The notes below the pieces were generated by a model. The model did not search any database. It saw only the letters and a program-made list of their open reading frames with translations, and was not told the origin of the DNA. Positions 1-27,035 of a stretch of DNA of 27,035 bases are shown here, in pieces. This DNA comes from Candidatus Nanohaloarchaea archaeon (GTDB lineage: Archaea > Nanohalarchaeota > Nanosalinia > Nanosalinales > Nanosalinaceae): assembly GCA_042217585.1 (NCBI GenBank), contig JBDGSJ010000025.1, forward strand, positions 1 through 27,035, in the 5' to 3' direction. A program made the translations under genes and the position numbers. Position 1 is the stretch's first letter. Every line of letters starts with the position of its first letter.

Positions 1-2
1 AA

Positions 3-166
3 CGCCAGCGCCCGGATTTGAACCGGGGAGGGCCGTTACAGCCCAGCAGATATATCGGGATTCTATCATCGGTCCGTGAGGACCTCAGCATATCCGCTGG
101 TTGGCCGGTGGCGGACCACCGGTCCGCTCGAATCTGCCGCGTTCAACCTGACTCCGCCACGCTGGC
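3..166 (-). tRNA. tRNA-Ser(CGA) with a 75-nt intron at position 37/38 (intron 52..126)
   Basis: Minus strand folds as a cloverleaf: acceptor GCCAGCG/CGCTGGC with G discriminator, anticodon stem GCAGA/TCTGC with loop TT-CGA-G|A, long variable arm GGGCTG-TAA-CGGCCC, T-arm CCCGG-TTCAAAT-CCGGG. The exon-intron junction forms a relaxed bulge-helix-bulge (TTCG/CGAT core, GGA/TCC outer helix). No encoded CCA. Confidence 0.95.
52..126 (-). ncRNA. Putative intron-encoded box C/D guide RNA (predicted targets U39 and C34 of the host tRNA)
   Basis: CTGA (D', 85-88) is preceded by a 12-nt guide complementary to the host 3' splice junction and exon 2. CGATGA (C'-like, 66-71) and CCGA (D-like, 55-58) flank a short guide to G30-C34. 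Box C is not clearly recognisable. Confidence 0.5.
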
Positions 167-188
167 TTTAACACTGGTGTCGGGCTTA

Positions 189-198
189 AATTTTATAG
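189..198 (-). promoter_or_regulatory. TATA box for tRNA-Ser
   Basis: Minus-strand TATAAAATTT about 25 nt upstream of the tRNA 5' end. Confidence 0.6.
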
Positions 199-264
199 CA
201 CCTTCCCAGCCGTGGGACCGGGCGGACCGTTTACATCTTAAATCATGGGGTGGATAAGGGGTGT

Positions 265-957
265 ATGGGGTACGATGCGGCCGTTTTCGACATGGACGGA
301 GTGATACTGAATTCTTTCGTCGAAAGTGAAGAGTGGAAGTTCGAGGCAGTCAGGTCCGCCCTCCGGAACGAGGGAGCGGATCCCGACGGTCTGGAGAGAG
401 ACGAGCTCCGTGAGATACTCGGCGACAAGGGGTACAAGGCCTGCGTGAAGAAGGCGATGGAGGTCGGGGTCAACCCGAGGGATATATGGACCGAGGTCGC
501 GGAGAGGACGGTCTCTGCGAGGAAGAGACAGCTTGAAAACGGTGATTTCCAGCTTTACGACGGTGTAAGGGAAACCCTGGAGTCCATCCACAGGGAGGTC
601 GAGATGGCGCTCATAAGCAACGCTCCTGACGAGGCCGTGATGCTGACCGTGGATCATTTCGATCTGAAGGAGTACTTCGAGTTCTACCTCGGTATAAGGA
701 ACTTCGAGGACCTCCAGGCGAGGAAGCCGCATCCCAACCACCTCGAGGTCGCCAAGGCGGAGATAAACAAGGAATCGCCTCTCTACGTAGGTGACGCGGA
801 GTCAGACATCATCGCGGCCCACAGGGCCGACATGGACGCGGTATGGGTCAACAGGGACGGAGTGAACCCTGAGAAACTGGACGTGAGCCCCGAATACGAG
901 GTCCGGGAGATCTCAGAGATACTCGAGATAATAAAGACCGGTCAGGACGCCGCGTAG
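265..957 (+). CDS. HAD-superfamily hydrolase (phosphoglycolate phosphatase-like)
   Basis: Motif I FDMDGVI, motif II LISN, motif III/IV KPHP...YVGDAESD. ATG 265 is preferred over GTG 250 because CTTAAAT lies about 25 nt upstream of it. Confidence 0.9.
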   Translation: MGYDAAVFDMDGVILNSFVESEEWKFEAVRSALRNEGADPDGLERDELREILGDKGYKACVKKAMEVGVNPRDIWTEVAERTVSARKRQLENGDFQLYDGVRETLESIHREVEMALISNAPDEAVMLTVDHFDLKEYFEFYLGIRNFEDLQARKPHPNHLEVAKAEINKESPLYVGDAESDIIAAHRADMDAVWVNRDGVNPEKLDVSPEYEVREISEILEIIKTGQDAA

Positions 958-1820
958 TTCCTCAGGACGTCCTGGAGCATCCTGTACTCGCTTTCCTCGC
1001 CGTCAGTCACGACCGGGACCTTCTGGAGGCCGGTTCTCTCCTTCAGGTCCTCCACCTCCACGTCGTACTGGCCGCTGATGTAGGACATCATCGCGCCCGA
1101 TATCCGGGAGAGCTGGTTGAGGTGCGAGTTCATCTCCTGCTTCTTCCTCAGGTCCGAGAAGACGGCGTCTGCGGCTACTGCACCGGTCATCATCTCCTCC
1201 CCGGTGAGGCCGTCCGTGTCCCTGGAGTAACCTGACTTGCGCTCGTCCATCTGCTGCCGGGCTATACCGTGGACTATGGACTCGTAGGATTTCTCCACGT
1301 ATTTCAGGGCCTCTGCGATGCTTTCCTCCCTGTTCCTGGTCTTCCTGACGTCGTCCTCGACCTCCTCGGACTGCTCGATAGCCTGTGTAAGCATTATAGA
1401 GCTTTTCTCGTGTGCCTGCGCCATCAGCTCGCACTGGTCCCTAAGGTACTTCGCGGACTCCATTATCGCGGTCTCTGACAGCTCCTGGAAATCACGGAAT
1501 ATCTGGCCGTTCTCGAAAACGTACCGGAACATCTTGTTCTGCGGGGTCTCGTTCTCCCACGCCCTCGAGAACCTCTCCCTGAGTTCTTTTCTCCTGTCTC
1601 TCTCCAGGTCATCGGGACCGGTCCTGAAAAGGACCTCTCCCTGTTCAAGTGCCTCGAGCTCCTCGAGCTCGTCTATACTCAGGTCCTCGGCATCATCCTT
1701 CACGCGGTCCTCCACGGCGGTGTCGGTTCTGAAACCGTCCTCGTCGACGGCATCCATGGACCCGCCGTTGACCATCATCCTGTCAGGTCCTTCCCCGAGC
1801 TCGTCTTCGGAATCAGACAT
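942..1820 (-). CDS. Hypothetical acidic, helical/coiled-coil protein
   Basis: Long ORF with host-like codon usage and a D/E-rich product. Start MSDSEDE at 1820 lies downstream of an AT-rich TATA-like tract at about 1850-1862. No recognisable family. Confidence 0.75.
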   Translation of the reverse strand: MSDSEDELGEGPDRMMVNGGSMDAVDEDGFRTDTAVEDRVKDDAEDLSIDELEELEALEQGEVLFRTGPDDLERDRRKELRERFSRAWENETPQNKMFRYVFENGQIFRDFQELSETAIMESAKYLRDQCELMAQAHEKSSIMLTQAIEQSEEVEDDVRKTRNREESIAEALKYVEKSYESIVHGIARQQMDERKSGYSRDTDGLTGEEMMTGAVAADAVFSDLRKKQEMNSHLNQLSRISGAMMSYISGQYDVEVEDLKERTGLQKVPVVTDGEESEYRMLQDVLRNYAAS

Positions 1821-1944
1821 CCCGGCACCCTGTTTATTGTTACTTTCGAGTTTTAATAAAAAGACGGGTTCTGCGCCGGTTTTTCCGTGGACCCGGCGGT
1901 TTCTACTGGTCAGAATAAAAAGATTCCAGTCCGATTTCCTGGAC

Positions 1945-2919
1945 ATGGGAGAGGACACCTGCAGCAAGTGCGGAGAGGAAGCGGTCATCTACCGGGAATA
2001 CGAGGGCCGTGGACTCTGCAAGAAGCATTTCTCTATCTCCGTCAACAAGCAGGTGAAGAAGACGATAAGGAAGGGAGACATGGTCGAGTCCGGGGACACG
2101 ATAGCGGTAGGGCTCTCCGGGGGAAAGGATTCCGCGGTGATGCTTGAACAGCTGGTCGAGATATTCGGCGAACGGCCGGACATCGAGATAGTCGGTGTCG
2201 CGGTCCACGAGGGGATCGACGAGTACAGGGACGAATCCATCTCTGCCGCGGAGGAGCTGTGCGAGGACCTGGGTGTTGAGCTGGAGGTCGGAAGGTACTC
2301 GGATTACTACGACCTGAAGATGGACGACGTCGCGGACGCCGGGGCGAAGGGCAACTGCACCTACTGCGGGATAATGAGGAGGGACCTGCTCAACAGGCTC
2401 TCCCGCGAGGTCGGCGCGAACAAGATAGCGATAGGCCACAACCTGGACGACGAGGCACAGTCCATACTGATGAACACGATAAAGGGAGACAAGAAGAGGA
2501 TGGCAAGGATAGGCCCGAAGAAAGACCCCGCGGACCACGAAAAATTCGTTCCACGGATAAAGCCGCTGAGAGACGTGATGGAGAAGGAGATAGCGCTTTA
2601 CTCCCGGATCCACGACCTCGGGGTGATAGACCGGTGCCCGCACGTCGAGGAGGGAGCGCTGAGGCCGATGGTGAAGAGCTTCCTGAACAGGCTTGAATCG
2701 GAGATGCCGGGGATAAAGTACTCGATCGTCTCCCACGGAAGGGAGATGAGCGACCTGGTTGAGGAGGACCTCGACTACGGGGACGAAGAGAACCAGCTCC
2801 AGGAATGCGACCGGTGCGGCGAGCCCTGTTCCTCGGAAATATGCAGGAAATGCCGGCTCCTCGACGAGATAAAGGAGGCAGCAGACCGGTCCGGCGACCA
2901 CGACTTCGCAATGGAGTAA
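1945..2919 (+). CDS. ncsA: tRNA 2-thiolation protein, TtcA/TtuA/Ncs6 family (TIGR00269-like)
   Basis: N-terminal CSKC...CKKH zinc finger, PP-loop SGGKDS, CTYC, GHNLDDEAQS, CPH and C-terminal CDRC...CRKC zinc finger. Start placed at ATG 1945. Confidence 0.9.
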   Translation: MGEDTCSKCGEEAVIYREYEGRGLCKKHFSISVNKQVKKTIRKGDMVESGDTIAVGLSGGKDSAVMLEQLVEIFGERPDIEIVGVAVHEGIDEYRDESISAAEELCEDLGVELEVGRYSDYYDLKMDDVADAGAKGNCTYCGIMRRDLLNRLSREVGANKIAIGHNLDDEAQSILMNTIKGDKKRMARIGPKKDPADHEKFVPRIKPLRDVMEKEIALYSRIHDLGVIDRCPHVEEGALRPMVKSFLNRLESEMPGIKYSIVSHGREMSDLVEEDLDYGDEENQLQECDRCGEPCSSEICRKCRLLDEIKEAADRSGDHDFAME

Positions 2920-4398
2920 TCAGAGACTGATACCTGTCGCCTGTTCTATCAGTTCCCTCTCCTCCTCACGGAGAGAGCCGGAAATCCAGAGCATGAGTGT
3001 GTAGCAGAGGAATGTGGCTCCCCCGAGGACCGCAGTACCGATGGGTGAAAGCCCGGCAACCCGGTCGACGAGGACCGCGGCAGAGGCAGGGACCGCGATC
3101 GAGATAAGGGGGCGGATATAGGTCCTGTCTACGGGAAGGATCCCTGTATCCTTCTTCGCCATCAGAAGGAGCGTGGTATTCCCCGCCAGCAGTCCTGCCG
3201 TCATCGCCACCGCTGCCCCCTCGATCCCGTAGGCCGGTATCAGGAAGAGGTCCAGGGCGACGTTCAGGGCGGTCACAACCGACATGGCGGCCGCGAGCCT
3301 TTTCGTCTTCCCCGCGGAAAGCATGACCATGGCGGAAGGTCCCGCGACAGCGTGGAAGAGATAGCCCGATGAGAGGACCGCCAGCGCCGTTGCGCCAGCC
3401 CTGTACTGCTGGCCGAAGAAGAGTTCAAGTATCTCGCCGGGAAAAAGCATCATCCCCGCCGCGACAGGCAGTGCTGCCATGAAGATCCACCTCGAAGAGG
3501 TCCGGTAGAGCCTCCTGACCTCACCGATCCTGTCCTGGCTCCTGAGGTCCGAGGCGACAGGGAGGAACATGTAGTTGAGAGCTGTCAGGAAAAGGCCGAG
3601 GAAACCTGAGACCGTGAACGCAACTTCATATACACCGACCCTGGCCGAGTCCAGAAGCCATCCGAGCATCAGCACGTCAGCCCATTCAAAAGTCATCAGC
3701 AGAAAGGAAAGGACGGAAAGCGGCCAGGAAAACTTCAGGAGCCTGCCGACCGATAGAGAGGCGCTCCCGAGGTCGAAACCCGATATCCTCCGGTAGAAAT
3801 ACAGTGCTGTCAGAAGGGCGACCGCCATACCTGCCAGGTGGCCGATGACCGCTCCCTCGACCCCCATTCCGAGGACCAGGAGCGCTGTCACGGCCGTGAA
3901 CTTCACACCCGGGAAAACAAGGTTGTCGGCGAGGACCTTGTGCCTTGCGTTCTCCCTGCCCTGGATGAAGGACAGCAGCAGGCGGAAGAGGGACAGGAGC
4001 GGCACACCAGCCGCGAAGAACTTCAGTGGTCCGGCGACAGCCTGCTCTCCAAATATACCTGCCGCGATCCAGTCCGCCGAGAGATAGAGGGCCAGAGAGG
4101 CTGCGAGCGAGAGAGGTAGGACGACGGCGAGCGAGGTCAGGACCGAGTCCCTCTCACCCGGTCCTCCCCTGTAATACGACATGAAACGCGGGACCGACAT
4201 ATGGAGGCCGACCAGGGACAGTATCGAGACGGCCTGGACCACCGCGTGTGACTGTATGAAGACCCCGTAATCCACCGGGCCCAGGAACCTCGCCATCACC
4301 GCCTTGAGACCGTACTGGAGGACCGTCCCCGCGCCGAAGCCCCCGAAAACCAGGACCGTTCCCTTGCCAACTCTGGACAGAGGATCTCCTTCTCCCAT
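2920..4398 (-). CDS. Oligosaccharide flippase (Wzx/MOP family)
   Basis: About 14 hydrophobic segments, ARFLGPVDYG N-terminal motif, DVLMLG...VGVYEVA and LIPAYGIEGAAVA motifs. Confidence 0.9.
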   Translation of the reverse strand: MGEGDPLSRVGKGTVLVFGGFGAGTVLQYGLKAVMARFLGPVDYGVFIQSHAVVQAVSILSLVGLHMSVPRFMSYYRGGPGERDSVLTSLAVVLPLSLAASLALYLSADWIAAGIFGEQAVAGPLKFFAAGVPLLSLFRLLLSFIQGRENARHKVLADNLVFPGVKFTAVTALLVLGMGVEGAVIGHLAGMAVALLTALYFYRRISGFDLGSASLSVGRLLKFSWPLSVLSFLLMTFEWADVLMLGWLLDSARVGVYEVAFTVSGFLGLFLTALNYMFLPVASDLRSQDRIGEVRRLYRTSSRWIFMAALPVAAGMMLFPGEILELFFGQQYRAGATALAVLSSGYLFHAVAGPSAMVMLSAGKTKRLAAAMSVVTALNVALDLFLIPAYGIEGAAVAMTAGLLAGNTTLLLMAKKDTGILPVDRTYIRPLISIAVPASAAVLVDRVAGLSPIGTAVLGGATFLCYTLMLWISGSLREEERELIEQATGISL

Positions 4399-4422
4399 GG
4401 TTGAATTTTTTTCCTGGACTCT

Positions 4423-6804
4423 TTAACGGCTACCGTGGACCGGGACATCTTGCCTGCGTATCAGAAGGTCCTCAAGGTATATACTCACGCACCTCTTGCC
4501 TCCATCAAAGCTCTTCTGGGAGCATTCTCCGGTAGAGAGGACATACCGTTGAATGCCCGTGAAGTTGAATTTCAGTCTTATCCTTCTTGGACCTTCAAGT
4601 TTCAGCTCCCTGAGGACCTTTCCTTCCGTAGATATGGTGAGATTTATCTCTTCCAGACCTTCAACCGGCGCCATCACGGCAGAGATCCTCATTTTTCCGT
4701 TCCCTCTAAGCAGTATGACTCCTCTGCGGGACATATACCGTCTTCCTTCTTTCAACTCCCATCCGTGAGCAGTCATGAAATGCAGTTCAGAGGAACGGAA
4801 AATCTTTACCGAGGAAAGGATGACCTCTTCGCACCATGGCCCGCCCGATTTCCTTCCGGAGCATCCCCTGACCTCCAGATCCAGACTATCCGCTCCATTA
4901 TCGAATCCTTCAGTCAGGTAGAAATGTCTTCTGGAAGTCAGGTTCAGCACCCTGACATCTTCACCATTCTTGCTGACCTCGACTACAGGATCAGTATCCC
5001 GGAAGTCAAAGAGCTCCAGTCCGATGGCGCCTCCAGGAGGAACTCTAACAGAAGCCTGGGCCTCTTCAGTCAGGACTCTACCCCCAGGAGTAAGATAAAC
5101 TCCTCCATGGAAGTCGATGTGTGAGACGTGAAGACCTCCGAGGAAACCCATCAAAACCACCGCAAGAGTGAGAACCCTCAGAGAGGCCGGGAGATAGCTT
5201 CCCAGCAATAAGAGGGTAAGTCCCGAGACAAAAACCAGCGGGATCACCGGGGTCCGGAAAAGAAGGTATCCCGAATCTGTCTCTCCGATACGGAGAGAAC
5301 CGGGCGCGTAGAAAAAATCGTAGTTAAGGTCGACCGGCCTATCAGACAGCATACCCGCCATTACCTCGGACCGCGGCCCTGTTATCAAGTTCCTCTCCAC
5401 CAGTTCCCCATAGAAACCTGGCTGGACCGGCTTGAAAGTGTTCATCCTTCTTTCGTATACACCTGCTTCGGGGGGCACAGGTATGCCATGGAAACCGGTA
5501 GATACCTGGAATAAGGATACGGCCACGAGGACCAGGAGCCCGGTCCTCAGCAGCAACCCTTCCTTAAGTATCCTCCGGATGGCGAGACCGACCAGAGGAA
5601 CCATGAAAGGCAGTGAAACCACAAAGTAACGTGGCCCGAAACTCGCCCCCGCCAGCCAGTTCGGAAAAGCTGCCTGAAACAGGATGAAGGACAGCGGGAT
5701 ACCACCCATCACTCCGAGAATCCACCTGTCCCTTTGATAAAGCTCCCGGGCTCCGAAAAATCCCAACAGCAGCAGAGGACTGTAGAAGAAAACCCCTCTG
5801 ACAGGATATACCAGAAGCCTCACGAGCCTGTTCAGTACTCTCAGGACTCCGTAACCCGGCAGACCTGAATACCTGAGGTACATGATGTTCACTGTTCTCC
5901 CCGAAGCTACTGCTTTCAGCATCACATCCTGGACGATACCCTTCAGGTACACGACCATCAGGGGATTTCCCGTTGTCAGGTAGTTGTAAATGAAGAGAGG
6001 GATCAGTCCAAGGAAAATACCCAGGCCTAGGTGCAGAACAGTTTCCAGGTCCCTCTCCATGAACTCGTAGATCGCAAGGAACGGCAATGCCAGGGCCGCG
6101 TAATACTCTGTTCCTACAGCAAAACCAGCCATGAGACCGGCCGCCGTGGTCCATCGAACCCCTGATTTTCGTTCCATGAGATAAAAGGAAAGAAAAAGGA
6201 AAAACGCAGCAGTGATCACTCCCTTGAAAACTGTAGAGTTATACGCCAGGAATGTGCCTGTGCCGGCGGCCAGAGTGGTGTAGAAACCCGCCTTTCTATC
6301 CTCCAGCCATCCGGCCATATACCTGTAGAGCAGGACCATGAGCGCCGCTCCAGGCACCACGGAGACTGTAAACAGTATCAGGAAAAGTGTAAGAGAATTT
6401 CCCCGAGGACCCGGATCCTCCGTGAAAAGGTCCCCTATCAAGTAGCCTGGTACAGCCAGAAATGAAGAGTATGGCGCCTTATCGGTGTAGAAAGATGCCT
6501 CGGAGCTGTTCTGGGCGTATCTATATATTTCATCCACTACACGTCTCTTTTTAATAGAACCGTTCTCTGGCACCAGATGTTCCACATCACGGTACTCCAG
6601 CCCGAGGACCCTCTTGTCTATAGTATTCCCGGCATACGGAGTTATCTTGAGGCCCTGGTCCTCCACCATGGCCCGGGTCAGGTCGTACCGAGAATAAGCG
6701 TTATCAGCCCCCCAGTGGGCGAAGAACGAGAAAAGCAGCAGAAAGAATAGGAACAGCCGAATCGATACCCTGTCCCCGGATAGAAAATCCCCTGAAGGAA
6801 CCAT
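4423..6804 (-). CDS. Integral-membrane GT-C-fold-like (PMT/ArnT-type) glycosyltransferase candidate with C-terminal soluble domains
   Basis: Multiple TM helices, DKAP motif in the first loop, FGPRYF motif in a late loop, and location in a glycan cluster. Confidence 0.65.
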   Translation of the reverse strand: MVPSGDFLSGDRVSIRLFLFFLLLFSFFAHWGADNAYSRYDLTRAMVEDQGLKITPYAGNTIDKRVLGLEYRDVEHLVPENGSIKKRRVVDEIYRYAQNSSEASFYTDKAPYSSFLAVPGYLIGDLFTEDPGPRGNSLTLFLILFTVSVVPGAALMVLLYRYMAGWLEDRKAGFYTTLAAGTGTFLAYNSTVFKGVITAAFFLFLSFYLMERKSGVRWTTAAGLMAGFAVGTEYYAALALPFLAIYEFMERDLETVLHLGLGIFLGLIPLFIYNYLTTGNPLMVVYLKGIVQDVMLKAVASGRTVNIMYLRYSGLPGYGVLRVLNRLVRLLVYPVRGVFFYSPLLLLGFFGARELYQRDRWILGVMGGIPLSFILFQAAFPNWLAGASFGPRYFVVSLPFMVPLVGLAIRRILKEGLLLRTGLLVLVAVSLFQVSTGFHGIPVPPEAGVYERRMNTFKPVQPGFYGELVERNLITGPRSEVMAGMLSDRPVDLNYDFFYAPGSLRIGETDSGYLLFRTPVIPLVFVSGLTLLLLGSYLPASLRVLTLAVVLMGFLGGLHVSHIDFHGGVYLTPGGRVLTEEAQASVRVPPGGAIGLELFDFRDTDPVVEVSKNGEDVRVLNLTSRRHFYLTEGFDNGADSLDLEVRGCSGRKSGGPWCEEVILSSVKIFRSSELHFMTAHGWELKEGRRYMSRRGVILLRGNGKMRISAVMAPVEGLEEINLTISTEGKVLRELKLEGPRRIRLKFNFTGIQRYVLSTGECSQKSFDGGKRCVSIYLEDLLIRRQDVPVHGSR

Positions 6805-6860
6805 GCTTCACTCAGAGATACGTCGTCCACAACTATATACCTTGCCGAGAAATAAAGGAC

Positions 6861-7706
6861 GTGGGACCAAGCGATCCGGTTACAGTAGGTATATGCGCCC
6901 ATAACGAGGAAGAGACGATAGGAGAACTTATTGAAGCTGTTTTCTCCGAGGAGCTGGACCTGAAAGAGGTAATACTGGTCGTGGCCGGAGACGACGCTAC
7001 GGAGAAAATCGCGAGGGAGAAAAGAGAGGACCACGGAGACATCAGGATAATCAGGGAGGAAGAAAGAGAAGGCCAGTCCGCCGCACAGACAAAGATACTG
7101 GAGAAAACAGAGACAGACCTCCTGTTCATGATCGACGGGGACGGAGTCTTCACCCCCGGAAGCATGGAGAAAATGGTAGAGGAATACGACGGTGGATCGA
7201 TCCTGTACGGGAGGGAGTACCCCCTGCTGGGGGAGAGATTCACTCACCGCGTCATACAGGTCTTCTGGGAGATGCACCACGAACTGAACAGGAGAACGCC
7301 CTCGTTCACCACGCAGATAGCGCTGATACCCTCCGACCTCGTGGACCGGATCCCGCAGGAGATCGTGATCGACGACGAATACCTGGCCCAGAAGGCCCGC
7401 GAACAGGGAATGAAAGTGAAGTACTTTCCGGGAGCGATAAAGGTCCACAACATCAAGGGAGACGTCAAATCGTTTTTCAGGCACCGGAGAAAGAACTGGG
7501 CTGGCATGATACAGATACAGAGAATGGGCTACGAGAACATGCAGCCGACACGGTCCAAACTACGGTTCTACCTCGAGTACTTCCTCCGGAGCTCGCCGAG
7601 AAAGATGATCTACCTCGCGGTCCTGGGCTGGGTTGAACTCCTGGCGCTGGTCCTCGCCTACTGGGACAGTTTCAGGGGGAGATGGCCCTACATCTGGAAA
7701 CGCTAG
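6861..7706 (+). CDS. Glycosyltransferase family 2
   Basis: VGICAHNEEETI, DGD (DxD) motif, IDDEYL, and RHRRKNW resembling the QxxRW motif. C-terminal hydrophobic segment. Confidence 0.9.
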   Translation: MGPSDPVTVGICAHNEEETIGELIEAVFSEELDLKEVILVVAGDDATEKIAREKREDHGDIRIIREEEREGQSAAQTKILEKTETDLLFMIDGDGVFTPGSMEKMVEEYDGGSILYGREYPLLGERFTHRVIQVFWEMHHELNRRTPSFTTQIALIPSDLVDRIPQEIVIDDEYLAQKAREQGMKVKYFPGAIKVHNIKGDVKSFFRHRRKNWAGMIQIQRMGYENMQPTRSKLRFYLEYFLRSSPRKMIYLAVLGWVELLALVLAYWDSFRGRWPYIWKR

Positions 7707-7918
7707 GGAAAATCCTCTCCATCCTCAAGTACCGAGACCACGCCTTCCATGTAACTGTCCGCGACCTCTTCCTCAGAATACCATCCAAGAAGCTGTTCAT
7801 CACCGTCCTTACGGTACTTTACAGAGAAGCCTCCCTGGTCCGGCTCCTTCCAGACCTCGACCCCGCTGACCCGGTAAACATCACCTGAAACCAGTTTTTC
7901 GTATACCTCGCTGAACAT
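7703..7918 (-). CDS. Small acidic hypothetical protein (71 aa)
   Basis: ATG start with TTTAAG TATA-like element about 27 nt upstream; acidic composition typical of this genome. Confidence 0.6.
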   Translation of the reverse strand: MFSEVYEKLVSGDVYRVSGVEVWKEPDQGGFSVKYRKDGDEQLLGWYSEEEVADSYMEGVVSVLEDGEDFP

Positions 7919-7970
7919 GACTGGAACAGTGAGAACAGCTAAAACTTAAATGAAACCTGTCTTTCAGCTC

Positions 7971-9695
7971 TCAATCAGGACTCCTCCACGGCTCCTCCCT
8001 GTCAATGTACGCCTGCAGCCACCTTTCGATCAGGTAGGCGTTGACCTTGAAGAAGGTTAGCTCCTTGAAATCTTCTCCACTTCGTAAAACCTCTTCTATA
8101 TATTCATCTACAATCTCTCTTTCCATAAAATCTTCCAGAACAGATTCGAACTTTCGCCTTTCTGCTTCCACAGCTCTACTTAGCTGGTCGGCGACTTCGG
8201 CGGCCCCTCCAGGTTCTTCATATCCTAGGTCGAACTTCTCCTCTGCTAGTTTTCTTTCCAGTCTCCGGTCTTTTCTCTGATTTATCGGGATTTTAAGGGC
8301 GAACTCTAGGAGTGGCGAGTAAGAGTACGGCTCATGGTGGGAAAGATGGTGGCCGTGTGCCGTAGACCAGAGATTTGCCCTCATTCTTAGATCCTGCTGA
8401 ACCATATTTTCATCAAGTCGGTCAGAACGGGGCGGCCACTGGCTTTCAATTTCTCTCTCTAGGTCTTGGGCAGGTTCCAGGCCGAAATACCTTGGATTCA
8501 GGTTGAGAGGTCGAGTCAGTGTAATAGCCATGTAATTAGAGGACAAGAGGTCTGCCGCGTTCAGGGCTGTGTTGTATATCTCGCCATCAATAATTCCTTT
8601 CCCATGGAGGAAGCTGACCACAGGGGGCGTTATTTTACCCACAAGCGTACCGATAGCGGGCAGAGACCTCAGATAGCCCAGTTTCCTTATCTTTCCCAAG
8701 CTGACAGGGAAAGGAATTGTTGAGTTCCCTCCAACAAAAAATCCGTCCGGGCCAGCTTCTTCAGCCAAGACGTTGAAGCCGTAGTAAACGTGCGGTGGAA
8801 AAGGAGTTCCGTTTTTCCAAACCTCTTCCTTTCCGGGAAGCTTTCTTTCCAGTTCAACATCATGGTGTTCAGTTCCGAGTTCTCTGGCTCTTTTTCTACC
8901 TCTTTCGAGAATTTCTTCCGAGAACCCGTAAGTATAGGTATTAACCTTCTTTTCCGATTCCCTCTGAAGCAGCTGGACCAACAGACTTGAATCAAAGCCA
9001 CCCGAGAAGGCTACGTTTACTTCCTGGACTTCATCAAGGTACATCTGCACGGCTTCTCCTAGCAAATCATCTATTTTTTCTACGGCATCTGTGTCCGAAA
9101 CATCAAGTTCATCTCCGTATGGATCCCAGTAAATTTTTTCCTCTTTTATCTCCGGGTCACAGATCATATACTGGCTGGGTTTCATCCTGTAAACGCCTTG
9201 AATCATCGTTCTACCGCTGGAAAGTGAAGCGGGCCAGTAAAGAAGTTTACGTCTCAGCACCTCCCGGTCCAGCCGATTATCCACCTGTTGAAGGGAAGTT
9301 ATGATTGAGAGATGACTTGAGAACGCAAGAAATTCCTCTCTTTCGGTGTAAAAAATCCGGCTGTTGCCTACCTTATCTGTGGCGATCAGCAATTCCTTTT
9401 TCTCCCTGTCAAAGATCGCCAATACGAAGTCTCCAGTCAGTTTCTCCACCATATCTCGGCCTCTCTTTCTGTAGAGCCGGAAAATTTGTTCGGCGGGACG
9501 CTCTGAACCTTCAAGAACTCCGTTGAATCCAATTATCAGTGATTCTTTTTCCAGTAACAGCTCTGAGGAGGCCATAAAGAAGTCATCTGTCTCTGCCGTG
9601 GAGACGTTCTCAACACCTCTTTGTTCGAGGGCTTCCTCAATCATTTCTGGGGATTTTACCGGTCCAAAGACTCCCCCGATACCGGAGAAAGACAT
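7971..9695 (-). CDS. Asparagine synthase-related protein (Ntn-like domain plus ATP-pyrophosphatase domain)
   Basis: FNG, LTGDFVLAIFD and ATDKVG in the glutamine-amidotransferase-like domain; FSGGFDSS PP-loop. The N-terminus SFSGIGG lacks the catalytic Cys. An alternative start is at 9719. Confidence 0.85.
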   Translation of the reverse strand: MSFSGIGGVFGPVKSPEMIEEALEQRGVENVSTAETDDFFMASSELLLEKESLIIGFNGVLEGSERPAEQIFRLYRKRGRDMVEKLTGDFVLAIFDREKKELLIATDKVGNSRIFYTEREEFLAFSSHLSIITSLQQVDNRLDREVLRRKLLYWPASLSSGRTMIQGVYRMKPSQYMICDPEIKEEKIYWDPYGDELDVSDTDAVEKIDDLLGEAVQMYLDEVQEVNVAFSGGFDSSLLVQLLQRESEKKVNTYTYGFSEEILERGRKRARELGTEHHDVELERKLPGKEEVWKNGTPFPPHVYYGFNVLAEEAGPDGFFVGGNSTIPFPVSLGKIRKLGYLRSLPAIGTLVGKITPPVVSFLHGKGIIDGEIYNTALNAADLLSSNYMAITLTRPLNLNPRYFGLEPAQDLEREIESQWPPRSDRLDENMVQQDLRMRANLWSTAHGHHLSHHEPYSYSPLLEFALKIPINQRKDRRLERKLAEEKFDLGYEEPGGAAEVADQLSRAVEAERRKFESVLEDFMEREIVDEYIEEVLRSGEDFKELTFFKVNAYLIERWLQAYIDREEPWRSPD

Positions 9696-9741
9696 GTTAA
9701 TTATAATCCGGCCCATCACCTTAAAGCCATTTGCCGGCGAT

Positions 9742-10821
9742 TCAATATTTCTTCAGAGACTCTTTCACAGAATTACAGACAGTTTCGACGTCTTGTTCCT
9801 CCATTTCCGGATAGAAAGGTAGTACCAGACCCCTTTCAGATATCGATTCCGAGACAGGGAAATCTCCGGAAATCTCGATCACATCCTTGAGATGCAAAGG
9901 CCCATAGAACTTCATGTAACCTATACCCCGGCTTTCGAGCCGTTCCGCTATATCAGCTGCTCTTCCTGATCTTACATAGTAACTCCAGGGCACCTCCTGG
10001 CCAATATTGAAACCGGGAAGCTCTACTTCCTCTCTCCCCATCTTCCTTTGGTAGGAATCTGCCAGCTCCTGTCTTTCCTTCATAATACTCTTTTTATTAT
10101 CGAACTGGGCGAGGCCGAGTGACGCCCTTATATTGTCCATACGGAAGTTGTAGCCGGACCTGACGTAACGGTCTCCTCCGGGTGTGTTCCTCCCGTAGTC
10201 GGCAATCCCTTTCATCTTTTCGGCAGTTTCGTCGCTGTCTGTGAGGACCATTCCGCCCTTGCCGGTGGTTATGGTCTTGTTCCAGGAGAAGCTGTAGTAG
10301 CCTGCGTCCCCGAAGGACCCGGTCTTCTTTCCGGCGTATTCGGAGCCGAATGCCTGTGCGGCGTCCTCTATGAGTTTCAGTCCGTGGTCCTCTGCAACGT
10401 CTTTTATTTCCTCTACTTTCGCCGGTTTTCCGAACATGTGGGCGGCCAGGACCGCCTCCGCGTCCTGCGTCACAGCTTCGCCTATCTCGGCAGGGTCTAT
10501 TCCAAGAGTTTCCCTCTCTATATCTACTGGCACGGGCTCGGCTCCGACAGCCTTTATTGCTGTGGCGATAGAGCCGAATGTGAAGTCCGGAACCAGGACC
10601 TGGTCTCCACGCCCTATCTCAAGTGCTTCGAGGATGAGCTGGAGGGCCGCGGTTCCGGAGTCGACTGCTATCGCATTTTCTACCCCTGTAAAATCAGCGA
10701 TTTTTCTTTCGAACTCCTCAACAGCGTCCCCCCGCGTGGAAATCCATCCATCTCTCAGGACCTGTTTTACTCTCTCTTCTTCGTTCTCATCGATGAACGG
10801 TTTGTGAAGAGGGATTTCCAT
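9742..10821 (-). CDS. DegT/DnrJ/EryC1/StrS-family PLP-dependent sugar aminotransferase
   Basis: DSGTAAL, IEDAAQA, SFSWNKTITTGKGG (PLP lysine) and GYNFRM motifs. Confidence 0.95.
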   Translation of the reverse strand: MEIPLHKPFIDENEEERVKQVLRDGWISTRGDAVEEFERKIADFTGVENAIAVDSGTAALQLILEALEIGRGDQVLVPDFTFGSIATAIKAVGAEPVPVDIERETLGIDPAEIGEAVTQDAEAVLAAHMFGKPAKVEEIKDVAEDHGLKLIEDAAQAFGSEYAGKKTGSFGDAGYYSFSWNKTITTGKGGMVLTDSDETAEKMKGIADYGRNTPGGDRYVRSGYNFRMDNIRASLGLAQFDNKKSIMKERQELADSYQRKMGREEVELPGFNIGQEVPWSYYVRSGRAADIAERLESRGIGYMKFYGPLHLKDVIEISGDFPVSESISERGLVLPFYPEMEEQDVETVCNSVKESLKKY

Positions 10822-10863
10822 AGACTAGTTCTTTCAGAAAAGGATAAGTTTGATAGGGACGAA

Positions 10864-11682
10864 TCAGCTCCTCACTATTTCTGTCCTCTCGTTCACTTCG
10901 CTGTAGTCGCCGGACCAGGGATCTTCTAGCTCAGAGTAGACAGCATCCATCTGGGATGCCGGGACCTCTGCGACGATCGAACCTCCTTGACCGGTTATCT
11001 CGACGGTGTATCTCCCGGGCTCTTCAGGGACCTCCTCCTGCTGGTCCTCTACATCGATGAACTGTCCTCTGGCGACCGGCCGGGATGTGCCTTCTCCCTC
11101 GAGGACCTCGTACTGGAGGGATAGAGCGGTTCCCAGCACACGTTCGAGGCCCTGTACCAGGTCCTTCCGGTCCTCTGCCACGAGGTAGTCCGCGTCTCCT
11201 GCGGTATCAGTGAAGGCGACTCCTCCGTTGCACTCTGCCATGTCCTCGCCCGTGAAGCTGTCGTAGTCTTTCTCCCGGTCCGCTCCCTCGAGTTCGACGT
11301 GTTCCTGGTTTATCTCTCTGCAGTCATCGACAAAGACTATGTCCGAGCCTACGGCGGTCCTCACGTCGTATTCTCCGTCTTCCGTGGAGATCCTAGTTTC
11401 GAAGGAGTTCTCCCGTATATACGGGTGGTCGTCCTGGAAGTCTCTCTGTTCTCTCAGGAAGTAGTCGATGGTCTCCTCCGGAGAAAGTCCCTCTATGTCC
11501 TCCTGTACCTGATCTTTTACGTGGGCGGCGTATGCGCGGTCCAGTGTGGCGCATCCGGCTGTACCTTCTGTCAGGGCCGCTGCGCCCGCAGCTCCGGCCA
11601 GCCTCAGTGTAAGCCTTTTGTCCTCATCGACCTCTTCTTCCTGGTCGCGGGAAAGGATGTTCCGTACTGTATCGAGATCCAT
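10864..11682 (-). CDS. Hypothetical acidic protein, probable lipoprotein
   Basis: KR followed by an Ala/Gly-rich h-region ending in the lipobox-like TAGC; the rest is strongly acidic. Confidence 0.7.
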   Translation of the reverse strand: MDLDTVRNILSRDQEEEVDEDKRLTLRLAGAAGAAALTEGTAGCATLDRAYAAHVKDQVQEDIEGLSPEETIDYFLREQRDFQDDHPYIRENSFETRISTEDGEYDVRTAVGSDIVFVDDCREINQEHVELEGADREKDYDSFTGEDMAECNGGVAFTDTAGDADYLVAEDRKDLVQGLERVLGTALSLQYEVLEGEGTSRPVARGQFIDVEDQQEEVPEEPGRYTVEITGQGGSIVAEVPASQMDAVYSELEDPWSGDYSEVNERTEIVRS

Positions 11683-11793
11683 GTTTTACTGTAGAGTAAC
11701 AAAAATTTTAAACATCTCCGGAATTTCCGGATGGAGCAAGCTTCTGCCCCCCAGTGACAACATTTTTATGGCTCCAGACACATGTTTTAAAGG

Positions 11794-12402
11794 ATGGATC
11801 CGGACGGAGAAGACGGTTTCGAGGGCTTCAACCGCATCATAAAGGACCAGGAGATAATACTTTTCGACGAGGAGAGCTTCATCCATCTTGAGAGGAAGTA
11901 TGGTAAGTTCGACATACACGATGAGATAAGGGAAGCCCTGAAGCCGCCTCACCTGCGCGAGAATGTGGACCTGGACACCAGGCTCCAGAACTCGTGGGAC
12001 GCGGCGAAGGAGGAGGCCAGGGGTATGGAGGAGATGCTTGAAAGCCAGGGGATCTCCAACATGTACGAGGTCGCCATACTCGGTCCGAAGTACGTCGTAC
12101 AGAAGATGCCCGTCAACAGGAAGACCAGCGGGGAGGACCTGAAGGCCCTGCCGGCGAAAACGGAGAGCAACGAGATGGCTGACGGTTCTTACGATGCCTC
12201 AGAGAACCTCTCCCATGAGGTCCACAGGCAGGAGGAGCCGGACCATTCCCGGTCCGTGGAGATCGAGCAGGACCTCGAGCACGTCAGCGAGGTTGACCTC
12301 ACAGAGAGCGACCTTGAGGGCTCAGGACGGAGAACAGTCGAGGACGGGGATGAGTGGTACGAGGTCGGTCCTGAAGGTTACACGGTCGGACGGGAGAACT
12401 GA
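11794..12402 (+). CDS. Hypothetical acidic protein
   Basis: ORF with host-like codon usage and TTTTTAT about 25 nt upstream. No recognisable family. Confidence 0.7.
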   Translation: MDPDGEDGFEGFNRIIKDQEIILFDEESFIHLERKYGKFDIHDEIREALKPPHLRENVDLDTRLQNSWDAAKEEARGMEEMLESQGISNMYEVAILGPKYVVQKMPVNRKTSGEDLKALPAKTESNEMADGSYDASENLSHEVHRQEEPDHSRSVEIEQDLEHVSEVDLTESDLEGSGRRTVEDGDEWYEVGPEGYTVGREN

Positions 12403-12441
12403 TTTAAGGCTCGTGGTATTACCAGGTATTATCTGGTATCC

Positions 12442-13410
12442 ATGAAAGCTATAGTTCTCGCCGGAGGACACGCCACCCGTCTGTGGCCTATAACGAAAAA
12501 CCGTGCGAAGCCTCTTCTCCCTCTGGGAGAAAGACCGATAATCGACTACATATTGGAGGACCTCGATGAGGTCGATGACGTTATCATCTCGACGAACGAG
12601 AAGTTCGCCGGGGATTTCGAGGATTACATCGATGAGCACGACAGGGATGCCCGTGTCGTGGTCGAGGAGCAGGACAGCGAGGAGGAGAAGCCGGGGACCA
12701 TCGGCGCGATCCTGAAGCTGCTTGACAAGGAGGACATAGACGACGATCTTCTGGTCATCGGGGGCGACAACTACTACAGCTTCGACGTGTCGGAGTTCCT
12801 TGATTTCGCTGAGGAAAAGGAAGGTCCGGCGAACGTGGTCTACGACGTACAGGACCGGGAACTCGCCTCTTCATTCGGCATAGTCGACGTGGAGGATGAC
12901 GAGAAAAGGATCCAGGCGTTCGAGGAGAAGCCGGAGGAGCCTCCGTCTACGCTTGCGTCGATCGCGTGTTACTTCTTCCCAGCGGAGGACCTCTCGCTGT
13001 TCACCGAGTACGAGGACCACTTCAGGGAGGAGACGGACGTGCCCGCGGAGCAGTTCCTTGATGAACCCGGTCGGTTGATCGAGTGGGCGCATGAGCAGAC
13101 CGATATGTACGCCTACTCGTTCGACGGTGACTGGTTCGACATCGGGACGCCGAGAGGCTACCTCGACGCTATGGACACCGTGGTGGACGAGAACATCGTT
13201 GAGGGCGTCACCGAGGGCTGTGATATAGGCGAGAACGTTTACATCATGGACGGCGCGGAGCTGAAGAACACGACCATCAGCAACAGCATCGTCTTCCCGA
13301 ACGCGGTGGTCGAGGACTCCGAGGTGAGGAACTCCCTGATCGATGAGAACTGTGAGATAAGCAGTGCGGACCTCAACGACGCGATAATCGGCGCCCACAC
13401 CACGATGTAG
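12442..13410 (+). CDS. NDP-sugar pyrophosphorylase / sugar-phosphate nucleotidyltransferase with C-terminal beta-helix repeats
   Basis: VLAGGHATRLWPITKNRAKPLLP, GGDN, FEEKP and WFDIGT motifs; hexapeptide-like tail. Confidence 0.95.
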   Translation: MKAIVLAGGHATRLWPITKNRAKPLLPLGERPIIDYILEDLDEVDDVIISTNEKFAGDFEDYIDEHDRDARVVVEEQDSEEEKPGTIGAILKLLDKEDIDDDLLVIGGDNYYSFDVSEFLDFAEEKEGPANVVYDVQDRELASSFGIVDVEDDEKRIQAFEEKPEEPPSTLASIACYFFPAEDLSLFTEYEDHFREETDVPAEQFLDEPGRLIEWAHEQTDMYAYSFDGDWFDIGTPRGYLDAMDTVVDENIVEGVTEGCDIGENVYIMDGAELKNTTISNSIVFPNAVVEDSEVRNSLIDENCEISSADLNDAIIGAHTTM

Positions 13411-13428
13411 GCGTCCCGCATCTCTTCC

Positions 13429-14109
13429 CTATTTCTCTTCCGCGTACTCCTCTATCCTTGACTGGCGGGTCCGGCTGAACTCCCTGCCGAGTTCTATGGA
13501 GTCATCGGTCCTGAACTCCTCACGGACCTTTTCCACCCTGTCCCTGAGCTGTTCGTCGTACTCGAACTTCCTGTTCATGATGCCCTCGACCAGGAAGTGC
13601 TTCAGGGCGTCGTCGAACATCACCGGCTGGTAGTTCACCCCGTTCCCTATCACGGTCCTGCGCTCCTGGTACGGGAGGAACTTCTGGACCATCTGCTCCG
13701 AGAACCTGTACTCCTCCAGCAGGTCGTCCACGAGCCGGTCCTTGTAGTCGAGGTCGGAGAGAACTACCCGGAGCGCCTTCGCAGTGTTGACGTCTTCATC
13801 GTCCTCCATCAGTTCGTCGCCGTAGATCACTTTGGTGTACAGGTCAGGGCCTATCTTTCCCCCTTCCTTCAACGTGAAACCGTTGAACCCCGCCCTGAGC
13901 TTCAGGTCCGCTTCAGGCTCGTACTCCTCCAATTCGATCCTGTTCTCCAGCCCGGAGACATCCTCCGCTCTCTCCATCGCCGAGTAAAGCTCCTGTTTCA
14001 GCTCCGGGTCTGGTTCCTGCTGTTCGTCATCCTCGAGTTCATCGGCATCGTCCTCGAGGTCGTCTCCACCCCCGAGCATCCTCCTGAAGCGGTCAAGTCC
14101 CAGGTTCAC
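13429..14109 (-). CDS. Hypothetical acidic protein
   Basis: Long ORF with host-like composition and GTG start; fills the intergenic space. Confidence 0.7.
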   Translation of the reverse strand: MNLGLDRFRRMLGGGDDLEDDADELEDDEQQEPDPELKQELYSAMERAEDVSGLENRIELEEYEPEADLKLRAGFNGFTLKEGGKIGPDLYTKVIYGDELMEDDEDVNTAKALRVVLSDLDYKDRLVDDLLEEYRFSEQMVQKFLPYQERRTVIGNGVNYQPVMFDDALKHFLVEGIMNRKFEYDEQLRDRVEKVREEFRTDDSIELGREFSRTRQSRIEEYAEEK

Positions 14110-14147
14110 GCAGAATTCTTTGCGCTGAAATCTTTTACCTTTTTCCT

Positions 14148-14903
14148 TCAGCTCGCGGCCTTTATGTCCCGGTAAATGTCGTCTTCGGCCGGAAGCTCTT
14201 CCAGCACGTACTCATCCGCCAGTTCGTTTCCGTATCCTGTTCCGGGACCTTCCTCAACTAAGGCAAGGTACTCCGTCCCTTGATAGCTTCCTGCCTCAAC
14301 GTAAAGGTCCTCGGTGCTCCAGGAACTATATATCGCTCTTCCATGGTAGTCCTGCTGTCCGGTCGAGAGCTCCTGTTCAAGATCTATTCCCTGGCCTTCG
14401 AGCATCTTTTCGACCTCGGAGGTCTCGTCGGGATAGACATAGAGGGAGACAAGTTCACCGTTGGGGTCCAGCTGCTTGGTCAGGGCCTGTGTAAAACCCT
14501 CGTTTTCTCTTCTGGATGCGTAGGGAGAGCGGACCGAGAACCGTGAGGCCTCCTCCACGAATTCCTCAGAAACGCCTTTTTTCTCCCTGAGCTGTGGTAT
14601 CAGCCTGTTTTTCCCGTCCAGTCCATGGACCCCTTCGTGGATCATGGCGTCGAGCTGGTGAGGGTCCGGGAGACGTGAGAAATCCTGGTGGAGCTTCAGC
14701 ACTGTCCTGACCGCCTCCGAGTAATCGTCGGTCCGGAACTCCACGGCGGCGGGGTTCTCCCGGTCCAGCGAGTAGTCCCTGCGGACGTCGTCAAATGCCT
14801 CGTCGAGATCCAGACCGGTCACTTCCTCTGCTTCCTGTTTCTTCTCGAGCGCGGAGGAGTCCCAGTCCGAGCCGGATGAGGTCCTCCCCGGTATAGAGCT
14901 CAT
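14148..14903 (-). CDS. Hypothetical protein with HExxH zinc-metallopeptidase-like motif
   Basis: MIHEGVHG followed by ENEGFTQAL (gluzincin-like third ligand). Its start overlaps the htpX stop (ATGA). Confidence 0.7.
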   Translation of the reverse strand: MSSIPGRTSSGSDWDSSALEKKQEAEEVTGLDLDEAFDDVRRDYSLDRENPAAVEFRTDDYSEAVRTVLKLHQDFSRLPDPHQLDAMIHEGVHGLDGKNRLIPQLREKKGVSEEFVEEASRFSVRSPYASRRENEGFTQALTKQLDPNGELVSLYVYPDETSEVEKMLEGQGIDLEQELSTGQQDYHGRAIYSSWSTEDLYVEAGSYQGTEYLALVEEGPGTGYGNELADEYVLEELPAEDDIYRDIKAAS

Positions 14904-15760
14904 ACTTCGGTCTTCTCAATATTGTCGAGCCGGTCCTCCAGCGAGGGGTGGGTGGAAAACACGTTGGTTATCTTGCGGCCGGAGAACGGGTTCTCTATGA
15001 AAAGGTTTGAGCCAGCCTCCTGGACTCTCGAGGCGCGGTATCGCGAACCCTGGTTCGCGGAGTTGATCTTCTTCAGGGCAGATGAGAGGGATTCGCGGTC
15101 GCCCTTTATCTTTACACCGGTGGAATCAGCCCTGTACTCCATTCCGCGTGATATCGCCAGGCGGACGATCGTGGCTATGAAAGGCACGACTATCATGAAA
15201 GCGAGCGATCCGATCATGTCCGCGCCTTCCTCATCGGTCCCGAACATCGCGCCCCAGAACGCCATCTCCGCAAGGACCGAGAGGGCGCCCGCCAGGGTCG
15301 TTACGACAGCGTTGATCAGGCTGTCACGGTTCTTGATGTGGGCGAGCTCGTGGGCGATCACTCCCTCTACCTCCTCCTGGTCCAGCGAGTTCATCAGGCC
15401 CTCTGTGACACATACAACCCCGTGTTCAGGGTTTCTTCCCGTGGCGAACGCGTTCGGGACCTGCATGTCGTTGATGTAGACATCTGGCTTCGGTATCCCT
15501 GCCTTCTCCGCCATCTGCTCTATGGAGGAGTGCAGGTCCGGCGCCTCGGTTTTTTCAAGCGGTCGGGCCCCGTACATCTTCAGAACTATCCTGTCGGAGA
15601 ACCAGTAGGATGCGAAGTTCAGCAGTCCGGCGAATACCAGTCCTATCACCAGTCCCCCGGTTCCGCCGAAGAAGTATCCCGCCCCCAGGAAAACACCTGT
15701 CAGGACCGACAGGAGTGCGAAGATCCTTATGTTGGCCTTGAGGCCCTGTGAAGTTACCAT
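14900..15760 (-). CDS. htpX: Zinc metalloprotease HtpX (M48)
   Basis: PNAFATGRNP, HELAH, SRGMEYRAD and FSTHPSLEDRL motifs; N-terminal TM helices. Confidence 0.95.
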   Translation of the reverse strand: MVTSQGLKANIRIFALLSVLTGVFLGAGYFFGGTGGLVIGLVFAGLLNFASYWFSDRIVLKMYGARPLEKTEAPDLHSSIEQMAEKAGIPKPDVYINDMQVPNAFATGRNPEHGVVCVTEGLMNSLDQEEVEGVIAHELAHIKNRDSLINAVVTTLAGALSVLAEMAFWGAMFGTDEEGADMIGSLAFMIVVPFIATIVRLAISRGMEYRADSTGVKIKGDRESLSSALKKINSANQGSRYRASRVQEAGSNLFIENPFSGRKITNVFSTHPSLEDRLDNIEKTEV

Positions 15761-15785
15761 GTTCCCGGTTTCGGGATCAATCTCT

Positions 15786-16370
15786 TTAACTGTTTGGAAC
15801 CATCTTCTCCGCGTATCTCGCCATCACGTCGGTCTCGATGTTGACGCCGTCTCCCGGCTGTTTCGCCGAAAGATTCGTCTTCTCCCAGGTCTCCGGGATG
15901 ACAGTTACCCTGAAACCTTTCCGGGTGAACTCGGTGACAGTGAGGCTGACCCCATCGACAGTGATGAAACCCTTCTCCACAACGTACTTTTCGAGTTCTG
16001 TGGGCAGCGAGAACTCCATGTTCCACCCCTCATCAAGTTCCTCTACTTCAAGGACCTCGCCGGTTCCCTCGACATGGCCCTGGACGACGTGTCCTCCCAT
16101 CCTGTCCTCGGGCTTCAGGGACCGCTCGATGTTCAGTTCATCGCCCTCCTCCAGTTCCGGAAACCAGGTCCTTTCCAGGGTCTCCTCCGAGAGGAAGAAA
16201 ACTGAGGGATCTTTTTCCTCCAGGGTGAGGCATGCACCGGAGACCGATACGCTTCCCCCGGTCGCCACGTCCTCGAGGATTCCCGCGGCATCAACCTCTA
16301 TCCTTTTTCCCTCGCCAGCTTCAGCGATCTCCATGACCTCTGCGGTTTCCTCGACCAGCCCTGTGAACAT
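15786..16370 (-). CDS. ribE: Riboflavin synthase (bacterial/eukaryotic alpha-chain type)
   Basis: MFTGLVE N-terminus, GACLT, GGHVVQGHVEG, DGVSLT, IPET and VNIETD: two lumazine-binding repeats. Confidence 0.95.
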   Translation of the reverse strand: MFTGLVEETAEVMEIAEAGEGKRIEVDAAGILEDVATGGSVSVSGACLTLEEKDPSVFFLSEETLERTWFPELEEGDELNIERSLKPEDRMGGHVVQGHVEGTGEVLEVEELDEGWNMEFSLPTELEKYVVEKGFITVDGVSLTVTEFTRKGFRVTVIPETWEKTNLSAKQPGDGVNIETDVMARYAEKMVPNS

Positions 16371-16373
16371 GTT

Positions 16374-16796
16374 TCAGTTTTCGTCGATGTACTCTCTTAT
16401 ATCCCGGTTCCAGCGCCAGTTCCTATCAGGCGCTTCCTCAAGAGGTATCCAGACAGGCTCGCCCTCCCATGATCCCTCGGGCTCTCCCCCTGTTATCTCC
16501 GCGCTGTGGACCATCTCGACTCCGGGGTGGTCCTCCACGTTCTCCCTTATCCTTTCGAGTATCCTGACGTCGTATCCGGTTTCCTCGCGGACCTCTCTTT
16601 TCGCCGCCTCCTCGAAGCCCTCGTCCCTGTTCACCATCCCTCCGGGGAGCATCAGGTAGCCTCCGGTGTCGACCGCGAGTACCTCGCCCTCCCGGACCAC
16701 AACTGCGGCTGACCCGATCGGGAGACCTACAAGCCGTGACATGACTTCCCAGAAAAGTTTCTCTCCCTTCCATAGCACCAGGGATTTCAGGTTCAC
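16374..16796 (-). CDS. NUDIX hydrolase
   Basis: Nudix box GGMVNRDEGFEEAAKREVREETG. Confidence 0.9.
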   Translation of the reverse strand: MNLKSLVLWKGEKLFWEVMSRLVGLPIGSAAVVVREGEVLAVDTGGYLMLPGGMVNRDEGFEEAAKREVREETGYDVRILERIRENVEDHPGVEMVHSAEITGGEPEGSWEGEPVWIPLEEAPDRNWRWNRDIREYIDEN

Positions 16797-16926
16797 GGTT
16801 CCGGTTTTAGGGCGGAAAGTTATCAGTTCAACGGTCGGAGCCGTTATAAGTCAAGACGCTCTTTTTTATCTCTATGAGCGGACTGGAAATCATGACGCTG
16901 GAGGCCTTCTGGACCGCTGGAAATAT

Positions 16927-17172
16927 GTAAACTACCCGCTACCAATCAGAGATTGGAAGGGGGCTTTCGAGTGTTACTCGCCCTCGAACGTCCTTGCGAC
17001 ATCGGGGTCAATGCTTCCTCGAATCACAGGGCCGGTTTACAACGGTTCCGAGCCTCGAACCGCCAGAACCTCAGTGGTTCTGGAGCGACCCGCTCAACCC
17101 TAAGGTCTCCACCGGGACAAGGCTTGCTAGTCCCAGACAGCAGTATTTCCTGCCGTTCATGGGAGTATGAGA
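16927..17172 (-). ncRNA. TnpB omega-RNA (reRNA)-like structured RNA
   Basis: A run of stem-loops (ACGGCAG/CTGCTGT, CTGGGAC/GTCCCGG, AGGGTTG/CGGCCCT, GAGCG/CGCTC, CCAGAACC/GGTTCTGG, CGGTTC/GAACCG, CGAGT/ACTCG), CCGGTGGAGA and GAGGAAGCA motifs, and the right-end hairpin as terminus. The 5' end is estimated from the TATA box. Confidence 0.65.
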
Positions 17173-17196
17173 CAGGAAACAATTATACTCGAAACC

Positions 17197-17204
17197 TTAT
17201 AAAA
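17197..17204 (-). promoter_or_regulatory. TATA box inside the mini-element, oriented to drive the structured RNA
   Basis: Minus-strand TTTTATAA directly after the left-end hairpin. Confidence 0.6.
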
Positions 17205-17572
17205 GGCAATTCACTCCCGCTACCTAACTCGGCTTCGCCTCATGAGGAAGGGGACTCCTTGCCATGAAAGTTGAACTCCCCGATGAAACGCCGCTAGACG
17301 TGGATAGCAGTGCAAAAGCACTGAAAAGCAAAAGCTTGCGGTTCCCTGACCCGGATCTCTGAATCGGGCGATCTCTTTCTACCGTTTTCACCACCGCAGA
17401 AAAGCTACAAACCTCTAACATTTTTAAATGGTTTGAAGAGCTGAAACCTCTCTAAAGGTTTTAAACGTATCGGAGAAAGGATACTGGGCGGTGAAAGACT
17501 ATAGGTTCCGGGTTCGGCTGGAAAAAGCACCGATCAGGTAAGTTGTCAGTCATCTAGAAAGGGGAAAAACAG

Positions 17573-17686
17573 TCTGGCGGCGTATCCACGCTTCCGCCTC
17601 GCGGCAGTACTGGTGGAATCGCTGGAGGACTTAACTTCCGTGTTCGGAATGGGTACGGGTGTTGCCCCTCCGCTTTGGCCGCCAGT
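17573..17686 (-). rRNA. rrf: 5S rRNA (unlinked)
   Basis: CTGGCGGC/GCCGCCAG helix I, conserved ACACCCGTACCCATTCCGAACACGGAAGTTAAG, and AGTAC loop E motif. Confidence 0.97.
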
Positions 17687-17709
17687 ACCTAACTTAGAGG
17701 GGTGAAACC

Positions 17710-17716
17710 TTATAAA
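17710..17716 (-). promoter_or_regulatory. TATA box for 5S rRNA, overlapping the upstream stop codon
   Basis: Minus-strand TTTATAA about 25 nt upstream of the 5S 5' end. Confidence 0.6.
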
Positions 17717-18174
17717 CCCTTATCTTCCCTGGACTTAAGTGCGGAGCTCAGTTCCCGGGCGCGGCCCTTCGGTATCCTCGAGGAGATAAGCTCGTCCTTG
17801 TAGAGCCCGCACCCGACGACCCTGCCGCGGTACATCAGCGCCACGTAGCCTTTCTCTTCCCTCCGTCTCTCGACCATCCCTCCCTCCAGCAGGGTCAGCA
17901 TCTCCTCCCGGTCCAGCCGGACCCTGTTCCTCTCGATCCTCCCGTCCAGCAGCTGTAACGCGTAGGTCGTGGGTTTCAGACCTATATCTGTGAACCTGAC
18001 GCATCTTATACCATGTGTCTCTGCCTCTTCAGGTCCGTCAGGGGCGGTCAGCCATGCATCGCCCGAGACCTTCTCGAGTTCCAGCGGCGCAAGTTCCTCT
18101 CTCCGGACGCCGAACCGGTCCTCCAGGTAGCTGTATGCTCGTTCAAGCTCTGAACTTTGCGACAAATATACCAC
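17710..18174 (-). CDS. PUA-like / RsmF C-terminal (NIP7-like) RNA-binding protein
   Basis: YLEDRFG N-terminus, KPTTYALQLL, GYVALMYRGRVVGCG and SRIPKGR; overlaps the end of the m5C methyltransferase gene. Start codon uncertain. Confidence 0.7.
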   Translation of the reverse strand: MVYLSQSSELERAYSYLEDRFGVRREELAPLELEKVSGDAWLTAPDGPEEAETHGIRCVRFTDIGLKPTTYALQLLDGRIERNRVRLDREEMLTLLEGGMVERRREEKGYVALMYRGRVVGCGLYKDELISSRIPKGRARELSSALKSREDKGL

Positions 18175-19018
18175 CTGACCTCATCTGGTGCGGGTAGACC
18201 CTGACGGTTTTGAGCATCTCCTCGCCGTAGGTCGAACCGTCGAACTCCCGGACCCCTCTCGAGTGTTCGACCCCTGTCTCTATCTCCTCGAGCTCCATCC
18301 CGGTCTCCTCCAGGGCCCTGAGGACCACTTCCTCGTTCTCCTCGGGGGCAAAGGTGCAGGTCGAGTAGACCACCGTGCCCGAATCCCTGACGAGGTCCGC
18401 TGCCCGCTCCAGGAGCTGGTACTGTAGCTCGGGGAGGCTCTCCCTCTCGTGTTGGTCAGAGGACTCGAAGGTCCTTCTCGCGTTGTTGCCCTCCCCGCTG
18501 CACGGCGCATCCACCAGGACCCTGTCGAACTTTCCACTGCCGGGTATCTGCCTTCCGTCCCTGTTGGTGGCGGTGACGCAGGCGGAGCCGGTCCTGTACA
18601 CGTTCGAGTGAAGGCTCTTCATCCTCCTTGCGTTGTCGTCGTTCGCGACCACGAGTCCTTCGTTCTCTATCTCCGCGGCTATCTGCGTCGTTTTTCCGCC
18701 CGGAGCGGCGCACATGTCCAGTATTTTTTCTCCCTTCCCGGGCGAAAGGACCTCCACGGGCAGTGAGGCGGATTCCTCCTGGACGTAGTACTCCCCCCGC
18801 CAGTACAGGAGTGATTTACCTGGTTTCTTCTCTCCCGGGAGCCTGAACACATCAGGGTTCCAGTCTGCCTGTTCAACGTCCTCGAACCAGCCCCTGAGTT
18901 CATCCTCGAAACCTTCTCCGGCCTTCAGTGGATTCCTGCGGACCGCTGTAAGCGGCTCTCTCCGGCATTCTTCCCTGAAGCCGTCCCAGTCGTCGATTAT
19001 CTCGCGGTATCTCTCCAC
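18143..19018 (-). CDS. RsmB/NOP2-family RNA m5C methyltransferase
   Basis: YYVQEESAS, LDMCAAPGGKT, VLVDAPCSGEG and YSTCTFAPEENE motifs, with both catalytic cysteines present. Confidence 0.95.
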   Translation of the reverse strand: MERYREIIDDWDGFREECRREPLTAVRRNPLKAGEGFEDELRGWFEDVEQADWNPDVFRLPGEKKPGKSLLYWRGEYYVQEESASLPVEVLSPGKGEKILDMCAAPGGKTTQIAAEIENEGLVVANDDNARRMKSLHSNVYRTGSACVTATNRDGRQIPGSGKFDRVLVDAPCSGEGNNARRTFESSDQHERESLPELQYQLLERAADLVRDSGTVVYSTCTFAPEENEEVVLRALEETGMELEEIETGVEHSRGVREFDGSTYGEEMLKTVRVYPHQMRSGGIFVAKFRA

Positions 19019-19057
19019 AGCGAGAAGATATCTTGAAAGCTTAAAGTAGAGAGGGGT

Positions 19058-19624
19058 TCAGAGTTCGTCAAGCCTTGTCTGACCGGTCTCCCTCTTCCCG
19101 AACGCCTTCCTGAGGTCCTCCTCCAGTTCAGGGCCTTTGCTTCGGTCGTAAAGCGTGGCCGCGGGATGGTAAACCGGCATTATCTTCCTCCCGTTCCGCT
19201 GGAAAAGTTCGCCGTGGACCGACGTTATCCCCTGGGAACTGTCCAGCAGTTCACGGGTGGCGAAGTTACCGAGAGTCAGTATCTTTTCGGGGTCCACCTC
19301 CTCGATCTCGGCAAGGAGGACAGGTTTCCAGGCCTCAATCTCCTCCTGTTTAGGGTCCCTGTTGTCCGGCGGCCTGACCTTCACCAGGTTGGTGATGTAT
19401 ATCTCGGACCTCTCCACGCCTATATCCTCCAGTATCTCGTCCAGCCGGTCCCCGGCTCTCCCGACGAAAGGCTCTCCCTTTTGGACCTCGTTCTCACCGG
19501 GCGCCTCTCCGACCATCATTATCTCCGCGTCCGGCGGTCCGACAGCCGGGACAAACCTCTTCTCAGGGAACTGGTTCTCAGGGACCTCCTCAAGAGCATC
19601 GTGGAATCTTTCACTGAAATCCAT
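19058..19624 (-). CDS. udg: Uracil-DNA glycosylase, family 4
   Basis: VGEAPG, PFVGRAG, TNLVKVRPPDNRDP and YHPAA motifs. Confidence 0.92.
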   Translation of the reverse strand: MDFSERFHDALEEVPENQFPEKRFVPAVGPPDAEIMMVGEAPGENEVQKGEPFVGRAGDRLDEILEDIGVERSEIYITNLVKVRPPDNRDPKQEEIEAWKPVLLAEIEEVDPEKILTLGNFATRELLDSSQGITSVHGELFQRNGRKIMPVYHPAATLYDRSKGPELEEDLRKAFGKRETGQTRLDEL

Positions 19625-19743
19625 GACCCTGGTTTGACTCCGCAGTTTTACAATCCTGTTCCCCGTAAACCCCGGAATTTATTTAGGTCCGACCCGGTCT
19701 CTCATGTGTGACAGGAAGGCTCCCTGTTTTTGGAAACCAGAAG

Positions 19744-19941
19744 ATGGCGAGGATCAAGGCGCTGGGTTTTCTGGCGGTCACGATATTCACCATAGGCCTG
19801 GTGACCGACAGCTTCGGCACAAGGATAGGCTGGCTCTACCTGGCGACGGTTCTCAGCCTGTTCGGCATCATAACCTTCAGCCTGACTCACAGGAAGTTCA
19901 TACAGCCCTCTTCTCGATCTGACGAAACACAGCAGAACTGA
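19744..19941 (+). CDS. Small two-TM membrane protein
   Basis: MARIKALGFLAVTIFTIGLV...WLYLATVLSLFGIITFSL. An alternative GTG start is at 19708. Confidence 0.6.
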   Translation: MARIKALGFLAVTIFTIGLVTDSFGTRIGWLYLATVLSLFGIITFSLTHRKFIQPSSRSDETQQN

Positions 19942-20136
19942 CCGAGTAAAGAATCCTCAGTCCGGCGACCACGACAGATGCGTAGAGTGCCGCCGCGGCA
20001 CGGCCGGGACCTGCTGTCAGGTTTCGGTCCTTCAGGAAGACGAGGGCGTGCTTGACCGCCGACATAGGTACGATGCGGGCTTCAACTGATTTAAATCAGG
20101 ACCCGGATTTATCAGTTCAGGGAACCATCGTTAGGT

Positions 20137-20298
20137 ATGGCTCTTATACTGGCCACGGCCTTTATCTGGGTGGTGATCCTCTCTGTCAGCGTTGCGATAC
20201 TGATGGACCGTCCGTTCCTCCTGATGACCATCTTCCTCCTGGTGGGATCCATAGGTTTCGCGTACCTGAAGAGGCGTCCGGCGGCAAAAACATTTTAG
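20137..20298 (+). CDS. Small two-TM membrane protein (53 aa, not in the ORF track)
   Basis: Manual translation gives MALILATAFIWVVILSVSVAILMDRPFLLMTIFLLVGSIGFAYLKRRPAAKTF. TTTATCA lies about 25 nt upstream, and the C-terminal tail is basic. Confidence 0.65.
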   Translation: MALILATAFIWVVILSVSVAILMDRPFLLMTIFLLVGSIGFAYLKRRPAAKTF

Positions 20299-20358
20299 GA
20301 AGCCGTAACAAGGTGTACTCCAGATGATAGAAAAGGCGGTGAAGGGAGGTGCTGAATC

Positions 20359-21300
20359 ATGATGGACCTGCTCTCGGTGCTTGCCGTTGTATCTTCCGTC
20401 TTTATGGGTATCTCCATAGGTGCCTCGAGCGTGGCTCCCGCGTTCGGACCTGTCAACAGTTCCGGGTCAGCCAACGTATTCAGGTCCGCTCTGCTGGCAG
20501 GTTTCTTCGCCCTTGTAGGGGCCGTGGTCCAGGGAGGGAACATATCCAGCACCGTGGGCTCGGACCTGATAACCGGGGACATGATCCTCCTCCAGTCAGT
20601 CACCATACTGCTTACTGCGGCAGGACTGGTAATATTCAGCGTGCTGACCGATTATCCCATGCCCACTGCCTTCACGGTCGTCGGAGGTGTCGTAGGGAGC
20701 GCCTTCGGTTTCGGGAACATGGTCAACTGGGCTGTCCTGTCAAAAGTGGTGCTCTACTGGCTGATGATACCGTTCGCGGCCACAGGAATAAGCTACGTCA
20801 TCGCACGGCTGCTGAGGAAACACGTTTCCAAGGAGAACTCCGCCAGGAAGCTGAGATACCTGCTACTCGCGATGGGCTCTTACATGGCCTACACCACCGG
20901 AGCCGCGGCAGGTCTCGCGGTCGGACCTCTGAAACCGCTCGGCATCCCGGCCGGGATCTCGCTCTGGCTCGGAGGACTATCGGTGCTGGCAGGGGCGTGG
21001 ATGTACTCGCCCCGGATAATCAGGGCTGTAAGCTTCGACTACTCCAACATCGGTCCGCGAAGGTCCATCGCCGCCCTGGGGACCGCCGCGTTCCTCGCAC
21101 AGATAGGTATCTTCTACGGCATCCCTATCTCGTTCAACGAGGCGATAATCGCCTCCGTCATAGGGTCCGGGATGGCAGGCGAGGGCTCCGGGACGGAGAC
21201 CCGGAAGACGGTCCGGACCGCCTCCGCATGGACCGGCGCTTTCCTGCTTTCGGGGTTCATTACATTCCTCATCGGGACCGCCGTGACTTCAGTTCACTGA
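20359..21300 (+). CDS. Inorganic phosphate transporter (PiT/PHO4) family protein
   Basis: IGASSVAPAFG signature region, PMPTAFTVVGGVVG, GIPISFNEAIIASVIGSG; multiple TM helices. Confidence 0.85.
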   Translation: MMDLLSVLAVVSSVFMGISIGASSVAPAFGPVNSSGSANVFRSALLAGFFALVGAVVQGGNISSTVGSDLITGDMILLQSVTILLTAAGLVIFSVLTDYPMPTAFTVVGGVVGSAFGFGNMVNWAVLSKVVLYWLMIPFAATGISYVIARLLRKHVSKENSARKLRYLLLAMGSYMAYTTGAAAGLAVGPLKPLGIPAGISLWLGGLSVLAGAWMYSPRIIRAVSFDYSNIGPRRSIAALGTAAFLAQIGIFYGIPISFNEAIIASVIGSGMAGEGSGTETRKTVRTASAWTGAFLLSGFITFLIGTAVTSVH

Positions 21301-21320
21301 GAAACAGGAGAAAAAAACGG

Positions 21321-21487
21321 ATCCGAGATATGTTGAAGTCCCGGCTCCAGGATTTGAACCCCGACGAAAATCGGAGATTCGAAGATTCTCGATGAATCTT
21401 CTCCAAGAAAATCCTTCGCAGGATTTTCGTTTTCTGGAGGCTATCAAATCCGAGATATGTTGAAGTCCCGGCTCCAGGATTTGAACC
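21321..21487. repeat. Exact 40-bp direct repeat (21321-21360 and 21448-21487) of the tRNA-Tyr 3' end plus trailer, with an 87-bp palindromic spacer
   Basis: atccgagatatgttgaagtcccggctccaggatttgaacc occurs twice. Spacer hairpins: gaagattc/gaatcttc, gaaaatcct/aggattttc and ccga/tcgg. Confidence 0.95.
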
Positions 21488-21539
21488 TGGGACAAGTCGA
21501 TCTACAGTCGACCGCTCTGCCAGCCTGAGCTAAGCCGGG
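21466..21539 (-). tRNA. tRNA-Tyr(GTA), intronless
   Basis: CCCGGCT/AGCCGGG acceptor (C1-G72, A73), anticodon arm GTCGA-CT-GTA-GA-TCGAC, T-arm CCAGG-TTCAAAT-CCTGG. Confidence 0.97.
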
Positions 21540-21603
21540 TCTTTTTGACTCTGGAGGCTTAGCCAGATAAGAAGCGTCAGCTTCGCACTGAGCTAAGCCA
21601 GGT
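21525..21603. repeat. 16-bp direct repeat (1 mismatch) of the tRNA-Tyr 5' end (21525-21540 and 21588-21603) with a 47-bp spacer
   Basis: ctgagctaagccgggt versus ctgagctaagccaggt. The spacer contains an inverted copy (ggcttagc) and a gaagc/gcttc hairpin. Confidence 0.85.
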
Positions 21604-21645
21604 TCCGGAAACAGGAAAGATTGGGTCATGTAAGCTTTAATAGGG

Positions 21646-23013
21646 TTACTCTGCCCTGAACTCGGTCCGTGGTTCTCCGGTCCTCTTTCTCGTCTCTCCC
21701 TCGATCTCGAGTTCCGCCGCGGGCAGCGTGGCCTCGCCCTCGACCGATACCTTGGGCTCTATCACGTACTGGAATATCCTCTGCTCGCCCGGCTTCAGGT
21801 CCTCTATATCCCATGTGAGCTTTGTGCCATCGGAAGTCTTCCTTATCAGTGGTTCTGCCATCTCGAACTCTTCGGAGACGGCCGCGATGTCTGAAACGAA
21901 GTCGTGGACCGACATCTGCTCTATCTTCGACCCTTTCCTGTTCGCTATCTCCAGTGAGACCTTTATGCGGTCCTCCTCGATCGATTCAGTTCGCTTGACG
22001 AACCTTATCTGGTTCGTGAGCCGCCTGATCGCCAGTATCCCCGCAAGTATCACCAGGGCCACGAGCGTCGGCATCCAGTAGTTGATGGTGTAGGAGACCC
22101 TGACGGTCTCCCCCGGTTCGACGCTGCCGAAGTTCCAGTAGTATTTCTTCACACCATCCCGGCTGATGACCTGGTCCGGGTCCTCGCTGAAAGTCGTTAT
22201 CGGAGCCAGGTAGGACGGGACGGAAGCCTCAAGCTGGACCGTGTCCTGGCTGTTGCCTGTGTTAGTTCCCCTGAGAATTCCTGTGTAGAGAAGCAACCTG
22301 TTCCTTACGTTCGAACTCTTGTTGATCCCGCGGACACTTTCGACGTGTACCGTCTCGTTCACTGTCGTGAACAGTTCTCCGAACCTGTAGACACTGATCC
22401 TGACCTTACGGGGGCCCGGGGAAACTTCCTCCGGGACCTCAAAGTTGAACTCGAGTGTCCTCTCGCCACCTCGTATTATCGGCGAGCTCGTGTCGTTGAG
22501 CTCCTTACCCATGAAGGTGGCCTCTGCCCTGTATTCCCTCAGTGTACCGGGAGCCAGGTTCCGGACCTTCACCGAAACCTTGAATGCCTCCCCAGGCCTC
22601 ACGTATGGTCTGTTAACGGATGTCGAGTAGACCTGGAAGCTTACTTCACGGTCCACCCGAAAGCTCCCGTGGTACCTCTGGTAGCTGTCGGAGCCTATGT
22701 AGTGGGTCGAGACCGTGAAACCGTAGTTACCGCTCAGAGCATCAGCCGACGGGTTCACGGATATGTTTATGGACCGGGTCTCTCCCGGTTCTATCTCCTC
22801 TGCTCCCTCCACGTAATACCATCCGGGCTGTGTGCTCTTGATGATCTGAGCCCGGAACGTCTCCGTCTCTGAAAGATTGTTCGTTATCCTGAGATGGAAG
22901 ACTGCCGGATTGCCGGGACTGGCCGAATCCTTCACCGTCACGAGTTGTGCCGGGAATGAGAAGGCGGCCGGCACCATAGAGAGCGCGATAGCGAGCAGAA
23001 GGACCTTCCTCAT
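21646..23013 (-). CDS. Exported, membrane-anchored protein with Ig-like (DUF11/CARDB-like) domains
   Basis: Signal peptide MRKVLLLAIALSMVPAAFS, repeated beta-rich units (e.g. PGETRSINISV, WNFGSVEPGETVRVSY, WDIEDLKPGEQR) and an internal TM helix. Confidence 0.8.
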   Translation of the reverse strand: MRKVLLLAIALSMVPAAFSFPAQLVTVKDSASPGNPAVFHLRITNNLSETETFRAQIIKSTQPGWYYVEGAEEIEPGETRSINISVNPSADALSGNYGFTVSTHYIGSDSYQRYHGSFRVDREVSFQVYSTSVNRPYVRPGEAFKVSVKVRNLAPGTLREYRAEATFMGKELNDTSSPIIRGGERTLEFNFEVPEEVSPGPRKVRISVYRFGELFTTVNETVHVESVRGINKSSNVRNRLLLYTGILRGTNTGNSQDTVQLEASVPSYLAPITTFSEDPDQVISRDGVKKYYWNFGSVEPGETVRVSYTINYWMPTLVALVILAGILAIRRLTNQIRFVKRTESIEEDRIKVSLEIANRKGSKIEQMSVHDFVSDIAAVSEEFEMAEPLIRKTSDGTKLTWDIEDLKPGEQRIFQYVIEPKVSVEGEATLPAAELEIEGETRKRTGEPRTEFRAE

Positions 23014-23088
23014 ACTAAAGGCTGGACATCGCTTTTTTATATCGATGTCGATGGCAGACCCGGGCCAGGGGAAGCTGCATAGAATCCT

Positions 23089-23430
23089 CTACTCCACGGA
23101 TTCCTCGAATACCTTGTCGTTGTAGTACGTTGTGACGAATACAAGCCAGGCTGCCACGAAGAAGACAGCAGAGCTTACAAGCTGTCCGTTCTGGACCGAT
23201 GGGATGGTCCCGTGCCTGAGACCTATATTGTTGTAAAGCACGGCAGTGTAACCAGCTATAAGCCACCCCATAAGTATCGAGGGAGTGTCCCACGCCTTCT
23301 TGAGCTCTCCCTGCCCCAGCATATCCCTCAAATCCCTGGAGAGATGCATACCGTAGGCCAGGACGATAATACCAACCACTATGAGTATGTTCTGGGCGGC
23401 GAACACTGCTTGGATCACGGGCATTGACAT
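23089..23430 (-). CDS. Small three-TM membrane protein
   Basis: Three hydrophobic helices; TTTAAATA TATA box about 30 nt upstream. Confidence 0.75.
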   Translation of the reverse strand: MSMPVIQAVFAAQNILIVVGIIVLAYGMHLSRDLRDMLGQGELKKAWDTPSILMGWLIAGYTAVLYNNIGLRHGTIPSVQNGQLVSSAVFFVAAWLVFVTTYYNDKVFEESVE

Positions 23431-23505
23431 TTCCCCATAGAAGAATTCAGTCGACTTCTATTTAAATTCAATCCATCGGAAGAAAGAATGGAGTAAGAAG
23501 GGAAA

Positions 23506-24504
23506 TCAGTTCTGGAGCTCTATCTCCAGTTCGTCGGCGATCTCCCTGTAGTTCTTCCTGACCGTGACCTCTGTCACGCCGATGACGTCGGCGATCTCGG
23601 TCTGTGTCATGTCACGGTCCCTCAGAGCGGACACTATGTAGAACACTCCGGCGACAACGCTCTTGGGACTTCTCCCTGCGAGCACGCCGTTGTTCCGGGC
23701 GTCCTTGATGATCTGCCGGGCCTCGGCCTGTGCCTCGCCGTTGAACCCGAGTTTCTCTCCGTACCGCGGGATGAAGTGTTCGGGCTTCGCAGGGTCGATG
23801 CTCATGTCCAGCTCCCTGGCGACATACCTGTAGGTCTTCCCGAGCTTCCTCTTGTCGATCGAGGAGGCGGTCGAGACCTCGTCAAGGGTCCTTGGGACCT
23901 GCTGCTTCCTCGATACAAGGTATGCGAGCGCGGCGACCGTCGGCTCGATCCCTCTTCCCTTGATGATCTCCTCTTCACGGGCCTTCTCAGTCAGCCTCGC
24001 GGCCTCCTCGAAGACGGACTCGGGGAGGTCCAGCTGAGATACCAGTCTCTTCAGCTCGGAGAGTGCGGTTTCAAGTGCCCGGCTCTTCGAGTTCTCCCGT
24101 CTGCGGTCCCACTTCTTCATCCTGTAGTACTTGCCTCTCTTGCTGCTGGAGACCTTGTTCAGCTCTCCGCTCTTTCCTATCTTTGTTCCCATCCCGCGGT
24201 CCGACTTGGTGAATGTGATGGGACTACCGGACCGGGATTTCTTCTCCTTCTCCTCGGAGTTGAAGGCCCTCCACTCCTGCGATAGATCTATCTTCGACTC
24301 ATCCACGATGGTGCCGCAGTTCTTGCAGTAAAGCTCACCGTTCGAGCTGTCCCTCACGAACTTGCTTGTCCCGCAACTCGGACATTCGGAGGAGGCTTCC
24401 TCCTCCTTCATCTCGGCTTTCACGGGGATGGTATCATCCCCAGATTCTGATTCCGGGACGACATCGTTTTCGTTTTCGGCTATAGGTTCTTCGAGTTCTG
24501 TCAT
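23506..24504 (-). CDS. tfb: Transcription initiation factor IIB (TFB)
   Basis: CPSC...CKNC zinc ribbon, EWRAF B-reader, two cyclin folds (KGRG, AGRSP, TQTEIADVIGVTEVTVR). Start at ATG 24504 lies downstream of TATAAAA. Confidence 0.95.
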   Translation of the reverse strand: MTELEEPIAENENDVVPESESGDDTIPVKAEMKEEEASSECPSCGTSKFVRDSSNGELYCKNCGTIVDESKIDLSQEWRAFNSEEKEKKSRSGSPITFTKSDRGMGTKIGKSGELNKVSSSKRGKYYRMKKWDRRRENSKSRALETALSELKRLVSQLDLPESVFEEAARLTEKAREEEIIKGRGIEPTVAALAYLVSRKQQVPRTLDEVSTASSIDKRKLGKTYRYVARELDMSIDPAKPEHFIPRYGEKLGFNGEAQAEARQIIKDARNNGVLAGRSPKSVVAGVFYIVSALRDRDMTQTEIADVIGVTEVTVRKNYREIADELEIELQN

Positions 24505-24649
24505 ATTACCGTTATTGGAAAAAAGCCTTTTATATCTTGTTGTGACTATACCATCACACAATTACCTTCCAGGGGTCGATTTTCGCCACTGGACCTCATT
24601 GGGGGAAAATTTTTAGTTATCTTTCGATGGAGAAGAAATCTCCCGGTCC

Positions 24650-26128
24650 TTAATCCTCGGCCAGGGGATTTTCCCTCTCGGACGGCGGAGCCTCAACGCT
24701 GAGATAAGGCCTCTCGTCCATGTATTCGACCAGAGCCGTCTTCCCGACGTAACCGCAGGGGGATTTCTTCAGCTTGATCCACTGGATGCCGTCATCCGCA
24801 AGCCACGTCGTGAGGACCTGATCGCTCATGTCGATGTAGGTATCGGCCAGTTCATCAGGGATGACCCGCGGGTTCATCAGGTAGATAAGACGGTCCTCCT
24901 CTTCGACCATCCCTGACTCGTGGTACGCAAGGCTCCTCGCATTCGAGGGTCCGAGCCTGTGGGCGGCAGCGGAGACGTTCAGCATCAGTTGGACAGGTCT
25001 TTCGCTCCTCTCCGCGGCGGAGTACGCCTTCTTGAGGGCCTCGACCTCTCCGCCTGGGTGGTAGACCCCCTCTGCCTTGGACCAGAGACCGACCATGTCC
25101 ACTACCTCAAGTCTCTCCTCCTCGAAGAGGTCCTCAACGGTGTAATCCGTGGGATTCAGCATCCTGTTCAGGTTATCCCGGTCCATCTCCCGGGTCGGCG
25201 ATATAACGAGCTGGTAACCGTTCTCCACTGCTCTCTGTACGATTATAGAGTAAAACGCCTTCATGTTCGCCTGGCCCCTGCTCTCCAGCACCAGAGGGCT
25301 TCCCTTTATCAGCCCTCCGCCGGTCATACTGTCAAGACCCTCGATACCGATCGGCTCATGGCTGTGGGACTTCAGGGCGGGCGGCTGGGACCTCCTTGAC
25401 GGTCCGACGTCGATGCCGGACCCGTCTATCGACAGGTGGAAGCGCCTCGTGTCGTGGTCCACCCCTCTCATCTTCCTCACGGTTATGAACCTCTGCTCGT
25501 CGCCCTCCACGGTCTCTCTTTCAAGGCTGAGGACTCCGTGGAAGTCGTACTCCAGAACGTCGCCCTCTCCTTCAGAGTACTTTTTCTCGGAGGTAAAGAC
25601 AGAAGTGGCTCCCGCCTCACCGGTGAAGAACTGTATCATTTCAAGGGCTACCCTCCTGAAGTCGGCCGCGGACTCACCTATCAATCGGAACGCGGACATG
25701 CTGTCCACCAGGACACGATCCACGGGGATGTAATCCCTCAGGTACTCCTTGATGTAGTGGGACTCGAACGGGACCGAGACGGTGTCATCCTCACCTCCCA
25801 GCGTTCCCAGCGTAAGTATATCGTCGTCCCCGTCAAGGGTTTCGCCCGGGGTCGCCGCGACAGTCGCGATCTCCAGGTTGTCGTGGTCAAGGTCTATATC
25901 GAACTGCCTGAAAGAATCCCTGAGCTCCTCCTCGGACTGCTCCGTGCTCACCATCAGACAGCTCTCACCCTTCTCAAGTCCCTCCTGAAGGAAGCTCATG
26001 CCCGCGGTCGTCTTGCCAGCCCCCGGGCCTCCGGTCAGTAGGACCGACCTCCGGGAGGGCAGACCTCCTCTCAGGGCTTTGTCAAGTACTTCATCGCCAG
26101 TCGAGACACGTTCCCGGTCCTCAGCCAT
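24650..26128 (-). CDS. KaiC/GvpD/RAD55-family RecA-fold ATPase with two domains
   Basis: STGDEVLD, Walker A GGPGAGKT, EQ, VLVDS Walker B and KMRG in domain 1. Domain 2 starts IGIEGLDSMTGGGL and has a degenerate P-loop. Confidence 0.9.
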   Translation of the reverse strand: MAEDRERVSTGDEVLDKALRGGLPSRRSVLLTGGPGAGKTTAGMSFLQEGLEKGESCLMVSTEQSEEELRDSFRQFDIDLDHDNLEIATVAATPGETLDGDDDILTLGTLGGEDDTVSVPFESHYIKEYLRDYIPVDRVLVDSMSAFRLIGESAADFRRVALEMIQFFTGEAGATSVFTSEKKYSEGEGDVLEYDFHGVLSLERETVEGDEQRFITVRKMRGVDHDTRRFHLSIDGSGIDVGPSRRSQPPALKSHSHEPIGIEGLDSMTGGGLIKGSPLVLESRGQANMKAFYSIIVQRAVENGYQLVISPTREMDRDNLNRMLNPTDYTVEDLFEEERLEVVDMVGLWSKAEGVYHPGGEVEALKKAYSAAERSERPVQLMLNVSAAAHRLGPSNARSLAYHESGMVEEEDRLIYLMNPRVIPDELADTYIDMSDQVLTTWLADDGIQWIKLKKSPCGYVGKTALVEYMDERPYLSVEAPPSERENPLAED

Positions 26129-26209
26129 ATTTTTACAGTTAGAGAGAACTGCGATTTAAAACCAGCGAACCGGAGACAGAGTTAAGTTGAACGAAGAGTA
26201 TCCAGAACC

Positions 26210-26728
26210 ATGACCGGGGAGATAGTGCTGGGCGGCGGATGCTTCTGGTGTACGGAAGCCGCCTTCAAGGAGGTCGAGGGAGTGAAACAGGTAACATCCG
26301 GCTACGCAGGAGGGGAGACAGAGGACCCGAGCTACCGTGAGGTCTGCAGCGGCGACACGGGCCACGCAGAAGTCGTCAGGGTGGAGTTCGACCCGGGAGA
26401 AGTTTCGCTGAGGGAACTGCTGGACCTGTTCTTCAGGATACACGACCCGACCCAGAAGGACCGGCAGGGACCCGACGTCGGTACACAGTACCGCTCCATC
26501 GTCCTCTATCGGGACACCGACCAGAAACAGACGGTGGAGGAGGTGCTTGAGGAGGTCCGCGAGCGCCACGAGGAAGAGGTCCACACCAAGGTGAAGGAGC
26601 TGGATCGGTTCTACCCTGCCGAAGAGAAGCACCAGGACTACTTCGAGAAACATCCTGAAGACGCCTACTGCACAACGCACGCACAGCCGAAGGTGGAGAA
26701 GGCGAGGGAATTCATGGATCCGGAATGA
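26210..26728 (+). CDS. msrA: Peptide-methionine (S)-S-oxide reductase MsrA
   Basis: GGCFWC, TGHAEVV, HDPT, RQGPDVGTQYRS, FYPAEEKHQDY and YC motifs. Confidence 0.97.
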   Translation: MTGEIVLGGGCFWCTEAAFKEVEGVKQVTSGYAGGETEDPSYREVCSGDTGHAEVVRVEFDPGEVSLRELLDLFFRIHDPTQKDRQGPDVGTQYRSIVLYRDTDQKQTVEEVLEEVRERHEEEVHTKVKELDRFYPAEEKHQDYFEKHPEDAYCTTHAQPKVEKAREFMDPE

Positions 26729-26833
26729 TACCGGGAGACAGTTCCGGGCAGAGTCCTGAGAGATGGAGATTGTAATTTCCTACTCCAGGATTTAAAACGG
26801 CCTGCTTCAACGTGTATTCCGGGTTGTTCATAT

Positions 26834-27035
26834 ATGTCTCTCCGTGAGAAGTGGAGAGAATACCGTAGGCATCGAAAGCGTGAGATGCTCAAAAAAATTC
26901 TCTATGTGGTTTTTCCTCCCTTGGCCCTGATCAAGATCTTCGAGGTAACTTACAGGTTTACTGCGAGGGAACTTGAACGGGTGTGGACAGGTATAAAGCG
27001 AACTTTCGGACCCATCGTATACCATCCCCTAATGT
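26834..27035 (+). CDS. Partial CDS running off the window end; basic N-terminus followed by a hydrophobic segment
   Basis: Manual translation MSLREKWREYRRHRKREMLKKILYVVFPPLALIKIFEVTYRFTARELERVW... stays open to the window end. TTTAAAA lies upstream at 26791. Confidence 0.55.
   Translation, partial: MSLREKWREYRRHRKREMLKKILYVVFPPLALIKIFEVTYRFTARELERVWTGIKRTFGPIVYHPLM

Follow-up and report, generated by a model that had tools for sequence, protein, structure and literature searches.

The tRNA-Ser(CGA) locus

The window, by which we mean the whole stretch of 27,035 nucleotides that was analysed, belongs to a 0.98-Mb archaeal assembly, probably nanohaloarchaeal (38 contigs, 89.7% complete), and its long reading frames are acidic (D+E 17%). 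A gene for tRNA-Ser(CGA) lies at its start on the minus strand (166-3) and contains a 75-nt intron at the canonical 37/38 site. The default tRNA scan overlooked this gene, which was recovered by ARAGORN with introns allowed; the Rfam scan of the window gave no family match at the locus. Exon 1 (127-166, minus strand, as are all features described here unless noted) comprises positions 1-37 with C34 at 130, and exon 2 (3-51) opens with A38 at 51 and U39 at 50 and folds with a long variable arm. Upstream of the gene, an AT-rich, TATA-like stretch (185-197) is, from sequence only, a candidate promoter. A HAD-family hydrolase gene (250-957, plus strand) is divergent from the tRNA, and further into the window are a stand-alone 5S rRNA gene (17572-17686) and an intron-less tRNA-Tyr(GTA) (21465-21539). 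The end of contig C24 (9233-9287) repeats window positions 1-55, which hold the 3' part of tRNA-Ser(CGA), and this can mean either an assembly overlap or an attachment-site duplication. Several further tRNA genes also sit at contig ends.

The intron (52-126) forms a relaxed bulge-helix-bulge motif with three of the four central pairs, as judged from the pairing and from the predicted fold. It runs, in order, through a short splice helix, a 5' hairpin (105-122; 7-bp stem, 4-nt loop) that is a variable insert not kept in relatives, a 12-nt guide (89-100), box D' with the sequence CUGA (85-88), a 5-bp hairpin that links D' straight to C' in the predicted fold (71-84), the GAUGA core of box C' (66-70) and a 14-nt tail ending in the splice-motif strand.

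A putative guide aimed at U39 of its own host

The original prediction was that this intron is a box C/D guide RNA of the tRNA-Trp type, directing 2'-O-methylation of its own host at U39 and C34. For U39, the claimed pairing is exactly as described. The segment CCAGCGGATATG (100-89), immediately before CTGA, pairs at all 12 positions with TATATCTGCTGG (54-43) through 10 Watson-Crick and 2 G-U pairs, and the fifth guide base, an A, stands opposite U39 at window position 50, as the N+5 rule demands. The guide is antisense to the 3' splice junction and to positions 38-46, its target (43-54) consisting of the last three intron bases and A38-G46. The duplex energy is -16.7 kcal/mol with the precursor and -14.4 kcal/mol with the mature junction. 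Equally good pairing is found at five sites in the assembly: the target, its copy on the overlapping C24 end, the strand opposite the guide itself, and two sites that are unrelated. The rRNA search of the genome found none assembled, so the guide may also have an rRNA target. By chance, about 4e-4 sites pairing this well are expected per 165-nt precursor. The longest uninterrupted Watson-Crick run in the duplex is 5, which falls below the run of 9 used for guide predictions in Pyrobaculum, according to passages of that study (PMC6009581). The predicted fold energies of the precursor are -78.0 kcal/mol for the splice-ready form and -79.3 kcal/mol for the guide-paired form, so nearly equal that either can form.

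Conservation and covariation in relatives

Relatives were drawn from a set of 70 small genomes of the phylum and from a metagenome scan, whose 37 matches comprised 16 non-tRNA sequences, 18 genes without an intron (one of these incomplete) and 3 with an intron. Queries built from exons only yielded 28 distinct Ser(CGA) introns of 42-148 nt, with L050, which is identical to L019, counted once. The self-targeting guide extends beyond one genome: under a target-blind rule, 24 of these 28 introns retain the module, made up of guide, D', stem and GAUGA (L192, which has no GATGA, was judged by eye), whereas L007, L008, L011 and L192 have lost it or carry it in damaged form. A GATGA-based search added two Ser introns, L112 with the module and L108 without it. 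Of the resulting 25 Ser modules, 23 are aimed at U39 and 2 (L034, L035) at C34.

Among the 23 U39-type modules, position 5 is an A opposite U39 in 20 and forms a U-U mismatch in 3; positions 4 and 6 are paired in every module, and position 10, which extends into the variable arm, is paired in 19. Across guide positions 5-10, which track four different host stems, 126 of 138 cells are paired against 114.5 with permuted hosts. Guide positions 3 and 2 form Watson-Crick pairs with the last two bases of the intron in 39 of 46 cases against 22.8 after permutation. Neither value was reached in 20,000 permutations, a result that is overstated because related genomes are not independent; the changes are nonetheless spread over several genera. 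They occur on both sides of the duplex, the pair types being T-A (14), C-G (6) and G-C (2) at position 3 and A-T (13) and G-C (4) at position 2. Since the guide covaries with the last two intron bases, its target is mainly the unspliced precursor. Five guides have a C at position 3, which matches mature G37 rather than the intron base. For U39, the alignment of relatives upholds the original prediction, with the boxes conserved and the guide covarying with exon 2.

Three genera deserve separate mention. In genus g27 (L034, L035), the one guide of the Ser(CGA) intron is aimed at C34 and not at U39, a retargeting within one tRNA. In genus g23 (L065-L067), the guide duplex is retained with U-U at N+5 in all three introns. 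In genus g12 (L007, L008), guide and GAUGA are present and box D' is altered by one extra base, which can reflect decay or a variant.

The intron occurs in 13 of the 42 family-f1 genomes from which the gene was retrieved, and in 12 of the 12 f3/f4 genomes found by exon-only queries. The remaining 29 f1 genes have no intron at all, implying that the modification is dispensable or otherwise supplied. A search for a stand-alone U39 guide in intron-less relatives found a loose pattern in 59 of the 70 genomes and, by eye, no recurring stem-closed match outside introns. Further, 10 f1 genomes retain the boxes, the register and compensatory changes although their introns are otherwise unalike.

Motif geometry and the proposed C34 guide

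Throughout the modules, box D', with GA in all 65 and U in 63, runs straight into a Watson-Crick stem whose closing pair at GAUGA is usually G-C (about 59 of 65). The stem abuts the G-A pairs, the 3-nt bulge is absent, and there is no K-turn or K-loop: zero bulge was called in 88 of the 101 introns with a candidate. The imperfect geometry of the motif had been taken as a possible sign of decay, an interpretation that fails in view of this count, the bulge-less form being the conserved state. Joardar et al. reportedly found in 2011 that the C'/D' motif of sR-tMet, without a normal K-turn or K-loop, still binds L7Ae. Of the consensus box C/C' (RUGAUGA), the GAUGA part, that is nucleotides 3-7, is present, and the RU is replaced by the C of the stem in 59 of 65 modules. 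As GATGA was the search term for the non-Ser introns, evidence for box C' comes solely from the Ser introns (24 of 28).

The claim of a second guide survives only in its description of the letters. TAGAATC-CCGA (65-55) is present, and TAGAATC forms six of seven pairs with G30-A36, placing a G opposite C34; its role as a guide is not borne out. The duplex amounts to only -4.1 kcal/mol, and a shuffled 7-mer matches equally well in 1.4% of cases. No equivalent was found in the 3' tails of the 26 other Ser introns tested, and the element stems from a 4-nt insertion that is missing in the two closest relatives, L005 and L006. CCGA also overlaps the bulge-helix-bulge helices, where, as read from the sequence, TCC pairs with the 5' GGA of the intron and CGA with U33-G35. 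CGGTGG, suggested as box C, sits within the unrelated 5' hairpin (122-105). A second D-like box after C' occurs in 10 of 65 modules against 9.7 expected, a second C-like box upstream in 1 of 65 against 2.2 expected, and both together in none of the 65. There is accordingly no conserved second C/D motif. C34 is not a target of this intron.

Compared with archaeal box C/D sRNAs in general, the intron has the box D/D' sequence (CTGA at 88-85) and the N+5 Watson-Crick register (a 12-bp duplex with A opposite U39, and 20 of 23 in relatives), and it lacks the two motifs and two spacers of about 12 nt. With tRNA-Trp intron guides of the sR50 type it shares the 37/38 bulge-helix-bulge intron aimed at its own precursor and, for the U39 guide, the same order of D' guide, D' and C', as had been proposed. 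Its host is tRNA-Ser(CGA) rather than tRNA-Trp(CCA), and the two guides for C34 and U39 are absent. Classified by sequence, the Ser(CGA) intron is a one-motif, bulge-less putative half guide rather than a complete box C/D RNA of the Trp type.

The same module in introns of other tRNAs

A pattern with GATGA 22-52 nt ahead of the T-loop matched 165 times in the 70 genomes, and 150 of these matches were listed. Taken from these were 30 automatic loci and 60 chosen by eye as tRNA-like; a few tRNA-like rows and the 15 unlisted matches were left out. Adding the Ser introns brought the total to 107 distinct introns of at least 30 nt; 77 have a module when a stricter rule, which excludes L009 and L019, is applied. 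This set, being selected on GATGA, shows targeting and not prevalence: 65 of the 77 target-blind modules pair with their own host over at least 6 bp and place position 5 at base 34 or 39, compared with 148 of 6772 (2.2%) when hosts are swapped. When pairing at any site was allowed, 69 modules paired, against 16.8 on average and 25 at most with shuffled guides, and the register was 5 in 66 of 67.

The targeted base follows the host. Position 5 falls on C34 in 21 of 23 Trp and 3 of 3 Met introns, on U34 in 8 of 8 Glu(UUC), 8 of 8 Lys(UUU) and 1 of 1 Leu(UAA), and on U39 in 6 of 9 Thr(UGU); 18 of 21 Ser introns place it on base 34 or 39, and none of 3 Thr(CGU) or of 1 Ala does so. In the genome of the window itself, GATGA is found in only 2 of the 15 tRNA introns, those of Ser-CGA and Trp. 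A genome-wide search with a short Trp-type module pattern gave two matches, L201 and L202, the former a Hydrothermarchaeota Trp intron with the same bulge-less single module. The minimal form is therefore not confined to the phylum of the Ser(CGA) host. The single genome available in the phylum of G060 gave no match. Trp introns of another archaeal phylum mainly have the full C-D'-C'-D layout with TGATGA; the pattern occurs in 189 of 201 genomes and belongs mostly to tRNA-Trp among the matches listed, 115 more lying beyond the listing. A Trp exon pattern with one mismatch allowed returned mostly noise.

Three Trp introns whose hosts have U39 (L069, at G000:C23:29459-29641, L298 and L299) contain a second U39 guide after the C34 module, in N+5 register and with a plain 4-bp hairpin in place of the D box. 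The first pair of the hairpin is C-G in one and A-U in two, and L299 has one mismatch. With three cases and no control, this second guide is a candidate for a natural box-free guide. When 117 introns were scanned more broadly for box-free guides, likewise without a control, the scattered 7-9-bp matches led to no conclusion beyond the Trp lead.

Proteins of the proposed guide complex

Fibrillarin, Nop5 and L7Ae are all encoded in the genome, as a box C/D guide would require, with Nop5 shortened; genes for the splicing endonuclease and RtcB are present too. Nop was found in 65 of the 70 genomes of the phylum. The Nop5 of this genome (247 aa) is without most of the N-terminal domain that recruits fibrillarin, and it aligns only from residue 121 of a solved Nop5 of 388 aa. 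Before the WYxxHFPE motif, the Nop5 of its own family has about 50 residues against 124-161 in families f3/f4, which retain the domain. Family-f1 open frames measure about 247-284 aa, with one of 384, and are short in nearly all f1 genomes listed. In the f1 Nop5 examined (the C10:7926-8669 region, equal to L002:1486-2229, and L251-L279), about 75-90 residues of the N-terminal domain are gone and its last helix is kept. Fibrillarin of f1 is intact and conserved, with a mean column identity of 72% in 14 sequences.

A predicted complex of the short Nop5 with fibrillarin, in contact through Nop5 residues 1-19, scored 0.78, against 0.00 for the best of three controls, and since like complexes have already been solved, this pass may reflect likeness. 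Of the solved pairs, 116 of 157 attained this mark; of the mismatched pairs, 2 of 215 did. The runs agreed in at least 94% of contacts, with a partner pLDDT of at least 84. The model supports, and does not show, fibrillarin binding by residues 1-19. Directly upstream of nop5, f1 genomes carry a conserved acidic gene of 140-160 aa without a Pfam match. The idea that this gene is the split-off N-terminal domain was rejected at a profile probability of 0.5%.

Proposed mechanism and alternative explanations

What is observed is the module in its N+5 register, the way it covaries with exon 2 of the host and with the last two bases of the intron, and the enzyme genes. Taking these together, we consider it probable that a conserved single-motif D'/C' guide recruits Nop5-fibrillarin and 2'-O-methylates U39 of its own pre-tRNA-Ser(CGA) before splicing, the methylation being a prediction. 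The tandem G-A stem on a plain hairpin, with no kink bulge, would dock on the C-terminal domain of Nop5, with or without L7Ae; the anticodon stem of the precursor would open and pair with the guide, and fibrillarin would methylate the base opposite guide position 5. Release could then re-form the bulge-helix-bulge and permit splicing. The guide might act within one molecule, or from another precursor or an excised intron. With L7Ae, engineered one-motif guides show site-specific activity in vitro, and Nop5 binding is also possible when a plain stem takes the place of the motif, as reported in passages of two structural studies (PMC9670817, PMC7229835). Concerns arise from the same literature: L7Ae recognises a 3-nt bulge and a projecting U, both missing in the Ser(CGA) motif, and monopartite guides without L7Ae perform poorly (PMC9670817). 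An earlier single-site complex was active yet not site-specific (PMC1635284), a finding disputed in PMC7229835. The shortened Nop5, the U-U at position 5 in g23, the absence of the intron from 29 of 42 f1 genomes and the Watson-Crick run of 5 also count against this mechanism.

A more general proposal builds on the half guide and is offered tentatively, as one we ourselves regard as doubtful. Natural, re-programmable half guides on a kink-less G-A duplex would anchor Nop5 without needing L7Ae, a stripped-down Nop5 would hold fibrillarin by a single helix, and one cassette would have been retargeted from tRNA to tRNA to mark base 34 or 39 before splicing; the three Trp introns would add a natural box-free U39 guide on a plain 4-bp stem.

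Methylation is not a necessary consequence of the pairing. The protein-bound module could act as a checkpoint in folding or splicing, keeping the precursor in the guide-paired, unspliceable fold until release. The two folds are nearly equal in energy, the guide covers the 3' splice site, g23 retains its pairing despite U-U at position 5 (3 of 23), Nop5 is shortened, and conserved N+5 mismatches have been interpreted in this manner in passages of the Pyrobaculum study (PMC6009581). A checkpoint needs no fixed register; yet position 5 lies on base 34 or 39 in 66 of 67 modules, both known sites of intron-guided methylation, and we regard this explanation as unlikely. It is quite improbable, in our judgement, that the module is a relic of a formerly active guide, dead in f1 since Nop5 lost most of its fibrillarin-binding domain. 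Such a history would suit the short Nop5 of nearly all f1 genomes listed, the 29 of 42 f1 genomes without an intron and the four introns with a lost or damaged module (L007, L008, L011, L192); it sits badly with the boxes, register and compensatory changes maintained in 10 f1 genomes despite introns that otherwise differ, with an intact, conserved fibrillarin and with a leftover Nop5 helix that is predicted to bind it.

A full two-guide RNA of the Trp type, methylating both U39 and C34, strikes us as very improbable. It could appeal to TAGAATC, with its G opposite C34 before CCGA, and to the in vitro finding that a plain stem can stand for a box (PMC9670817, in part); it has to contend with a C34 element that is weak, matched by chance in 1.4% of shuffles, produced by an insertion and missing in 26 of 26 other Ser introns, with a spacer of 7 nt against the usual 12, and with the lack of a partner box C. 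Finally, guide positions 4-9 frequently repeat the letters of exon 1 bases 27-32, so the guide might be a by-product, a duplicated piece of exon 1 that is complementary to 38-43 by construction. We give this next to no credence. Duplication does not explain the pairing with the last two bases of the intron, the pairing of position 10 in 19 of 23 modules, why the guide always lies 3 nt from CUGA, or why guides in other isotypes are antisense to the anticodon loop, and it is largely refuted by the covariation seen in relatives.

Relation to known guides

If the preferred reading of a half guide that methylates U39 is correct, its nearest counterpart is the guide in euryarchaeal pre-tRNA-Trp introns (Haloferax volcanii; Pyrococcus sR50), which directs Cm34 and Um39. 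According to passages of the relevant papers (PMC2584109, PMC7994747, PMC4090602), that guide also resides in a 37/38 intron, acts on its own host by N+5, has the U39 guide before D' and then C', and includes intron bases in the duplex. The Ser(CGA) intron differs in its host, in having one motif instead of two, in lacking a C34 guide, and in a C' that consists of C-GAUGA on a stem without bulge or loop. It would thus work like the D' half of a Trp-intron guide, differing in motif number, kink and dual targeting. It also resembles the engineered halfmer and stem-substituted guides BMG1 and MMG3-5 (PMC9670817, PMC7229835, as far as their passages describe them), with one motif, a 5' guide, a 3' overhang and the target at position 5. 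Those are laboratory constructs with a K-turn, K-loop or plain stem, whereas the Ser(CGA) module is natural and intronic and has a G-A stem without a kink bulge.

Other cases are more distant. The Nanoarchaeum equitans tRNA-Met intron (PMC3491384) likewise interrupts a tRNA other than Trp, contains box C/D-like elements and comes from a reduced archaeon, and there a stable RNA was detected; it has a different host tRNA, and the case is putative, the passages of that paper assigning no target. The haloarchaeal sR-tMet, a trans guide for Cm34 of pre-tRNA-Met, also targets an intron-containing precursor (PMC2584109, in part); unlike the Ser(CGA) guide, it is encoded outside the tRNA gene and is aimed at C34. 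In Pyrobaculum, wobble bases are the predicted targets of known separate sRNAs (PMC6009581, in part). In passages of reviews and related papers, the Trp intron is the only tRNA intron with a proven guide role, 'a unique example' (PMC4090602; PMC11408192, PMC7994747, PMC4033218, PMC2584109). Our literature search found no guide in serine tRNA introns or in Nanohaloarchaeota; its coverage stopped short of most subscription papers and of the Trp-intron alignments of 29 archaea in the supplements of PMC2584109, which may show one-motif introns.

One-motif guides over seven isotypes would, if real, give many archaeal tRNA introns a function. The modified bases predicted are Um39 in Ser-CGA and Thr-UGU, and Um34 or Cm34 in Glu, Lys, Leu, Met and Trp. 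Whether one-motif guides, or a stem in the place of a motif, occur in archaea was left open by the structural work, as its passages state (PMC9670817), and these introns would provide natural substrates for that question. An RNA of 40-75 nt and three small proteins make the proposal directly testable in vitro.

Some further observations concern the introns at large. Fifteen tRNA genes of the genome have introns, 11 of which are 57-135 nt long; contigs C2, C3, C11, C13, C17, C26, C33 and C38 are among those that carry tRNA genes of this kind. The same short hairpin cassettes turn up in introns of different tRNAs and of different genomes (for example L071, L019, L025 and L307), suggesting intron shuffling. 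At C17:3-149 (L072), ARAGORN reports a tRNA-Ile whose anticodon is UAU and whose intron has 74 nt; a tRNA-Ile with this anticodon is unusual for archaea.

Follow-up and report, generated by a model that had tools for sequence, protein, structure and literature searches.

A protein-free IS200/IS605 derivative with a predicted, enlarged omega-RNA scaffold beside the 5S rRNA gene of a nanohaloarchaeon

The window, meaning here the whole stretch of 27,035 nucleotides that was analysed (contig JBDGSJ010000025.1 of a Candidatus Nanohaloarchaea archaeon), is contig C18 of a host genome (G000) assembled to 0.98 Mb in 38 contigs and 89.7% complete. On its minus strand lie a 5S rRNA gene (17572..17686, Rfam RF00001, 73.4 bits) and a Nudix hydrolase gene (16374..16796). 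Between the two sits a minus-strand element of 344 bp (16927..17270), found in a single copy in this assembly. The element is a protein-free derivative of the IS200/IS605 transposons, that is, a PATE or stand-alone omega-RNA locus. The IS200/IS605 origin put forward in the original prediction is upheld, since homologous ends adjoin tnpA or tnpB genes in relatives. Gene-less, omega-RNA-encoding IS605 derivatives are an already published kind of element, as described in PMC3119063, PMC4615843, PMC10055086 and PMC10691335. The stretch between the element and the 5S gene (17271-17560) is about 290 bp of extra sequence, compared with a gap of 50-100 bp in relatives. It contains a TATA-like box near 17430, resembling the stretch before the 5S gene in L125, as well as a 60-nt stem-loop (17338-17398) and T runs, and gave no Rfam or tRNA match. 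When the element is excised in silico, the longest open stretch is 87 codons. It is also noted that the genome has two TFB genes, one in the window (23506-24561) and one at L001, and the zinc ribbon of the second is the only weak match to PF07282.

The right end of the element (16927..16963, minus strand) is composed of an imperfect hairpin (16963-16935) and the terminal GTTTAC with its cleavage motif TTAC. The sequence GGGTAGTTTAC stops at 16927 and the expected flank then follows, in agreement with the boundary and the flank proposed earlier; homologous ends and the pairing of guide and cleavage motif place the end at the same position. The left end (17205..17270, minus strand) is composed of a leader, a DNA guide GAGT (17257-17254) and an imperfect hairpin (17253-17216) with the outer stem GGCAA/TTGCC. 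It is homologous to the left ends of the tnpB element L065/L011 and of L074, an element with both tnpA and tnpB. The two hairpins have the same orientation and have CCCGCTACC...GGAAGGGG in common (16935-16962 and 17216-17253), as had been noticed at the outset; this pattern gives two matches, against none in 100 shuffles. Taken by itself as DNA, each hairpin falls below significance (z -1.4 and -1.7).

The left boundary had been placed at 17263, for a 337-bp element preceded by TTCAT as the transposon-adjacent motif. Homologous left ends keep about seven bases beyond 17263, and the intact element L074 opens with CTTTCAT after TTTAA; the window has the identical opening after TTCAA. TTCAT is therefore internal to the element and was rejected as TAM on the L074 left end and the pairing between guide and motif. 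With the left boundary at 17270, the length becomes 344 bp and the motif becomes TTCAA (17271..17275, minus strand, outside the element), the target of TnpA and the predicted TAM of TnpB. The same motif precedes L011, L065 and L080, and it pairs with the left guide GAGT. Thus, the right end of the original prediction stands, while the left end and the TAM had to be moved.

The anatomy of the element is that of a PATE. It is 344 bp long without a recognisable protein gene; the sole fully internal ORF of at least 70 aa (16953-17267, plus strand) matches none of the NCBIfam families, which agrees with the proposed lack of an internal tnpA or tnpB. Near-terminal palindromes are present, and a search for the same ends beside transposon genes elsewhere found them bordering tnpB (L065, L033) and tnpA plus tnpB (L074). 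There are no terminal inverted repeats among the repeats listed for the window and no target duplication, the flanks TTCAA and ATATT being different. Both ends have a DNA guide 5' of the hairpin that fits a motif of 4-5 nt, GAGT with TCAA at the left and AAAG with TTAC at the right. In IS608, the guides AAAG and GAAT (GANT) pair with TTAC and TCAA, respectively (PMC5934647). The left guide covaries with its target motif, as 10 of 15 ends fit fully with three Watson-Crick pairs, three more fit with one G-T pair and two fail, in counts that are biased towards the rule by the placing of left boundaries by eye. At the right, the guide fits the cleavage motif fully in 14 of 18 ends and with one mismatch in three; the L074 row fits by eye. 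The base-by-base register of the pairing is presumably that of IS608. A DNA search of 61 genomes located the ends in three others (G005, G022, G051), and three further genomes were matched at the 5S gene only.

Directly after the left end, a TATA box TTTTATAA is found at 17204-17197 (feature 17196..17204, minus strand). A 13-mer, TTTATAAGGTTTC, has just two sites in the genome, 17191-17203 in the element and 17704-17716 in the 5S promoter, which may reflect convergence or local capture. From the 23-nt offset of the 5S promoter, the start of transcription is predicted near 17173, just before the first helix. The upstream BRE is weak, scoring -1.8 against a 10th percentile of -1.3 in a set of 177 host promoters. 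The rough matrix derived from this set gives the promoter 8.5 on the sense strand versus 6.5 on the antisense strand (10th-90th percentile 6.5-13.0). In 5 of 7 elements, among them the parent L065, a TATA-like box stands at a distance of 55-78 nt from the left end, and none was found in L069. The box of the window element is thus at the promoter position of its parent, as expected for the retained promoter suggested at first. A scan for sigma-70 promoters and terminators, which is ill-suited to archaea, found no terminator.

The minus-strand RNA from 17175 to 16905 folds at -108.8 kcal/mol (z -3.41), a value equalled by none of 200 shuffles, and the interior of stem-loops foreseen in the original prediction is borne out. 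All of the following features are on the minus strand. The predicted RNA begins with a 5' domain (17131..17170), in which a closing stem (17164-17160/17135-17131) surrounds a hairpin with a GAAAUA loop. Further hairpins with the CCGGTGGAGA motif follow (17092..17130); their structure, taken from the fold, is uncertain, and they are not kept in L080 or L065. The homology-placed order is then stem 1, the loop strand GTAAAC, a second stem and the right-end hairpin. Stem 1 (17029..17091) pairs 17091-17086 with 17034-17029, and its loop consists of two inserted hairpins (17043..17083, that is, 17083-17063 and 17062-17043) and the pseudoknot strand GTAAAC (17035..17040), which can pair with the six terminal bases of the element. 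The next stem (17023-17018/16971-16966) surrounds a long hairpin (feature 16964..17023), includes the DNA guide AAAG at 16967-16964, and is the part closest to L080. With the pseudoknot uncounted, the fold placed by homology is less favourable than the free fold by 4.1 kcal/mol; the free fold favours a long competing helix and leaves stem 1 with an ensemble probability near zero. The predicted guide (16910-16925) and the 5' hairpin (17144-17159) are complementary at 13 of 16 positions, as are 0.25-1.5% of 400 random guides. This complementarity was treated as chance, being absent in six other elements and having zero ensemble probability.

The core of this scaffold is supported by covariation. 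In the 14-row alignment A6, 87.6% of 274 cells of the model pairs are paired and 13 of 26 pairs have changes on both sides, figures that lean towards the model because the alignment was fitted to the structure and four of its rows built the model. The pseudoknot GTAAAC/GTTTAC stands outside the model, and 93.6% of its 47 cells are paired, against at most 55% when the strands are slid. Its covariation is modest, with just two pairs changed on both sides and 32 of 500 shuffles as high; more matching cases were seen by eye in related elements. Covariation thus shows stem 1, the stem that follows it and the pseudoknot with the terminal GTTTAC to form what appears to be a TnpB-type core with peripheral additions. 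This covarying core counts in support of the original prediction, and the pairing between the stem-1 loop and the terminal bases agrees with that of stand-alone omega-RNAs.

The scaffold without its right-end hairpin was compared with the 3' ends of eight tnpB loci, of which only L065 stands out, at z 4.1 with none of 300 shuffles as high; the next best is L022 at z 1.9. Much closer are the gene-less L069 (z 17.9) and, for the 3' core, L080 (z 25). Homology to a tnpB 3' end, as expected of a stand-alone omega-RNA, was accordingly found, and the similarity to the nearest TnpB-coded RNA, that of L065, is only modest. The motifs CCGGTGGAGA and GAGGAAGCA, which had been likened to TnpB scaffolds, are both in the element. 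However, they mark another clade, that of L024, whose score against the scaffold (19.0) equals the shuffle mean (19.1, z ~0), and an L024-type parent was rejected as no better than chance.

L065 is a 395-aa TnpB element in the genome G065 (NF040570, 148 bits against a cut-off of 100). The D/E/D residues are visible in its protein sequence; its TAM is TTCAA and its end ATTTAC. In the same genome, L080 (1462-1738) is a gene-less sister of 277 bp with the TAM TTCAA, the end GTTTAC and a compact core. A third locus there, L091 (contig C78), is a deletion intermediate that joins the promoter and six tnpB codons to the tnpB C-terminus and the scaffold. Homology along this series from L065 through L091 to L080 shows internal deletion, bringing the promoter to the RNA, as the origin of the gene-less form. 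L091 has also acquired hairpins 5' of stem 1. Across the order, 14 of 70 genomes have a TnpB above the Pfam cut-off and four have a TnpA. The covariance model R1, built from four sequences, matches in five of these 70 genomes, and, in genome sets from other phyla, in 1 of 38, 0 of 101, 1 of 101 (a match discarded after inspection) and 0 of 1. Among these 70 + 38 + 101 + 101 + 1 genomes, R1 found no TnpB-coding element with the expanded scaffold. One candidate, L095 (E 8e-5), was dropped as it has no element ends. The L065 protein used as a query found itself alone in genomes, nothing in viruses, and haloarchaeal TnpBs at 31-37% in plasmids. Pattern scans for the right end plus core in viral contigs, and for the core in metagenomes, gave no match.

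No partner for the element was detected in the host. TnpB was not found in G000 by PF07282, NF040570, the L065 query or tblastn, nor TnpA by PF01797 or tblastn; the five partner searches had working controls or queries, and in an assembly that is 89.7% complete the absence of these proteins is unproven. The TnpA, TnpB or TnpB-derived regulator that had been proposed to act in trans is therefore unsupported in this host, in which no compatible effector was detected. The element is stranded in the assembly, since neither TnpA nor TnpB was found there.

The survey of the neighbouring gene, which 40 genomes carry, covered 30 loci including that of the window; by the R1 model only the window's own locus is positive, and the element is absent from all 29 relatives' loci. 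The 5S gene abuts the Nudix gene in five of the 29. No other copy was found in the host assembly. A second, diverged copy is present in run X2, with 22 letters and 8 gap positions different over 17035-17230. An X2 contig of 3,179 nt follows 17019-16926 and then continues into another right flank. Runs X1 and X2 belong to one study that possibly includes the window's own sample, and the window copy seen there is not independent. None of the 31 listed changes of the second copy falls in the 39 core positions; two substitutions are not listed. Compensatory changes are found at 17152/17141 and 17151/17142, two changes (17135, 17127) break pairs, and the arms of the hairpin 17083-17063 are rewritten with the pairing kept, as read by hand. 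As to an empty site, no base-exact 16926/17271 joint is among the four joints listed in four runs. In run X3, a contig of depth 3 keeps to the window (99%) over 16671-16916 and diverges afterwards; 17018-17539 has no cover in this run. The other right flank of the second copy and the absence at 29 relatives' loci would fit mobility of the family.

Taken together, these observations suggest a mini-element with its tnpB deleted, mobilised in trans and transcribed into an omega-RNA that a TnpB of the L065 type could load, and we hold this proposal as a whole to be reasonably probable. Loss of tnpB would have left the left end and promoter fused to the omega-RNA scaffold and the right end, as homology shows for the related series. 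The element would have inserted 3' of TTCAA between the 5S rRNA and Nudix genes, moving as single-stranded DNA by TnpA supplied in trans, as the anatomy of the ends suggests. Minus-strand transcription that starts at about 17173, crosses 16927 and runs on into the flank is rather probable. For the last step, which supposes an L065-type TnpB in the cell that would trim the RNA, load it and cut TTCAA + ATATTTCCAGCGGTCC, the element's own empty site, and so favour retention of the element, we would put the chances at slightly under even.

The reading that competes best, although we consider it unlikely, is that the element is an inert relic, a PATE moved passively by its DNA ends with an inherited scaffold no longer expressed or loadable. 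The single copy in a host without detected TnpA or TnpB would be consistent with such a fate, as would the weak BRE and the competing free fold, and PATEs of Haloquadratum have been read as decay products (PMC3119063). However, the two copies have diverged in the periphery with the core unchanged and hairpins kept by compensatory change. The pseudoknot and both DNA guides are intact, and the TATA box is at a fitting distance from the first helix. These features argue against a relic.

The scaffold is enlarged, as had been claimed. Relative to L080 and L065, its 5' domain is larger and the loop of the pseudoknot has gained the two hairpins, which L091, L092 and L094 lack as well. The 45-nt insertion in the pseudoknot loop might block loading. 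A comparable form is L069, a gene-less element of 386 bp from a distant host, with an insertion at the same place and a 5' domain similar to 17165-17092 of the window (z 6.8); the inserted hairpins alone show no similarity to it (z -0.1), and against L065 they reach only z 2.6 (4 of 150 shuffles). An origin of the 5' domain as a remnant of the lost tnpB was rejected (z -0.1 against L065). The added domains may be neutral, since the ISDra2 omega-RNA loses the part before its stem 1 by trimming and can do without it, as described in PMC10097598. A more ambitious view, which we regard as doubtful, is that an omega-RNA lineage freed from the tnpB frame evolves as an RNA gene of its own, with its protein-binding core under selection and functional helical domains gained, recurring in distant archaea. 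The gained domains would then be the 5' domain with its G(A/G)AAUA-loop hairpin and the two pseudoknot-loop hairpins. They would stabilise the RNA, set which TnpB it loads or help it to outcompete the parent RNA, and the element, on this view a TnpB parasite, would mark a natural transition from omega-RNAs bound to a transposon towards free guide genes.

The enlargement can also be read as the fit to a TnpB other than L065, one whose own RNA has the extra helices, or as making the RNA a decoy for TnpA or TnpB instead of a guide. L069, with its same-place insertion and similar 5' domain in a distant host, would be in line with this reading, and so would the similarity to L065 of just z 4.1; a role of PATE RNAs as TnpA competitors was proposed in PMC4615843. 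It is nevertheless improbable, as R1 found no TnpB element of the expanded form in the genomes listed above, L091 shows a gain of hairpins after loss of the ORF, and ISDra2 does not need the sequence 5' of stem 1, which is trimmed away (PMC10097598).

The guide of such an RNA would be the host flank outside the element, 16-20 nt at 16907..16926 (minus strand), by the established biology of TnpB (PMC10097598, PMC10691335). Its position, proposed earlier as about 16926-16907, is supported. The host genome has no site of TAM plus guide within four mismatches, and none of 15 viral 16-mer matches of the guide is preceded by TTCAA. The only natural target of the guide is the element's own empty site, as in ordinary TnpB elements (PMC10055086). 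A predicted promoter of its own, and persistence with no nuclease gene nearby, might suggest a domesticated guide directed at a host gene or a virus, used in defence or by a nuclease-dead regulator derived from TnpB. These target searches render such a role very improbable, as do the lack of a TnpB-like protein in the host, the absence at 29 relatives' loci and the different guide of the second copy; the nuclease-dead TnpB gene and conserved host target that accompany TldR-type guides were not found.

Rfam, one of the checks originally suggested, gave no match for the element at gathering thresholds or at E up to 10 (sotRNA, HgcC, IS605-orfB, RNase P and SRP), in a scan that likewise failed to pick up most of the tnpB 3' ends given to it (one weak match in 13 sources). 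At the 3' end of a nanohaloarchaeal tnpB, L030 (1295-1453) matches HgcC at E 0.004, below gathering, in agreement with PMC4615843. A host non-coding RNA (RNase P, SRP or snoRNA-like) or a chance structure by the 5S gene, for which the strong fold and the promoter 13-mer in common with that gene could be cited, is scarcely credible, given the missing Rfam match, the lack of conservation at the locus and, above all, ends and core homologous to tnpA/tnpB elements, by which this reading is largely refuted.

The element, which we classify on sequence features as a well-formed PATE with an omega-RNA scaffold, can be compared with several described systems. PATEs were defined in Haloquadratum walsbyi (PMC3119063), and those of Geobacillus often encode omega-RNAs that need TnpB in trans (PMC10055086). 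As in these accounts, the window element has no ORF and no terminal inverted repeats, similar near-terminal palindromes at both ends, a 4-5 nt target motif, an origin by internal deletion and a retained omega-RNA. It differs from the PATEs described there in its nanohaloarchaeal host without detectable TnpA or TnpB and in a scaffold that is enlarged, not reduced. The stand-alone omega-RNAs of OMEGA systems (Altae-Tran et al. 2021, as summarised in PMC10691335) work in trans, and they share with our element a mobilised guide locus with no effector or transposase and a guide drawn from the flank. Their genomes, however, also hold effector loci, and trans function was shown for them (PMC10691335), while our element is known from sequence and is likened to them without an effector in the same genome. 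The host differs in this respect from G065. The trans test of 2021 by Altae-Tran and colleagues reportedly used IscB.

Halobacterium salinarum has an expressed PATE RNA, VNG_R0052, as well as sotRNAs and HgcC (RF00062) (PMC4615843). Like these, the predicted RNA is a halophilic archaeal, IS1341-derived, intergenic RNA with the right-end hairpin at its end. In the account of PMC4615843, VNG_R0052 is 99 nt of fused ends, whereas the window element has the full core; for the sotRNAs no upstream BRE-TATA was found, whereas our element has a TATA box and no Rfam sot or HgcC match. As in the ISDra2 omega-RNA (PMC10097598), base pairing links the stem-1 loop to the final bases at the right end, and a 16-nt guide from the flank then follows. 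Unlike the ISDra2 RNA as described, ours carries two hairpins within the loop of the pseudoknot, and no tnpB ORF runs across the RNA; the comparison is one of arrangement.

With the kind already known, the gain from this element is modest. It brings a new nanohaloarchaeal TnpB/omega-RNA pair, L065, with the predicted TAM TTCAA, and a natural series in which an intact element is followed by a deletion intermediate and by gene-less forms, both compact and enlarged; the series indicates which sites of the scaffold accept insertions. It also allows a direct test of a PATE RNA loading TnpB in trans. The better case for this is L080, which has a compatible effector in its own genome: G065 holds L065 (244-1551), L080 and tnpA, and this pair with the same TAM is the best one for a trans test.

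Other gene-less elements were met along the way. L003, L013, L016 and L019 (G022, G051) combine the same ends and a TATA box with other scaffolds. Those of L003 and L019 match that of the L024 TnpB clade (z about 14), and L016 is without a clear parent. Another archaeal phylum has L094 (contig C77 of G074), a gene-less element of 271 bp that shows the same pseudoknot and also has a TATA box. L011 (about 110-190) and L060 (about 1410-1540) contain elements of about 75 bp composed of ends only, and in L060 a left end is directly followed by another short element.
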